64,000 nucleotides of DNA, taken from Thermodesulfobacteriota bacterium (GTDB lineage Bacteria > Desulfobacterota > Desulfobulbia > Desulfobulbales > SURF-16). The DNA lies in assembly GCA_039715015.1 (NCBI GenBank), contig JBDLIE010000012.1:1-64000 (forward strand), read 5' to 3'. The translations under genes were made by a program, and so were the position numbers. The notes under the pieces were generated by a model that was not told the DNA's origin, did no database searches, and saw only the letters and a program-made list of their open reading frames with translations. Positions 1 to 64,000 of the stretch are shown piece after piece; position 1 is the stretch's first letter; every line of letters starts with the position of its first letter.

Positions 1-35
1 AATAAAGGCAGAAAAGTACTTTAATCCAAATAAAA

Positions 36-67
36 ATCCCCTGTTGCCTAGACTGGCAGCAGGGGAT
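36..67 (-). terminator. Rho-independent terminator downstream of the zinc-ribbon/acidic protein gene
   Basis: Inverted repeat ATCCCCTGTTGCC / GGCAGCAGGGGAT, followed by a T-run on the minus strand. Confidence 0.7.
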
Positions 68-94
68 AAATTCGTTCAGATAAAGTGTGACTTT

Positions 95-748
95 TTAGAG
101 TTCCAGGTCGGGAAGTTCACCCAGGCCGTTGTCTTTTCCTTTCTCTTCAATTTCCAGCTCACCGAGATCAGGCACCTCTTCCTCGCCAAGGCTCAGATCG
201 ATATCTGACAGGTTTGGAGTGGATGAGGCATCCTCAAGCTCAAGATCGACATCATCATCGAAATCAATCCCGGAGAGATCAAATTCGGGAACGTCATCAA
301 GCCCGACATCTGCCACAGGCTCAGCCGGGGCCGGGGCTCCAGGCCGGAAGCCTGTATCACTCTCCTCAAAGCTGGAAAGGTCCATATCCGGCATATCATG
401 GTCATCCAGGGAGATGTCTTGGCCACCAAACTCTGACGTATCATCAGCGGCCATGGAGAAATCTTCTTCTGTGATGTCACCAGGCAGATCAGGAATTTCA
501 CCGAAATCATCGATGGCATCTACACTGATATCGAGATCAGCACCGCTATCCATAACAAAGTCATCAACGCCCTGGTCGTGCACAAAGGCTGCTGCATAGT
601 CGGGGAGAAGAGTGCCCAGATAAAACGTGCCGAGGGACTTAAACGCTGTACCGTTGAGAGTGTGGGCAACCTCCGTCACATCGCTGGAACATTTCACACA
701 GGATGTCACTTTGTCAAATGAGATATAACTACATTTTGGGCAACGCAT
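95..748 (-). CDS. Hypothetical protein: N-terminal zinc ribbon plus long Asp/Glu-rich low-complexity tail
   Basis: MRCPKC-x10-CVKC start, then repeated DLDL/DISLD/DIDLSL acidic motifs; purine-rich RBS upstream and terminator downstream. Confidence 0.8.
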   Translation of the reverse strand: MRCPKCSYISFDKVTSCVKCSSDVTEVAHTLNGTAFKSLGTFYLGTLLPDYAAAFVHDQGVDDFVMDSGADLDISVDAIDDFGEIPDLPGDITEEDFSMAADDTSEFGGQDISLDDHDMPDMDLSSFEESDTGFRPGAPAPAEPVADVGLDDVPEFDLSGIDFDDDVDLELEDASSTPNLSDIDLSLGEEEVPDLGELEIEEKGKDNGLGELPDLEL

Positions 749-836
749 AATTCTTCTACCTTCTCTCTACCCGGCGGGACCCCTTGCCTGCCGGGGTGAC
801 CCGCCAAGGCCACCATTTTTAAAAAAAAGAGGACAC

Positions 837-852
837 CCACAACATGTAGTGC
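837..852. promoter_or_regulatory. NrdR-box-like palindrome
   Basis: CCACAACATGTAGTGC resembles the NrdR box consensus acaCwAtATaTwGtgt; near-identical copy at 32369-32384. Confidence 0.45.
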
Positions 853-1154
853 ACCCCCTCAAGGAAACCAAGCATCAAATTCCCATGGATTTCTAGCTAG
901 TTACCTCACTTTCCACCCTAACCTATTACACCTTGCCCCTTCTGGTCAAGGAATTCTGCAATTTTTTCCGACTGTTTCGGGGTTTTGGCCTTTTTTTATG
1001 TAAAACATTCGAACCGACTCTCTTTCTCCTCAACCCTTTTGTATGCTTGCAAATTTAATTTCTTCCGACTACTCTAGCCCTTTCAAATAGGGGCGTAGTG
1101 CCGAACAAAGGCGCTTCATGATTTTCATACACCTTCGGAATGTTATTTTTCACC

Positions 1155-1541
1155 ATGAAACAAACCTTTAGATTGCTGCTCTGCTCTCTTTTTCTTGTCA
1201 TGGTTCTTCTTGCCTCCGGCTGTAGCAAGGAGCCCATCCGCCATCTCAGCTCAGAGGCCTGCCTCATTGCCCAGGGCACCACAAGAGCGGATGTCCTTAC
1301 CTATATGGGCACCCCGAAGTTCAAAAATAAAACCGAAAGCGGCGAGGTGTGGATTTTTGTCGAAGAGCACAAGAGTCTGTTTAAGAAAACTCCGGTATTG
1401 AAATGGTTTGCCGGTTCTATTTCCTACGACCTTGTCTACATTACCTTCACCGGCGATATCGTTACCAATTGCCAATATCGATCCGTCAGCGAAGAGGAAT
1501 ACGGCAAGTCTTTCCTTGGCAAAGATTCAGTCAGCGAATAA
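1155..1541 (+). CDS. SmpA/OmlA (BamE-like) outer-membrane lipoprotein
   Basis: Lipobox LASGC; GTTRADVLTYMGTP...EVWIF pattern typical of SmpA_OmlA. Confidence 0.7.
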   Translation: MKQTFRLLLCSLFLVMVLLASGCSKEPIRHLSSEACLIAQGTTRADVLTYMGTPKFKNKTESGEVWIFVEEHKSLFKKTPVLKWFAGSISYDLVYITFTGDIVTNCQYRSVSEEEYGKSFLGKDSVSE

Positions 1542-1544
1542 GTC

Positions 1545-2186
1545 ATGAGTTTTCAGTCCGCCAGAATGCGGATGATCCGCGAACAGCTAATCCCACGGGG
1601 GATTACCGACCAGCGTGTACTTGATGCCATGGCCGATGTTCCCCGTCATCTCTTTGTCCAGGATGCCCTGGGCAGCCAGGCCTATGGTGATTTTTCCATG
1701 CCCATTGGTCTGGGCCAGACTATTTCCCAGCCCTATATTGTCGCCTTAATGACCCAGGCTTTGGAGCTTAAGGGTGATGAGACCGTGCTGGAGATCGGCA
1801 CCGGCTGCGGCTACCAGACTGCGGTGCTTGCCAAACTTGCTGACCGGATATTTTCCGTTGAACGTCTTAAGGAGCTCTATATTAGGGCCAGGCAGACACT
1901 GGACCAGCTTCAAGTCTTTAACGCCCTTTGCACCACAGATGACGGCACCCTGGGCTGGCCCCAGTACAGTCCTTTTGACGCCATTATCGTCACGGCCGGT
2001 GGCCCTGACATCCCCCAACCTCTCATTGACCAGTTAGCCGACCCGGGCCGATTGGTTATCCCCATTGGTGACCGCGAGGCCCAAGAGCTTGTTATTCTCA
2101 AAAAAGAGAACGGAGAGATAAGCCGCCAAATTATTGAACAGGTACGTTTTGTCAGTTTGATTGGCAAAAATGCCTGGCACAACTAA
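1545..2186 (+). CDS. pcm: Protein-L-isoaspartate O-methyltransferase
   Basis: VPRHLFV, GQTISQPYIVA, VLEIGTGCGYQTA, PFDAIIVTA motifs. Confidence 0.97.
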   Translation: MSFQSARMRMIREQLIPRGITDQRVLDAMADVPRHLFVQDALGSQAYGDFSMPIGLGQTISQPYIVALMTQALELKGDETVLEIGTGCGYQTAVLAKLADRIFSVERLKELYIRARQTLDQLQVFNALCTTDDGTLGWPQYSPFDAIIVTAGGPDIPQPLIDQLADPGRLVIPIGDREAQELVILKKENGEISRQIIEQVRFVSLIGKNAWHN

Positions 2187-2269
2187 CAGATTGTTGAAAA
2201 GCAAACTGCGCTTTTAAGAAGATTTCTTCCTTGCCTTTCCGTTGCTCGCTCCGTTTTTTTAACAAACTG
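2187..2269. mobile_element. Possible MITE-like remnant with 14-bp terminal inverted repeats
   Basis: CAGATTGTTGAAAA (2187-2200) and TTTTTAACAAACTG (2256-2269) are 12/14 complementary. Confidence 0.3.
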
Positions 2270-2281
2270 CCTGCTTAAATG

Positions 2282-2974
2282 CTACTGCCCGGAAACAAGC
2301 GACAGCACGGCAAAGCCGCCGATGAGTAACACGGTAAAGGCAATGCAGAGCAAGTTGAAATAACGATCAATAAAACCTTTGGCAGGCGCCCCCCAACGCT
2401 GAAGAATCCAGGCCACAACAAAGAAGCGGGCGGCCCGGGCCAGAACAGAAGCAGCCATGAAGACGGGCACGTTGACCTTGGCGACCCCGGCAGTGATGGT
2501 GGTCAGCTTATAGGGTAACGGAGTGAGGCCAAAAACAAAGACAATCCAGGCATTCCAGCGGTCATAGACCTGGAAGAGATAACTGCCACCCAGGGCCTGG
2601 CCGAGACTTTCGGTGAGATAGGCAGGCAGGGCAATATCCAGGCGCCCTTCCACGGGCACCAGCTCCATGTGGGCGACATTCTCAACAATCCAGCGACCTG
2701 CCGTTTCCCAGGCGAACATACCTATTCCATAACCAGCCATCCCTCCCACCACTGAACCAAGGGTGCAGACCAGCGCCAAAGATCGCCAACGCTGGGGAGC
2801 GCCGAGGACCAGGGCAATGAGGAGCACATCCGGCGGGATGGGGAAAAAACTGCTCTCGGCAAAAGCCAGGATTACCAGGGCTGGCACCCCGTACGGAGTA
2901 TTGGCCCAGTGGAGCATCCAATCGTAGAGACGACGATGGATGGCCCAACGTGGTACATGAACAATGCTAGCCAT
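2282..2974 (-). CDS. YqaA/DedA-family (VTT domain) membrane protein
   Basis: AFAESSFFPIPPDVLL and GLTPLPYKLTTITAG motifs; multiple hydrophobic segments. Confidence 0.9.
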   Translation of the reverse strand: MASIVHVPRWAIHRRLYDWMLHWANTPYGVPALVILAFAESSFFPIPPDVLLIALVLGAPQRWRSLALVCTLGSVVGGMAGYGIGMFAWETAGRWIVENVAHMELVPVEGRLDIALPAYLTESLGQALGGSYLFQVYDRWNAWIVFVFGLTPLPYKLTTITAGVAKVNVPVFMAASVLARAARFFVVAWILQRWGAPAKGFIDRYFNLLCIAFTVLLIGGFAVLSLVSGQ

Positions 2975-4319
2975 GATCTGCCCCCGCAACCTGTTCGGCC
3001 ATCTCGCGGACCTTTATCATAATCTCCTGGATATCCATGCTCAGCAACTCTCCCTTATCAACAATCAGTTCGCCATCAACAATCACCGTATCAACATCCG
3101 CCCCTCTGGCCCCATAGACCAGAAGGTCTGGACTAAAAAGGGGCGTAAGCCGCGGGCTTTGGCAATTAATCAAAATGAGATCCGCCTTCATCCCCTCTTC
3201 CAGGCTGCCGATATCGCTCAAGCCCAGGCAAGAAGCACCCATGCTGGTGGCCATGGCAAGGAGATCGCGGGCCGGCAGGAGCTCGGGCTGCAGGTTGTGG
3301 ACCTTGGCCAGCTTGGCACAGCTGTCCATCTCGCCAAAGAGGTCCAGATCATTATTGGAGGCGCAGCCATCCGTCCCCAGGCCCATGGTGATATGGCGCG
3401 ACAGCAGGGCGGGCACCGGCGCCACGCCAGAGGCCAGCTTCATATTTGATTCTGGACAGGTAACCAGCCGGCAGCCACGGCTGGCCAAGATATCCATATC
3501 CGCCCCAGAGAGCCAAACGCCATGGATGACAATAACACCGGAATCCAAAATATCCAGAGAGTCGAGATAGGCCACCGGACTCAGATCACCGGCGCCAATC
3601 ATGCCTTGCTCGGCCTGGGTTTCGGCCAGATGGATAAAGAAGGGGGTCTGTTTGTCTCTGGCAAGCTGGCGGGCCCGCACCAGGGTGTCGGCGCTGCAGG
3701 TGTATGGGGAGTGGGCAAAAACAGCTGGCTGCAAACGGGAAGAGGCGGGGAAGTGATCTATAAAGTCGGCCACGGCCTCAATATTCTTGGCTGGGTCAGG
3801 AACGCTGGGGGCTGGAAAATCGACAATGCCATGGCCAAGCACGGCCCGCATGCCGCTTTCCTGGTAGGCGCGGCCCGCTGCATCCATAAAGAAATAGGCA
3901 TCGGCCACCGTGGTGGTACCAGAGAGCAGCATCTCGGCCGCCGCCAGTTTGGTACACCAATAGACCATTTCTTCTGTAACGAAGCGGCCCTCGGCCGGGA
4001 AGATATGCTCCTCCAGCCAGGTCATAAGGGGCAGATCATCAGCCAGGCCCCGAAAAAGAGTCATGGCACCATGGACATGGCAGTTAACCAGGCCGGGCAT
4101 GGCAACAAAGCCTTGCCCGGCAATGGTGCGCTGCGCCTTTATCTCGGGCTCAGGAGCTGCGGCGCTGACCCGAACCAGGCGGCCATCACGAATCCCTATT
4201 GAACCGGGCGCCAGGACATAGCCATTGTCAGCGGGCTGTAATATCCGGCAATCCTTAATAAAAATATCGTAGTGGCTGTTGGTGGGATGTTCATCATTCA
4301 TGGCTTGAAAGCCAACCAT
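2967..4319 (-). CDS. mtaD: Amidohydrolase, 5-methylthioadenosine/S-adenosylhomocysteine deaminase family
   Basis: MPGLVNCHVH, HSPYTC, IHLAET, CPESNMKLASG, GTDGCASNNDLD. Confidence 0.85.
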   Translation of the reverse strand: MVGFQAMNDEHPTNSHYDIFIKDCRILQPADNGYVLAPGSIGIRDGRLVRVSAAAPEPEIKAQRTIAGQGFVAMPGLVNCHVHGAMTLFRGLADDLPLMTWLEEHIFPAEGRFVTEEMVYWCTKLAAAEMLLSGTTTVADAYFFMDAAGRAYQESGMRAVLGHGIVDFPAPSVPDPAKNIEAVADFIDHFPASSRLQPAVFAHSPYTCSADTLVRARQLARDKQTPFFIHLAETQAEQGMIGAGDLSPVAYLDSLDILDSGVIVIHGVWLSGADMDILASRGCRLVTCPESNMKLASGVAPVPALLSRHITMGLGTDGCASNNDLDLFGEMDSCAKLAKVHNLQPELLPARDLLAMATSMGASCLGLSDIGSLEEGMKADLILINCQSPRLTPLFSPDLLVYGARGADVDTVIVDGELIVDKGELLSMDIQEIMIKVREMAEQVAGADHG

Positions 4320-4398
4320 ATCCCCCTTTTTCTGTCAAGAAAGGGGCGGAGCAATGGCGAAAATTGCACAGAATGAAAAAATGGCTGATGCGGAGAAT

Positions 4399-5400
4399 CT
4401 AGCGGCTGGACTGCACCTCGATATTGCCGCGAATGACCTCGGGGGAAAGATTCTGGCGCAGGAACTCATAGGAGGCCTGCTCTTCTCCGGTTTGGCTGCG
4501 CTGATCAATAATAATTTCCACCCGCCTGTTTTTCGCCCTGTTCTCTTCGCTATCATTAGAAGCACGGGGGTGGGTGTCGGCATGACCGGTGAGGACAAAG
4601 CGTTTCGGAGGCAAAACACCGCCCTTGAGAAGCTCATGGATCACAGAGAAGGCCCGGGCCCCGGAAAGCTCCCAGTTGGAGAGAAAACGATCTGTGGAGA
4701 TAGGATAATTATCCGTATGGCCCGACACGGTGAGATTGCCGGGAATATCAACCAGGGCGTCACGAATCTTTTGGGCCGTGGGTAAAAAGGCAGGGCTTAA
4801 TGTGGCGCTGGCAGGCCCAAAGGAACCATTTTGAAGAATATGGATGGTGATGATCTGGCCCACATCCTCAACTTTCAGTTTTTGTTGCTGAATTTCGTCC
4901 GACAACTCTTTACGCAGTTCAGATGCGTAATACTCGGTTTCAATGCGCTGTTGAGATTCTTTAACAAAGGCCGAACTTTGGATATCAGCCGCAGTGGAGC
5001 CCGACTCCCGGATATAAATAACCTTGCCACCGCCCAAAGCACCGGCTAAGGCCTGGGCCACTTCGGAAAACTTCTTCACATCCAGCTCTGCCATGGCAAA
5101 AAGGAGAATAAAAAAGCAGAGCAGCAGGCTCATCAGGTCGGCAAAGGTCAGGATCCAGGGGGCTGAACCACTACTTTCTGGAGGGAGGTGGGCCAGTTTT
5201 TGAAATTCATCAGAACCGGAGATAAAAAGGGTCGCTTCCTCTTCCTTTTCAACCCTTGACTTTTCGGCAGCCATCCTGGCCAAATTTGCATCCAGCTGGC
5301 CATCATGCTTGGCCTTGGCATTATGGCCTTTGCCGGCAGGAGAGTGTCTGCTCGTCTCCTGTTCAGGCTGGTCGCTGGTCGCTGCTTTTTCATCAACCAT
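4399..5400 (-). CDS. motB: Flagellar stator subunit MotB/PomB with OmpA-like peptidoglycan-binding domain
   Basis: WILTFADLMSLLLCFFILLF transmembrane motif; GHTD, SNWELSGARA, NRRVEI. Confidence 0.92.
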   Translation of the reverse strand: MVDEKAATSDQPEQETSRHSPAGKGHNAKAKHDGQLDANLARMAAEKSRVEKEEEATLFISGSDEFQKLAHLPPESSGSAPWILTFADLMSLLLCFFILLFAMAELDVKKFSEVAQALAGALGGGKVIYIRESGSTAADIQSSAFVKESQQRIETEYYASELRKELSDEIQQQKLKVEDVGQIITIHILQNGSFGPASATLSPAFLPTAQKIRDALVDIPGNLTVSGHTDNYPISTDRFLSNWELSGARAFSVIHELLKGGVLPPKRFVLTGHADTHPRASNDSEENRAKNRRVEIIIDQRSQTGEEQASYEFLRQNLSPEVIRGNIEVQSSR

Positions 5401-5401
5401 C

Positions 5402-6238
5402 TCAGGCAGCCTCAGTCTCCGGCGTTTCTACCTTGACGGGAGCAGGCCGGCGGCCACCTCCTCCATTTTCGCGCTGGGAACCGGGCAGGTAGGCAAGGAG
5501 CATCTCTTCAAGGATATAAGGGTGGATACCCTGCTCAATACCAATGAGGGCGTCAATGATAAGCATCTTGCTCATCCGCTCTTCGGCATTACGCAAGGCC
5601 AGTTTGGAGGCAATGGGCTTGGCAACCATATAGCCCAGCATGGCGCCGTAAAGGGTGGTAAGAAGGGCAACGGCCATGGCCGGGCCAACCTTACCTGGAT
5701 CATCAAGATGGGCCAACATGCGCACCAGGCCGATAAGGGTGCCGATCATACCCATGGCAGGTGCCACCTCGCTCAGGGACTGGAAGATCTGGCGCCCGGT
5801 TTCGTGGCGGGAATCAGCCTGGTAGAGCTCTTTGAGCATGGTGTTTTTCACCATGGGAATACTAAGGCCGTCCATGAGGTACTGGGTGCCCTTCTTAAAA
5901 AACTCATTTTCAATGGGGTGACGGCCCAGGGCAAAAATACCGTCTTTACGGGCCTTGCGTTGCAGGCTGATGGCAAGCTCGATGAGCTGTTCGGTGGATT
6001 CAGGCTTAAAAAAAAAGGCCCTAAAGGCAATACGGAAGGCATTGCCAAACTGGAAGAGGTTAAACTTCATCAGGACAACAAAGATGGAGCCACCGACAAC
6101 AATAAGAAATGAGGCTGGATTAAGATAGATCCACAGGTCAGAATCGCCCGTTACCAGTGCCAAAGAAACGATGGCAAAGGCTCCGACCAGGCCGATGGCG
6201 GTTGCCCGATCAACGATAAATTTTTTCTGCATAGGCAC
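5402..6238 (-). CDS. motA: Flagellar stator subunit MotA/PomA
   Basis: ARKDGIFAL, APAMGMIGTLIGLV, GPAMAVALLTTLYG. Confidence 0.93.
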   Translation of the reverse strand: MPMQKKFIVDRATAIGLVGAFAIVSLALVTGDSDLWIYLNPASFLIVVGGSIFVVLMKFNLFQFGNAFRIAFRAFFFKPESTEQLIELAISLQRKARKDGIFALGRHPIENEFFKKGTQYLMDGLSIPMVKNTMLKELYQADSRHETGRQIFQSLSEVAPAMGMIGTLIGLVRMLAHLDDPGKVGPAMAVALLTTLYGAMLGYMVAKPIASKLALRNAEERMSKMLIIDALIGIEQGIHPYILEEMLLAYLPGSQRENGGGGRRPAPVKVETPETEAA

Positions 6239-6337
6239 TCCTCACACATGAGACATGACACCGAGGCAACGCATTCAATTCCCAAGGCTGAAATCGTTCT
6301 CTTCCTCATTTATTATACAATGTTCTGACATCAAATA

Positions 6338-6366
6338 ACATCGGCACCCTGGCCATATCTCCTTAG
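6338..6366 (-). promoter_or_regulatory. Putative sigma-28 (FliA) promoter for motAB
   Basis: Minus strand CTAAG-N16-GCCGATGT, close to TAAA-N15-GCCGATAA, about 100 bp upstream of motA. Confidence 0.5.
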
Positions 6367-6428
6367 ACCTTTTTAACTTTCTAAAAATATTTAGAAAATT
6401 TGCTAAAAAAATCCTTCCTCTATAAAAA

Positions 6429-6457
6429 TTGACATTCTCTCGGAGCTTCAGTACATT
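6429..6457 (+). promoter_or_regulatory. Putative sigma-70 promoter for the hinT-mob-moeA-serS run
   Basis: TTGACA-N17-TACATT. Confidence 0.55.
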
Positions 6458-6551
6458 TTTGCACTGAATTCATAACAATCCCGGCGTGGCTTAAGTCGGC
6501 TTTTTTCGTAGAAACAGCTCCTTCATTCACACTTCATCACTGAGGTTTCCC

Positions 6552-6893
6552 ATGGACAACTGCCTGTTTTGCAAGATTATTAATGGAGACATCCCCTCTG
6601 ATAAGCTCTACGAGGATGATGACACCTATGCCTTCCGGGACATCAGCCCCCAGGCCCCTACCCATTTCCTGGTTATTCCTAAGAAACATATCAGCGGCCC
6701 CAGTGAAGTTAGCCAAGAGGATGAGAAGATCATCGGCAAAATGATGCGGGTCGGCGCTGATATCGCCAGGCAAGAAGGTATTGGCGACGCCTTTCGTGTT
6801 ATCTTTAATAATGGTGCCGAGGTCGGCCAGACTGTCTTCCATATTCACATGCATATCCTTGGTGGCCGCAGTATGAGCTGGCCGCCTGGATGA
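6552..6893 (+). CDS. hinT: Histidine triad nucleotide-binding protein
   Basis: CLFCKII, DISPQAPTHFLVIPKKHI, GQTVFHIHMHILGGR. Confidence 0.95.
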   Translation: MDNCLFCKIINGDIPSDKLYEDDDTYAFRDISPQAPTHFLVIPKKHISGPSEVSQEDEKIIGKMMRVGADIARQEGIGDAFRVIFNNGAEVGQTVFHIHMHILGGRSMSWPPG

Positions 6894-6919
6894 GTTTTTA
6901 AAAAGAAGTTAAAAAATGT

Positions 6920-7033
6920 AGAGAAGGTAAAGGAGGTACAAAATGGTGCCATTCCAGCTTTATCGGCTTCATTCACCTTCTCTATTTCTTTATTCTCTTT
7001 ATTTCTCTAACTTCTTTATCACTTTACCTTCTC
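6920..7033. repeat. Purine-rich/pyrimidine-rich intergenic hairpin element, copy A
   Basis: GAGAAGGTAAAG (6921-6932) pairs with CTTTACCTTCTC (7022-7033); shares AGAGAAGGTAAAGGAG and CACCTTCTCTAT with 16496-16596. Confidence 0.6.
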
Positions 7034-7038
7034 AAAAA

Positions 7039-7692
7039 ATGCCCCCTGTTATCTCCTTCATCGCCCGGCCCAACCATGGCAAAACCACCCTGCTTGAAAA
7101 GCTGCTGGCGGAGTTTGCCCATCGAGGCCTGCGCGTTGGTGTTATTAAACACCATGTCCATGATTTTGAGTTTGACAAAGAGGGCAAGGACACCTGGCGC
7201 CATAAGCAGGCCGGGGCCCATACCGTCATTCTTTCCGCGCCCACCGGCATCGGCATGACCCGTGATGTTGACTATGACACCCCCATCCCGGAGCTTGTGG
7301 CCCGCTATTTCCATGATATGGACCTGGTCTGTACAGAGGGCTACAAGTGGGAAGATTATCCCAAGGTTGAGGTTTTTCGCCGGGCAATCGGTGGTGAACC
7401 CCTGGCTGGCCGCAATGAAACCTGGGCCGCTTTTGTCAGCGATGCGGATGTTGACACGGACCTGCCCTGCTTCGGCCTTGATGACATTGCTCAACTTGCC
7501 GATTTTCTCATCACCACCTATATCGTCAAGAGAAAGCTGACATCCTCCCTGCAATGCGGCGGTAAAGAGGTCGTTTTAAATGACTCAGAGGCCCGCCATC
7601 TTGAAGATGTCGTCCTGGCCACATTGGCCGCCCTCCGTCCCGATGAAGATCTCCGGGATATCAGCCTGACCATCCGTGATAATGATCGCTGA
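7039..7692 (+). CDS. mobB: Molybdopterin-guanine dinucleotide biosynthesis protein B with C-terminal extension
   Basis: GKTTLLEKL, VGVIKHH, DKEGKDTWRH, EGYK; start placed at ATG 7039. Confidence 0.93.
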   Translation: MPPVISFIARPNHGKTTLLEKLLAEFAHRGLRVGVIKHHVHDFEFDKEGKDTWRHKQAGAHTVILSAPTGIGMTRDVDYDTPIPELVARYFHDMDLVCTEGYKWEDYPKVEVFRRAIGGEPLAGRNETWAAFVSDADVDTDLPCFGLDDIAQLADFLITTYIVKRKLTSSLQCGGKEVVLNDSEARHLEDVVLATLAALRPDEDLRDISLTIRDNDR

Positions 7693-8275
7693 TACGGCAG
7701 GGGTTCTCTTAGCAGGAGGCAAGAGCAGCCGCTTTGGCAGCAATAAGGCCTTGGCGGCACTCCAGGACAAACCCCTGATCAGCCATGCCGCAGAGCTGCT
7801 TGATTGCCTTTTTGAAGAAACTCTCCTGGTCACTAACAGCCCGGCAGACTACGCGTTTTTAGGCTGGCCCATGACCGGCGATATCTTCCCAGGGGCCGGG
7901 CCCCTGGCCGGTATCCATGCCGCCCTTAAGAAAGTGGCCAGCCCACAGATCTTTGTTGTTGGTTGCGACATGCCCCTGGTCCAGGAAAACCTTGTCCGCC
8001 TGCTTTGCACGAATGCTGGAGAATGGGACGCTGTGGTTCCCCAACTGAGCAATGGTCTGGAGCCCCTCTGCGCGGTCTACCGGAAAACATGCCTGCCGAT
8101 CATTGACAGAAATCTTGAGATGGGTAATCGCAAACTGCATGCCCTTTTTGACCAGGTTCGTACCAGAAAAATTAACGAAGATGCCCTGCGGGAAGTTGAC
8201 GCCAAGCTTATCAGTTTTGAGAATATTAACCGCTCAACAGATCTGGAGGCCATTAGCCGTTTATTGCATGGCTAG
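7676..8275 (+). CDS. mobA: Molybdenum cofactor guanylyltransferase
   Basis: LAGGKSSRFGSNKA, GPLAGI, CDMP, EPLCAVY, NIN. Confidence 0.95.
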   Translation: MIMIADTAGVLLAGGKSSRFGSNKALAALQDKPLISHAAELLDCLFEETLLVTNSPADYAFLGWPMTGDIFPGAGPLAGIHAALKKVASPQIFVVGCDMPLVQENLVRLLCTNAGEWDAVVPQLSNGLEPLCAVYRKTCLPIIDRNLEMGNRKLHALFDQVRTRKINEDALREVDAKLISFENINRSTDLEAISRLLHG

Positions 8276-8315
8276 CCCCGTGCTCTGCTTCTAAAAATGG
8301 TATGCTTAAAAAAAC

Positions 8316-9491
8316 ATGAACACTCAGCTCGACCTTGACCAGGCCCGAAAACTTATTCTCAGCCATACCGCTCCTCTTGCCATTGAGGAAATCCCTCTTC
8401 TCCAGGCCTGCGGCCGGATCTGCGCCGAGGCTTTGACAGCCTCCCTGCCCATTCCCCATTTTCGCCAATCGGCCATGGACGGCTTTGCCCTGCTTAAGGA
8501 TGATTGTATCGAGGGCAAAAAACTGCCCATTGTTTCAGAAATAGCGGCCGGATCCACCGAGGAGCATTTGGCTACACCCCATACCGCTATCCGGATCATG
8601 ACAGGTGGCCGGGTGCCAGATTCGTGCGACCAGGTCATCCCCTTTGAGGAGTGCCGGGAATCAAAAGGGGTTCTCAGTGAACTGCGTTGTCCAAGCCGCT
8701 CCCATATCCGCAAGGTGGGTACGGATGTCAAAAAGGGACACCATATTGTCAAGGCCGGCGAGATCATCACCCCGGGCCATATGCATCTGGCCGCCACTGC
8801 CGGGGCCCAGGCCATTAAAGTCCATGCCCGCCCCAAGGCTGCCATCATCTGCACCGGCAGTGAGCTTGTCGATGACAACCCCCTCCCCGGCCAGATTATC
8901 TCCGGCAACCGCTTTTTGCTGGCAGGCCTTATTGCCCAGAGTGGCGGCCAGGTCTGCGAGGCGGCCACTGTCCAGGATAATGTTAAGGATATCAGCGCCC
9001 GCCTGGCGGCTGTGGCTGGCAAGGCCGATCTGGTCATTACCACTGGCGGCATGGGCCCGGGCAAATATGATTTAGTGGCCCAGGCCTTAGAACAGCTCGG
9101 CGTCACCATCCATTACGGCGCTCTCAATCTGCGGCCTGGCAAGGCCACCCTGTTCGGGACCAAAAAAGGCACCCTCTTTTTTGGTCTTCCCGGCCCGCCA
9201 CCAGCTGTGCGCCTCCTCTTCCACGAGCTGGTCCACCCGGCCCTGCGCGCCCTCCAGGGTCGCAAAAAGCCTGGGCCAAAGATCCTGCGGGCAGAACTCA
9301 CCGAAAAGTTGGCCATCAAACAAAAAGGATTGCTCAACCTCAAGGGCGGTATCCTTACCCTGGCCAATGGCCGCTGCCAGGTGCGGCCCGCCCACCGCCA
9401 CGAGGCCGCCAGCTGTATAATTCTGGTTCCGGCCCATCGGCGCTGCCTCAAAAAAGACGAACTTGTGACGATTCACTTGACAGAGTGGTGA
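8316..9491 (+). CDS. moeA: Molybdopterin molybdotransferase (gephyrin-like), divergent
   Basis: SAMDGFA, IRIMTG, TGSEL, LVITTGG, RPGK, FGLPG. Confidence 0.88.
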   Translation: MNTQLDLDQARKLILSHTAPLAIEEIPLLQACGRICAEALTASLPIPHFRQSAMDGFALLKDDCIEGKKLPIVSEIAAGSTEEHLATPHTAIRIMTGGRVPDSCDQVIPFEECRESKGVLSELRCPSRSHIRKVGTDVKKGHHIVKAGEIITPGHMHLAATAGAQAIKVHARPKAAIICTGSELVDDNPLPGQIISGNRFLLAGLIAQSGGQVCEAATVQDNVKDISARLAAVAGKADLVITTGGMGPGKYDLVAQALEQLGVTIHYGALNLRPGKATLFGTKKGTLFFGLPGPPPAVRLLFHELVHPALRALQGRKKPGPKILRAELTEKLAIKQKGLLNLKGGILTLANGRCQVRPAHRHEAASCIILVPAHRRCLKKDELVTIHLTEW

Positions 9492-9565
9492 TTTTGCAAT
9501 TACCAACCAGTGAGTTTTAAGTCTTTTTAACAATTCATAGCTATCGAAGAAGAAGGACATCAACC

Positions 9566-10837
9566 ATGTTAGAACTGCGTTTCATTCGGGAAAATATAGA
9601 ACTTGTCACTGAAAAATTAAAATTCCGGGGCATTGAAAACTCCCGCATTGGCGAATTCCCTGCCATTGACCAGAAGCGCCGTGATTATCTGAGCGAGGTG
9701 GAAGGCCTGCGCAATAAGCGTAAAACGGTCTCCCAGGAGGTTGCCAAGCTTAAAAAGGCCAAGGAAGATGCGGAAGAGCTGATCTTGGAAATGCGTCAGG
9801 TCAATGACCGCATAAAAGAGCTTGAAGGGCTGCTGGTCACCGTTGAGGCGGACCTGCAGGACATCGTTATGTCGATCCCCAATATCCCCCATGAATCAGT
9901 GCCCTTTGGCAATGATGACAGCGACAATGCCGAGGAGCGGATCTGGGGCGAACCAACTAAGTTCTCCTTTGAGCCCAAGGGCCATCATGAGCTGGGCGAG
10001 GCAAACAACACCATTGATTTCAAACGGGCCGCTAAAATATCCGGGGCCCGTTTTGCCCTGCTTAAGGGCTTTGCCTCCCAGCTTGAAAGGGCCTTAATCA
10101 ACTTCATGATGGACCTTCATACCCAGCGCCATGGCTACACAGAGGTATTGCCCCCCTTCCTGGTCAATACCGAATCCATGACCGCCACCGGCCAGCTTCC
10201 CAAATTTGCCGAGGATCTTTTTAAGACCGGTGTTTCCGAGCGCGATCTCTGGCTCATCCCCACTGCTGAGGTGCCAGTGACCAATATCTTTCGGGATGAG
10301 ACCTTGAGCCCTGCTGAGCTGCCGGTGAAATTCTGCGCCTACACCCCCTGTTTCCGCTCCGAGGCCGGTTCCTACGGCCGCGACACCAAAGGCCTGATCC
10401 GCCAGCACCAGTTCAACAAGGTGGAGCTGGTGAAATTCACCAGGCCCGAGGAATCTGCAGCCGAGCTTGACGCGCTGCTGGCTGATGCCGAAGAGGTCCT
10501 GCAGCTCCTGGAACTACCCTACCGGGTGGTGACCCTCTGCTCCGGCGATCTTGGCTTCTCAGCCAATAAGACCTATGACATAGAGGTCTGGATGCCGGCC
10601 CAGAACATGTACCGGGAGATTTCTTCCTGTAGTAACTTCGGCGACTTCCAGGCCAGACGCGGCGGTATCCGCTACCGGCCGGAGGGCGAAAAAAAATCCA
10701 CCTTTGTCCATACCCTCAACGGTTCCGGCCTGGCCGTGGGCCGTACCCTGGCTGCCATCTACGAAAACTGCCAACAGGAGGATGGTGCCATTAAGGTGCC
10801 CGAGGTGCTGGCCCCCTATTTCAAGACCCGCTTTTAA
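9566..10837 (+). CDS. serS: Serine--tRNA ligase
   Basis: LIPTAEVP, FRSEAGSYGRDTKGLIRQHQF, YREISSCSN, HTLNGSGLAVGR. Confidence 0.99.
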   Translation: MLELRFIRENIELVTEKLKFRGIENSRIGEFPAIDQKRRDYLSEVEGLRNKRKTVSQEVAKLKKAKEDAEELILEMRQVNDRIKELEGLLVTVEADLQDIVMSIPNIPHESVPFGNDDSDNAEERIWGEPTKFSFEPKGHHELGEANNTIDFKRAAKISGARFALLKGFASQLERALINFMMDLHTQRHGYTEVLPPFLVNTESMTATGQLPKFAEDLFKTGVSERDLWLIPTAEVPVTNIFRDETLSPAELPVKFCAYTPCFRSEAGSYGRDTKGLIRQHQFNKVELVKFTRPEESAAELDALLADAEEVLQLLELPYRVVTLCSGDLGFSANKTYDIEVWMPAQNMYREISSCSNFGDFQARRGGIRYRPEGEKKSTFVHTLNGSGLAVGRTLAAIYENCQQEDGAIKVPEVLAPYFKTRF

Positions 10838-10861
10838 TTTCCGTTATCAGACATAGAATAT

Positions 10862-10903
10862 AAAAAACCCCCTGCATCCTTATTTGGATGCAGGGGGTTT
10901 TTT
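10862..10903. terminator. Bidirectional Rho-independent terminator after serS
   Basis: AAAAAACCCCCTGCATCC-N6-GGATGCAGGGGGTTTTTT perfect stem. Confidence 0.9.
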
Positions 10904-10916
10904 ATATAATCAGTCC

Positions 10917-11090
10917 CCCCATTCAGCCCTGAACGAGCAGGGAGCCGAACAAGGGGCAAAGCATTGCGGACTCTTTGAGCGAATGCGAGTTCCCACAATG
11001 CCCCTTGTACGGCGGAAGGCGAGTGGTGCCGAAGGCCAGGTCTGCTGGGGTGCCCTTTTTCGGTTCATTTTTGGGCAAGCAAAAAGGAAC
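10917..11090. repeat. Structured intergenic element (REP/MITE-like or ncRNA)
   Basis: Nested stems: GCCGAACAAGGGG...CCCCTTGTACGGC, GCATTGCGGACTC...GAGTTCCCACAATGC, GCCGAAGGC, GTTCATTTTTG-GGCAAG-CAAAAAGGAAC. Confidence 0.55.
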
Positions 11091-11139
11091 AAAGGCAACT
11101 TCGAGCACTGAACAAAAACCCATCTCAACACTTAAAATC

Positions 11140-12072
11140 TTACTCCATCGCCAACTCAATCAACCTATCAAGAAGCTCTGTAAATTCAAGGCCAAAAACC
11201 TTGGCAGCCTGGGGCAAGAGGCTGGTCGGCGTCATCCCTGGAATAGTATTGGTCTCAATAACATAGATTTGACCATCTTCGGCCACCATCATATCCGTCC
11301 GGCTATAGCCTTTGAGCTTTAAGGCCTGATGGGCAACGAGCCCCACTTCCTGGGCCTTTTGGCTGGTGGCCTCATCCAGTTCAGCCGGGCACACCTCCCT
11401 GCTGGCGCCGGGTTGATACTTGGCCTGGTAGTCAAAGAAGGGATACTCCTCACCAGGAATGATCTCCACCAGGGGCAGGGCGCTTAACTTCCTATTGCCA
11501 AGGACACCGCAGGTGATTTCCCGGCCGCGGATAAACTCCTCCACCATCACCTCGTCATCGTACTCAAAGGCCTGGGCCAGACCAGCGGCCAACTCCTTTT
11601 CATCATGGGCAATGGACATGCCCAGGCTGGAGCCCTGGCGCACCGGCTTAATCACCACCGGCAAATTTAACTTTGCCGCCAAAGGCCCTGGATTGCTGAC
11701 ATCTTCAGGGGAGGCCATCTGCCAGTTGGCCACCTTAAGGCCTGCCGCTCTATACATCTCTTTAGCCAGATTCTTGTCCATGGCCAGGGCGCTGCCCAAG
11801 ACACCAGCTCCCTGATAGGGGATCCCAAGGAGATCAAGGGTGCCCTGCATGGAGCCGTCTTCTCCTAAAGGGCCATGGAGAAGGATAAAGGCAACATCCA
11901 GCTTCTTGGCATCCGCCGCCAAGCTGGCCAGATCGGTGGCAGGATCATACTGGCTCACCTCATACTTATTACCATCCAAGGCCGCAAGAACACCGCGGGC
12001 TCCGGCCAGCGACACCTCTCGCTCCCCTGACTTACCGCCGGCAATCAAGGCCAGGCGTATTTTTTCTGCCAT
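11140..12072 (-). CDS. ddl: D-alanine--D-alanine ligase
   Basis: GGKSGEREVSL, LHGPLGEDG, GSSLG, DYQAKY, ETNTIPGMTPTSL. Confidence 0.97.
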   Translation of the reverse strand: MAEKIRLALIAGGKSGEREVSLAGARGVLAALDGNKYEVSQYDPATDLASLAADAKKLDVAFILLHGPLGEDGSMQGTLDLLGIPYQGAGVLGSALAMDKNLAKEMYRAAGLKVANWQMASPEDVSNPGPLAAKLNLPVVIKPVRQGSSLGMSIAHDEKELAAGLAQAFEYDDEVMVEEFIRGREITCGVLGNRKLSALPLVEIIPGEEYPFFDYQAKYQPGASREVCPAELDEATSQKAQEVGLVAHQALKLKGYSRTDMMVAEDGQIYVIETNTIPGMTPTSLLPQAAKVFGLEFTELLDRLIELAME

Positions 12073-12214
12073 AATAAATTCCTCATAAAATGAGTGCTGC
12101 TCCCTTCTTTCTTCACAGAGGCAGGCACAACAAAAACTTCGTACTTTATCTTCTTCATGGTAAACCAGGAACCAAGACCTTCAAACAACTATCAAGAATG
12201 GAACCCCATTGTCA

Positions 12215-13585
12215 ATGGATAGCCATATAATTCAAGCCCTTAAAGATATTGTCGGAACGGACCGCCTGGAGACTGCCGCTGAGGAGCTGCAATGTTATTC
12301 CTACGATGGCACTGGCCAGGAATTTGTTCCCGCAGCCGTGGCCTTTCCAGCCAGCACCGAGCAGATCAGCAAGATCATGGAGCTTGCGACGGCTGAGCAA
12401 TTTCCGGTGGTACCACGCGGCGCTGGCAGCGGCATGACCGGCGGCTCCCTCCCCGTGGCTGGCGGCCTGGTCCTTGCCCTGGGCCGGATGGACCGCATCC
12501 TGGAGATTGATGAGGAGAACCAGCTTGCCATTGTTGAGCCCGGGGTCATCACCGGCAAACTCAGGGAAACCCTGGCCCCCCTTGGCCTTTTCTACCCACC
12601 GGATCCGGCCAGTCTCAAATTCTGCACCCTGGGCGGCAATGTGGCGGAATGCGCTGGTGGCCCCAGCGCTGTTAAATACGGGGTGACTCGAGATTATGTC
12701 CTGGGGCTTGAGGTGGTGCTGGCCGATGGCCGCATCCTTGAAACCGGGGTCCGCACCCGCAAAGGCGTGGTGGGCTATGACCTCACCCGCCTCTTCACCG
12801 GTTCTGAGGGTACCCTAGGTGTCATCACCAAAATTATCCTGCGCCTGACCTCCCGCCCCACGGCCAGCAAGACCTTTCTCCTCCTCTTTGCCGAGATGGT
12901 TCAGGCCGCCACCCTGGTGGCCGACATGCTTAAGGAGCATGCGCCCTCCACCCTGGAGTACCTGGACCACACGGCCCTGTCCCTGGTGGCTGACAAGCTG
13001 CCCTTTGACCTGCCTGCCAAAACCAAGGCCATGCTCCTTGTCGAGCTTGACGGTGATGCCCAGTCCGTAAAATTGCAAAACAGCCGGCTCAACGATTTTC
13101 TGGCCGGACGCCCGGATATTCTTCTGCAACAGCAGGCAGAAACCCCTGAGGAGGTGGATAACCTGTGGATGGCCCGCCGTTCCGTATCACCGGCTGCCTT
13201 TAATTTAAGGCCAGACAAAATCAGCGAGGATGTCGTGGTGCCCCGCTCCAAAATACCGGATCTTGTTGCCTGCGCTGCGGAGCTTGGCAGCCGCTACCAA
13301 CTGCCCATCTTTACCTTTGGCCATGCCGGAGATGGCAATATCCACGTTAATATCATGGTGGACAAGGCCAATCAGGCAGAAGTTGACCGCGCTCAGCAGG
13401 CCAAAGAGGCCCTTTTCCGGCACGTGCTTGATCTGCAAGGTTCACTTTCCGGAGAACATGGCATTGGCCTTACCAAGGCCCCTTTCTTGGACCTTGAACT
13501 TTCTGAAACCAGCCTTGATATCCAACAGCAGCTTAAAAATCTCTTTGACCCCCTTCATATCCTCAACCCCGGCAAGATCTTTTAG
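12215..13585 (+). CDS. glcD: FAD-linked oxidase, glycolate/D-lactate dehydrogenase GlcD family
   Basis: PRGAGSGMTGG, FYPPDPAS, GSEGTLG, GHAGDGNIH, SGEHGIG, LNPGK. Confidence 0.88.
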   Translation: MDSHIIQALKDIVGTDRLETAAEELQCYSYDGTGQEFVPAAVAFPASTEQISKIMELATAEQFPVVPRGAGSGMTGGSLPVAGGLVLALGRMDRILEIDEENQLAIVEPGVITGKLRETLAPLGLFYPPDPASLKFCTLGGNVAECAGGPSAVKYGVTRDYVLGLEVVLADGRILETGVRTRKGVVGYDLTRLFTGSEGTLGVITKIILRLTSRPTASKTFLLLFAEMVQAATLVADMLKEHAPSTLEYLDHTALSLVADKLPFDLPAKTKAMLLVELDGDAQSVKLQNSRLNDFLAGRPDILLQQQAETPEEVDNLWMARRSVSPAAFNLRPDKISEDVVVPRSKIPDLVACAAELGSRYQLPIFTFGHAGDGNIHVNIMVDKANQAEVDRAQQAKEALFRHVLDLQGSLSGEHGIGLTKAPFLDLELSETSLDIQQQLKNLFDPLHILNPGKIF

Positions 13586-13713
13586 TCCCCTCCCGGATTC
13601 CCTTTTTTTACAAAAATTCCGCATATATTTGCCATCTACCCTAACTTTTCATACCCTGGCAAGTGAAGGTCTCTTCCCGCCTGCAACCTGCTGGCCAACA
13701 GAAGGAAAAGTGC

Positions 13714-15051
13714 ATGCCGTTAAATCGTCTCACCATAGCCATTATCTACTGCCTGGGCATCATTTGCTTCGGCACCGCAGGCTATATGACCCTGGAGGGC
13801 TATAATTTTCTGGAAGCCCTTTACATGACGGTTATTACCATTACCACCGTTGGTTTTGGTGAGGTCATCCCTCTTTCAGCATCAGGCCGGATCTTTACTG
13901 TTGTCCTCATTATTATTGGCCTTATAGGTCTGGCCTATGCCGGCCATAGCATTGCAGAGTCATTACTAGAGCAGATGTGGAGCAGAAACTCGGAGATTAA
14001 GAAAATGCAGACACGAATTGGCAGACTCCAAAAACATTACATCATCTGCGGCTATGGCCGGGTGGGCCAGGCAGCAGCCCATTATTTTTCCAAGCTGGGC
14101 ATCCCCATCGTTATCATTGAATTTTCCGACGAGGCCTGTGAAAAAATTAAAGAACACGATTTGCCCTATGTCCAGGGTGATGCCACCTTGGACGAAAACC
14201 TGCTCAATGCCGGCATTAAAAGGGCCAGCGGCCTTCTTGCCCTTCTCCACTCCGATCCCCTTAACCTTTTTACCACCCTTACGGCCCGCGAGTTAAACCC
14301 CACCCTGCGCATTATCTCCCGCTCGGCCGAATTCAGCGCCGAACAAAAAATTCTCAAGGCAGGGGCCGACAGCGTGGTCTGTCCCCATGTCACCGCTGGA
14401 AAACATATCGCCGAAAACATTCTGTCTGCCACCGGCCACATGCCGGAAAAAATCGCCCAGCCCATTACCATCCAGCCCCAGTGGGTAAAGATCAAGGAGG
14501 GCTCCAGCATGGCAGATAAACTCATCGGCGAGTTGGCCGCCAAGATGGGCCGAGAGATTATTGGCCTTCGGCGCGGGGATCAAGATTTTATCTATCCTGA
14601 CCCGGTCAGTGTTCTCAAGGTGGGAGACAAGATACTTATCCTGGAGGAAGGCGGCCAAGAGGAGGAACTTGTCGAGGCCACGCCCCAAAAAATCGTCATT
14701 GTCGATGACAATCCGGTTATTGTCCACCTCTACGCCCGTCTCTTTCAAAAGGCTGGCTTTATTCCCCTCACCGCTTCTGACGGTGAGCAAGGATTGGCGA
14801 TGATTTTGGAAGAGAAACCTGATGCCGCTGTTATCGACTTCATGCTGCCGGAGCTGTCTGGCATCGAGGTGGTGGAAAAGGTACGCAAGGTCCTGCCCTA
14901 TCCGATCAAACTCATCGTCTTCACTGCTAACGAACAGGACAAAACCAGAAAGGATGCTTTGGCCGCCGGTGCCGACCAGGTGGTGGTCAAAAGCCCTGAG
15001 GCGGCCGAGGTTATCGATACTGTGGTACAGCTCATCAGGCCCCAGAGCTAA
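13714..15051 (+). CDS. Two-TM potassium channel with RCK (TrkA-N/TrkA-C) domains fused to a C-terminal response-regulator receiver domain
   Basis: TVGFG filter at 13846-13860; CGYGRVG Rossmann motif; IIGLRRG RCK-C; receiver VIVDD...VIDFMLP...FTA...VVK. Confidence 0.88.
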   Translation: MPLNRLTIAIIYCLGIICFGTAGYMTLEGYNFLEALYMTVITITTVGFGEVIPLSASGRIFTVVLIIIGLIGLAYAGHSIAESLLEQMWSRNSEIKKMQTRIGRLQKHYIICGYGRVGQAAAHYFSKLGIPIVIIEFSDEACEKIKEHDLPYVQGDATLDENLLNAGIKRASGLLALLHSDPLNLFTTLTARELNPTLRIISRSAEFSAEQKILKAGADSVVCPHVTAGKHIAENILSATGHMPEKIAQPITIQPQWVKIKEGSSMADKLIGELAAKMGREIIGLRRGDQDFIYPDPVSVLKVGDKILILEEGGQEEELVEATPQKIVIVDDNPVIVHLYARLFQKAGFIPLTASDGEQGLAMILEEKPDAAVIDFMLPELSGIEVVEKVRKVLPYPIKLIVFTANEQDKTRKDALAAGADQVVVKSPEAAEVIDTVVQLIRPQS

Positions 15052-15217
15052 AACTTTTCTGGCCGCTTGCCAGGAAATCCATTGACAAGACAGAGGATCA
15101 TCCTTTATAAGGTCTGTTTGTTTTTGGCCTTGCGCATTACTAATTAAACTGACAAAAGTCAGATATATACATTCTCGCATCGTTTTAGCGGTGCAAACGT
15201 CTCTATACGGAGTTATC

Positions 15218-15412
15218 ATGATTGAAGTTGAAGTACGTGGCGACATCGAATACGCCATTCGCCAACTGAAGAAAAAGCTGCAGCTTGACGGCATGAAAAA
15301 AGAACTCAAACGCCGTGAGCATTATGAAAAACCAAGCGTAAAGCGTCGCCGTAAGCAGGCCGAGGCCAAGCGTAAGCTGCGCAAGACGATGTTCCGCTCC
15401 TTCCGTGACTAG
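15218..15412 (+). CDS. rpsU: 30S ribosomal protein S21
   Basis: IEYAIRQLKKK...ELKRREHYEKPSVKRRRK; GGAG RBS before ATG 15218. Confidence 0.95.
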   Translation: MIEVEVRGDIEYAIRQLKKKLQLDGMKKELKRREHYEKPSVKRRRKQAEAKRKLRKTMFRSFRD

Positions 15413-15478
15413 TTTCTAGTCCTGCCTCTCTGAGGACAGAGCGGGAACGAGCGGCGCCAGTAAACCCGCCTCCTTCCC

Positions 15479-16459
15479 GTGCCCTGGATGACCACTGACA
15501 GCCCTCAGAAACCATCGCCTTCTTCACGCACCCACAAAAGAAAGAGGCCCACTGAGCTGCCAGCCGAAATGACCGGCAGCCGGGATCTCTTTCTTCATTA
15601 TCTAGCCGCTGAACGGCGGCTAGCTCAGAACACCCTGTCGGCCTACCATACAGACCTTCAGGGTCTTTTTGTTTTCCTGCACAAAAAAAAACTTCGCCTC
15701 CCAGCTGTTACCCCGCAGCATCTTCGCTCTTATTTTGCCAAGCTCCACGCCGAGCTGATTAGCAGCCGTTCTTTAAGCCGTAAACTTTCAAGCTTTCGCG
15801 CCTTTTTCCGTTTTCTTGTTGCCGAAAACGTTATTACATCCGACCCCACCAGCCATCTTGACTCCCCCAAGTTAGGCCGCTGCCTGCCCAAGACCCTCAC
15901 GGTGAGCGAGGTTGACCGGCTCTTAAAGAACCATTCTTTATCCGCCCTGGGGCTGCGGGACCATGCCATGCTTCATCTTCTCTATGCCACCGGCCTCCGG
16001 GTCTCTGAGCTTGTCTCTCTGCCCGTTGCCGCAGTGAGCATGCAGGCCGGCTTTATCAGGGTGATTGGCAAAGGGGACAAGGAACGCCTCATTCCCTTTG
16101 GCAAACAGGCCAGGGAAACCCTCATCTCCTATCTAAAAAAGAGCAGGCCGCTCCTTCTTAAAAAAAAGACAAGCCCCCTGGTCTTTATCACCAGCCGGGG
16201 TACGGGTATGACCAGGGCCCGCTTCTGGCAGATTATTAAGGAAAGGGCACGGGTAGCCGGGATCGACAAAAAAATATCTCCCCATGTCCTGCGCCACTCC
16301 TTTGCCAGTCATCTGCTGGCCCATGATGCTGATTTGCGGGCCGTGCAGATGATGCTGGGCCACTCCGATATTGCCACCACCCAGATCTACACCCATGTGG
16401 ACAACGATCGCCTGAAAGCCATCCACCAGAAATTTCATCCCCGGGGCTCGAAAAGATAG
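15479..16459 (+). CDS. xerD: Site-specific tyrosine recombinase XerD (start codon uncertain)
   Basis: LYATGLRVSEL, GKGDKERLIP, SPHVLRHSFASHLL, DLRAVQMMLGHSDIATTQIYTHV, HPR. Confidence 0.93.
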   Translation: MPWMTTDSPQKPSPSSRTHKRKRPTELPAEMTGSRDLFLHYLAAERRLAQNTLSAYHTDLQGLFVFLHKKKLRLPAVTPQHLRSYFAKLHAELISSRSLSRKLSSFRAFFRFLVAENVITSDPTSHLDSPKLGRCLPKTLTVSEVDRLLKNHSLSALGLRDHAMLHLLYATGLRVSELVSLPVAAVSMQAGFIRVIGKGDKERLIPFGKQARETLISYLKKSRPLLLKKKTSPLVFITSRGTGMTRARFWQIIKERARVAGIDKKISPHVLRHSFASHLLAHDADLRAVQMMLGHSDIATTQIYTHVDNDRLKAIHQKFHPRGSKR

Positions 16460-16495
16460 GAGGGAAGGGTGAGGGAAATATGCTATTCTTTATGA

Positions 16496-16596
16496 AGAGA
16501 AGGTAAAGGAGTTAGAGGGGTTAAAGAATATAAAGAAACGCACTCACACCTTCTCTATCTCCTCTCCCTTCCCTAACTCCTCTAACTCCTCTAACC
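16496..16596. repeat. Purine-rich/pyrimidine-rich intergenic hairpin element, copy B
   Basis: AGAGAAGGTAAAGGAGTTAGAGG pairs with CACCTTCTCTAT and tandem CTAACTCCT 9-mers; related to 6920-7033. Confidence 0.6.
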
Positions 16597-16600
16597 ACCT

Positions 16601-19237
16601 ATGGATGTCATCACCTCTCATCTCAATGCTGATTTTGACTGTATGGCCGCCATGCTTGCTGCGCGTAAGTTCTACCCTGATGCCAAGCTGGTTTTTCCAG
16701 GTTCCCAAGAGCGTAATCTACGACGATTCCTTAATGAATCAGGCCTTACCTTTGAATTCACCCGCCTGCGCTCCATTGACATGGATAGCATTGATCGCCT
16801 TATTGTTGTCGACAACCGGCAGGCGAGCCGCATCGGTCCCTTTAATCGCTGTCTAAAAAATCCTGGTCTGCAGATCCACCTTTTTGACCACCACCCTGAT
16901 GCCCCGGATAATTTGCAGGGAGTTAAGGAGGAGGTTCGGCCTGTGGGCTCAACCGCCACCCTCTTTGTCCAACTCTTTCAGGAACAGGAAATCAGCATCA
17001 CCAGCCAGGAGGCCTCTACTTTGGCCATGGCCATCTATGAGGATACCGGCAATTTCACCTTTGCCACCACCACGCCAGACGATCTTGTTGCCATGGCCTG
17101 GCTTTTAGAACGCGGCGCCAATATTGACATGGCGAGCCAGTATATCAGCCAGGAGCTGACCAGCGACGAGGTCAGCCTCCTCCATGAGCTGATTAAATCC
17201 GCCACCACCTATACCATCAACACGGTGGCCATTACCGTGGCCCGTATCATCCTCCCTGATTATTGCGACGAATTTGCCCTGCTGGTCCGGCGCTTCATGA
17301 CCATGGAAAATTTGGATGCCCTCTTTGCCTTGGCGGCCATGGATGACCGGGTCTATATTATCGCCCGCAGCCGGGTGCCCGAGGTCAATGTCGGTATGAT
17401 CACCATGGAGTTCGGCGGCGGCGGCCATGCCTCTGCCGCCTCAGCCACCCTCAAGGACCATTCCCTGGTTCAGGTGGAAGAAAAGCTGCTTGAGGTGCTC
17501 CACAATACGGTGCGCCCCCAATCACTGGCCGGCGAGCTGATGAGTTCGCCGGTCATTTCTGTGCAGCCCGACATGCCTATCACCGAGGCCAACAGGGTTC
17601 TTATTCGTTATAATATCACTGTGTTACCTGTAGTCGAAGAGGGTGAGATATGTGGTCTTTTAAGCAGGCGTGAGGCGGCCAAGGCCATCTACCACGATCT
17701 TGGCAAGGAGCCGGTGGCAAGCTATATGACCACCGAATTTGAGGTTGTCGGCCCAGAGGCCAACCTCCTTGAGATCCAACGCCTGATCATTGCCAACCGC
17801 CAGCGCACCATCCCAGTGGTTAGCAAGGGGGAACTGACCGGCATCATCACCCGGACAGACCTGTTCACCCTTTTGGCGGGCGATCCGGCCTTCCTGCCTG
17901 AGCTTAAAAACAGCCAGAACCTGCCGTCAGTGGAGCGCAACCGCAACCTGGCAAGCCAACTGCGCCATACCCTAAGCCGGGAGGTAGTCCAGCTCCTGCA
18001 GACTATTGGCGAGATTGCCCTGGGCTGTGGGGCCACAGCCTATGTGGTGGGGGGCTTTGTCCGTGATTTGCTTCTTGGCATAGAGAATCTGGATCTTGAT
18101 ATCGTTATTGAAGGTGATGGTATTGATTTTGCCAAAAAACTCGCCGCCCATTTCAATGGCAAGATCCGCACCCATGAAAAATTCAACACAGCGGTGGTGG
18201 TCCTGCCGGACGGCCTGAAGATCGATATTGCCACGGCGCGGCTGGAGTATTACGACCACCCGGCTGCCATGCCCAAGGTGGAGTCAAGTTCCATCAAACT
18301 TGATCTTTACCGCCGTGATTTCACGATCAACGCCATGGCAATCCACCTGAACCCCGCCCGTTTTGGCACCTTAGTTGATTTCTTCAACTCTCAAAATGAC
18401 CTTAAGGACCGGATGGTCCGTATCCTCCACAACCTAAGCTTTGTGGAGGACCCCACCCGCATCTTCCGCGCCATCCGCTTTGAACAGCGGATGGGCTTCA
18501 GTCTGGGCAAGCACACGGAAAAACAGATCAAAAACTCAGTGCGCCTGGGTCTCTTTGACGCTGAAGTAGGCCAACGTTTTTTTCAGGAACTTAAAATGAT
18601 TCTTTCTGAAAAAGATCCCTTGCCTGCCATCCGCCGCCTTGAACATTTCAAGCTCTTGCCCTTTCTTCATCCCCGCCTGAAGATCACCAGCCGGGGCAAA
18701 CACGTCTTGCGCGAGACCCGCCATGCCGTATCTTGGTACAAGCTGCTTTACCTCGACACCACAATCGACCTGTGGGTTGTTTATTTCCTCGCCCTCACCG
18801 CCCGTTTGAAGACGAAATATGTCGGCGAAATGTGCAAAAAACTGGAAATTCCTGAGCGCTCTAGTCAGATCATCATCAACGAACGGGTCATGGCAGACAG
18901 GGCTGTCCGCCTTCTCGACAAAGCTGACAATCTCAGGCCAAGCCGGATTTACAAAGCCCTTCGCGAGCTGCGCCACGAAGGACTGCTGTTTGGCATGGCA
19001 AGTTGCCGGAACAAAAGCGGCCAGATGGCCATCTCTACCTTTGTCACCAAGCTAAGCCATATCAGCAATCATCTGCAGGGCAACGACCTCATTGATATGG
19101 GCTATAAGCCCGGCCCTCTCTTCAACACTATTCTCCAGAGGCTGCTTATGGCCACTCTGGATGGTGTTTGTGCCAGCAGGGAAGATGAAATTACCCTGCT
19201 GAAAAAAGAGTTTCCCCTTCCTGCCGAGAGCAGGTAG
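16601..19237 (+). CDS. DHH-CBS-tRNA nucleotidyltransferase (probable A-adding enzyme)
   Basis: HLNADFD, DHH, GGGGH (DHH/DHHA1); two CBS repeats; VGGFVRD...DLDIV, DLYRRDFTINA, EDPTRIFRAIRF. Confidence 0.9.
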   Translation: MDVITSHLNADFDCMAAMLAARKFYPDAKLVFPGSQERNLRRFLNESGLTFEFTRLRSIDMDSIDRLIVVDNRQASRIGPFNRCLKNPGLQIHLFDHHPDAPDNLQGVKEEVRPVGSTATLFVQLFQEQEISITSQEASTLAMAIYEDTGNFTFATTTPDDLVAMAWLLERGANIDMASQYISQELTSDEVSLLHELIKSATTYTINTVAITVARIILPDYCDEFALLVRRFMTMENLDALFALAAMDDRVYIIARSRVPEVNVGMITMEFGGGGHASAASATLKDHSLVQVEEKLLEVLHNTVRPQSLAGELMSSPVISVQPDMPITEANRVLIRYNITVLPVVEEGEICGLLSRREAAKAIYHDLGKEPVASYMTTEFEVVGPEANLLEIQRLIIANRQRTIPVVSKGELTGIITRTDLFTLLAGDPAFLPELKNSQNLPSVERNRNLASQLRHTLSREVVQLLQTIGEIALGCGATAYVVGGFVRDLLLGIENLDLDIVIEGDGIDFAKKLAAHFNGKIRTHEKFNTAVVVLPDGLKIDIATARLEYYDHPAAMPKVESSSIKLDLYRRDFTINAMAIHLNPARFGTLVDFFNSQNDLKDRMVRILHNLSFVEDPTRIFRAIRFEQRMGFSLGKHTEKQIKNSVRLGLFDAEVGQRFFQELKMILSEKDPLPAIRRLEHFKLLPFLHPRLKITSRGKHVLRETRHAVSWYKLLYLDTTIDLWVVYFLALTARLKTKYVGEMCKKLEIPERSSQIIINERVMADRAVRLLDKADNLRPSRIYKALRELRHEGLLFGMASCRNKSGQMAISTFVTKLSHISNHLQGNDLIDMGYKPGPLFNTILQRLLMATLDGVCASREDEITLLKKEFPLPAESR

Positions 19238-19273
19238 ATTGACAGACTTTAAAATTTATCCCACAAAAAAATC

Positions 19274-19894
19274 ATGTTTAATATCAATTTCCAGGATCTT
19301 GTTATCCAGATCCCCGTTTTTCTGTTTGCCCTCACTATCCATGAATTCTCCCATGGCTACGTGGCCATGCTCTGTGGTGACCAGACTGCTAGGATGCAGG
19401 GCAGGCTTACCATGAATCCCCTAAAACATCTTGATCCTCTTGGCACCCTTGCTATTTTTCTTATCCATTTCGGCTGGGCTCGTCCCGTACCGGTTGATCC
19501 GCGTAACTTCAGGAATCCCCACCGTGATATGATCTTGGTCTCTCTGGCCGGCCCCATGTCCAACCTGGCCACCATGATTGTCAGCCTCTTTGCTCTTATC
19601 GCCATGGCCTATTTTGGGCGGGGCATGCCTGACTTTCTGGCCCAACCGATCATTGCCATGCTCTCTGTGAGCATCTGGATTAACTCCATTCTGGCAATTT
19701 TCAACATGATCCCCATCCCGCCTCTGGACGGCAGCAAGGTGCTTATGGGCCTTCTTCCTCCTAAGCAGGCACGTTATATAGCGCGTATGGAGGGGGCCGG
19801 TTTTATCTTGATTATGATCCTGGCCTTTACCGGTATGCTTGGCAAATTTATCGTCTTTGTCCAAAGCCTTCTCTTTAGTTTTTTTACCGGCTGA
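19274..19894 (+). CDS. Site-2 protease (peptidase M50)
   Basis: HEFSHG, LAGPMSN, FNMIPIPPLDG. Confidence 0.95.
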   Translation: MFNINFQDLVIQIPVFLFALTIHEFSHGYVAMLCGDQTARMQGRLTMNPLKHLDPLGTLAIFLIHFGWARPVPVDPRNFRNPHRDMILVSLAGPMSNLATMIVSLFALIAMAYFGRGMPDFLAQPIIAMLSVSIWINSILAIFNMIPIPPLDGSKVLMGLLPPKQARYIARMEGAGFILIMILAFTGMLGKFIVFVQSLLFSFFTG

Positions 19895-19900
19895 GCGGCC

Positions 19901-20641
19901 ATGTCTTTACCTGCTGCCCATACCTTTGCCATCTTGGCCGGCCAGCCCGGTTTGGCGCACGGCTGTTTCAACCGCCATGGGGGCATGAGCTCCGAACCCT
20001 ATGATTCACTGAATGTAAGTTACGGGGTTGGCGATGATCCTGAAAATGTCCGCCATAACCGTTCCCTGATTATCAATGCTCTGGGCTGTAAAACCCTTGT
20101 TTCTTGCAAACAGGTCCACGGTGACAAGGTAGCTGTTATTGAGGAAATGCAAGATGACCAGGAACTGGATGGCTACGATGCCTTAATTACTAAGCAGCCC
20201 GGCGTTGCTCTGCTCATCCAACAGGCCGATTGCCAAGCGGTGTTACTCCATGATCCCCTTAACAAGGTGATTGCCAACATCCATTGCGGCTGGCGAGGCA
20301 GTGTTGCCAATATCATCGCGGCAACGTTGGCCCGGATGGCTGAGGCTTTTCAATCTGATCCCAGCCAGATCAGCGCCGCGATAAGCCCGGCCCTTGGTCC
20401 CTGTTGCGCAGAGTTCATAAATTATAAGAAAGAGCTGCCCAGAGATTTCCACAGCTTTGAGGTGGCTGAAAAGCATTTTGATTTTCCGGCAATCAGTGCA
20501 ATGCAGCTCCAGGAGGCAGGTATTCTCGCTAAGAATATAGAAAGGGCCAATATCTGTACCCGTTGTAATCAAGATTGGTTTTCCTTTCGACGTAGCCGCC
20601 AGACAGGACGTTTCTGCACAGTCATAGGCCTTAGATCATGA
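19901..20641 (+). CDS. pgeF: Peptidoglycan editing factor / purine nucleoside phosphorylase, YfiH family
   Basis: KQVHG, DALIT, ADC, IHCGWRG, FSFRR. Confidence 0.92.
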   Translation: MSLPAAHTFAILAGQPGLAHGCFNRHGGMSSEPYDSLNVSYGVGDDPENVRHNRSLIINALGCKTLVSCKQVHGDKVAVIEEMQDDQELDGYDALITKQPGVALLIQQADCQAVLLHDPLNKVIANIHCGWRGSVANIIAATLARMAEAFQSDPSQISAAISPALGPCCAEFINYKKELPRDFHSFEVAEKHFDFPAISAMQLQEAGILAKNIERANICTRCNQDWFSFRRSRQTGRFCTVIGLRS

Positions 20642-21960
20642 CCAGCCGCGCTATAGCCATCCTCTGCCTGGTCGAGCAGGACAAGAGCAAAGAGCCTGTT
20701 GACCAGATTCTTGCCACCTTTTTTGAACAAAACCCCCTTGCGGATGATCGCGACCGACAGTTGACCATGGCCCTTATCTATGGCGTCCTGCGCCACCGCC
20801 AGGAGCTGGACGTCTTGCTCAAGACCTACTCGAAGAAGGCGCTATCCAAACTTAACCCCCTTGTCTTGCAGGCCCTGCGCATTGGTCTTGTGCAGCTCCT
20901 CTTTCTGGACCGTATTCCAGAGTCTGCGGCGGTTAACGAAACGGTGAAAGGCCTGGGGCGTCAACCAAAATGGCTCAAAGGTTTCGTTAATGGTGTTCTG
21001 CGGGCCGTGGTCCGGGATATTGACGGCGTCCGGCAACGTCTTAATGACCTGCCCATCGAAAAACGCCTTAATCATCCAGAGTGGCTTGTCTCCATGTGGG
21101 AGAAGCAGTTTGGTCGAAAACAGGCCCTTGATCTCTGCATAACGAACAATACTCCACCACCTCTTGGCCTGCGTTTGAATCCTCACTTGGTTAGCAGGGA
21201 TGTTTTTCTGAAACAACTCAAGGATCATAACAGCGCTTGCCCCGGAAACTTCACCGACCACTCTGTCCTTCTTTCTGATTTCCATGGCAGAATTGACTCC
21301 CTGCCTGGTTATGATGAAGGCCTGTTTCATGTCCAGGACGAGGCGGCCCAGCTTATCGCCTCTTTTTTTACAGACCTGCCCTCTGGGGCGTACCTGGACG
21401 GCTGTGCCGGCCTTGGTGGAAAAACTATCCTCCTTGACCAGGTATTGGCCACCGATGCCACCCTCACTGCTGTTGAGCCCCATGAAGGTCGCCTGGGCCT
21501 TTTGCAGAAAAACCTTGACCGCTGTCACTGTCGTCCCATCTCTCTACATGCCACCACTCTCCAAAAACTCTCAGAAAAACATCCTGCCGCCTTTGACGGT
21601 ATTTTGCTTGATGCACCCTGCTCCGGCCTCGGCATAATTCGCCGCCAACCAGATATTCGCTGGAACCGTTCCATGGCAGACTTGGCCAAACTGGCCCGAA
21701 CCCAGCTTGCCCTCCTCTCCTCGGCTGCAACCCTTGTCAAACCAGGGGGTGTGGTGGTTTATGTCACCTGTTCCCTCTCCACCATTGAGAATGAAGAGGT
21801 TATTGCTTCGTTTTTAAACGGCCATCCACAATTTACCATTATGCCGCCTGTTCTTTCTGATCAGGCCCACAGCCTTGTTACTAATCCAGGCTTTCTGAGG
21901 ACACTTCCCAGCCAGGGCCTTGATGGATTTTTTGCCGCCCGTCTCCTCATGAGCAGGTAA
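20638..21960 (+). CDS. rsmB: 16S rRNA m5C967 methyltransferase
   Basis: NusB-like N-terminus (AAVNETV, FVNGVLR); VQDEAAQ, DAPCSGLG, YVTCS, DGFF. Confidence 0.92.
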   Translation: MTSRAIAILCLVEQDKSKEPVDQILATFFEQNPLADDRDRQLTMALIYGVLRHRQELDVLLKTYSKKALSKLNPLVLQALRIGLVQLLFLDRIPESAAVNETVKGLGRQPKWLKGFVNGVLRAVVRDIDGVRQRLNDLPIEKRLNHPEWLVSMWEKQFGRKQALDLCITNNTPPPLGLRLNPHLVSRDVFLKQLKDHNSACPGNFTDHSVLLSDFHGRIDSLPGYDEGLFHVQDEAAQLIASFFTDLPSGAYLDGCAGLGGKTILLDQVLATDATLTAVEPHEGRLGLLQKNLDRCHCRPISLHATTLQKLSEKHPAAFDGILLDAPCSGLGIIRRQPDIRWNRSMADLAKLARTQLALLSSAATLVKPGGVVVYVTCSLSTIENEEVIASFLNGHPQFTIMPPVLSDQAHSLVTNPGFLRTLPSQGLDGFFAARLLMSR

Positions 21961-22047
21961 TAAAAATGCTTCCCATTCCTAATTAGGTAATGTAGAAACG
22001 GTGCTTTGCCATCGATTTTGACTATTTTTCAACACCGTAAAGAGACT

Positions 22048-24879
22048 ATGGAGCCTGATACCATTCGCATCCGCGGCGCCCGGATGCATAATCTCAAAAA
22101 TATCGATATTGACCTACCTCGCAACAAGCTTGTGGTTTTCACCGGCCTGAGCGGTTCCGGCAAATCATCCCTTGCCTTTGACACCCTTTATGCCGAGGGT
22201 CAGCGCCGTTACGTTGAGTCTCTTTCCACCTATGCCCGCCAGTTTCTTGGCCAGATGGACAAGCCTGAGGTGGACTCCCTGGAGGGCCTCAGTCCGGCAG
22301 TTTCCATCGAGCAGCGCACCACCAGCAAAAACCCGCGCTCCACCGTGGGCACCATCACTGAGATCTATGACCATTTCCGTCTCCTTTTTGCCCGGGTTGG
22401 CCACCAGCATTGCCCTGATTGCGGTGAACGCATTGAGCCCCAGTCCATCGAAGATATGGTCAGCACTCTTATGTCCCTTGAAGAAGGGAGCAAACTTCTT
22501 ATTCTGGCGCCGCTCATTGACAACCGTAAGGGTGAGTATGTTGATCTCTTTGAGCGTCTGCGTAAAGAAGGCTATGTCCGGGTCCGGGTGGATGGCGAGA
22601 TTCTTTCTTTAGACAGGCCCATCAAACTTGCCAAGACCAAACGGCATACCATCGAGGTGGTGGTTGACCGCCTGGTCATTAAGGACTCTTCCAGACGGCG
22701 TCTGGCCGACTCGGTGAACACCGCTGTGCAACTGGCCAGTGGTTTTTTGCTGGTCCATTTCCCTGCAACAGCAGAAGAAAAACTGCTTAGCGAACGGTCA
22801 GCCTGTATCCAATGCGGCACCAGTTTACAGGACCTCTCGCCCCAGCTCTTTTCTTTCAATAATCCCAAAGGTGCCTGTGATGAATGTAGTGGCCTGGGTA
22901 TAAAACATTTTTTTGACCCGGAACTGGTGGTCCCAGACCCAACCTTGACCATTAACCAGGGGGCCCTTGCTCCCTGGGGACGGCGCCGGAGCCAGAGCTA
23001 TTCCAGCCAGCTTCTCGCTGCCCTTGCCGACCATTACGGCTTTGAGCTGGACACCCCCTTCAAAAAACTGCCCCAAAAGGCCCAGGACGCCATTTTGCTC
23101 GGAACAGGCCGAGAGCCCATCTTTTTTCACTATGTGCGCCACAGGCGCTCTATGACCTCAGAAACACCCTTTGAGGGACTTATCCCTAATCTCGCCCGCC
23201 GTTTCCATGAAACCAACTCTTCTGCCATGCGTGACGACTTGGGACAATACATGAACGAACAGCCCTGCCCCCGTTGCCATGGTGCCCGTCTCAAACCTGA
23301 AGCCCTTGCTGTTAAAATTGGCGACTGGGCCATCGATGAATTGACGACCATGTCCATTGACCGCCTCCACGAGACCCTTCAGAATCTCCAGTTTAGCAGC
23401 CAGGAGGAGATTATTTCGGAACGGATTATCAAGGAAATCATGGAGCGTCTCAGCTTTCTGCTTGATGTCGGCCTTGGCTACCTGACCCTGGCTCGCACCG
23501 CCGGCACCCTTTCCGGCGGTGAAGCCCAACGTATCCGCTTGGCCTCTCAGATAGGCTCTCAGCTCGTCGGCGTCCTCTACATCCTTGATGAACCAAGTAT
23601 CGGCCTTCACCAGCGCGACAACGACCGCTTGATCAAGACCCTGACAAGCTTGCGTGATCTTGGCAATACGGTGATCGTTGTTGAGCATGATACCGATACC
23701 ATTCTTGCTGCAGACCATATCCTCGACATCGGCCCCGGCGCCGGGGTCCATGGCGGGGAGGTGGTTTACAACGGCCTGGTATCCGGCCTTGTGAGCGACC
23801 CATCATCTGTTACAGGCGGCTATCTTTCCGGACGGCTTGAGATTGCTATCCCTAAAAACCGCCGCAAACCCTCCAAAAAGAAAGGCTGGATCACCATAAA
23901 AGGGGCCTGCGCCAACAATCTCCAATCTATTACCGCAAAGTTTCCGTTAGGTCTTATGACCTGCGTTACTGGCGTTTCTGGTTCCGGCAAAAGCTCCCTT
24001 GTCATTGAGGCCCTCTACAAAGGGGTCACCAGTCATCTCAACCATAAGCCAGGGGGCGGCAATTTCTATGCATCCCTCAAAGGCGTTGAGAACCTAGACA
24101 AGGTGATTGACATTGACCAGAGCCCCATCGGCCGCACGCCGCGTTCCAATCCAGCGACCTACACCGGTATCTTGACCCCTGTCAGAGAACTGTTCAGCAG
24201 GCTTCCCGAAGCGCGGTCTCGAGGCTATAAGCCCGGACGTTTCAGCTTTAACCTCAAAGGCGGACGCTGCGAGGCCTGTGAAGGGGAAGGGGTCATCAAG
24301 ATTGCCATGCATTTTCTGCCTGATATCTTCGTCACCTGTGATACCTGCACCGGCAAACGCTATAATCGCGAGACCCTGGAAATTAAATACAAGGACAAAA
24401 ACATCTCCGAAATTCTGGCCATGACCGTGGAAGAGGCCTTGGAGTTCTTCAAGAATGTGCCGCCCATTAAAAACAGGCTGCAAACCGTTTCTGACGTCGG
24501 CCTGCCCTATATCTCTTTAGGACAATCATCCGTGACCTTATCCGGCGGAGAGGCCCAGAGAATCAAACTAGCGCGAGAGCTCCGCAAACGTGCCACCGGT
24601 CGCACCCTCTATATCCTTGATGAGCCCACCACAGGTCTGCACCCGGCTGATATCCAGCACTTGCTTCATGTGTTAAATCGCTTGGTGGAGACCGGCAACA
24701 CCGTCGTCATAATTGAGCATAACCTTGATGTTATCAAGACAGCTGACCACATTATCGATATTGGCCCGGAAGGAGGCGAGGGAGGTGGGAGAATAATCGC
24801 CCAAGGCAATCCTGAGAAAGTCGCCGCAGAGGAAGAGTCTTTTACGGGTTTTTACCTAAAAAGGATTCTTTCACAGTAG
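22048..24879 (+). CDS. uvrA: Excinuclease ABC subunit A
   Basis: [24 protein letters not shown], two LSGGEAQRI signatures, zinc fingers. Confidence 0.99.
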
Positions 24880-24996
24880 TAATTTGCTATTTCCCTTTGA
24901 GATACCATAACTTTTTGGCTATAGTTATTTGCTATTAATCAAACTAGAAATGCCTTTTCTGAGGCCTATTCTTTCATCTAAAGCAAAGGATTTTCC

Positions 24997-25473
24997 ATGA
25001 CTGATCAAAACACCGCACCTGGCAATGAAGAGGCCCCTGTGTTTCGCCTGCAAAAAATGTATATCAAAGACCTCTCCTTTGAAAACCCAAATGCCCCTCA
25101 GATCTTTCTCGGCAAGCAGCCGGAACCAAAGGTTGAGGTGAATCTGGCTGTCAAAAACCAAAAGCTGGAAAACGACCACTGGGAGGTGAGCCTAAGCATC
25201 ACCGCCACCGTTTCTAACGACGAAAAAAAAGGTCAAACCCTCTTTATCGTCGAGATCGAACATGCCGGGGTCTTCTTGCTGAAAAATATCCCTGAGCAGC
25301 ATATCCAGATGGTACTGGGTGTTGACTGCCCCACCATGCTCCTGCCCTTCACCCGCCAGATCATCAGCCAGGTCTCCATCGATGGCGGCTTTATCCCCTT
25401 CCTTCTCGAGCCCATGAACTTCCTGGCCCTTTTTGAAAACGCCAAGAAGGAGAAAAAGGAGAAGCAGAATTAA
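24997..25473 (+). CDS. secB: Protein-export chaperone SecB
   Basis: YIKDLSFENPNAP, EIEHAGVF, CPTMLLPF, GGF. Confidence 0.95.
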   Translation: MTDQNTAPGNEEAPVFRLQKMYIKDLSFENPNAPQIFLGKQPEPKVEVNLAVKNQKLENDHWEVSLSITATVSNDEKKGQTLFIVEIEHAGVFLLKNIPEQHIQMVLGVDCPTMLLPFTRQIISQVSIDGGFIPFLLEPMNFLALFENAKKEKKEKQN

Positions 25474-25492
25474 AAATTCCCCTGCAACCAAG

Positions 25493-25548
25493 GCACAATA
25501 AAAAAGCCCGGATTAGATACATCTAATCCGGGCTTTTTTTTATTGTGC
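25493..25548. terminator. Bidirectional terminator between secB and the pilus operon
   Basis: AAAAAAGCCCGGATTAGAT-AC-ATCTAATCCGGGCTTTTTT. Confidence 0.9.
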
Positions 25549-25561
25549 TTAAAATTACTGT

Positions 25562-27274
25562 CTAATTAAGAATAACAGGCCGTAAGAGGATAACCATCTC
25601 CTTCTTGTCCAGCTGATTGCCTGAACGGTTAAAGAGTTTAGAAATTACTGGGATATCACCGAGACCTTTAACCTTGCTTTCAGAAAATTCGTTATCCGAA
25701 TCAATAAGTCCTCCGACAACGAGCATTTCTCCACTCTTAACCCGGACAGTAGAGGTCATTTCCCGGATGGCCACTTTCGGCAAACCGACCTTACCACCGA
25801 TATTGCCGACCTCCTCGAACTGGATTTCCTCTAACAGTTCTGAGGTGACGGGTGTCAAATTAAGAATAACTTCGTTATCATTAAGAACGGTGGCTACCAC
25901 CGCCATACCAAGGCCGGACACAACTGAACTCGTCGTTGCACTCAAGGTGATAACACCATCATCCACAGATGATTCAATGGACTCTATATACCTAATGTCC
26001 TGACCGACGCTGATAAGGGCTGGCTGGCCATTCATCACACTGATCCTGGGATTAGCCAGCACCTCGACATGGCCCTGCTCTTCCATGAGGTCCAGGATCA
26101 ACGCAAAACTCTTAGTATTGATGGTAAAGGGGTAGCTCTGCAAGGTATGATCAGTGGGATTTACAAAGGGATTTTGATAGAAAGGATTAAGCTGCTGGAA
26201 ATCAACCGCTGCTGTGAGTGACGCCTCAATGCTGCCGCCGAGCAAGTTAGACCAGTCAATACCTGTTCTGGTGTCCCCGGTCAGGGTGACCTCAACGATC
26301 TTGGCCTCAATGGAAACCTGGCGATAGAGCACTTTTTTCAGGTTATCAAAATAACTTTCAATACGGCCCAGCAGAGATCGGGGAGCTGTAACAGTGATAA
26401 GGCCGACAGGTTTGTCAATCATATAATAACCAAGGGCTCCCGTGTTCCTCGTCCTGGTCTTTTCCACGGTGGCAGAGGTTGTTTCACCCTCCATCTCCCC
26501 TTCAACCGTATTTTCATTAGTAGCAGTGGTATCGACCGTATCAACCACCTCGGTTTCAGAATAAACCTTTAAAATCTCGTTTAGATTGTTCTCAATATTA
26601 CCCCAGACATCAAAGCTATCTTCTCCGGCCGCCTCGTTTTCAAGCTCTATACGGCCCTTCATCTTATGCTTGACATCCTGAGAACCAAGGACATCACCAC
26701 CAACAGCAATATTATAGTGAGGGTTTAAGAAGGGCATAGCGATATGAAAGGTCTTGCTGTCGCGATACTTGACGATGATGGAATTACCCTTAACCTCATA
26801 GAAGTAGTCAAGCTGGCGCAGGATATTGTCGATGGCAACATAAAAATCATCCTCAGCCCGGATATCAACATCAACCAAGGCCATCTGATCGACGTCCTCC
26901 GCCCAGCTCACATTCATTCTTTTCAGAACAGCGAGCCTTTTTAAAATATCACGCAAGGTGACAGGCCCGCGATTAGAGGAAATATCCGCGCCTACCGGCA
27001 CAGAAAATTCTTCCTGATCGGCAAAGCTGCCGGACTCAGACAAGAGGAAGGTGGGTTTTTGGAACCGGGCAGGGAGTTCTGTTGAATCCTGCACCATCTC
27101 ATCCATCAACTTCGTCTCTGCAGACACTGCCCCGGCAGTGTGCTGATCTAAAAAGCTCTGGGCCTCCTTCCTCTGGTTATAAGAGGAACAGGATGCCACC
27201 AACGCCATTACTAACAGTAGAAATCCTGCCTGCAGATACAGTCTTTTCATGGTATTTCTTGTCATAGCCTTCAC
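25562..27274 (-). CDS. mshL: MSHA-type lipoprotein secretin (MshL/GspD family)
   Basis: Lipobox LVASC; QVSIEAKIVEVTL...GIDW, LANPRISVMNGQPA, VKSGEMLVVGGLI, LGDIPVISKLF. Confidence 0.85.
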   Translation of the reverse strand: MKAMTRNTMKRLYLQAGFLLLVMALVASCSSYNQRKEAQSFLDQHTAGAVSAETKLMDEMVQDSTELPARFQKPTFLLSESGSFADQEEFSVPVGADISSNRGPVTLRDILKRLAVLKRMNVSWAEDVDQMALVDVDIRAEDDFYVAIDNILRQLDYFYEVKGNSIIVKYRDSKTFHIAMPFLNPHYNIAVGGDVLGSQDVKHKMKGRIELENEAAGEDSFDVWGNIENNLNEILKVYSETEVVDTVDTTATNENTVEGEMEGETTSATVEKTRTRNTGALGYYMIDKPVGLITVTAPRSLLGRIESYFDNLKKVLYRQVSIEAKIVEVTLTGDTRTGIDWSNLLGGSIEASLTAAVDFQQLNPFYQNPFVNPTDHTLQSYPFTINTKSFALILDLMEEQGHVEVLANPRISVMNGQPALISVGQDIRYIESIESSVDDGVITLSATTSSVVSGLGMAVVATVLNDNEVILNLTPVTSELLEEIQFEEVGNIGGKVGLPKVAIREMTSTVRVKSGEMLVVGGLIDSDNEFSESKVKGLGDIPVISKLFNRSGNQLDKKEMVILLRPVILN

Positions 27275-27304
27275 TCGGTTTTAACTTGTCCTTCCAGGTT
27301 TCCG

Positions 27305-29197
27305 CTATTGAACCCGGTTGGTTATATATGATTTTAAATCTTCTGGCAGTTTGAACCCGGAAAGTAAGATTGCCTTATATTCCTCATCGGCCCGCAAATC
27401 ATCTCCCATCTGCTCATAAATACGTGCCCGGCTCACCATTGTTTCCACGGAATTTCCATAAATACCGGCATACTGGTCAAGCATGTTTAAGGCTGCATCA
27501 TAACTGCCGTTTTGCTCGCTAAAAGCCGCATAACTTGCCAAGGCATGTTTAGCAGGCCTATTGCCACTGACTGCCAGATCAAAATATTCTTTAGCCTCTT
27601 GATTTTTTTCCATGTTGGCAAGGCTCATTGCTGCAATAAGAGCCGCTTTATAGTCTTGTGGCTTTTTCTGAACTGCTATTTGGGCATAATGAGCAGCCTT
27701 GGCGTTCTGTCCCAACTTCACCATGGCAATTACTGATATGCGCTTAGCTAAATCACCATTTTCTGGCCATAGCTGATATGCCTGCTCATAAAGGATTAAT
27801 GCCTCAACATCTTTACCCTTTGTTTCTTCTGCACTCGCCATATGTATCAACTTTTTGGCATCAACCTTTTCTCTAGATGTCTGCAGCCGCTTGGTTACTG
27901 TAATTGGCTCAACAGAAACCTCAAGTTGTGTTGCATCCGCAGCTTCTGGCCATGAAAACTCTTCGCTCTTTGGTGAAACAACGATGGTATTAAAGCGTTC
28001 TTCTTTGGCAAGATCTTTTAAATTAAGTACGACATCTAGAAGAAAATCCCAAGGGACATCTTTCATAGATAAAGTTAAAGAACCAGAAACAGCCTCATCA
28101 ACAACAATATTTCTATTGCTTATTTCGCCAATCAAGCGGAAAACATTATGCAGATCAATTTTATAGAAATCTACTGATATTTTCTGCTCGTCATATCCAC
28201 TAAAATTTAAATTTGAACCTAACGCGGCAACATTGTTCTTGTCATCAGCGGCCTGGTAGGCAATGTCAGCAAAATCATTCTGAACTTCCGCCAAATCGAT
28301 AAACGAAGCATCACCATCAATAATTCCACTTCCCTCTGCCTTGCTACCAGTGAGCAGAGCAACCATTTGGACATCATCACTATTGCCGATATCCTGAGCT
28401 GTAATTGTAAGTTCTAAATAATTTTCATTCGCTTGAATATCATAGGTGAACAATTTGTTATCAGCAGAGTCGAGGATAATCTTTCCGCCGTTAGTTCCCT
28501 GATTAGTCTGTACAAGGGCCACAGGGGAATCTAAGGCAACGGGAATAACTCGATCAGCCATAATCACACCTGGCATATCTATAAGTAACCTGGCTGAGCG
28601 GGTTTCATCTTTGCTTTCCTCTAGCACCTCATATTTACCAATTGGACCTGAACTATAAATTAAAATTGTTGCCTTTTCAGGACTGAACGCATCAACTTGA
28701 ATATCGGTAATGGTTACTTGGTTGCCTACCAATGACTCAGAAGGCCCTTGAGGTGCAGCTTTTTCTGAGAACAGGACCACCAAATCAGATTGATCTTTTG
28801 TAACGGAATAAGAAAGTTCGTCATCCAGTATAATCTCAATACGTGCCACAGTAGAATTTTGCCCCTCTACAATTTTCCCGGTGATCATACCAACAGGACC
28901 TTTTGAGACCTGAAGAGGAAAATCCAGCGAAGATGAGATATCGCCACCGACAATATCAAAAATGATACGTTGAGGCGCAAATAGTTCATACATCGTATAA
29001 GTAGGCTCAGAACTCCCTGATATACGAACAGAAAATCCTTTTTCTACCTCTGTCCAAGAGATATCAGAAATTTGATATCCATCAACATTTGCAGAAAGGT
29101 TATCTACTGAGACAAAAAAGCTCGCCACTAACATAATGGCAAGACAAAGACCTTTTTTAATTTGGATTTTAGGGGTCATACTCCTATTCTCCCTCAC
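27305..29197 (-). CDS. PilQ-like periplasmic protein: signal peptide, two AMIN domains, secretin N0/STN domain, C-terminal TPRs, no secretin barrel
   Basis: AMIN-like LFAPQRIIFDI and ARLLIDMPG; N0-like KISVDFYKIDLHNVFRLI...LTLSMKDVPWD; Ala/Tyr-rich TPR helices to the stop. Confidence 0.75.
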   Translation of the reverse strand: MRENRSMTPKIQIKKGLCLAIMLVASFFVSVDNLSANVDGYQISDISWTEVEKGFSVRISGSSEPTYTMYELFAPQRIIFDIVGGDISSSLDFPLQVSKGPVGMITGKIVEGQNSTVARIEIILDDELSYSVTKDQSDLVVLFSEKAAPQGPSESLVGNQVTITDIQVDAFSPEKATILIYSSGPIGKYEVLEESKDETRSARLLIDMPGVIMADRVIPVALDSPVALVQTNQGTNGGKIILDSADNKLFTYDIQANENYLELTITAQDIGNSDDVQMVALLTGSKAEGSGIIDGDASFIDLAEVQNDFADIAYQAADDKNNVAALGSNLNFSGYDEQKISVDFYKIDLHNVFRLIGEISNRNIVVDEAVSGSLTLSMKDVPWDFLLDVVLNLKDLAKEERFNTIVVSPKSEEFSWPEAADATQLEVSVEPITVTKRLQTSREKVDAKKLIHMASAEETKGKDVEALILYEQAYQLWPENGDLAKRISVIAMVKLGQNAKAAHYAQIAVQKKPQDYKAALIAAMSLANMEKNQEAKEYFDLAVSGNRPAKHALASYAAFSEQNGSYDAALNMLDQYAGIYGNSVETMVSRARIYEQMGDDLRADEEYKAILLSGFKLPEDLKSYITNRVQ

Positions 29198-29762
29198 GCT
29201 TCAAAAGCATCTTCACCACTCGATGACGAATAGCTCCGGAAGTCATTTTATACTGTTGTTTCACCAGAATCATATTACCTGTTATTTCCTCAACAACTCC
29301 GTTCCGTCCGAGTTTTTCACCGGCAGAGAGGAGATATCCTTTACCCGTTGAATCCTGCACCATTGCAATGGGGCCTTGCTGCTTTTGAACAATGGCTACC
29401 ACCGACAGCTGACCGGGCTCAAACTTCTGCATTCCCGTTAAGACTCCATAGTCCTCAACCTCTACATCGACCTCTTGGACCACCTTATCTTTAATAAAAG
29501 GCATGAAAGGGTCGGGTCTTCCCTCTCTCAAATATACAAAATCTGATGCGCGGCCTTCAAGATAGTGCATCAGCTCCTTTACATTCTCAGAATACGCCTC
29601 TTCGGTAATCTCTAATTCTTCTTTTGATCCATCTGTGTTTACCGGCTGGGGCGCAGGTACTTGTGCAAAACTGGACTTTCCTACTAACAGTACGCCAAAC
29701 ATCACTCCCAAGATAGCCAGCTGCCATGAGCACCGTTTTGTTTGTTTTATTAAGTTCTTCAT
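29184..29762 (-). CDS. pilP: Type IV pilus assembly protein PilP
   Basis: GRPDPFMPF, QLSVVAIV, AMVQDSTGKGYLL...GRNG; position after pilO. Confidence 0.88.
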   Translation of the reverse strand: MKNLIKQTKRCSWQLAILGVMFGVLLVGKSSFAQVPAPQPVNTDGSKEELEITEEAYSENVKELMHYLEGRASDFVYLREGRPDPFMPFIKDKVVQEVDVEVEDYGVLTGMQKFEPGQLSVVAIVQKQQGPIAMVQDSTGKGYLLSAGEKLGRNGVVEEITGNMILVKQQYKMTSGAIRHRVVKMLLKREGE

Positions 29763-29810
29763 AGTGATTTTATTTCCAAAAAATCTCTAATGCAATTTTT
29801 ACATTTTCTT

Positions 29811-30431
29811 TTATTTTTTTGCTTGCTCGGTGAGATTTTCTACAAATCTATATGTTTCTAACTTGAGGCTGGTTTTCAAAATCATCTCCCCCTCATCTTC
29901 TTTTGGGCTTGAAATTCCCAAGGAAGAAACAGAAACAATTCTTGACATCTTGCTTACCTTGTCAAGGAAAACGCCAATATTATGATAAGGTCCTTGTAGG
30001 TTGATAGAAATTGGAATTTCAGCATAAAACTCTTTCTGATTTTCACCACCTGGTTTGAATGATAATATTTCAAGACCAGAGTTACTCCCTAAGTCTGAAA
30101 GACTTGCCAAAAGAGCAGGAATCTCCTGCTGTTGGGGCAGCAGATTGGAAGCCTTTTGAAACATAAATTGTGCTTCGGCCATCTCCGCCCTGTGCTTTCC
30201 AATATTTGCAGCAATCGCCTCTACCCTCCGAATCGTTTGCAATAAACCAACCTTTTGTCCTTCTAGTTGCTTCAACTTGGCATTCTGGGGGCTGAATGAA
30301 AGAAAGTAGAACCCAACAAGTGGTATTACGACAATAGCAGCCAGAGCTGCCATTTTCATATTTTGGTCAAGCCCTGCAACCTTTTCATCCAAAAAAACAT
30401 CTATCTTGCTCTGAATACCCTTAATGTTCAT
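29811..30431 (-). CDS. pilO: Type IV pilus assembly protein PilO
   Basis: LLPQQQEIPALL, EFYAEIPISI, GPYHNIGVFLDKVSKMSRIV, TYRF. Confidence 0.93.
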   Translation of the reverse strand: MNIKGIQSKIDVFLDEKVAGLDQNMKMAALAAIVVIPLVGFYFLSFSPQNAKLKQLEGQKVGLLQTIRRVEAIAANIGKHRAEMAEAQFMFQKASNLLPQQQEIPALLASLSDLGSNSGLEILSFKPGGENQKEFYAEIPISINLQGPYHNIGVFLDKVSKMSRIVSVSSLGISSPKEDEGEMILKTSLKLETYRFVENLTEQAKK

Positions 30432-31010
30432 TTACTCCCCCTTATCATCCAAACTTCCACCTTCCACAGGAGGAGTTACCGTCATGGTTAGAGTAAATGT
30501 TTGCAGGTTACGATTCGCAACAACTTTTTGAGTAGATGTGCCCAAGGTAGTTCCCTGAATATACCTTGAACCAGAAAGTTTGTTCATGTAACTAGCAATT
30601 GTCGTGTTATCTAAAGCTGTTCCTGCAATGGTCAAGCTAGGGCCACTTTGCTTGAGACTTGTTAGCCAGACACCGTTAGGCGGCGTTGCTCTAGCAATTT
30701 CATCAAGGACATGCACAGATACCTGTGATTTTGCTTTCAGTTGCTTAATAACTTCAATCTGTTCAAAAAGTTTTGCCTTCTGAGCCTCGATCTGCTTGAT
30801 CTCTTTGAGAGTTGCATCATAGGATTGCTTCTTCTTCTGGAGTCGGGCGACTTCGTTCTGCATTTGCTTTACATCCATATTGAGCTTCAGCACCCACCCC
30901 CCAAGGATCGCACAGAGAAGGACAAACACCGAAACGAAGACTAAAGCTTCGCTGCGGGCTCTTGCTCTCTTTTTAAGATGCCTTACCGGCAAAAGGTTTA
31001 TCAGAATCAT
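30432..31010 (-). CDS. pilN: Type IV pilus assembly protein PilN
   Basis: N-terminal INLLP motif, one TM, coiled coil, PNGVWLTSL. Confidence 0.93.
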   Translation of the reverse strand: MILINLLPVRHLKKRARARSEALVFVSVFVLLCAILGGWVLKLNMDVKQMQNEVARLQKKKQSYDATLKEIKQIEAQKAKLFEQIEVIKQLKAKSQVSVHVLDEIARATPPNGVWLTSLKQSGPSLTIAGTALDNTTIASYMNKLSGSRYIQGTTLGTSTQKVVANRNLQTFTLTMTVTPPVEGGSLDDKGE

Positions 31011-31082
31011 AGGACTTTTTTATCTGTAAAAATTTAATTCTGTGTGGGCAGCGTGTCTCAACTCAAATACGAAAACAATTCC

Positions 31083-32138
31083 CTAAAACGGTACCTTTCT
31101 TGAAGCAAGCCCTGTTGAAATAGCCATTTCCGGGGCAATATAGGCAAGATATTGCGGGTCAATTTTTTTGCGGTCAACCACAGCTGAGGCAAACGGATTA
31201 AACTTTTCGATTTCCAACTCGGACTCACTGGCGAAATAATGCTCTAGACCACGAATATGGGATCCACCACCGCTTAAAACCATCTTATCAATGGGTTCTT
31301 CAGGATAGTTTGAATTATAAAAATCAAGTGCCTTTTTAATCTCCAGTATCCACTGGGTACAAGCACTGGCAAATGTTTCTTCAAGCTGAGGGAGTTGGTC
31401 GCCCGGATCTTGGGCAGAGACCTTTAAATCTTCAGCCTCTTCAAAACTTACATCGAGCTTTCCTTGAATCTGCTCGGTGAGCTGACGACTGCCGAGAAAA
31501 ACATCCCGGGCAAATACTGAAGCTCCACCTGAGATTATATTAATATTCATTTTCGAAGAGCCGATGTCGACCAAGATGACATTATCATCCTGGCCCATGC
31601 TCAACTCATAGGAATTTTCCAGGGCAAAGGCGTCGACATCAACAACAACTACTTTCAGACCGATACCTTCAAGCATCTCCATGTATTTATTGACAACCTC
31701 TTTTTTCGCAGCCACGAGCATAACATCTGTACGTTCCTCATCTTCTTTATTTGTTTGAAGATCCTGGAAGTCGATATAAACTTCATCAATATCAAAAGGG
31801 ATATACTGCTCTGCTTCTGCATGGATATGGTGCTGCAGCTCTTCTTCTGTCATGACGGCAAGATTGATCTTTTTCATAATGACAGAGTAGCCAGATATGG
31901 AGATAGCTACCTTTTTACTTTTAATCTCCAGATTTTTAATCAGATTCTTTATTACTTCGCCGACAGCCTCGGGATCCCGGAGTTCACCATCTTCCACAGA
32001 TCCAACTGGAAGCTGTGCTGTTCCCAGAGAAATCAATTTCCTTTTTTTCCCAGCCTCAGCAAACTCACACACCTTCACAGAGTGAGAGCCAATATCGAGA
32101 CCCACTGTCATTTTTTGTTTTGATAGAAAAGGAAGCAT
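31083..32138 (-). CDS. pilM: Type IV pilus assembly protein PilM
   Basis: VGLDIGSHSVK, EAEQYIPFDI, VDVDAFAL, LVDIG, LSGGGS. Confidence 0.96.
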   Translation of the reverse strand: MLPFLSKQKMTVGLDIGSHSVKVCEFAEAGKKRKLISLGTAQLPVGSVEDGELRDPEAVGEVIKNLIKNLEIKSKKVAISISGYSVIMKKINLAVMTEEELQHHIHAEAEQYIPFDIDEVYIDFQDLQTNKEDEERTDVMLVAAKKEVVNKYMEMLEGIGLKVVVVDVDAFALENSYELSMGQDDNVILVDIGSSKMNINIISGGASVFARDVFLGSRQLTEQIQGKLDVSFEEAEDLKVSAQDPGDQLPQLEETFASACTQWILEIKKALDFYNSNYPEEPIDKMVLSGGGSHIRGLEHYFASESELEIEKFNPFASAVVDRKKIDPQYLAYIAPEMAISTGLASRKVPF

Positions 32139-32368
32139 TTTTAATCCAGTCCCTAATAATTCTTAAAGCGCAACTTTTACAGAGCTCAACAATAACTTAA
32201 AAGACAATACTTACTAATATTCAATAACACATAATTCCATTTCAATGTCAAGAACACCCATCGGCCTTCAAAAGGCATAATTCCTCGAAATAACGAGATG
32301 TTCCACTGAATACTTCATGAATAACGAAAGCTTGACGAACAATATTCAGTGGCTTGCCGCCACCCGCT

Positions 32369-32516
32369 ACACCACATGTAGTGTGGCCAACTAATTCAAA
32401 AGCAGAATGTGTCGCAACTATCTAATATAATATTATTTTTCGCTTTTTTTGTTTAAGCACAATTATTTGAATAGCATCTTGTACATAGTGCCTTAATCAA
32501 CCACTACATATTGCAC
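32369..32516. promoter_or_regulatory. Two NrdR-box-like palindromes in the pilM/lepB intergenic region
   Basis: ACACCACATGTAGTGT (32369-32384) and CCACTACATATTGCAC (32501-32516). Confidence 0.45.
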
Positions 32517-32718
32517 CTCCTCCAGTTTCAATACTTTAACTCCTTTAATTTAGTATAGTTTCATCCTCAAAGACAAATTTTCGTTAAAAAACCTTTTTCG
32601 CCGTCTTTCGCAAAGGGTTGTTTCAGATGCTATCCCTTGTATTATCTCCTCTTTTCGAGTAAAACATTTTCAATTAAAAATAACCCTTTACGTCCCTCTT
32701 TTCAGCGAACTGCAACAG

Positions 32719-33351
32719 ATGAATAAGAAATCCATTGTCAGAGAGTATGTTGAAGCAATCCTCATAGCCCTCCTCCTCGCTCTTTTCATCCGCACTTTCA
32801 TTGTTCAGGCCTTTAAAATTCCTTCTGGGTCTATGCTCCCCACCTTGCAGATTGGTGACCATATACTTGTTTCAAAATTTTCCTATGCCCTGAAAAATCC
32901 CTTTACAGATTCCGCCGTCATCTCCTTTTCTGTGCCAGAACGTGGAGACATCATAGTCTTTAAATATCCTGTAAAAAAAGATGTTGATTATATTAAACGG
33001 GTTATTGGTGTTGCTGGTGATCGCATTGAGGTAAAAGACAAGAAAATTTTTGTAAACGGTGAGCTCTTTGAGGTCCAACAGGCCATTCATCTTGACAACT
33101 CCATTAGGCCTTCTGGGCAGTCGCCAAGAGATAATTACGGCCCGGTAACTGTTCCTCCTCAATCTGTTTTTGTGATGGGGGACAACCGTGACAACAGCCA
33201 CGACAGCCGTTTTTGGGGTTTTGTCAACTACAAAGCCATTAGAGGTAAGGCTTTTATTATCTACTGGTCCTGGGACATACAACAGTCTCCTTTTTCCCTG
33301 AAACGCCTCCAGTCAATTCGCTGGAATAGGCTGGGTGATTCAATTAAATAA
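32719..33351 (+). CDS. lepB: Signal peptidase I
   Basis: IPSGSMLPTLQIGD, YIKRVIG, MGDNRDNSHDSRFWG. Confidence 0.97.
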   Translation: MNKKSIVREYVEAILIALLLALFIRTFIVQAFKIPSGSMLPTLQIGDHILVSKFSYALKNPFTDSAVISFSVPERGDIIVFKYPVKKDVDYIKRVIGVAGDRIEVKDKKIFVNGELFEVQQAIHLDNSIRPSGQSPRDNYGPVTVPPQSVFVMGDNRDNSHDSRFWGFVNYKAIRGKAFIIYWSWDIQQSPFSLKRLQSIRWNRLGDSIK

Positions 33352-33441
33352 TTTGTCTCGGCCCCCACTCTTTTTTTGCTATAGTACTGTTACCAACCGC
33401 TTTGAAGATTTGATAATTATCTGCTGCTAGGAAGACACCCC

Positions 33442-34386
33442 TTGTCAATCGAAGTTGAGCATACATTCAGCCACAAACACATCCTGGGCCTGGAACAACT
33501 CAGCCCTGATGATATTACTTTCCTATTACGATCAGCTGCTTCATTCAAAGAAATCTCAACCCGTCAAATCAAAAAGGTTCCAGCCCTTAGGGGCCGTACT
33601 GTCATCAATCTCTTCTTTGAACCAAGCACCCGAACCCGCCTCTCATTTGAAGTTGCCGCCAAAAGGATGAGCGCGGACACTTTCAATATTTCTGCCTCTA
33701 CCAGCAGCTTGAAAAAGGGAGAAACTCTCATTGATACCGCCCTGAACCTGGCGGCAATGAAACCCGACATTATTATCATCCGCCACTCTCATTCCGGCTC
33801 GCCTGGCCTGTTGGCTAAACATACCAAGGCATCTATTATAAATGCCGGCGACGGCACCCATGAACATCCCAGCCAGGGTCTTCTTGATCTGATGACTGTC
33901 CTTGAAGAAAAAGGGCAGATTGAGGGCTTAAAAATTGCCATTATCGGCGACATCGCCCATAGCAGAGTTGCCCATTCAAACATCATTGGTTTCACCAAAA
34001 TGGGGGCTTCAGTATCGGTCAGTGGCCCCGCCACTCTCCTTCCTATGGGCATTGACCACCTTGGCGCCACAGTCTGTTCATCGGTGGAAGAGGCAGTTGA
34101 AAATGCTGATGTGGTTATGGCGCTCCGCATTCAAACCGAGCGCCAAAAAGACCCTCTCATCCCATCCTTAAGAGAATATGCTACCTTTTTTGGCATAAAC
34201 CAACGTGTTCTCTCTGGTGCAAAACCTGATGCCCTCATTATGCATCCCGGCCCCATAAACCGGGGTATTGAGCTTGACCCAGACTTGGCAGACGGACCCC
34301 GTTCAGTCATCCTTGACCAGGTTACCAACGGAGTTGCCATACGCATGGCTCTGCTCTATGCGATCATGGGAGGAGGAGAAGGATAA
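33442..34386 (+). CDS. pyrB: Aspartate carbamoyltransferase catalytic subunit
   Basis: FFEPSTRT, INAGDGTHEHPSQ, GDIAHSRVA, MHPGPINRG. Confidence 0.98.
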   Translation: MSIEVEHTFSHKHILGLEQLSPDDITFLLRSAASFKEISTRQIKKVPALRGRTVINLFFEPSTRTRLSFEVAAKRMSADTFNISASTSSLKKGETLIDTALNLAAMKPDIIIIRHSHSGSPGLLAKHTKASIINAGDGTHEHPSQGLLDLMTVLEEKGQIEGLKIAIIGDIAHSRVAHSNIIGFTKMGASVSVSGPATLLPMGIDHLGATVCSSVEEAVENADVVMALRIQTERQKDPLIPSLREYATFFGINQRVLSGAKPDALIMHPGPINRGIELDPDLADGPRSVILDQVTNGVAIRMALLYAIMGGGEG

Positions 34387-35679
34387 ATGCCGCAATCAAT
34401 CTTGCTTCAGAATGGCCGGATTATCGACCCGGCTCAAACTATCGACACCATCGGCACTATTCTTATTGAGGATGGTCAAATAAAAGATGTTTCCCTCGGA
34501 ACGTTTGACAAGAATCCTCCTGAAGAGTGCCAGATTATAGATGCAAGCGGCAAATGGATCATTCCAGGACTTGTTGACATCCATGTTCACCTGCGTGAGC
34601 CGGGCGAAGAGTACAAGGAAACCGTGGAGAGTGGCACCAGGGCCGCTGCAGCAGGCGGCTTTACCGCCGTGGCCTGTATGCCCAACACCTCACCTGTTAA
34701 TGATAATGAATCTGTGACTTCATTAATTCTTGCCAAGGCCAAAGATGCTGGTTTTGCCAAGGTTTATCCAGTGGCTGCAATCAGCCAGCAGAGTGACGGC
34801 TCCCGCCTTGCCGAATTTGGCGAACTAAAAAAGGCTGGCGCCATTGCCCTGTCTGACGACGGCCGCCCCGTTGAAAACAGCCAGCTCATGCGCCGTGCCC
34901 TGGAGTATAGCTCCAATTACAACATGCTGCTCATCTCCCATTCAGAGGAGATGAGCCTCAGTGATGGCGGCGTGATGAACGAAGGACCATTATCCACCCG
35001 TCTTGGTCTCCGCGGCATCCCGCATATCGCTGAAGAAATCATGATTTATCGTGATCTGGCCCTTGCCGAGTATGTTAACCGTCCCATCCATATTGCCCAT
35101 ATATCCACCCGCGAATCCGTGGATCTTATCCGCCGGGCAAAGCTGAAAGGTTGCCAGGTCACAGCCGAAACAACCCCCCATTATTTCACCCTCACTGAAG
35201 AGACCATTGCCGATTACAACACCTCGGCTAAGATGAACCCTCCCCTGCGAACCGCCGATGACCGCCAGGCCATTCAGGATGGTCTGCAGGATGGCACCAT
35301 CGACGCCATCGCCACTGACCATGCTCCCCATTCCCGACAGGAAAAAGAGGTTGAATTTGACTTGGCGGCCAACGGCATTATCGGCCTGGAGACTTCTGTT
35401 CCACTTACCCTTGCACTGGTCAGAGATAATATCATCACCCCGGCCAAAATGATTGAACTGATGTCAGTCAACCCCTGCCGCATACTTGGCGTGCAAGGTG
35501 GCACCCTTGCCCAAGGGGCAAGCGCCGATGTGACCCTTATCGACCCTGACCTTACCTTCACCTATGAAGAAAAAGATGTGGTTTCAAAAAGCAAAAATTC
35601 GCCTTTTCTCAACTGCTCTCTTCAGGGCAAGGCGGTTCTCACCATCCTCGATGGCAAAATAACCTTCAGCGACCTATAA
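34387..35679 (+). CDS. pyrC: Dihydroorotase
   Basis: DIHVHLREPG, MPNT, KMNPPLR, ATDHAPH. Confidence 0.97.
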   Translation: MPQSILLQNGRIIDPAQTIDTIGTILIEDGQIKDVSLGTFDKNPPEECQIIDASGKWIIPGLVDIHVHLREPGEEYKETVESGTRAAAAGGFTAVACMPNTSPVNDNESVTSLILAKAKDAGFAKVYPVAAISQQSDGSRLAEFGELKKAGAIALSDDGRPVENSQLMRRALEYSSNYNMLLISHSEEMSLSDGGVMNEGPLSTRLGLRGIPHIAEEIMIYRDLALAEYVNRPIHIAHISTRESVDLIRRAKLKGCQVTAETTPHYFTLTEETIADYNTSAKMNPPLRTADDRQAIQDGLQDGTIDAIATDHAPHSRQEKEVEFDLAANGIIGLETSVPLTLALVRDNIITPAKMIELMSVNPCRILGVQGGTLAQGASADVTLIDPDLTFTYEEKDVVSKSKNSPFLNCSLQGKAVLTILDGKITFSDL

Positions 35680-35681
35680 AA

Positions 35682-35715
35682 AAAGCCTCCCACCAAAATC
35701 ATGGTGGAAGGCTTT
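35682..35715. terminator. Terminator between convergent pyrC and topA
   Basis: AAAGCCTCCCACCA...TGGTGGAAGGCTTT. Confidence 0.75.
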
Positions 35716-35751
35716 AAACAAATCCGTTTTCTTCAAAAAAGTTACAACCTT

Positions 35752-38052
35752 TTACTGCTCGCCGTCCTCACCTTCTAAATCCTGGCGATAGCCGCATTTT
35801 TTGTCTGAACAGCGCAGGTGGAGGCCATCTTTCTTGGTGCTTTTCTCTAGCAGGTAGGGCAGTCCACAATCGGGGCACATCTCCGCCACCGGTTTATCCC
35901 ACAGGGCAAAGGTGCATTTTGGATACTGGTCACAGCTGTAGAACACCTTGCCGCGCTTGGACACCTTTTTGATGATCTCGCCCTGACAGCCGTCCTCAGG
36001 GCACTTCACGCCTGTGGTTTCTGACTTGATGTTTTTACATTTCGGATACGCTGAGCAGGCCATAAAACGACCAAAGCGCCCGTGCTTATAAACCATGGGG
36101 CTGCCGCATTTATCACAAACCTCACCGGTCTCCTCAAGCTCTTCCTTCTGTTTGGGGATAATCTCGCCATCCTTACCTTTGCTGAAGTCGGTGGTATTTT
36201 TGCAGTCTGGATAATTTTCACAGGCCAAAAATTCTCCCATCCGGCCCCATTTAATCATCATGGTGCCGCCACATTTGTCACATTTGATATCCGTAGGAGT
36301 GGCGCTGCGCTTGACAGACTTCATCTCCTGTTTAGCTGTTTCCAGGGTTTTCTGGAAAGGGGCGTAAAAATCACGAAGGATCTTCAGCCAGGCAACAGTC
36401 CCCTCCTCTACCTTATCAAGCTGCTCCTCCATTGAGGCCGTAAACTCAACATCCATAATAGCTGGAAAATGCTCAACAAGAAGATCATTGACCAACTTAC
36501 CAAGATCAGTGGGCATGAACTTACGGGCCTCCAGCAGGACATACTCCTTGTCCTGGATGGTGGACAAAATTGCGGCATAGGTGGAAGGCCGGCCAACGCC
36601 GTTATCCTCCAGGGCCTTAACCAAGGTGGCCTCTGTGTAACGCGGCGGCGGCTGGGTGAAATGCTGCTTTCGCTCCAACCCTTGTAGTTGGAGGACATCG
36701 CCCTCGGTTACCGAAGGCAAAATCACATCATTGCCGCCATAGGCGACTGTACCGTTCCCCCCCTCATCCACCGCCTCGGCATAGAGGGTGAGAAAGCCAA
36801 GGAAACGCATGATGGAGCCGGTGGTTTTGAACTGATACCCTTTGGCATCAATCAAAATAGTCGTCTGGTCATACACTGCAGGGGTCATCTGGCTGGCCAC
36901 AAAACGCTTCCATACCAAAGTGTAGAGCTTGAGCATATCCTTTTCAAGATAGGGGGCGACCTTGTCTGGGGTAAGGGTCACATCAGTTGGCCTAACCGCC
37001 TCATGGGCATCCTGGGCCGATTTTTTGGTCTTATAGATATTGGCCTTGGCGGGCAAAAACTCAGGACCAAGCTCACTGCCGATGTGATCACGTACCTGGG
37101 CCAAGGCGTCGTCATTGATCCTGGTAGAATCTGTACGCATATAGGTAATAAGACCGGTGGGACCATCTCCGCCCACCTCAATACCCTCATAAAGGCGCTG
37201 GGCCAGGGTCATGGTCTTTTTGGCAGAAAAACGCAACTTCCGGTTGGCATCCATTTGCATGGAACTGGTGATAAAGGGCGGGCTGGGGAAACGTCTCTTC
37301 TCCTTGCGGGTGACCTTGCTGACGGTAAAGTCGGTGCCCTGCAGGTCATCAACAATACCTGTGGCCTGCTTTTCATCCTTGATCCTGCCCGCGGCTTTAT
37401 CGACCTTTTTCTTGCCGATCCTATCGAGCTGGGCAGTAAAGAGAGGAGGGGCATCCTTCTGGAGGCTGGCAGCTACCGACCAATACTCCACCGGATCAAA
37501 GGCGTTGATGGCCTCTTGCCGTTCACACACCATACGGACAGCCACAGACTGAACGCGGCCAGCGCTCAACCCACGCCGGACCTTGTCCCACAACAGCGGT
37601 GAAATCTGGTACCCCACCAGCCGGTCCAAAATACGGCGGGCCTGCTGGGCCTCAAATTTATACTGGTCAATCTCCGAGGCCTCTTCAATGGCCTTGAGAA
37701 TGGCCTTCTTGGTCAACTCATGAAACAAAACACGATGAACCGGCTTTTTGGCGCCCTTTAAGGTGTGGGCAATATGCCAGGCAATGGCCTCTCCTTCCCG
37801 GTCAGGGTCAGGTGCCAGATATATATCATCAGCCTTTTTGGCGGCCGATTTAAGGTCACTAATAACCTTACTCTTGCCGCGGATAGTGACATATTTGGGT
37901 TGAAAATCCTTGTCGACATCCACCCCCAAAGTCTTCACGGGCAGGTCGCGGATATGCCCCACCGAGGCCTTAACATCAAAGGATTTACCCAGATAACGCT
38001 GGAGGGTACGCGCTTTAGCAGGGGACTCGACAATAATTAATGATTTTGACAT
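35752..38052 (-). CDS. topA: DNA topoisomerase I with C-terminal zinc ribbons
   Basis: IVESPAKA, DPDREGEAI, SAGRVQS, LITYMRTDS, GVGRPSTYA. Confidence 0.99.
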   Translation of the reverse strand: MSKSLIIVESPAKARTLQRYLGKSFDVKASVGHIRDLPVKTLGVDVDKDFQPKYVTIRGKSKVISDLKSAAKKADDIYLAPDPDREGEAIAWHIAHTLKGAKKPVHRVLFHELTKKAILKAIEEASEIDQYKFEAQQARRILDRLVGYQISPLLWDKVRRGLSAGRVQSVAVRMVCERQEAINAFDPVEYWSVAASLQKDAPPLFTAQLDRIGKKKVDKAAGRIKDEKQATGIVDDLQGTDFTVSKVTRKEKRRFPSPPFITSSMQMDANRKLRFSAKKTMTLAQRLYEGIEVGGDGPTGLITYMRTDSTRINDDALAQVRDHIGSELGPEFLPAKANIYKTKKSAQDAHEAVRPTDVTLTPDKVAPYLEKDMLKLYTLVWKRFVASQMTPAVYDQTTILIDAKGYQFKTTGSIMRFLGFLTLYAEAVDEGGNGTVAYGGNDVILPSVTEGDVLQLQGLERKQHFTQPPPRYTEATLVKALEDNGVGRPSTYAAILSTIQDKEYVLLEARKFMPTDLGKLVNDLLVEHFPAIMDVEFTASMEEQLDKVEEGTVAWLKILRDFYAPFQKTLETAKQEMKSVKRSATPTDIKCDKCGGTMMIKWGRMGEFLACENYPDCKNTTDFSKGKDGEIIPKQKEELEETGEVCDKCGSPMVYKHGRFGRFMACSAYPKCKNIKSETTGVKCPEDGCQGEIIKKVSKRGKVFYSCDQYPKCTFALWDKPVAEMCPDCGLPYLLEKSTKKDGLHLRCSDKKCGYRQDLEGEDGEQ

Positions 38053-38067
38053 ATAAAACAGCCGATT

Positions 38068-39180
38068 TTAGATGGTTTCAGCAGAAGAAACTTTCTGATA
38101 TTGATTGCCGGAGAGTGATTCAATAAGCCCCTTGAGCTCCAGAAGCAGAAGCAGTTCTGCCACTTTTTCCGGGGCCATTTGGGAATTTTGAATCAATTCG
38201 TCAATGTTTTGCGGATAAACGTCTAGCCATCCATACAGCTTTTTCTCCTCAAGAGTCAAGGCAGTTCCTAATCTTTTTTCATCTTCCCGGGGCAGATTGG
38301 CCTCTTGACCAGCGCCAAAACCGAGTTCCTGAAAAATATCATCCACCGTATGGACCAGGGTGGCACCTTCTTGCAAAAGTCGATGTGCCCCACAGCTTTT
38401 TGCTGAATCAATTCGTCCGGGAATGGCAAAAACTTCGCGGCCTTGCTCAAGGGCCAGTCGCGCCGTAATAAGAGACCCTGACCGTTGTGCCGCCTCAACT
38501 ACCACAACACCCTGCGATATCCCACTAATAATGCGATTCCGGGCCGGGAAACGAAAGGCCTCAGGCTTAGCACCAAAAGGTGCTTCGGAAACCAAGGCCC
38601 CGTTGCCTGCAATCTGTTCGTAGAGTTCCTGGTGGTGCCGCGGGTAGACAACATCAATGCCACATCCTAAAACGCCGATAGTCTTTCCGCCTTGCAAAGC
38701 ACCCGTATGGGCAGCCGCATCGATCCCCAATGCCACGCCACTCACCACAGTGACCCCTTCCGTGGCGAGACGGCGGGCCATATCGCCGGCGATCCTTGTC
38801 CCGTACACCGTGGCGGCCCGGGAGCCCACCATGGCAACACAGACCGACGAGAGCAATTCAACATCGCCTTTGACGTAGAGTACGGCTGGGGGATTGTAAA
38901 TATGGCGAAGAAATTCAGGGTAACGACAATCTTCCCGGGCCAGGATGGTAATGTTTTCCCGATTCGCTTTTTCCAGTTCATGATCAGCAGCCACCCTCCT
39001 CTCCGGGAGACTAATAGCCTGGGCCAATTTTGCCCCGACGCCAGGAACCTGGCGGAGTTCTTTGGAGGAAGCCTGCAAAACAGCCGCAGGTTCACCGTAG
39101 ACGGCAAGCAACCTTGCCATAAGGACATTCCCTAAACCTGGAACCAGGTAGAGACTGAGCCAATCATGGAGATCAGTCAT
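38068..39180 (-). CDS. dprA: DNA-processing protein DprA
   Basis: VGSRAAT, VSGVALGID, FPARNRIISG, SGSLITA, GREVFAIPG. Confidence 0.97.
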   Translation of the reverse strand: MTDLHDWLSLYLVPGLGNVLMARLLAVYGEPAAVLQASSKELRQVPGVGAKLAQAISLPERRVAADHELEKANRENITILAREDCRYPEFLRHIYNPPAVLYVKGDVELLSSVCVAMVGSRAATVYGTRIAGDMARRLATEGVTVVSGVALGIDAAAHTGALQGGKTIGVLGCGIDVVYPRHHQELYEQIAGNGALVSEAPFGAKPEAFRFPARNRIISGISQGVVVVEAAQRSGSLITARLALEQGREVFAIPGRIDSAKSCGAHRLLQEGATLVHTVDDIFQELGFGAGQEANLPREDEKRLGTALTLEEKKLYGWLDVYPQNIDELIQNSQMAPEKVAELLLLLELKGLIESLSGNQYQKVSSAETI

Positions 39181-39293
39181 ATAAACTCTCTATGTGTGGA
39201 CAAGATAGGATACGGCAAAGAAGGATAAGTGGTACTGCTGGAGGCTTTATAACAGGGAAAAACTAACCCTAATAAGATCTTATAGGTACCAGG

Positions 39294-40895
39294 TTAGTCA
39301 TCAATGACAAAACTCTCCAGCTGCTTTTTTCGGTTGGGGTGTTTTAGTTTTTTCAGGGCCTTAGCCTCAATCTGCCTGATGCGCTCCCTGGTTACTGAGA
39401 AACTCTTGCCAACCTCTTCCAGGGTTAGATCAACCTCGTTATCTATGCCAAAACGCATGCGGAGAACCCGTTCTTCGCGCGGAGTCAAGGTTCCAAGCAC
39501 CTTATGGAGGTTTTGGCGCAAATTATCCTTAATGGTAGCCTCGTGGGGAGAAACCGCATCAGAATCTTCAATAAAATCAGTCAGATAACTATCTTCACCG
39601 CTGCCAATGGGCGTGTCGAGGGAGATGGGTTCCTTGGAGATACGGAGAATATTGCGGACCTTTTCCAAGTCCACATCGAGCTTATCAGCCATTTCCTCCG
39701 GGGTGGGCTCTCTGCCGATTTCGCGAACAAACTCCTTTGAACCCTTAAGAAGCCGGTTAATGGTGTCAATCATATGGACAGGAATACGAATGGTGCGCCC
39801 CTGATCGGCAATGGCCCGGTTAATGGCCTGCCGAATCCACCAGGTAGCATAGGTGCTGAACTTATAACCACGGCGATACTCAAATTTTTCAACGGCCTTC
39901 ATCAGACCGATATTCCCTTCCTGAATAAGATCAAGAAGCTGTAATCCCCTATTGGCATATTTTTTAGCAACACTGACCACAAGGCGCAGATTTGCCCGGG
40001 TAAGCTCCTGCTTGGCAACTCGTCCTACGTCTCGGCCCTTAGCAATGAGAATGACAACCTTACCCAGAGTTTCCCGGTCAATACCGTACATCTCTTCAAG
40101 GTTACGAGCCATAATCTCATACTTTGTATTGTCAGGCTCCTTTTCCAGTTTGCTGAGAACCCAATCAAACTGCTTGGTCATCTTCTTAAAGGAGGAGAGC
40201 AGTTCATCGGCAAATTTGTTATGAAGGCGATCTTCTTTAAAGAGATCAACAATAGAGAGGGTTATACGATCTATACGGACCAGGGTACGGACAATTTTTT
40301 TGGTATCCGCATCAGGAGAGAGAATATCAGCCCTCAAGGCTGCCCGTTCACCCTCAAACCTTTCCATCTCGCTGATCTTCCATAAGAAACTTTCCTGCTC
40401 TTTCTGCAGGATGTCCTCCTCACCATCATCAAGACCACGCAAGATATCACTGATGACCTTGCCTTCTTCAATCATTTGCCGGAACAGTTGAAATTTCTCT
40501 ATGGTCATCGGCAAAGAAAAAAGAGCCCTCTGTACCTGGCGGTCCCCTTTTTCAATCCGTTTGGCAATGGCCGTCTCTTCAGCCGGACTCAGGAGGGAAA
40601 CAGCTCCCATCTCACGCAAATAGGCCTTTACAGGATCAAGCCCTGCACCGAGCTCATCCTCGCCAACAAGGTGACTCTGCTTACGGCTGAGCTTGCCTCC
40701 AGTCTCTTCTACGTCGGAAGAATTGTCGATATCATTCTCCATATCCTTTTTATTTAGCGCTACAGCCAAATCACGTGCTCCTCGCGAGGAAAGACCTTTA
40801 TCAGCGCCTTTGCTCTTTGCTTTTTTACCCTTTTTAGTCTCAATGCCTGCTTTTTTGGGTTCCATGTTTCTGTTTGGCTTTTGAACCTTTATCAT
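39294..40895 (-). CDS. rpoD: RNA polymerase primary sigma factor
   Basis: [49 protein letters not shown]; downstream of dnaG. Confidence 0.95.
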
Positions 40896-40997
40896 TGTGC
40901 GTTATCGTCAAATAACCAATAACGCATTCCAACCATCCATGATCGTTAAAAAAAGCTTCTTGAGGCCACCATTTTCAGGTTAATAGAAAACAGAATA

Positions 40998-42749
40998 TTA
41001 ATTTATCAATGCTTCGTCCAATTCTTTTTTCTTTTCAATAAGTTCCATGAGAAGAGTCGGATTGTTTTCATGCTGGGCCTGTTGAATCTGGGTAACCAGA
41101 TTTTCTTTCTTTCTTTGATGGCTATAATTCTCCAGCCAAACCAGCATTTCCGCGGCAGTTTGTTCGGCCTGTTCAGGCAGACAGGAGGGCACGGCAACCA
41201 ACATTTCGGAAATAATGCTTTTCAGAGGATCTTCGAGATGAGCCAACAGCATCTCCGGCTGAAAATTATCTGCAGAAAGCTGCTTCATGACCTCAACAAT
41301 TGTTTGAGCTGCATTGCCGGCAAAAAAATCCTCCACCCCCGCCTCAATGAATTGCCTGAAATACTCGGGATAGATGATCAGAAACTCCAAAAAACGTCGA
41401 TGGCCGCTGGTTACCGGGCTGACTGTCCGTGGTGCGGACTTCCCTTTCTTTTCTTTGGCGCTGGCCTGGAAATGGCCTGAAACCTCTTTAGGGTCAAGAC
41501 CAAGTTTCTCGCTAAAATGTGCTATAAAGACTGAGCGCTGGAGCTGGTCGTTACCAATTGCCTTAATCAGGGGCTGGAGTTCACGGATAATCTTCCCCTT
41601 GCCCGCAATGCCCAAACCATACTGCTCAACAAATTTACCGAAGATGAAATCCGGGAGACTATAGGACTTGGCAAGCAAATCTTCCAAGGCTACCTTGCCC
41701 TCATCACGTAAAAAAGTGTCTGGATCATGGCCCTCGGGGAGGACGGCAACCTTTCCCTCAAGCTGCTCGGTGAGGAAAAAAGGAACGCTGCGCATGGCCG
41801 CCTTCATCCCGGCCTGATCACCATCAAAGAGCAAAACCACCTCAGGCACGTATCTCTTTAAGAGCCGGACATGCTGGACGGTTAGAGCGGTACCCAGAGG
41901 AGCCGCTACATTTCCGACCCCAGCGGCCACCATGCTGAGCAGATCAAAATTGCCCTCAACAACTATACAGCGCTTATTTTCCTGAACAGCCTTTTTGGTC
42001 TGATAAAGACCAAAAAGAGTCTTACCCTTATCAAAAACAGGCGTTTCAGGCGTATTCAAATATTTGGGCTGCCCATCACCAAGAATCCGGCCACCAAAAC
42101 CGGCAACCTCACCAGCCATGGAAAAAATAGGGCAGAGAATACGTTTTCGAAAACGATCATAGGCACGACCGGGTTCCTTGGCCACCACAACACCGGCCTC
42201 AACTGCCAATGCTTGATCGATATTTTTACTGGCCAGATGTTTGCCCAGAAAATCCCAACTGTCAGGGGCATAGCCCAGCTGAAAGGCTTCAATAGTTTCC
42301 ATGGGAATACGGCGATCTTCGAGATAACGACGGGCAGGCTCAGCAGCCGGATTATTGACAAGAAAATCATGATAGAGCCTGGCGGCAACCTCATTTACCG
42401 CAAAAAGCTGCTTCCGCTTTTCAGCCCGGGCCTTTTCTGCCGGACTGAGCTCCCTGTCCTCAACGGCAATGCCGTAGCGCTGGGCCAACTCCTTTAAGGC
42501 ATCCAAAAAGGAGAGGGAGTGATATTTCATTATAAAAGAAATAACGTCTCCGCTTTCCTTGCAGCCAAAGCAGTGAAAGAAACCGCGATCCTGATTTACT
42601 GAAAAAGAAGGAGTTTTTTCCGAATGGAAAGGACAGAGGCCAAGGTAGCGCCCGCCTCTTTTTTGAAGGGGCACATGTTCGTTAATTACTTCAACAATAT
42701 CAGCCACATCTTTTACAAGTTGAGCTGCATTGTCCTGAAACATGGTCAT
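40998..42749 (-). CDS. dnaG: DNA primase
   Basis: CPFHSEKTPSF...CFGC, PKYLNTPE, VEGNFD, FDGDQAG, DPD. Confidence 0.98.
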   Translation of the reverse strand: MTMFQDNAAQLVKDVADIVEVINEHVPLQKRGGRYLGLCPFHSEKTPSFSVNQDRGFFHCFGCKESGDVISFIMKYHSLSFLDALKELAQRYGIAVEDRELSPAEKARAEKRKQLFAVNEVAARLYHDFLVNNPAAEPARRYLEDRRIPMETIEAFQLGYAPDSWDFLGKHLASKNIDQALAVEAGVVVAKEPGRAYDRFRKRILCPIFSMAGEVAGFGGRILGDGQPKYLNTPETPVFDKGKTLFGLYQTKKAVQENKRCIVVEGNFDLLSMVAAGVGNVAAPLGTALTVQHVRLLKRYVPEVVLLFDGDQAGMKAAMRSVPFFLTEQLEGKVAVLPEGHDPDTFLRDEGKVALEDLLAKSYSLPDFIFGKFVEQYGLGIAGKGKIIRELQPLIKAIGNDQLQRSVFIAHFSEKLGLDPKEVSGHFQASAKEKKGKSAPRTVSPVTSGHRRFLEFLIIYPEYFRQFIEAGVEDFFAGNAAQTIVEVMKQLSADNFQPEMLLAHLEDPLKSIISEMLVAVPSCLPEQAEQTAAEMLVWLENYSHQRKKENLVTQIQQAQHENNPTLLMELIEKKKELDEALIN

Positions 42750-42996
42750 GGCGACGGGAACTCCTTAAGAAAGCAAAGAAACAAACTCGGTAAAGATAGC
42801 ATAAAAAAACGTAGGAGGGAAGAAAGTTTCCTTGCCCTCAGACGGCAACCTTTATGAAAGATCAAGGTTTTAAGGCAAACCTGCCTGGCGCTGAAAATGA
42901 ACTCCCTGAAATCACTAAAATAATTCAAAAAACATTGCCCCCCGGCCTGAGCCGCGATTATAGTCGTAAGAAGAATCTCAGCTACAGGATGGCCTT

Positions 42997-43707
42997 ATGG
43001 ATAGTGACATCACCGATTTTTTGAATCTGGAAATCAAGCGTGAGCTTGCCGAGCGCTATTTCAGCTTTCGGAAACTTATCGAAGATGACACCCAGGCTTT
43101 GCAAAAAAGTATTGCCGCTTTTCTGCTCATTGAGCAAAAAGTTGCCATAGACCTGACCAGAATCTACATCCTCCTTAACGATCCTGATTTGATTTGGGAC
43201 TTTCTCTACCTTTCAGGCCTGGAACGAGATTTCTTTTTGGACATGTACGTCAGAGAATCGCCCACCATCAAGGCCCGGCTCTTTAAAGATGTCAAGGTAT
43301 GGGGCCTCACCTGGAGCGGCCGTTTTACGAAGATATTCCTTGCCTGTTATGACGACCTGGTGGGCCATGTTGCAGAATTTCGGGAAAACTATGCCCAGCT
43401 TGACACCAGCCATGGCATTCTGGCGGAAGAAATCGATCTTTTTTACAGAAAAAATGATATCAGTTCTATCATGGGTTTTTTACGGGGGATGGAGTCTGGT
43501 ACAGAGGTTGGCGGCAAACTTGAAGGGGCCATCACCAGCGGATTTAACGAGTCCATGGAGAAAAAGATGCGGATCAAGCCTCCTCAACCTCTGGAAAAAA
43601 TTCTCACCTTGATGCCGCCTCTGGTCCCTGCAGTGCAGATCAAAAAAGAACTCAAAAAACTGGCTACAGCCGCCCTAACCTTCCATCCTGAAGATTTTAT
43701 TCATTAA
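42997..43707 (+). CDS. Hypothetical helical cytoplasmic protein
   Basis: 236-aa ORF with normal composition filling the gap and leading a co-directional gene run. Confidence 0.75.
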   Translation: MDSDITDFLNLEIKRELAERYFSFRKLIEDDTQALQKSIAAFLLIEQKVAIDLTRIYILLNDPDLIWDFLYLSGLERDFFLDMYVRESPTIKARLFKDVKVWGLTWSGRFTKIFLACYDDLVGHVAEFRENYAQLDTSHGILAEEIDLFYRKNDISSIMGFLRGMESGTEVGGKLEGAITSGFNESMEKKMRIKPPQPLEKILTLMPPLVPAVQIKKELKKLATAALTFHPEDFIH

Positions 43708-43725
43708 TAACCCTGCCGGGCCGCT

Positions 43726-44664
43726 ATGGAAGCAACCTACTCTTCAATAACCATCTCCTTTATCGCTGTTTTTGGCGGCCTCAGCCTGCTGGTTGCCGGA
43801 GGCGAGCTGCTGGTCTCTGGTGCTATAAAACTAGCGGCTCGACTGGGCATGAAGCCGCTTCTTATCGGTCTCACCGTGGTGGCCTTTGGCACCTCCATGC
43901 CGGAATTTTTTGTCAGTATGTCGGCATGCGGCAAGGGTCACCCGAACATTATGCTGGGCAATGTTGTTGGTTCTAATGTTGCTAATATTGGTCTCATCCT
44001 AGCCATCTCAGCCTTGCTGCGTCCCCTTTATGTTCACTATACCAGACTGAGGCTGGAGCTGTGGGCTGTGCTCGGGGTGGGCTGTATCTTTGCCGCCATC
44101 ACCTGGTTTGGTTATTTCGGTCGCCTCACCGGACTGCTCTTTATCGGCCTGCTCATCTGGTATACCTGGTTCGTCTATAGCAACCCTGCCAGCAAAGCGG
44201 AAGCTCTAGAAGAAGAGACTGCCTCTTATTTCTTGATCATTTTCCTCTGTAGCGCCGGCCTTGTTGCCCTTGCTAAGGGTTCAGATTTTTTTATTCAGGG
44301 TGCTGTTGATGTCGCCCTCTATTTCGGAGTGTCCGATCTCATCATAGGGTTGACCATGGCTGCGGTGGGCACCTCGCTGCCGGAACTTGCCTCCTGTATC
44401 TCGGCCATCCGCCGCCATCACACCGATCTCTTGGTGGGCAACATCATCGGCTCCAACCTCTTTAATCTCCTCATGGTTCTTGGCGGCACCTCTCTCTTTT
44501 ATCCCTTTTCGATTCATGCCGACCTGCTCAAACGAGATGTTCCTGTTATGATTGGTTTTTCCCTGGCGCTTCTTATTTCCATCATCACAAGACACCAGGT
44601 TTCCCGTATTTTCGGCTTTTTACTTCTCCTTGCATACGGATTGTATATGTATATTCTGACCTAG
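43726..44664 (+). CDS. Calcium/sodium antiporter (CaCA, YrbG family)
   Basis: Two alpha repeats GTSMPE / GTSLPE and GNVVGSN / GNIIGSN. Confidence 0.95.
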   Translation: MEATYSSITISFIAVFGGLSLLVAGGELLVSGAIKLAARLGMKPLLIGLTVVAFGTSMPEFFVSMSACGKGHPNIMLGNVVGSNVANIGLILAISALLRPLYVHYTRLRLELWAVLGVGCIFAAITWFGYFGRLTGLLFIGLLIWYTWFVYSNPASKAEALEEETASYFLIIFLCSAGLVALAKGSDFFIQGAVDVALYFGVSDLIIGLTMAAVGTSLPELASCISAIRRHHTDLLVGNIIGSNLFNLLMVLGGTSLFYPFSIHADLLKRDVPVMIGFSLALLISIITRHQVSRIFGFLLLLAYGLYMYILT

Positions 44665-44704
44665 ACGTTTTTCCTTCACTATCATCATCAACCCGCCCAA
44701 AAAC

Positions 44705-46795
44705 ATGGAAAACAGATATAACCCCAAAGAGGCCCAGGATTTTATTGACCGCTACCCCGACTTCCCTCCGGAAATGGGCTTACGTGTCTACACGTCACGT
44801 CTCATCGGCCAGGAGGAGGACCTGGTTCTCCACGGGGGCGGCAACACCTCGGCCAAGGCCAGGATGGCAAATATCCTCGGCGAAGAGCAACAGGTTATTT
44901 TCGTCAAGGGCAGCGGCTGGGATCTGGGCGACATGGAACCAGCCGGCCTCCCGGGCCTGCAACTCGCCCCCCTTTGTAAGCTCAGGGCCCTTGACGCCCT
45001 TACAGACGAGGAGATGGTCAACCAATTTCGCACCAACCTTGTTGACGCCTCTTCCCCCAATCCCTCCATCGAAACCCTGGTCCACGCCTTTCTGCCCCAT
45101 ACCTTTATCGACCATACCCATGCCGATGCCATCGTTACCCTGACCAACCAGGCCAATGCTGAAGAGCTGCTGAAAAGCGCCCTGGGTGACAAGGTGGGCA
45201 TCCTGCCCTTTATCATGCCCGGCTTCCCCCTGGCAAAGGCAGTGATCGACCTCTATGAGTCCCAACCTGACATGGAATGCCTCATCCTGCGCAACCACGG
45301 CATCTTCACCTTTGCCGATGATGCCCAGACATCCTACGAGCGTATGATCGCCTATGTGACCAGGGCGGAAAATTTCATTGCGGAAAAAATCAAAGAAAAC
45401 CCTCTGCCTATTTGCATCAGCGAAGAAAGCCCGGATACAGACATCATTATGCCGTTGCTGCGTGGAGCCCTCAGCCATAAGGAGTCAAGCGGTTTCAAGC
45501 GCTCCTTTCATCTCCATATCCGCAGCAATAGGGAGATCCTCTGCGCCGTAAACCGTCTTGAAAGGAAAGAGCTTTATGGCGGTGGTGTCCTGACGCCAGA
45601 CCATGTGATTAGAACCAAGAACTACCCCCTCTTTCTTGACTTTACAGAGATGGCTACTCCAGAAGAGATGGCAGGCCATATCAATGGGGCTATTTCTACC
45701 TATGTTTCAGCCTATCAGGCCTATTTTAGCAAGCAGGTTGAAGACAAGAAGGTTGAGCGAACCCAGCTCGATCCCATGCCCAGAGTGATCCTCATCAAGG
45801 GGCTTGGCCTTGTCACTGTAGGCAAATCCCTCAAAGAGGCCAAGATATGCGCTGATATCAGCGAACATACCCTAAGGGCAAAAACAGCCAGTGCCAGTAT
45901 TGGCAACTATGAGGAGCTTAATCCGTCCTCCATTTTCGACATGGAGTACTGGAGCCTGGAGCAGGCCAAGCTGGGTAAGAACACACCCCAACCACTGGAA
46001 GGCAAAATCGCCATTGTTACCGGGGGAGGGGGCGCCATTGCCGTGGGTATCAGCCGCAAGCTGCTTGAGGCCGGAGCTCGCGTCTTTCTTTCAGATATTG
46101 ATGGGGAACGGCTGCAGGTTGTCCACCAAAGTTTGGCCGCGCAGTTTGGCGCCATGGTTCGCCCCCTGGCCATGGATGTCTCCAATCCCCAATCAGTGGC
46201 CCAGGGCTATAGCAAGATTGTTCTTGAGGCAGGCGGCCTTGATATCGTGGTTCCAAATGCCGGCATCGCCCATGTTGCCAACCTGGAAGACCTTGACTCC
46301 GCCACCTTCCAAAAGGTATTGGATGTCAATCTCTGCGGGGTCTTTGAGGTTATTAAGGCTGCCATTGCCATTTTCCGGCGGCAGGCCACGGGTGGCAATA
46401 TCATCATCAACAGTTCAAAGAATGTCTTTGCCCCAGGGGCCTCATTTGGGGCCTACTCTGCCTCAAAGGCCGGGGCCCACCAGGTTGGCAAAATCGCCGC
46501 CCTTGAGCTCGCCGAGCTGGGGGTGCGGGTCAATATGATTAATGCCGATGCCATATTTGATGAGGGCCGGGTCTCGTCCGGGCTGTGGGATGTGGTGGGT
46601 CCGGACCGGATGAAATCACGCAACCTTGATCCTCAGGGCCTTAAGGAGTATTATCGCCAGCGTAATTTATTAAAGACAGAGGTTCTCGCCGATCACGTGG
46701 GCAATGGTGTGGTCTTTTTTGCCAGCAACCAGACCCCCACCACCGGCGCAACCCTTCCCATTGACGGCGGCATCATGGCTGCCTTTCCCAGGTAA
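44705..46795 (+). CDS. Bifunctional class II aldolase / short-chain dehydrogenase (YuxG/RhaEW-like)
   Basis: LVLHGGGNTS, VKGSG, PSIET, DHTH, NHGIFTF; then TGGGGAI, NAG, YSASK. Confidence 0.92.
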   Translation: MENRYNPKEAQDFIDRYPDFPPEMGLRVYTSRLIGQEEDLVLHGGGNTSAKARMANILGEEQQVIFVKGSGWDLGDMEPAGLPGLQLAPLCKLRALDALTDEEMVNQFRTNLVDASSPNPSIETLVHAFLPHTFIDHTHADAIVTLTNQANAEELLKSALGDKVGILPFIMPGFPLAKAVIDLYESQPDMECLILRNHGIFTFADDAQTSYERMIAYVTRAENFIAEKIKENPLPICISEESPDTDIIMPLLRGALSHKESSGFKRSFHLHIRSNREILCAVNRLERKELYGGGVLTPDHVIRTKNYPLFLDFTEMATPEEMAGHINGAISTYVSAYQAYFSKQVEDKKVERTQLDPMPRVILIKGLGLVTVGKSLKEAKICADISEHTLRAKTASASIGNYEELNPSSIFDMEYWSLEQAKLGKNTPQPLEGKIAIVTGGGGAIAVGISRKLLEAGARVFLSDIDGERLQVVHQSLAAQFGAMVRPLAMDVSNPQSVAQGYSKIVLEAGGLDIVVPNAGIAHVANLEDLDSATFQKVLDVNLCGVFEVIKAAIAIFRRQATGGNIIINSSKNVFAPGASFGAYSASKAGAHQVGKIAALELAELGVRVNMINADAIFDEGRVSSGLWDVVGPDRMKSRNLDPQGLKEYYRQRNLLKTEVLADHVGNGVVFFASNQTPTTGATLPIDGGIMAAFPR

Positions 46796-46800
46796 AAAAC

Positions 46801-47385
46801 ATGGCAGAAATACGATCCACCATGGAAATGGTTCTTGAGCGGGCCGCCCGTCTTGAGGCCGAGGCTGGTGAGAGCCTTAACAAAGAAGAAAAAAGCCAGG
46901 AAGGAATGCGTCTGGCAGCCCAGTATATGCGTGGTGAAGAGGTTGATTTCCCAGGCATGCTGGCCAGGCCTGCAGAAGAGCTGACCCTGTTGGTTCAAGG
47001 CGCCCTCAGCGCCCTGTTGCGCAATATAATCCTGCCACGGGAAGAGGATGATCAGGCCACGGCTGGACAGGCCATGATGGGTATGCTGCAGCTGGGCCAC
47101 GACCCGCAGCTTCAGGCTGTTGTCGATGAGATGAAGAAGATCCTCAGCCAGTATCTCCAGCATAAACAACAGCTCCGTGGTCAGATTGAAGAACAATTTG
47201 TCCAACAGATGGGTATGCTGGAAGAGTCCATGGCTCACCAGACCGGTGCTCAGGTCAAGCTTGAGCCTTCCCAGCATCCTAAATTTGCCGAGGAGTGGCA
47301 GAAGGTCATGGTGCAGCTTAACGAAAAGTACGGCAATGCCCTGGATCAACACAAAACATACATCCAACAACTACTGGCAGGCTGA
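46801..47385 (+). CDS. Hypothetical helical protein (DUF6657-like)
   Basis: MAEIRSTMEMVLERA N-terminus recalled from a Desulfobacterota family; Gln-rich helical C-terminal half. Confidence 0.7.
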   Translation: MAEIRSTMEMVLERAARLEAEAGESLNKEEKSQEGMRLAAQYMRGEEVDFPGMLARPAEELTLLVQGALSALLRNIILPREEDDQATAGQAMMGMLQLGHDPQLQAVVDEMKKILSQYLQHKQQLRGQIEEQFVQQMGMLEESMAHQTGAQVKLEPSQHPKFAEEWQKVMVQLNEKYGNALDQHKTYIQQLLAG

Positions 47386-47612
47386 TGGCACTTTTGACCC
47401 TGGGATCAGATCAAACTTTGGATAACTGGTCTGCCCTTGAAGATAAGCTTGCGAACTGGCTCCCCGGTCTTGCACCTGCCTCGCAGACAAAGGACACGCG
47501 AACCTATAGGTTGGATTTCCCAGAGCAGGACCAGCCAATCCCCCTTCTCCAAAAACTACAGTCCCTTCTTGCAGAAGAGAATGTCCATTTCTTCATCGAC
47601 CTGAAACCATGA
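47385..47612 (+). CDS. Small hypothetical protein
   Basis: 75 aa, coupled to both neighbours through TGATG and ATGA overlaps. Confidence 0.6.
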   Translation: MALLTLGSDQTLDNWSALEDKLANWLPGLAPASQTKDTRTYRLDFPEQDQPIPLLQKLQSLLAEENVHFFIDLKP

Positions 47613-48706
47613 CCACACCCCTCCTTACCACTTTAAAAGCACGCCTGCGCCGGCGGCGGCTGGACGCCATCCTGATCAGCCAGCCCCATAATCGCCGATT
47701 CCTGAGCGGTTTTACACCCCTTGATCATGGCATTGAAGAATCTGCTGGCGCTCTGCTCATTCCTCGCACAGGCACACCTCTACTGCTCACAGATTCCCGT
47801 TTTGAGCTTTCGGCCAAGAAGGAATGCCCCGACTTTGAGATCATTCTCTACCGTAAAGGTCTTTTGGCCCTTCTCAAGGAACTCTTCATTGACCTTAAGA
47901 TCAAAAAATGCGGCTTTGAAAGTCATTACACTTTGCATTCCACGGCCGAAAAGCTCCTGGAGATGGGAGCTGAGGTTGGTAGCAAACTGAGCCCTGTAAA
48001 CAATCTCGTCGAGAAGATGCGCCTCTGCAAGGGCCAGGCAGAACTGGCTAAAATTAAACGGGCTGTGCTGTTAAACGAAGAGGTCTTTCAAGAGGTCCAT
48101 GGCACCCTGCGGCCCGGTATGACAGAAATAGAGGTGGCGTTGCAGATTGAAAACACCATGCGCCTTAAGGGTGCCGAGCGCCCCAGCTTTGACACCATTG
48201 TCGCTGCAGGGCCAAACGGCGCCCTGCCCCATGCCGTTCCTACGTCCAGGCCGCTTGGCAAGGGCGAGCCCATTGTCATTGATATGGGCCTTATTCTTGA
48301 TGGTTATTGCTCTGATATGACCCGCACCGTGGTCCTTGGCACCCCTGCTCCTCAGACAAAAAATATCATCCGCCTGGTTCGCCAAGCACAGCTGGCAGGC
48401 ATGGCTGCCGTCCAGGCCGGGGTTACTGGCAAACAGGTGGACAGAGAAGCGCGAAAAATCATCAAAGAGGCTGGCTATGGTGACAAATTTGGCCATGGTC
48501 TAGGGCACGGCGTTGGCCTGGCCGTCCACGAGGCCCCGGGCCTGAGCCCCCGCTATACAAAAAAACTCAAGGCCGGCATGGTGGTCACGGTGGAGCCTGG
48601 CGTTTATATTGAAGGGTGGGGCGGGGTGCGGCTGGAAAACATGGTGGTGGTGGAAGAAGGGGGAAGCCGCCTGTTAAACCGTGACACCACCTTTCTGGAT
48701 ATTTAG
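47609..48706 (+). CDS. Xaa-Pro peptidase (M24B)
   Basis: TDSRF, GALPHA, GYCSDMTRT, HGLGHGVGLAVHE, VTVEPGVY, GVRLE. Confidence 0.95.
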   Translation: MTTPLLTTLKARLRRRRLDAILISQPHNRRFLSGFTPLDHGIEESAGALLIPRTGTPLLLTDSRFELSAKKECPDFEIILYRKGLLALLKELFIDLKIKKCGFESHYTLHSTAEKLLEMGAEVGSKLSPVNNLVEKMRLCKGQAELAKIKRAVLLNEEVFQEVHGTLRPGMTEIEVALQIENTMRLKGAERPSFDTIVAAGPNGALPHAVPTSRPLGKGEPIVIDMGLILDGYCSDMTRTVVLGTPAPQTKNIIRLVRQAQLAGMAAVQAGVTGKQVDREARKIIKEAGYGDKFGHGLGHGVGLAVHEAPGLSPRYTKKLKAGMVVTVEPGVYIEGWGGVRLENMVVVEEGGSRLLNRDTTFLDI

Positions 48707-48715
48707 GCGAATATC

Positions 48716-49117
48716 ATGAAAAAACCCCTCTTTTCTCTCGAGATGAAGGTGCGCGACTATGAATGCGACATGCAGGGCAGGGTCAATAATGCTGTCTACC
48801 AGAACTATCTGGAGCATAGCCGCCATGAATTTCTGCTCTCAAGGAAAATCAACTTTGCCGACCTCACCCGGCGTGGCATTAACCTGGTAGTCATCAGGGC
48901 CGAGCTTGACTATAAGCTCCCTTTGACCAGCGGCGACACCTTTATTGCCGAGCTTGACGTGGAAAGGGTGTCAGCCCTCCGCTTTGCCTTTGCCCAGGAA
49001 ATCAGACGTGCCAGCGACCAGAAACTGGTGCTGGCTGCCAAAATCATCACCACCGCAGTCAACGAGCGAGGCCGCCCTGAACTGCCGCCAGAGCTACTCG
49101 ATCTTCTGCCAGTCTAG
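48716..49117 (+). CDS. Acyl-CoA thioesterase (YbgC/4HBT family)
   Basis: VRDYECDMQGRVNNAVYQNYLEHSR. Confidence 0.92.
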   Translation: MKKPLFSLEMKVRDYECDMQGRVNNAVYQNYLEHSRHEFLLSRKINFADLTRRGINLVVIRAELDYKLPLTSGDTFIAELDVERVSALRFAFAQEIRRASDQKLVLAAKIITTAVNERGRPELPPELLDLLPV

Positions 49118-49767
49118 TTTCCCGGCAGGTCTCCCTGCAAAGGACATTCCTGGCAACAAGGATTTGTCTTTTTGCAAAATTTTTTACCAAGACAGACCAG
49201 AAGGGCATGGTACTCGTTATAGAGGGCCACATCTTCGGGCAGGGCGGCCATGAACAGCTCCTGCATCTCCTCGTAACTTGTTTCCTCAGCCACCAAACCG
49301 TGCCTACTCAAAAAACGATGGCTGTAAGTGTCCACCACAAAAATTGGTTTTTCTGCGGCGTAGAGCAAAATGGAATCGGCGCTCTCAGGACCAATGCCTT
49401 TGACGGAAAGAAGTTTCTCGCGCAAATAGGTGAGATCCTGGCTGAAGAAATCAGCCAGGTTGCCCGTCTCGGCCACTCCCTGTTCAAGAACAGCCAGGAG
49501 ATTTTTCAGGCGTTGGGCCTTAAGATTATAGTAGCCGGAGGGCCGGATCAATTCGGCCAGCTGTTCAACAGGCAAGGCAAGGAGAGCCTCCAAGGAAAGG
49601 ACATCACTCTGTCTGAGGTTATTAATAGCCCTGCTGACATTGCCCCAGTTGGTATTCTGGGTCAATACTGCCCCCACCAAAACTTCAAAGGGTGTATCGC
49701 CAGGCCACCAGTGCTGGGGACCAAAAAATTTATAGAGGTGTTGGTAGATCGTTTCAAGGCGGTGCAT
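49114..49767 (-). CDS. Endonuclease III-like HhH-GPD DNA glycosylase with 4Fe-4S motif
   Basis: GAVLTQNTNW, GIGPESADSILLYA, VVDTY, CKKTNPCCQECPL. Confidence 0.9.
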   Translation of the reverse strand: MHRLETIYQHLYKFFGPQHWWPGDTPFEVLVGAVLTQNTNWGNVSRAINNLRQSDVLSLEALLALPVEQLAELIRPSGYYNLKAQRLKNLLAVLEQGVAETGNLADFFSQDLTYLREKLLSVKGIGPESADSILLYAAEKPIFVVDTYSHRFLSRHGLVAEETSYEEMQELFMAALPEDVALYNEYHALLVCLGKKFCKKTNPCCQECPLQGDLPGN

Positions 49768-49772
49768 GACCG

Positions 49773-50105
49773 CTAATCACCACGCATAAAAATCAGATAA
49801 ATAACCACCATGATGGCCCCTAAACCGACACCAGCCACCGGGAGAACCTTGCCGAGTTGCAGGTTACCATCCACAACCAGGCCATGGGCATAGGGTGTGC
49901 CGGTAAAGATCCAGAGCCCGATACCCAGGGCCAGAAAAACAATGGCATTGAAAGCTTGCTTGTAAATCCACCAGCCTAGCTGGGCAATGAGGGGAATCAG
50001 CACCCAGGGGTTGGTAAAGGCGCCCCGGACATCGACATTTTTCAACTGTTCCGGAATATTGGTACTCACCCAAAACTCAGATAACGCTGTCAGGAAATTA
50101 TCCAT
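49773..50105 (-). CDS. Small hypothetical membrane protein
   Basis: GGAGG RBS before ATG 50105; three hydrophobic segments. Confidence 0.7.
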   Translation of the reverse strand: MDNFLTALSEFWVSTNIPEQLKNVDVRGAFTNPWVLIPLIAQLGWWIYKQAFNAIVFLALGIGLWIFTGTPYAHGLVVDGNLQLGKVLPVAGVGLGAIMVVIYLIFMRGD

Positions 50106-50176
50106 ATGACCTCCTTGAGTCAATCCTTGTGAATGGCCCCTCTTTTAGCAAGGCAGCACTGTGCAAACAACGAGCT

Positions 50177-51484
50177 CTATTTTTCGGTGGGGCAACGGCC
50201 CGGCTTGGTGGCCTTTTTGTAGACCTTAATGGCGCAGTAATCACCGCACATGGCACAGGCATCTCCTTTATAAGAATTACCAAGTTCGCGGTAATGGCGG
50301 GCCTTATCAGGGTCAAGGGAAAGATCAATCTGCCCCTTCCAGTCCAGTTTATTGCGGCATTTGGCCATGGCAATATCACGGTCAATGGCGCCCGGAACAC
50401 CCTTGACGATATCTGCGGCATGGGCGGCAATACGTGAGGCAATAACCCCCTCGCGGACGTCCTCGGCACTGGGCAGCTTCAGATGCTCGGCCGGGGTAAC
50501 GTAGCAGAGATAGTCGGCACCGGCCGAAGCGGCGATGGCACCACCAATGGCACCGGTGATATGGTCATAGCCTGGGGCAATATCAGTAACCAACGGCCCG
50601 AGAACATAGAAGGGTGCGCCATGGCAGAGACGTTTCTGGAGAAGCATATTGGCCTTGATCTGGTCCAGGGGCATATGGCCCGGTCCCTCGACAATTACCT
50701 GAACACCTGCCTCCCAGGCCCGCTGGGTAAGCTCGCCGAGATGGATGAGTTCCTGGACCTGGCCACGGTCAGTGGCATCAGCCAGGCAACCGGGACGCAG
50801 ACCGTCTCCAAGGCTGATTGTCACCTCATGCTCTTTTAAAATGGCGAGGATATCATCGTAATATTCATAAAAAGGGTTTTCCTTCTTATTATGACTCATC
50901 CATTCAATGGTAAAGGAACCGCCGCGACTGACCACGCCCATCAGGCGCTCATGGCCCTTGACCTGGGCCAGGGCGTCACGGGTCAGACCGCAATGGATGG
51001 TCATGAAGTCGACGCCATCCCTGGCCTGCTCCTCAATGGTGGCCAGCATCTCGTCCACCGTCACCTCACCAATGGCCTTTTTCTTCTTTTCAACAACATC
51101 AGCAACGGTCTGATAAACAGGTACCGTACCCAGGGGGATAGGGCATTCCTTCAGGATGCCGCGCCGTACATCATTGATATTCTCCCCCATACTAAGATCC
51201 ATCACGGTGTCGGCCCCTGCCCGCAGGCAGACACAGAGCTTCTCAAGCTCCTGTTTGGCCTCAGGCATATCTCGTGAGGCGCCGATATTGGCATTGACCT
51301 TGGTTGACAAACCTTTGCCCACGGCCATAACCTTGTCAAAATCATGGTTCTTGTTTTTAGGGATGGCAATGGTGCCCTCGGCAACACCGGCCATAAGAAA
51401 TTCCGGGGAAACCCCTTCATGTTGGGCGCAGGCTTCAAAAAGCGGGGTGAGGGTGCCGCTCAGCGCATCTTCACGAATACTCAT
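50177..51484 (-). CDS. thiC: Phosphomethylpyrimidine synthase (short form)
   Basis: KVNANIG, GADTVMDLS, VSRGGS, LGDGLRPG, EGPGH, YVTPAEHL, CAMCGDYC. Confidence 0.93.
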   Translation of the reverse strand: MSIREDALSGTLTPLFEACAQHEGVSPEFLMAGVAEGTIAIPKNKNHDFDKVMAVGKGLSTKVNANIGASRDMPEAKQELEKLCVCLRAGADTVMDLSMGENINDVRRGILKECPIPLGTVPVYQTVADVVEKKKKAIGEVTVDEMLATIEEQARDGVDFMTIHCGLTRDALAQVKGHERLMGVVSRGGSFTIEWMSHNKKENPFYEYYDDILAILKEHEVTISLGDGLRPGCLADATDRGQVQELIHLGELTQRAWEAGVQVIVEGPGHMPLDQIKANMLLQKRLCHGAPFYVLGPLVTDIAPGYDHITGAIGGAIAASAGADYLCYVTPAEHLKLPSAEDVREGVIASRIAAHAADIVKGVPGAIDRDIAMAKCRNKLDWKGQIDLSLDPDKARHYRELGNSYKGDACAMCGDYCAIKVYKKATKPGRCPTEK

Positions 51485-51604
51485 CTATGTTCTCCATGTG
51501 GACTAAATAACAAAAAAATAAAACCTCTGACATGGCGATCTCACAGCGTAACTGCGTGTTCAACTATTCATCAGTAGGTGTCTGGCTGCAATTCGAAACG
51601 CAAA

Positions 51605-51634
51605 AACATACCAGTGGCAATGTCCAACTGTCAA
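51605..51634 (-). promoter_or_regulatory. Putative sigma-70 promoter for thiC
   Basis: Minus strand TTGACA-N18-TATGTT. Confidence 0.45.
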
Positions 51635-51842
51635 CGTAAAAGCCCGTGCAGATGTTCATCCCTGCCCTATCTGCCCGCAAACAGAACGCCTATCATGCCG
51701 ATGCATAGATTGTCGGCCGGCGCCCAAACATTTTCAGCGCTGTTGAACATCTATCACCAGGATGGTTTTCAATGTTTTGAAATGTCACGCTGACGGCTTA
51801 ACAGCCCGACAAGAAAGAGAGAAAAGAGATTGGCAAAAAGAG

Positions 51843-52238
51843 TTATTCGCCGAGAAAAGAATGAATATAGGAGGAGAGTTCCTGGAGGTTAAATGGTTTT
51901 GAAACATGGCCCTTAAAGCCAAAATTTTCAGAATGTTCCATGGCAGGAGCACCAGAGTCGCCACTGGCGGCAATGATAATTGCGTCTGGGTAGGACTTGC
52001 CAATCAAGGCAGCAGCCTCTTCCCCCCCCATGCCATCCTGGACGGTAAGGTCCATGATGACGGCATCATAGGCGGCATCCGCCTTCGCGGCCTGGCCATA
52101 GGCGGCAACGGCATCTTCGCCGCAGACTGTCGAAACCACATCAAAGCCCATGAACTGCAGCGATTCTTCCAGTAGGGTCCGGATGGTCGCCTCATCATCC
52201 ATTATCAATATCCGCTTTTTGAGGTTTTGGTCAGACAT
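51843..52238 (-). CDS. Single-domain response regulator
   Basis: ILIMDD, VIMDLT, AASG, SKPF. Confidence 0.92.
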   Translation of the reverse strand: MSDQNLKKRILIMDDEATIRTLLEESLQFMGFDVVSTVCGEDAVAAYGQAAKADAAYDAVIMDLTVQDGMGGEEAAALIGKSYPDAIIIAASGDSGAPAMEHSENFGFKGHVSKPFNLQELSSYIHSFLGE

Positions 52239-52432
52239 TAATTAAAAATCTCCTAACAGGAACTTGACCCAGGCTGCGTTTCGATTCAACAAATTATCAA
52301 AGGAATCTTATGAAAAGTCAACACCATCGCCCTAATTTCATGCTTGACAGTCAGTGATTGATGCTTATTTTTCTTTCGTTTTGTCCGGTAACCCCTCTTA
52401 TTTCTCAAAATGATCTTTAAAGGATAGTATCC

Positions 52433-54298
52433 ATGTCTGATGTAAAAAGCGAGACCAAAGAATTCCAGGCTGAAGTCAAACAGCTGCTAGATATAGTTAT
52501 TCATTCCCTTTATACCGAGCGTGACATTTTTCTCCGTGAGCTTGTATCCAACTCTGCGGACGCCTTGGAAAAATTTCGTCACCAGCAGCTTCTTGAAGAG
52601 GAAGTCTTTGATAAAGATGCCGCTCTGGGAATTGCCATTACTTTTGATGAAAAAGAACATACCCTGACCATTACTGACTCAGGCATTGGCATGACCAGAG
52701 ACGAGCTTGAACAAAACCTGGGAACCATTGCCCACTCCGGCTCCAAAAATTTCTTTACGGAACTTGCTGAGGCCGCCAAAAAAGATGTCAACCTCATCGG
52801 CCAGTTCGGTGTCGGTTTCTACGCCGCCTTTATGGTCGCCAAGGCTGTAAGGGTCCAGTCCCGATCCTACCTCCCTGATGAGGAAGGCTACGAATGGTCT
52901 TCGCAAGGAGCCGGCAGCTACACATTGGCCCCCTGCTCCGGTCTCCATCGCGGCACCAAGATCATCATTGAGCTCAATGATGACAGCCACGACTATGCCT
53001 CAGAGTTTGAGATCAAAAGAATTATTAAGCAATATTCAAACTTTGTTCCTTTTCCCATTAATGTAAGCGGCGACACGGTTAATACTGTTCAGGCCCTGTG
53101 GGCCAAATCAAAGCAGGACATCAAGGATGACGAGTACAACGAATTTTACAAGTTCATCTCCAACGCCATGGACGAGCCGGTGGCCAAACTCCACTTCTCG
53201 GCAGATGCTCCGTTAGCCATCAAGGCCCTGCTCTTTGTCCCCAAAGAAAACTTCGAGACCTTGGGCTTTGGCCGGATGGAGCCGGGGGTCAGTCTCTACT
53301 GTCAAAAGGTCCTTATTGAGCAAGAAAGTACCAACATCCTGCCGGAATGGCTGCGCTTTGTAAAAGGTGTGGTGGATAGCGAGGACCTGCCCCTTAATAT
53401 CTCCCGCCAGGCCCTGCAGGACAACGCCCTTGTAGTTAAACTTAACAAGATTATCACCGGCCGTTTCCTCAAATACCTGGCCGAGATGGCCAAGAAAGAG
53501 CCGGAGACCTACGAGCAGGTCTGGAATACCTTTGGCATCTTTCTCAAAGAGGGCGCCACCAGTGACTTCATGCATCGTGAGGCCATTGCCAAACTCCTGC
53601 GCTTTGAATCTTCTCAATCTGAAGCGGGTAAACAGATTGCCTTGGCCGAATATGTTGAAAGGATGAAGGAAGATCAAAAGGAGATTTACTATGTCAACGG
53701 CCCCAGCCGCGAAGCCATTGAGGCCGGCCCCTACCTTGAAGCCTTTAAAAAGAATGGTATCGAAGTAATCTACACCATGGAGCCCATTGATGATTTTGTC
53801 TTCAACCATCTTGGTGAGTTTGATTCCAAAAAGCTTGTCTCTGCAGACCGGGCAGACATTGACCTGCCCAAGGGCAGCGAAGAGGATAAGGAAGAGTCTG
53901 CCGAAAAACCGGAAGAACTGGAATCCGCCATTGCCGCCACCTTGATTAAATGGATGAAGGACAGCCTGGGAGACAAGGTCAAGGAGGTTGTTACCTCTAA
54001 ACGCCTGGTGGACAGCCCTGCCATTATCGTTAACCCGGACGGTGTCTTCACAAGCTCCATGGAGAGGATTCTGAAGGCTTCAAACCAGGAGCACCAGATC
54101 AGCACCAAAAACCTGGAGATCAACACCAGCCACAGCCTGATTAAGGGCCTGGCTGACATGCGCGTCAAGGATGAAGAATTCGCCAAAAGCATTGTTGAGC
54201 AGATCTATGACAATGCCATGATTCAGGCCGGACTGCTCGTCGAACCGCGCACCATGGTGGAACGCAACTATAAGATCTTGGAGCGGGCCCTGAAATAA
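52433..54298 (+). CDS. htpG: Chaperone HtpG (Hsp90)
   Basis: FQAEVKQLL, FLRELVSNSADA, NLGTIAHSG, IGQFGVGFY, DSEDLPLNISR. Confidence 0.98.
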   Translation: MSDVKSETKEFQAEVKQLLDIVIHSLYTERDIFLRELVSNSADALEKFRHQQLLEEEVFDKDAALGIAITFDEKEHTLTITDSGIGMTRDELEQNLGTIAHSGSKNFFTELAEAAKKDVNLIGQFGVGFYAAFMVAKAVRVQSRSYLPDEEGYEWSSQGAGSYTLAPCSGLHRGTKIIIELNDDSHDYASEFEIKRIIKQYSNFVPFPINVSGDTVNTVQALWAKSKQDIKDDEYNEFYKFISNAMDEPVAKLHFSADAPLAIKALLFVPKENFETLGFGRMEPGVSLYCQKVLIEQESTNILPEWLRFVKGVVDSEDLPLNISRQALQDNALVVKLNKIITGRFLKYLAEMAKKEPETYEQVWNTFGIFLKEGATSDFMHREAIAKLLRFESSQSEAGKQIALAEYVERMKEDQKEIYYVNGPSREAIEAGPYLEAFKKNGIEVIYTMEPIDDFVFNHLGEFDSKKLVSADRADIDLPKGSEEDKEESAEKPEELESAIAATLIKWMKDSLGDKVKEVVTSKRLVDSPAIIVNPDGVFTSSMERILKASNQEHQISTKNLEINTSHSLIKGLADMRVKDEEFAKSIVEQIYDNAMIQAGLLVEPRTMVERNYKILERALK

Positions 54299-54322
54299 GC
54301 CCCCTGTTTGACATCCTGCTAC

Positions 54323-54368
54323 ACCAAAAAGGCCTGCGTGAGTATATGCTCACGCAGGCCTTTTTGGT
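54323..54368. terminator. Bidirectional terminator after htpG
   Basis: ACCAAAAAGGCCTGCGTGAG-N6-CTCACGCAGGCCTTTTTGGT. Confidence 0.9.
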
Positions 54369-54400
54369 TTATTTACTCTCACTCCGCCAAGGACGGTTAC

Positions 54401-54844
54401 CTATGCGGGAACAAGATCAAGGCTTGACTGGTAGGATTCCATAATGCGCTGCTCAATATAACGCAACAATTCGCCGTTTTCAGCATCATAATCAAAGCAG
54501 ACGGCGTCCTGGCCAAGCAACCCTCCCGGCACAAAGTCTCCCCACCCATCAGGATCGGTTATCCTTTCCCCATAAAAGCAAACAGAGAGCCAGCGCTGCT
54601 CCGGGTCGTCATCAATAACATCGACCATGGCATATAAAGGGCCTTCTTCCCCCTGGCCAAGAACAATCTGGGCCCGGAGAGAACAGGTAATCCCGGGCCT
54701 GGCATGAAATGAAACAAGGTTTTTTTGATTTTTCTCCAGAAGTTCCATAAGGCCCTCAAAGGCGGCCTTGGTGCCTAAACCGTCCACTTGCCAATTGGCA
54801 ATAAAGCTCTCTATCTCCCCTTGGGTGGTATTGGTTGCAAACAT
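54401..54844 (-). CDS. Hypothetical protein
   Basis: 147 aa with GAGG RBS; motif MVDVIDDDPEQRWLSVCFY...ITDP...VPGGLLGQDAVCFD. Confidence 0.75.
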   Translation of the reverse strand: MFATNTTQGEIESFIANWQVDGLGTKAAFEGLMELLEKNQKNLVSFHARPGITCSLRAQIVLGQGEEGPLYAMVDVIDDDPEQRWLSVCFYGERITDPDGWGDFVPGGLLGQDAVCFDYDAENGELLRYIEQRIMESYQSSLDLVPA

Positions 54845-54962
54845 TATTTCTACCTCGTAACAACTGACTTTTAATTGGATTTTTTAACTACGCTCACCTC
54901 CTATACCCAATTTCAAGCTTTTGCCAAATTATTTTCTCGGCGTCAGATTTCGTTTTCCGGCA

Positions 54963-55445
54963 TCAAGGGCGAATGGCGCGAACATAGCCAGCCTTTTTGG
55001 GGACGTATTCCCTCTCGGGATGACAATCTCCATCAAGTTCCCAGGCCCCCACCCGTCCCTTACTGTCAGTATCGCCGGACCAGTAATTCCCCTTAAAGTC
55101 CATACGGCAATCACCCTTGCCATGGGCATCAAAAAGAAGAAAAAGTTCATAAAGCTCGGCAACGGTGGGTAAGCGCCAATCACTCAGCCCGGCAAGTTGT
55201 ATCCCGTCTATGTATTTGCCGGCTTCTTCTAAAGATTTAATCCTTTTTGACTTAGCCACCTGCCACAGCTTGCCGGTTTGCGAGTCCAGGCAGGTACCGT
55301 TGCCCTGATCTTGAAGACGCCCCTGTTTATTTCCCCTGCCAATCTGTAAAGACTGGTCCGGTATCTGACAAATCTTGCCGCCCGTGCAACCGGGTAAAAG
55401 AAACAACAATCCTAGCATGGTAAGAAGTACACCCCTATCTCTCAT
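54963..55445 (-). CDS. DUF1566 (Lcl) domain lipoprotein
   Basis: Lipobox LPGC; GNGTCLDSQTGKLWQ, DWRLPTVAEL, YWS, YVRAIR. Confidence 0.85.
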   Translation of the reverse strand: MRDRGVLLTMLGLLFLLPGCTGGKICQIPDQSLQIGRGNKQGRLQDQGNGTCLDSQTGKLWQVAKSKRIKSLEEAGKYIDGIQLAGLSDWRLPTVAELYELFLLFDAHGKGDCRMDFKGNYWSGDTDSKGRVGAWELDGDCHPEREYVPKKAGYVRAIRP

Positions 55446-55645
55446 ATTTTTCCCTGAACGTATCTGTTGTTATTGTGCTGTCGACTGATCATTTTTTTCA
55501 AACTTCCAAAGAGTTGATCCCGCCCCTTTTTCTTTCATAAAAGCCGTTTCTGGTGTAGTGCTATTGCATGGCAGACAGCTTGAACAAACTCTCTTTTTCC
55601 ACTCCCTCAAAACAGGGCTTTAATGCTGGCCCGGCCTTTTAGGAT

Positions 55646-56524
55646 ATGCTGAACCAAACGGTTTTTGATTTCCCTCTTCTCCTCCTACCCGTGGTCAGCT
55701 TTATTATCTCCTTTTTCACCTCCATGGCCGGCGTTTCCGGGGCCTTTCTCCTTCTGCCCTTTCAGGTGAGCATTCTCGGCTTCACATCACCTTCGGTGAG
55801 CTCCACGAATTTTCTTTACAATATCATTGGTTGCCCAGGTGGAATCTGGCGTTTTATCAAAGAAAAAAGAATGCTCTGGCCGCTGGCCTGGCTGATAAGC
55901 CTTACCACCTTACCCGGTATTTTATTGGGCTACTATTTCCGGATTCACTTTTTCCCAGACCCCTCCTTATTTAAACTTTTTGTTGGCTGCGTCCTTCTTT
56001 TTCTCAGCTATAGGCTCTTAGGCGCTGCCTTCAGTAAAAACAATGGGACCACTCAGGCAACAGACTCTCATTTTGCGATCACGGCCACCTCGGTTGCCGC
56101 CACCTCCCTTACATTCACCTTCCACGAAAAAACGTTTCATGTTGCCTATGGCCCTTTGGGGGCCTATTGCCTTTTTATTGGGATTATTGGCGGCATATAC
56201 GGCATCGGCGGCGGCGCTCTCATAGTGCCTTTCTGTGTTTCCGTTCTTGGCCTGCCTGTTTATACGGTGGCTGGCGCAACCCTCTTTGGCACCTTTGTTG
56301 CCTCCATAAGCGGAGTTCTTTTTTACTCCTTTGTTCCCCTTGGCCAGGGACAGGTTTTCCCCCCCCACTGGGTTTTGGGTGGCCTTCTCGGGGTAGGCGG
56401 TCTTCTCGGCATGAATTGCGGCGCACGTGCCCAACAGTATGTGCCGGAAAGGGCTATAAAATTTTTACTCGCCCTTATAATTTTTCTGGTGGGAGGGAAA
56501 TATATTATTGCCTACCTTCTGTGA
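55646..56524 (+). CDS. Sulfite exporter TauE/SafE (TSUP) family permease
   Basis: GVSGAFLLLP and GIYGIGGGALIVP repeats; highly hydrophobic. Confidence 0.88.
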   Translation: MLNQTVFDFPLLLLPVVSFIISFFTSMAGVSGAFLLLPFQVSILGFTSPSVSSTNFLYNIIGCPGGIWRFIKEKRMLWPLAWLISLTTLPGILLGYYFRIHFFPDPSLFKLFVGCVLLFLSYRLLGAAFSKNNGTTQATDSHFAITATSVAATSLTFTFHEKTFHVAYGPLGAYCLFIGIIGGIYGIGGGALIVPFCVSVLGLPVYTVAGATLFGTFVASISGVLFYSFVPLGQGQVFPPHWVLGGLLGVGGLLGMNCGARAQQYVPERAIKFLLALIIFLVGGKYIIAYLL

Positions 56525-56661
56525 AGAAATAGGATTTCTCACACCATAACCAGCTAATATATTGGCCAAAATAGAGGGAAGCACCTTTGTAATTATTTGA
56601 CAGCCCCCCTCAGGCTGTGGCAATATAGCATTTCCTTCCCCCACCTCTTCACCAAATTTGT

Positions 56662-58590
56662 ATGGCTGACTCAAAAAAGAACCCTCAAAAAAATCTTTTC
56701 AGCTCTCTGTTCTCGTCTTTTATCCGTACCTGCCTCGACACCTCCATCACTGGCAAACTGATCGGCATGCTCATTGTCTCACTTTTGGGCTTCTCCATTA
56801 TTTACATCCATGAAACCATTGCCCTGCACATGATCAAACAAAGGGTTGAGTCTGTCCGGGGCATCAACATGCCCCAATACAAGGTATGCCAGTTAACCCT
56901 TCGTGGCCTCAACGGCTTCAAGATCTCTCTGCTCCACACCCTCAACCTCCATGAAGAGGATGAATCTGCCGACTACAGTAACCACATCCAAGACAATTTT
57001 AACCGGATCAACAATTTCCGCCACATGCTGGAGACCTTGAAAAGCGGCGGCACCATCCAAGATGTCACCCAGATTTCCAACCTAACCCTGGACTCTTTTC
57101 AAGCTGATCCGGCCCCGACAGATTCAGAACAATACATTAAAATTGAACAGATCAGCTACGCCCTGGAAATGCTTCAAGACTCTTACAGTCAATTTGTTCA
57201 GGTTTTACACAACGGCCATAGCGAAGACGATCTCGACTCTACCCTTGAGGACCTCCTGGACAGCCTTGACACTGTTTATAGCGAACTCACCGAACTCTCC
57301 CTTTTGGTCAACCAGGAGTTTTCCGGCCAAGTCCAGGCCACAGAGGACATTATCCAGCGGGCTTCCCGCCATTTTCTCGCCATCTGTCTGGCAACGGTTA
57401 TCATCCTGCTCAGCGGCACGGCGATATACATCCTGATCATCGTCAGGCCCTTAAAAAATATTTTGGAGAAAATTAAGCAAATCGCCAAGGGTGGCGGTGA
57501 CCTCTCCATGCGCATTGATGCCAAGACCCACGACGAGGTAGGACAGCTTGCCAGGCAACTAAACAACCTGGTTGATAACATCCATAGCCTCAACTCATTT
57601 AAGGCGGTTATTGAGGAGGAGGAATCTCCCACTGATGTCCATATTCGCCTGGCATCAATCATTGCCGACCGTTTTGAGCTTGATTGCTTTTTCAGCTATG
57701 AGGTCAACGACATAAAGAAAACCATTTCTGTGGCCCATGCCTGCGACCATCAGCTCCTCTGCAGCCAGAAGATCATGGACGATTGCAACCTGTGCCGGGC
57801 GAAACGCACAGGCCACTATATTTCATCTCTTCAATACCCCCATATCTGCAAATTTTTCCCCCACCGTGAGAGCCATGATCATTTCTGTATCCCCATGATT
57901 GCCGGCGGCAGGGTCATTGGCGTCATGCAGTTTCTTCTGCCCAAGGGCAGCTCAAAGGAGGCCACAGCCCGCTTTGAAGAGCAAGTGGAACATGCCTGGC
58001 GTTATATCCGGGAGGCAACCCCGGTTATTGAGGCCAAGCGTTTTGCCGCCGCCCTCCGAGAAACCACCCTCAAGGATCCGATGACGGACCTCTATAACCG
58101 GCGCTTCCTGGAATCCTACATGGAGACCCTTATTGCCAATAGTAAGCGGCGCAAGTCAAACATCGGTATCCTCATGTGCGACATGGACTTTTTCAAAGAA
58201 GTAAATGACACCTACGGCCATGAGGCAGGGGACTCCGTCATTGTTAAGACAGCAGAGATCCTTACCTCCTGCGTACGGACCTCAGACCTTGTCATTCGTT
58301 ATGGCGGCGAGGAATTTCTTGTCCTCCTTCTTGATGTTAAGAGCCAGGAAGACACGGCCCATGTCGCTGAAAAAATACGCTCTTCCATGGAGGCAACTGA
58401 GATTCAGCTGCCAGGTGGCAAGACCCTGCAAAAGACGATTAGTGTCGGCTACAGCGTCTTCCCGTCTGACTCAGACGCCTTTTGGGAGTGTATCAAGTAT
58501 GCGGATGTCGCCCTCTATCAGGCGAAAGAGGACGGAAGGAACCTGGTCCGTGAATTCAAGCCTGAGATGTGGCAGGAAAACCTTTACTAA
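56662..58590 (+). CDS. Membrane-anchored diguanylate cyclase (periplasmic sensor-HAMP-GAF-GGDEF)
   Basis: Two TM segments, HAMP GDLS...DEVGQL, DPMTDLYNRRF, DMDFFKEVNDTYGH, RTSD I-site, RYGGEEF. Confidence 0.93.
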   Translation: MADSKKNPQKNLFSSLFSSFIRTCLDTSITGKLIGMLIVSLLGFSIIYIHETIALHMIKQRVESVRGINMPQYKVCQLTLRGLNGFKISLLHTLNLHEEDESADYSNHIQDNFNRINNFRHMLETLKSGGTIQDVTQISNLTLDSFQADPAPTDSEQYIKIEQISYALEMLQDSYSQFVQVLHNGHSEDDLDSTLEDLLDSLDTVYSELTELSLLVNQEFSGQVQATEDIIQRASRHFLAICLATVIILLSGTAIYILIIVRPLKNILEKIKQIAKGGGDLSMRIDAKTHDEVGQLARQLNNLVDNIHSLNSFKAVIEEEESPTDVHIRLASIIADRFELDCFFSYEVNDIKKTISVAHACDHQLLCSQKIMDDCNLCRAKRTGHYISSLQYPHICKFFPHRESHDHFCIPMIAGGRVIGVMQFLLPKGSSKEATARFEEQVEHAWRYIREATPVIEAKRFAAALRETTLKDPMTDLYNRRFLESYMETLIANSKRRKSNIGILMCDMDFFKEVNDTYGHEAGDSVIVKTAEILTSCVRTSDLVIRYGGEEFLVLLLDVKSQEDTAHVAEKIRSSMEATEIQLPGGKTLQKTISVGYSVFPSDSDAFWECIKYADVALYQAKEDGRNLVREFKPEMWQENLY

Positions 58591-58627
58591 AAAGGCAGCC
58601 CTTCAAAGCCCAGCTTGCCTGTCTTTG

Positions 58628-59449
58628 TTAGCGCCATTCAATCTGGGTTTCTTGGCGCTCCGGCAGGCGCTGATACTTGACACGGGGATAGCCCACCATC
58701 ATAGCAGCAGTCAGCTCACGGCCTTCTGGAAGATTCAAGGCATCCTGCAGAGGCCCCCAGTTACGGGCGGCAATCTGAAAAAAGCCGGCCCAGCAGGTCC
58801 CGATACCCTGGGAAAAGGCGGCCAGCTCAAAGGTGGTCAAATAAATCGTGCTATCCATCTGGGCCAAACGATACTCTGCCGGGCCATGCATAATCACAAG
58901 ACCGGGGGCGTGACGCAGTATAGCATCATAGCCATTCTCCCATGACCTGATCACCCCATCAAGGCCATAATATTCAGCAAGAGGGTCCTCGGTGGCCACC
59001 AGATGACGCATCCAATCAAGAGCGTGTTCGGTCAAACTCTTCAGCTCATCCTTGCTATCAACAACCAGCCAGCCAATCTGCTGACTGTTGCGGGCTGTGG
59101 GGCCATAATGGCCCTGGTCAATACACTCTCCTAAAACTTGGCGATTCACAGCCTTATCCTTATAGGCCCGGATTGAGCGGCGGCCACGGATAAGCTGGGC
59201 CATCTGTTCCATGCGAGGCAGCAGACCTGCATCATAGGGCGGGCATTCCCCGCCCATTGCTTTTAATGACAAAGCACCATGGGGACACACTGCCAGACAA
59301 TGTCCGCACTCTATGCAACGCTCCTCACCACCAGGAACGGGTTGTGGAAAGGTTTTGCCAACCTCCAGGCCAATGAGGCGAAAGGGGCAGACCATGGCGC
59401 AGAGTCCGTCTTTCTCACAAAGGTTTTCGTCAATGGTAAAATAGCTCAT
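58628..59449 (-). CDS. Nitroreductase with N-terminal 4Fe-4S ferredoxin domain
   Basis: CEKDGLCAMVCP, CIECGHCLAVCP, RRSIRAY, PTARNSQ, GIGTCWAG. Confidence 0.93.
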   Translation of the reverse strand: MSYFTIDENLCEKDGLCAMVCPFRLIGLEVGKTFPQPVPGGEERCIECGHCLAVCPHGALSLKAMGGECPPYDAGLLPRMEQMAQLIRGRRSIRAYKDKAVNRQVLGECIDQGHYGPTARNSQQIGWLVVDSKDELKSLTEHALDWMRHLVATEDPLAEYYGLDGVIRSWENGYDAILRHAPGLVIMHGPAEYRLAQMDSTIYLTTFELAAFSQGIGTCWAGFFQIAARNWGPLQDALNLPEGRELTAAMMVGYPRVKYQRLPERQETQIEWR

Positions 59450-59650
59450 GGTTACTCCTCCTTTTTTATCCTCTTCACCGCCACATTATGACATTTAAGG
59501 CCAATAAGGCTCTCGAAAGTTTGATATTCTTTGCTGGAATTCGTAAAATTATTGCTGAATAGGCAAAAGGAGCGCTGGGGGAAATCTTTTTCCTGGCCAT
59601 CCGCCCCCAGTGCATAACGAAACCGTTTCTCTCTCTTTACCCCCAAGGAG

Positions 59651-62299
59651 TTGATTGTGCTCACCCATTTACTGCACCCTCAACAGACCCACGCCGGCCA
59701 GGCTGACCCTCAGCAGTCTAAAATTGGCGAGCTCCTTGTTCAAGAAAACCTCATCACCCCCCTGGACTGTAAACGCGTCCTTGATATTCAACAAAAAGAA
59801 AAGGATTACACAGACCTGTCATTTCTTCGCATCTTGGAAGAGAGCGGCCGCCTGTCTGAGAAAAAACGAAATCGCCTCCTTGCCCTGCCAGATATCCAGG
59901 AGGTAATAGCTGAAACCTCTAGCAGCCACGATTTATGCACCAATGAGCAGCTTAAAATCTGCCTGGAAGCCAAAAATGCCTACCAAACACTGCCTGAAGC
60001 CCTGGTGGCCCAAAATATTCTGTCTGCCGACCAGGTTGACAGGCTGATCTACGAGCTCCTTGACGATGAAATACTGTGCAGGCAGGCTGGCACCATGGGG
60101 CTTATCTCTGAGGCTGATATTGACTTTGCATACAAGGTGGCAAAAGGCCCTAGAAACTTCGGAGAAATCTGCTGTTCCCTTGACCTTGTCACCCCCCTTG
60201 ACCTCTATCATCTGCTGGAAAAACATGGCAAACAGATCAAGTTTGGCGAGATTCTCATCCAACTGGGATACACCGATGAAAAAAAGGTAAACAAAGCCCT
60301 TGAGGAACAGAAGCTCAACAACCAGCTCCTAGGCGACATCCTTATTTCCCAGAAGATAATCACCTCGGAGCAATGCCAGGAGGCCCTGTCTCTCCAGGCC
60401 AATATCCCCTTTGAGCCGCTTGACGATTTCAACTATGACGATTTCTCCCGTGACTCTCTGCCCCGGCTGATCAGCGCCCGTTACGCTGAAGAACACTTGC
60501 TCCTCCCCATCTCCATACTGAACAGGAGCCTGAAATTGGCCCTCATGCAGCCAGAAGCAATCGAGAGCGCCCGGGAATTGATGTCCCTCTACAAACAGCT
60601 CCAAGTCCAATGCATACTTATTCCTGAACAACGTTTCTTTGAGCTTTTCGAAGAACTCTACAGCGAGACAGCCTCCTTTCAGGTCAGAAAAACCCTTCTT
60701 GACCTCAAAGAACGGCAGCAGACTAAAGAAGCCGCAGTCCCTGACTTCATGCATATCAACCTTGATGAGAATCTTGACATCGATCCCGTGCCTGACCACC
60801 TCACTGACGGTGTTGAGGGCACTGATGTTGAGGAGGCCATCCATTATATAGTCCGCTATGGCATCGACCAAAATGCCAGCGACATCCACCTGGAGCAGGG
60901 CCTGCAAGGCATTACACTCCGTTACCGGATTGACGGCGTGATAAAAGGCCATGGTCCAGAGTGGCTCCAACGCTTCCTTCATGAAAACAGCGGTTCTCTC
61001 ATCTCCCGGCTCAAGGTCATGGCCAACCTTGATATCAACGAAAAACGCCTGCCCCAGGACGGCGTTTTTCGTATTAGCTACCTGGACAAGTCGAGCAAGC
61101 GTAAAAGCCGGCTTGAGTTTCGGGTTGCCTCCTGTCCTTCGGTGACAGGCGAAAGCATTACCATCCATATCCTCGACCCGCGCAAGGCGAAACTCAGTCT
61201 CCGCCAAAACGGCCACAGCCCCCATGTTCTGGAACCTTTTGCCCGCTGCCTAAACCGCGATGCCAGTATTGTTCTTGTTTCCGGGCCCAACGGCAGCGGT
61301 AAATCCTCCACTCTCTACGGCGCCCTGAAACTCATCTTCGATCCGTCCCTGAAAATTATTGCCGCCGAGGACCCTATTGAATACAACTTTCCCGGCATTA
61401 TCCAGACTCAGGTCAACCACAAGCTCGGCTTGGACTTTGCCCAGCTCCTTCGTTCTTTTTTACGCCTTGATCCAGACATTATCCTTGTTGGTGAACTGCG
61501 TGACAAGGCCACAGCGGCTATGGCCTTTGATGCTGCCCAGACCGGCCACCTGGTCCTTTCCTCTCTCTACGCCAACGATTCCATCAGCTCCTTGGGCAGA
61601 CTGATCGACTTAGGGGTGGATCGTTCGCAGCTTGCGGCCAGCCTCTCCTGTATCCTTGGCCAGCGCCTGGTGCGAAAGATCTGTCCCTCCTGTCTCAGCG
61701 AATATCAACCGGAACCAAAGGAATGGTCGCTCATTTTCAACAAGTACCCAGCCCATCTCCAATTCTTCAAAGGCTCCGGCTGCGAATCCTGCGGCTTCAC
61801 TGGTTTCAAAGGCAGGACTGTCCTTTCAGAAATTTTCACCATGGATACCCCCCATGAATTTGTCTCGGGTATGGCCATCACCGAGCTCAAAGAACTCTCC
61901 ATTATCAGGGGCATGAAGACCATGGTTCATGATGGCTTATTGAAGATGAGTTCCACCACCCTGACGGAGCTTAGCCGCGTTCTTCCCTTTGAGATGCTGC
62001 AAAGCTACCGCCGCCATGAAAGTCAAACCGTGAGCCAGCACCTTCCGGAAAGTCGCTCCTTTCTCGTCTGTGATCCTGACCGCGAAGTCAGCACCCTGGA
62101 AGAGATGTTTAACCATTTCAACCGCCTGGTGATGAAATCAGGAGAAACTTCTGCGGACTTGAAAGGCTTTAGTCACTTTATATCCACTCATTTTCAGAAA
62201 TTTTGCAGTGAACATCAGTGCAGCAAGGTACTTTTCACCCTGCTCCATAATGAACTGGGCAAGGTGGAAATCCGCGCCCAAGCAGAAGGCAGGGAGTAG
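59651..62299 (+). CDS. GspE/PilB-family ATPase with expanded MshEN-like N-terminal repeats and extra C-terminal domain
   Basis: ASDIHLE, RYRIDG, EKRLPQDG, GPNGSGKS, EDPIEY, DPDIILVGELRD, CPSC...GCESC; start TTG 59651 or GTG 59657. Confidence 0.9.
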   Translation: MIVLTHLLHPQQTHAGQADPQQSKIGELLVQENLITPLDCKRVLDIQQKEKDYTDLSFLRILEESGRLSEKKRNRLLALPDIQEVIAETSSSHDLCTNEQLKICLEAKNAYQTLPEALVAQNILSADQVDRLIYELLDDEILCRQAGTMGLISEADIDFAYKVAKGPRNFGEICCSLDLVTPLDLYHLLEKHGKQIKFGEILIQLGYTDEKKVNKALEEQKLNNQLLGDILISQKIITSEQCQEALSLQANIPFEPLDDFNYDDFSRDSLPRLISARYAEEHLLLPISILNRSLKLALMQPEAIESARELMSLYKQLQVQCILIPEQRFFELFEELYSETASFQVRKTLLDLKERQQTKEAAVPDFMHINLDENLDIDPVPDHLTDGVEGTDVEEAIHYIVRYGIDQNASDIHLEQGLQGITLRYRIDGVIKGHGPEWLQRFLHENSGSLISRLKVMANLDINEKRLPQDGVFRISYLDKSSKRKSRLEFRVASCPSVTGESITIHILDPRKAKLSLRQNGHSPHVLEPFARCLNRDASIVLVSGPNGSGKSSTLYGALKLIFDPSLKIIAAEDPIEYNFPGIIQTQVNHKLGLDFAQLLRSFLRLDPDIILVGELRDKATAAMAFDAAQTGHLVLSSLYANDSISSLGRLIDLGVDRSQLAASLSCILGQRLVRKICPSCLSEYQPEPKEWSLIFNKYPAHLQFFKGSGCESCGFTGFKGRTVLSEIFTMDTPHEFVSGMAITELKELSIIRGMKTMVHDGLLKMSSTTLTELSRVLPFEMLQSYRRHESQTVSQHLPESRSFLVCDPDREVSTLEEMFNHFNRLVMKSGETSADLKGFSHFISTHFQKFCSEHQCSKVLFTLLHNELGKVEIRAQAEGRE

Positions 62300-62305
62300 A
62301 GGCAT

Positions 62306-63361
62306 ATGACAAGAACAATTACCATCACAAGTGGCAAGGGCGGGGTGGGCAAAACAAATCTCAGCCTCAACCTGGCCCTGGAACTCGCCAGACTTGGCCA
62401 TCATACCTGCCTTCTTGATGCCGATTTCGGTACGGCCAACGTCAATATCCTCCTGGGCATATCGCCACGCTATGACATCAAAGATGTTATTTCCCACAGC
62501 AAGGGCCTCAACGAAATTATGATTGCCGAGGGAGATAAGATAGACATTCTACCGGGAAGTTCCGGGGTTGAAGAGATGGCCAACCTTGATTCCGACCAGT
62601 TCGAGGGCCTGCTCTCCTCCATGGCTGCCATGGAGGAGTACGATTTCCTGGTGATAGATACCGCTGCCGGCATTTCAAAAAATGTGGTGTCTTTTTGTCT
62701 GGCCTCAACAGAGGTGGTCTTGGTCATTACCCACGAACCCACTTCGCTCACCGATGGCTACGCCCTTCTCAAAGTGCTTGTCGCTAATGGTTACCAAGGC
62801 ACGGCCAAGGTGGTGGTCAATCGCTGCCAGGATTCGAGCCATGCCCGAATCACCTTTGCCACCTTCAAAAATGCCGTCACCAAGCATCTTAACATGAAGG
62901 TCTCAGCCCTAGGCCTTATCCTGGAAGACAACAAAATGATGGAGGCCATTCGCCTCCAGGAACCTTTTCTGCGTAAGTTTCCAGATTCCCAGGTGGCAAA
63001 ATGTTTTCATATGATCGCCAGCCGTCTCATCGAAAACAAAGAGGGCGTGCGGGGCGGAGACCTGGATTCCTTCTGGCGTGCCACCTTGGAGACCATGACC
63101 GGTACCCTGGATATTCCGTCGTCTCCAGACCATCAGGTCAAAGAAATCGAAAGCATGGCTCTTACCAAGAATAACGGCCAAAACTCGTCGGAGGTGGCCA
63201 AAGAACTCCAGCTTCTGCGCCACACCTTGGAGGAGGTGAGCAATCAAATCTTAGGAGCACTGCAGCCGGGAGCAGCACAGGAAAATGAGATCCAGAGAGG
63301 CGGGCCAGTTGTGAAACTTGATCTGAGCGAGCTGCTGACCAGCTCAAAAGACTCAAAGTAG
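62306..63361 (+). CDS. MinD/ParA-family ATPase (FlhG/FleN-like) with C-terminal extension
   Basis: SGKGGVGKTN, DADFGTANV, IDTAAGIS, EPTSLTDGYALLK. Confidence 0.9.
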   Translation: MTRTITITSGKGGVGKTNLSLNLALELARLGHHTCLLDADFGTANVNILLGISPRYDIKDVISHSKGLNEIMIAEGDKIDILPGSSGVEEMANLDSDQFEGLLSSMAAMEEYDFLVIDTAAGISKNVVSFCLASTEVVLVITHEPTSLTDGYALLKVLVANGYQGTAKVVVNRCQDSSHARITFATFKNAVTKHLNMKVSALGLILEDNKMMEAIRLQEPFLRKFPDSQVAKCFHMIASRLIENKEGVRGGDLDSFWRATLETMTGTLDIPSSPDHQVKEIESMALTKNNGQNSSEVAKELQLLRHTLEEVSNQILGALQPGAAQENEIQRGGPVVKLDLSELLTSSKDSK

Positions 63362-63380
63362 ACTGCTCCCTGCCGGCAGG

Positions 63381-64000
63381 ATGAAATTTATGGAAAAACG
63401 CAGCGTTGATGACATTGTCGCCACCATCGAAAAAATCCCCACCCTTCCCGAGAGTTCCGGCGGGGTGCTGGCCGCCTTGAATGATGAGGATGTCCGCATT
63501 GAAAGGGTTAGCAGGCTTATCGAGTCGGACCTGGCCCTGACCGCCCAAATTCTCAAGGTAGCAAATTCCCCTTTCAGCGGCACAATTAGTACCGTAAGCT
63601 CGGTAAGCCATGCTATTGTAATTCTTGGCCTGGGCGAGGTAAAATCCCTGCTGTTGGTTTTCGCCGTCCAGAAATTTTTTGCCGAATCAGAGTCTGAGCA
63701 GTTCCACCGTAAAAGGCTGTGGAACCACTCCATTATCAGCGGCCATATTGCCCGTTTCCTTGCCCGCCATTTTCAATGTGAAAACGACGATACCCTCTTT
63801 TTGTCCGCCCTGATCCACGATGTGGGTAAAATTGTCACCGATGAGTATTTTCATGAAGAATTCCGCCGTATTATCTCCTATGTAGAAACAAATAACAGCA
63901 CCTTCAGCAAGGCAGAAAAAGAAATCCTGGGCGTTACCCATTATCAGATCGGTGCCAAGCTCCTCCAGCAATGGTCCTTTCCACGACAGGTAATCATGCA
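63381..64000 (+). CDS. HDOD-domain protein (truncated by window end)
   Basis: Manual translation: IPTLP...IESDLALTAQILKVANS...AIVILG...LWNHS...LIHDVGK...GVTHYQIGAKLLQQWSFP. Confidence 0.9.
   Translation, partial: MKFMEKRSVDDIVATIEKIPTLPESSGGVLAALNDEDVRIERVSRLIESDLALTAQILKVANSPFSGTISTVSSVSHAIVILGLGEVKSLLLVFAVQKFFAESESEQFHRKRLWNHSIISGHIARFLARHFQCENDDTLFLSALIHDVGKIVTDEYFHEEFRRIISYVETNNSTFSKAEKEILGVTHYQIGAKLLQQWSFPRQVIM

Follow-up and report, generated by a model that had tools for sequence, protein, structure and literature searches.

The window (the whole 64,000-nt stretch of DNA that was analysed) encodes a protein, P0001, which by its domains and motifs is a member of the two-transmembrane (2-TM) RCK K+ channel family with a true receiver domain as a new regulatory module. 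Based on the conservation of its phosphorylation residues and the company that its relatives keep, we think it reasonably probable that the channel acts as the terminal output of a phosphorelay, i.e. that an MthK/GsuK-type K+ channel is itself a response regulator.

A K+ channel, an RCK domain and a receiver in one reading frame

An earlier note on this DNA had described one uninterrupted ORF joining a channel, an RCK and a receiver, and this description holds. The ORF of P0001 (13714..15051, + strand, as for all its features below; 445 aa) is stop-free, with a Shine-Dalgarno (SD)-like AAGGA in the sequence ahead of its first ATG (13702..13706), and all four Pfam domains exceed the curated cut-offs. 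The pore domain (Ion_trans_2, residues 12-83, 13747..13962; E 1e-16) contains the selectivity filter TVGFG at residues 45-49 (13846-13860), located by MthK alignment and Pfam; Pfam, the structural model and the alignment agree on two TM helices around a pore loop of the TVG(Y/F)G type. An RCK-N Rossmann domain follows (TrkA_N, residues 109-224, 14038..14385; E 4e-32), in which GYGRVG (residues 113-118) opens a GxGxxG-x17-E nucleotide motif, and then an RCK-C subdomain (TrkA_C, residues 257-310, 14482..14643; E 3e-8); both RCK parts are recovered by Pfam and by alignment with MthK. The receiver (Response_reg, residues 327-436, 14689..15036; E 4e-22) was aligned to place the acidic pair D331/D332 at 14704-14709, the phosphoacceptor D375 at 14836-14838, the switch residue T404 at 14923-14925 and K426 at 14989-14991. 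The filter, the GYGRVG motif and these receiver residues thus lie where they had been placed before. Overall, residues 9-312 align with MthK and residues 325-440 with receivers of the PhoP/YycF/Spo0F type.

RCK-C and receiver are joined by a flexible linker (14644..14688; pLDDT < 50 at residues 313-323). Its description as acidic is correct for P0001 and does not extend to the family, in which the net charge spreads from basic to acidic with a median of only 2 acidic. Its length is tight, the span 309-325 comprising 17-21 residues across the family. In an AlphaFold2 model of P0001 (113 relatives), each domain was folded (mean pLDDT 83) and Foldseek returned GsuK as the top match, then MthK. 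The arrangement of the domains is not fixed by this monomer model (pTM 0.42), and a complex prediction with two RCK domains and the receiver scored 0.00, which counts neither for nor against a contact.

The fusion was also looked for in relatives, where its absence would have spoken against the earlier reading, and it was found with the same architecture in 119 other 90%-identity clusters, which provides independent support. A public contig from run X1, with a word depth of 71.5, covers 13400-15500 unbroken, with 2 substitutions and 0 gaps; as it possibly has the same source as the window DNA, it is not independent support. An assembly chimera was rejected on the recurrence in the other clusters and the gap-free X1 contig.

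Conservation of the receiver domain

Five residues (DD, D, T/S and K) define a true receiver in the available text of PMC12632262, and the receiver of P0001 has all of them. Among 128 dereplicated family members, D331 is kept in 128, D332 in 126, D375 in 128, T404 in 127 and K426 in 128, and the residue following the Thr (T+1) is Ala or Gly in 103/128. The domain adopts a (beta-alpha)5 fold in the model, with the small A405 at T+1, P379 at D+4 and G383 at D+8. Between pairs of members, mean identity reaches 58% in the receiver, 57% in pore plus RCK-N and 39% in RCK-C. Pooled dN/dS from 14 hand-picked, partly overlapping pairs was low in RCK-N (0.080) and the receiver (0.082), and higher in the pore (0.149) and RCK-C (0.172). 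The conservation and dN/dS values indicate that the receiver is kept as a phospho-acceptor under purifying selection. A pseudo-receiver was rejected, because the full catalytic set is conserved in the family and the receiver dN/dS is ∼0.08.

The earlier description of the receiver as intact applies to its catalytic residues; the aromatic residue usual at K-3 and the Pro usual at K+1 are missing. The K-3 position is Val in 121/128 members, i.e. the aromatic of Y-T coupling is absent, and K+1 is Ser in 114/128. Other receivers of the host have the K-3 aromatic in 80/99 cases and the K+1 Pro in 87/99. The K-3 aromatic is common rather than defining, being present in 86% of receivers according to the accessible part of PMC12632262. 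A further feature of the family is the conserved alpha1 motif NPVIxRLYxRLFQKAG, with R342 and L343 in 128/128 members. The alpha1 face is the usual surface by which receivers contact kinases and Hpt domains. Excerpts of PMC12632262 describe a second allosteric route that runs to the alpha1-alpha5 face, and we infer that the P0001 receiver uses it.

The pore and the RCK ring

Of 56 loci, 49 have TVG(F/Y)G or SVGFG as their filter and the remaining 7 vary at the last Gly; V46 and G47 are invariant (128/128 members). In RCK-N, the nucleotide motif is formed by G113-G115-G118 and E136, with E or D at the last position in 56/56 loci; GxGxxG-x(17-18)-E/D is given as the nucleotide-binding motif of RCK domains in the text available from PMC6957272. 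RCK-C is the least conserved domain, with family-specific W257, R286 and D291. Six RCK residues (P182, E193, T197, K169, W257 and D291) are fixed in the fused clade and absent in unfused channels.

Ligand sites of characterised RCK proteins were compared with the family. The MthK Ca2+ ligands D184/E210/E212 align with L177/R203/A205 in P0001, which does not keep the Ca2+ site, and Leu and Arg dominate the family at the positions of MthK D184 and E210. The PE motif of KtrA (E125) is replaced by P224-H225 in P0001, the second position being mostly F/Y, also H, in the family. An alignment of RCK-C with the RCK_C of S. aureus KtrA (4xtt), weak at E 0.012, has a 2-residue gap at the D-x-R stretch. 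We take this stretch, plus an Asn, to be the c-di-AMP-binding site of KtrA RCK_C. The host also encodes a second, unfused 2-TM RCK channel (G000:C18:37264-37614), which belongs to a different branch of the channel tree.

A predicted internal start for a soluble RCK-receiver subunit

Alignment and codon-choice tests point to a putative internal ribosome-binding site at 13992..14007, consisting of GGAG, a 9-nt A-rich spacer and the Met98 codon. Met98 is present in 127/128 members and stands in exact register with MthK Met107. An SD-like motif precedes it in 42/55 loci compared with 51/383 other internal Met codons, and after dereplication at 75% in 35/43 compared with 32/292. Within this SD the Glu codon is GAG in 17/18 cases (background 43%), NCG-GAG is chosen in 16/18 compared with 25/162, and the Lys codons of the spacer are AAA in 33/35 (background 52%); in these statistics kin are not independent, and the sequence set spans 44-100% identity. 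An internal start at Met107 yields a soluble RCK in MthK, and the generality of the MthK-type octamer in vivo is under debate, as stated in the accessible portions of PMC2920069 and PMC4565861. Based on the selected SD and the synonymous codon choice, we predict that the site at Met98 gives a soluble RCK-receiver subunit and, with such subunits, that a gating ring would hold up to eight receivers. Many unfused channels (L018-L080) show GGGAGG-type codon choices ahead of the Met98-equivalent position, where several have Leu or Val.

Distribution of the first fused lineage

Among the best 120 of 2811 proteins over the threshold (P0001 included), all have pore, TrkA_N and receiver, at 49-88% identity to P0001. 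The fusion occurs in 11/40 genomes of the host family, in 55/301 genomes of the host order (always one match each) and in 3/401 genomes across the phylum; other groups gave 5/151, 8/186 (two matches partial) and 3/9 genomes. Of the kept GTDB loci, 17/80 carry a channel-receiver fusion, with the labels Desulfurivibrionaceae, Desulfobacteraceae, Desulfopila, Desulfocapsa, Desulfobulbus, Calditrichota, Bacteroidetes and Gammaproteobacteria, and one carrier, Desulfopila sp. IMCC35006 (L010), is cultured. Judged from these homologues, the channel-RCK-receiver design is conserved in many sediment bacteria. An assignment of one carrier genus to the cable bacteria was dropped as unsupported, its cluster being labelled Desulfurivibrionaceae or Deltaproteobacteria.

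In a tree of pore plus RCK-N, 128 dereplicated fused proteins formed one clade against 60 unfused channels, with L017 outside. Distances between channel parts are correlated with those between receivers (Mantel rho 0.53, against a permutation maximum of 0.14), and an ESM Atlas search returned only the family's own cluster of 164 members. Among longer fusions (780-2225 aa), all 37 matches were ordinary kinases and none had a channel domain, which is weak evidence. A receiver-only profile search against 50% representatives was dominated by multi-receiver proteins and did not reveal the origin of the receiver.

Some members extend or shorten the architecture. A fused Hpt was present in 3 of the best 120 (of 2811) first-lineage matches, the phosphorylatable His is kept in the Hpt of all five first-lineage proteins examined, and Hpt fusion involves at least 3 state changes on the first-lineage tree. 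The protein at L014:7989-9113 is a natural member without the entire RCK-C, its receiver being joined straight to RCK-N.

A second fused lineage

A search with L017 retrieved 51 channel-RCK-receiver proteins, labelled Planctomycetota or Nitrospiraceae where named. Their receivers keep DD in 51, D in 50, S in 51 and K in 50 (n = 51), and likewise lack the K-3 aromatic and the K+1 Pro. An Hpt is present in 39/51, C-terminal in 37 and N-terminal in 2, and the His is kept in 37/37 of the C-terminal Hpts (30 by pattern, 7 by eye). The N-terminal cases, P0348 (CheA-P1-like) and P0352, place the Hpt before channel-RCK-receiver and represent a third arrangement. The K+ filter is lost in 25/51 proteins (T-P-T-Q type), which retain RCK and receiver and, usually, the Hpt; this replacement is seen for example in P0350, P0372 and their relatives, labelled Planctomycetota. 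Genomic context for this lineage is thin, coming from one metagenome locus (L146) and from 1/3 genomes in the order of L017.

An AU test rejected a single clade for both fused lineages (p 1.5e-6; 12 + 12 fused, 5 hemerythrin-fused and 28 unfused proteins; quick tree under LG+G4 with no mixture model), and a short receiver-only tree did not join the two. Two separate origins of the channel-receiver fusion are therefore likely on these trees. Given the odd residues common to both lineages, the receiver may alternatively have originated once, the channel part being replaced later.

A hemerythrin (PF01814) replaces the receiver at the C-terminus of P0386, P0390, P0401-P0405, P0408, P0409, P0418 and P0437. 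These channels nest with the second lineage, keep the K+ filter and, from the added domain, may be O2- or redox-sensing.

Gene neighbourhoods and the candidate phosphodonor

In the host genome, the P0001 gene sits between a gene for a FAD-linked oxidase and rpsU, with a XerD-like recombinase gene beyond. The rpsU gene (small ribosomal protein S21, 15218-15412 of the window) is directly downstream and falls below the size limit of the ORF list. In two genomes of the same genus, the oxidase gene is followed directly by rpsU; the channel gene is cleanly absent and the gene order otherwise equal. The channel gene is therefore a dispensable single-gene unit. A promoter/terminator scan at the gene found nothing above chance, and a sequencing-run search for the window DNA gave no RNA dataset among the matches listed.

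No kinase adjoins this copy, as the earlier note had observed: none lies within 4 kb, and 41/54 fused loci, P0001 included, have no two-component gene within that distance. Any signalling gene within 4 kb was found at 13/54 fused compared with 8/84 unfused loci, and a same-strand signalling gene within 600 bp at 5/54 compared with 0/84. These counts were restricted to loci flanked by 5 kb or more, leaving out the positives L003 and L146; L230 and L231 were chosen because an operon was already known in their order (3/52 without them), and the unfused controls belong to other phyla. Due to these selected loci and taxonomically different controls, the 600-bp excess is suggestive only. No conserved neighbour gene was found across 17 + 20 fused loci.

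In five lineages, the channel gene lies directly beside same-strand phosphorelay genes. L230 has the order hybrid kinase, HDOD, hybrid kinase, Hpt, receiver-GGDEF and, last, the channel, and L239 the order hybrid kinase, Hpt, receiver-HisKA, HDOD, hybrid kinase, receiver, channel. In L231, one or more hybrid kinases, an Hpt and additional receivers precede the channel gene, all on one strand; in L003, the channel gene follows an Hpt gene and a receiver gene. In L146, from the second lineage, a kinase and a receiver precede the channel-receiver-Hpt gene. The two hybrid kinases of L239 (L239:3-2036 and L239:4008-6239) have identical C-terminal ∼540 residues, a match that suggests a recent duplication or an assembly artefact.

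The earlier note had proposed a histidine kinase as the partner. Relatives of P0001 do tie the fusion to phosphorylation circuits; as fused Hpts retain their His and kinase/Hpt operons adjoin the gene, the donor looks more like an Hpt than a plain histidine kinase. From these arrangements, the phosphodonor is probably the Hpt of a multistep phosphorelay. The host genome has 55 HisKA and 14 Hpt matches, with stand-alone Hpts at C7:16024-16389, C44:7666-8049 and C61:4314-4733, and one cluster in it (G000:C7:13374-16389, L254), comprising Hpt, HDOD and hybrid kinase, matches the L239 module. The C7 and L239 HDOD proteins are 48% identical compared with 28% for the next paralogue, and the N-terminus of the L239 kinase matches only the C7 kinase in the host (E 2e-16). 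The N-terminal region of the C7 hybrid kinase is unannotated. This kinase occurs in 108/301 genomes of the order and in 27/55 carriers; in two large families its matches approach the limit of detection. Since it is near-core in several families and present in only 27/55 carriers, co-occurrence does not single it out, and the C7 cluster is a candidate donor as a lead only.

In genomes of the Desulfopila/Desulfocapsa type, the channel gene is closely followed by cdaA, which encodes the diadenylate cyclase (DAC), and by apparent cdaR and glmM genes (L007:9481-12823, L010:9558-12855, L015:9477-13172, L140 and L142; DAC was confirmed for two). As this adjacency is confined to related genomes, it was treated as synteny and set aside as a functional link. 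The host itself has one diadenylate cyclase.

A working model and its alternatives

If the channel is indeed a terminal output, four full-length chains would form the pore, and chains started at Met98 would add soluble RCK-receiver subunits to the gating ring. A relay from hybrid kinase to Hpt, the Hpt usually encoded elsewhere and sometimes fused, would phosphorylate D375. Phosphorylation would then change how the receiver contacts the RCK ring or adjacent receivers, probably via the conserved alpha1/beta5-alpha5 face and not by Y-T coupling, and the ring would shift between open and closed jointly with adenine-nucleotide binding at RCK-N. As an outcome, two-component signalling would set K+ flux and membrane potential without transcription.

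Several findings count against a terminal output: most copies are orphans, the Y-T aromatic and the K+1 Pro are missing, the receiver is not docked onto the RCK in the monomer model, and the filter-less half of the second lineage keeps receiver and Hpt. Furthermore, the order receiver-Hpt classically marks an intermediate step of a relay and not its end (PMC12471899, in the text available). Information might accordingly run the other way: channel and RCK would sense K+, nucleotide or membrane state and control phosphoryl uptake by the receiver, its transfer (to a fused or free Hpt) or its hydrolysis, making the protein an input, a relay or a phosphate sink. The REC-Hpt order in 37/51 second-lineage proteins and several first-lineage ones fits this flow, as do the 25/51 filter-less proteins with their phospho-residues kept, the loss of the output aromatic in both lineages and the near-invariant alpha1 face at which kinases and Hpts usually dock. 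However, the lineage of P0001 retains a canonical filter and the internal start, most of it lacks an Hpt (3 of the best 120 of 2811 have one), and in L230 the channel ends an operon beside receiver-GGDEF, another terminal output. We regard reverse flow as the main rival, though an unlikely one.

Phosphorylation of D375 might instead leave the gate alone and act on channel assembly, localisation, partner binding or turnover, e.g. by drawing the channel into a signalling complex or by letting soluble subunits exchange. The flexible tether without defined docking in the monomer model is in line with this, and so is L014, whose receiver sits directly on RCK-N; as L014 lacks RCK-C, the geometry between receiver and ring is not strict. 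Set against these points are the tight linker length (17-21 residues) and the fixed RCK residues of the fused clade that unfused channels lack, for which founder effects are possible, and we rate this explanation as rather improbable. We think it more doubtful still that the receiver has no dedicated protein donor, being set by small phosphodonors of the acetyl phosphate type or by Mg2+, or having a structural role, while RCK ligands gate the channel as usual. That the gene is an orphan in most genomes, and cleanly missing from two same-genus genomes with equal gene order, would suit such a role, but Hpt fusion has occurred repeatedly, P0348 and P0352 carry an N-terminal Hpt, kinase/Hpt operons exist, and the full catalytic set is conserved, unlike in pseudo-receivers (PMC12632262, accessible part).

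Returning to the terminal-output reading, a wider version of it can be drawn up, which we offer tentatively and with somewhat less than even confidence. The family would constitute a response-regulator class with an ion pore as output, in which an RCK ring with up to eight receivers reads multistep-relay phosphorylation cooperatively and converts it to K+ flux and membrane potential. This class would have arisen in at least two channel lineages, with parallel c-di-GMP synthesis in some operons, and one lineage would also have taken up a hemerythrin instead or, by loss of the filter, have turned into nothing but a signalling scaffold.

Relation to known systems

MthK (PDB 1lnq, 6oly) has the same 2-TM pore and a single RCK, colinear with P0001 over residues 9-312 (E 1e-29), but is without a receiver and without GxGxxG, both of which P0001 has. 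The best match to the RCK-N of P0001 is the second RCK of GsuK (PDB 4gx0-4gx5, 4gvl), with the motif GHGRIG (E 7e-19). In contrast to the single RCK plus receiver of P0001, each GsuK chain carries two RCKs in tandem and lacks a receiver. P0001 shares GxGxxG-x17-E/D with the nucleotide-dependent RCKs of KtrA and TrkA, but its RCK is covalently joined to its pore and KtrA E125 is His. In the RCK rings that have been characterised, the gate responds to ions, nucleotides or binding partners. Background on RCK ligands is given in PMC12699388 (available text).

Links between K+ transport and phosphorylation have precedents. KdpE, the response regulator of KdpD/KdpE, controls transporter transcription. 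In the case of MstX-YugO and KinC-Spo0A from B. subtilis, a kinase responds to the leakage of K+ by becoming active (accessible part of PMC3667857). Both systems tie K+ flux to His-Asp signalling, as proposed for P0001; unlike P0001, their link is indirect and the channel has no receiver. In E. coli, the phosphorylation state of PtsN controls YcgO, an RCK-containing K+ transporter (PMC11808508, in part). YcgO/PtsN resembles P0001 in that a terminal phosphorelay acceptor controls an RCK-containing K+ transporter. There, however, a His-phosphorylated PTS protein acts in trans on a K+/H+ antiporter, whereas P0001 has an Asp receiver fused to a channel.

A full-text literature search, with supplements and most subscription journals outside its scope, found no paper on the channel-RCK-receiver architecture in the texts it reached. 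The word 'channel' is absent from the accessible text of a census of HK/Hpt/RR architectures (PMC4558063) and has 0 occurrences in that of a 2025 review (PMC12471899), where response-regulator outputs are given as DNA binding, RNA binding, enzymes and protein binding. Databases already annotate the domains of the fused proteins automatically. If the reading of P0001 as a terminal output is true, a K+ channel gated by phospho-Asp would couple His-Asp signalling directly to membrane potential. Such a channel would also provide a testable example of an RCK ring under covalent control, and a naturally occurring component with which sensor kinases could be connected to voltage.
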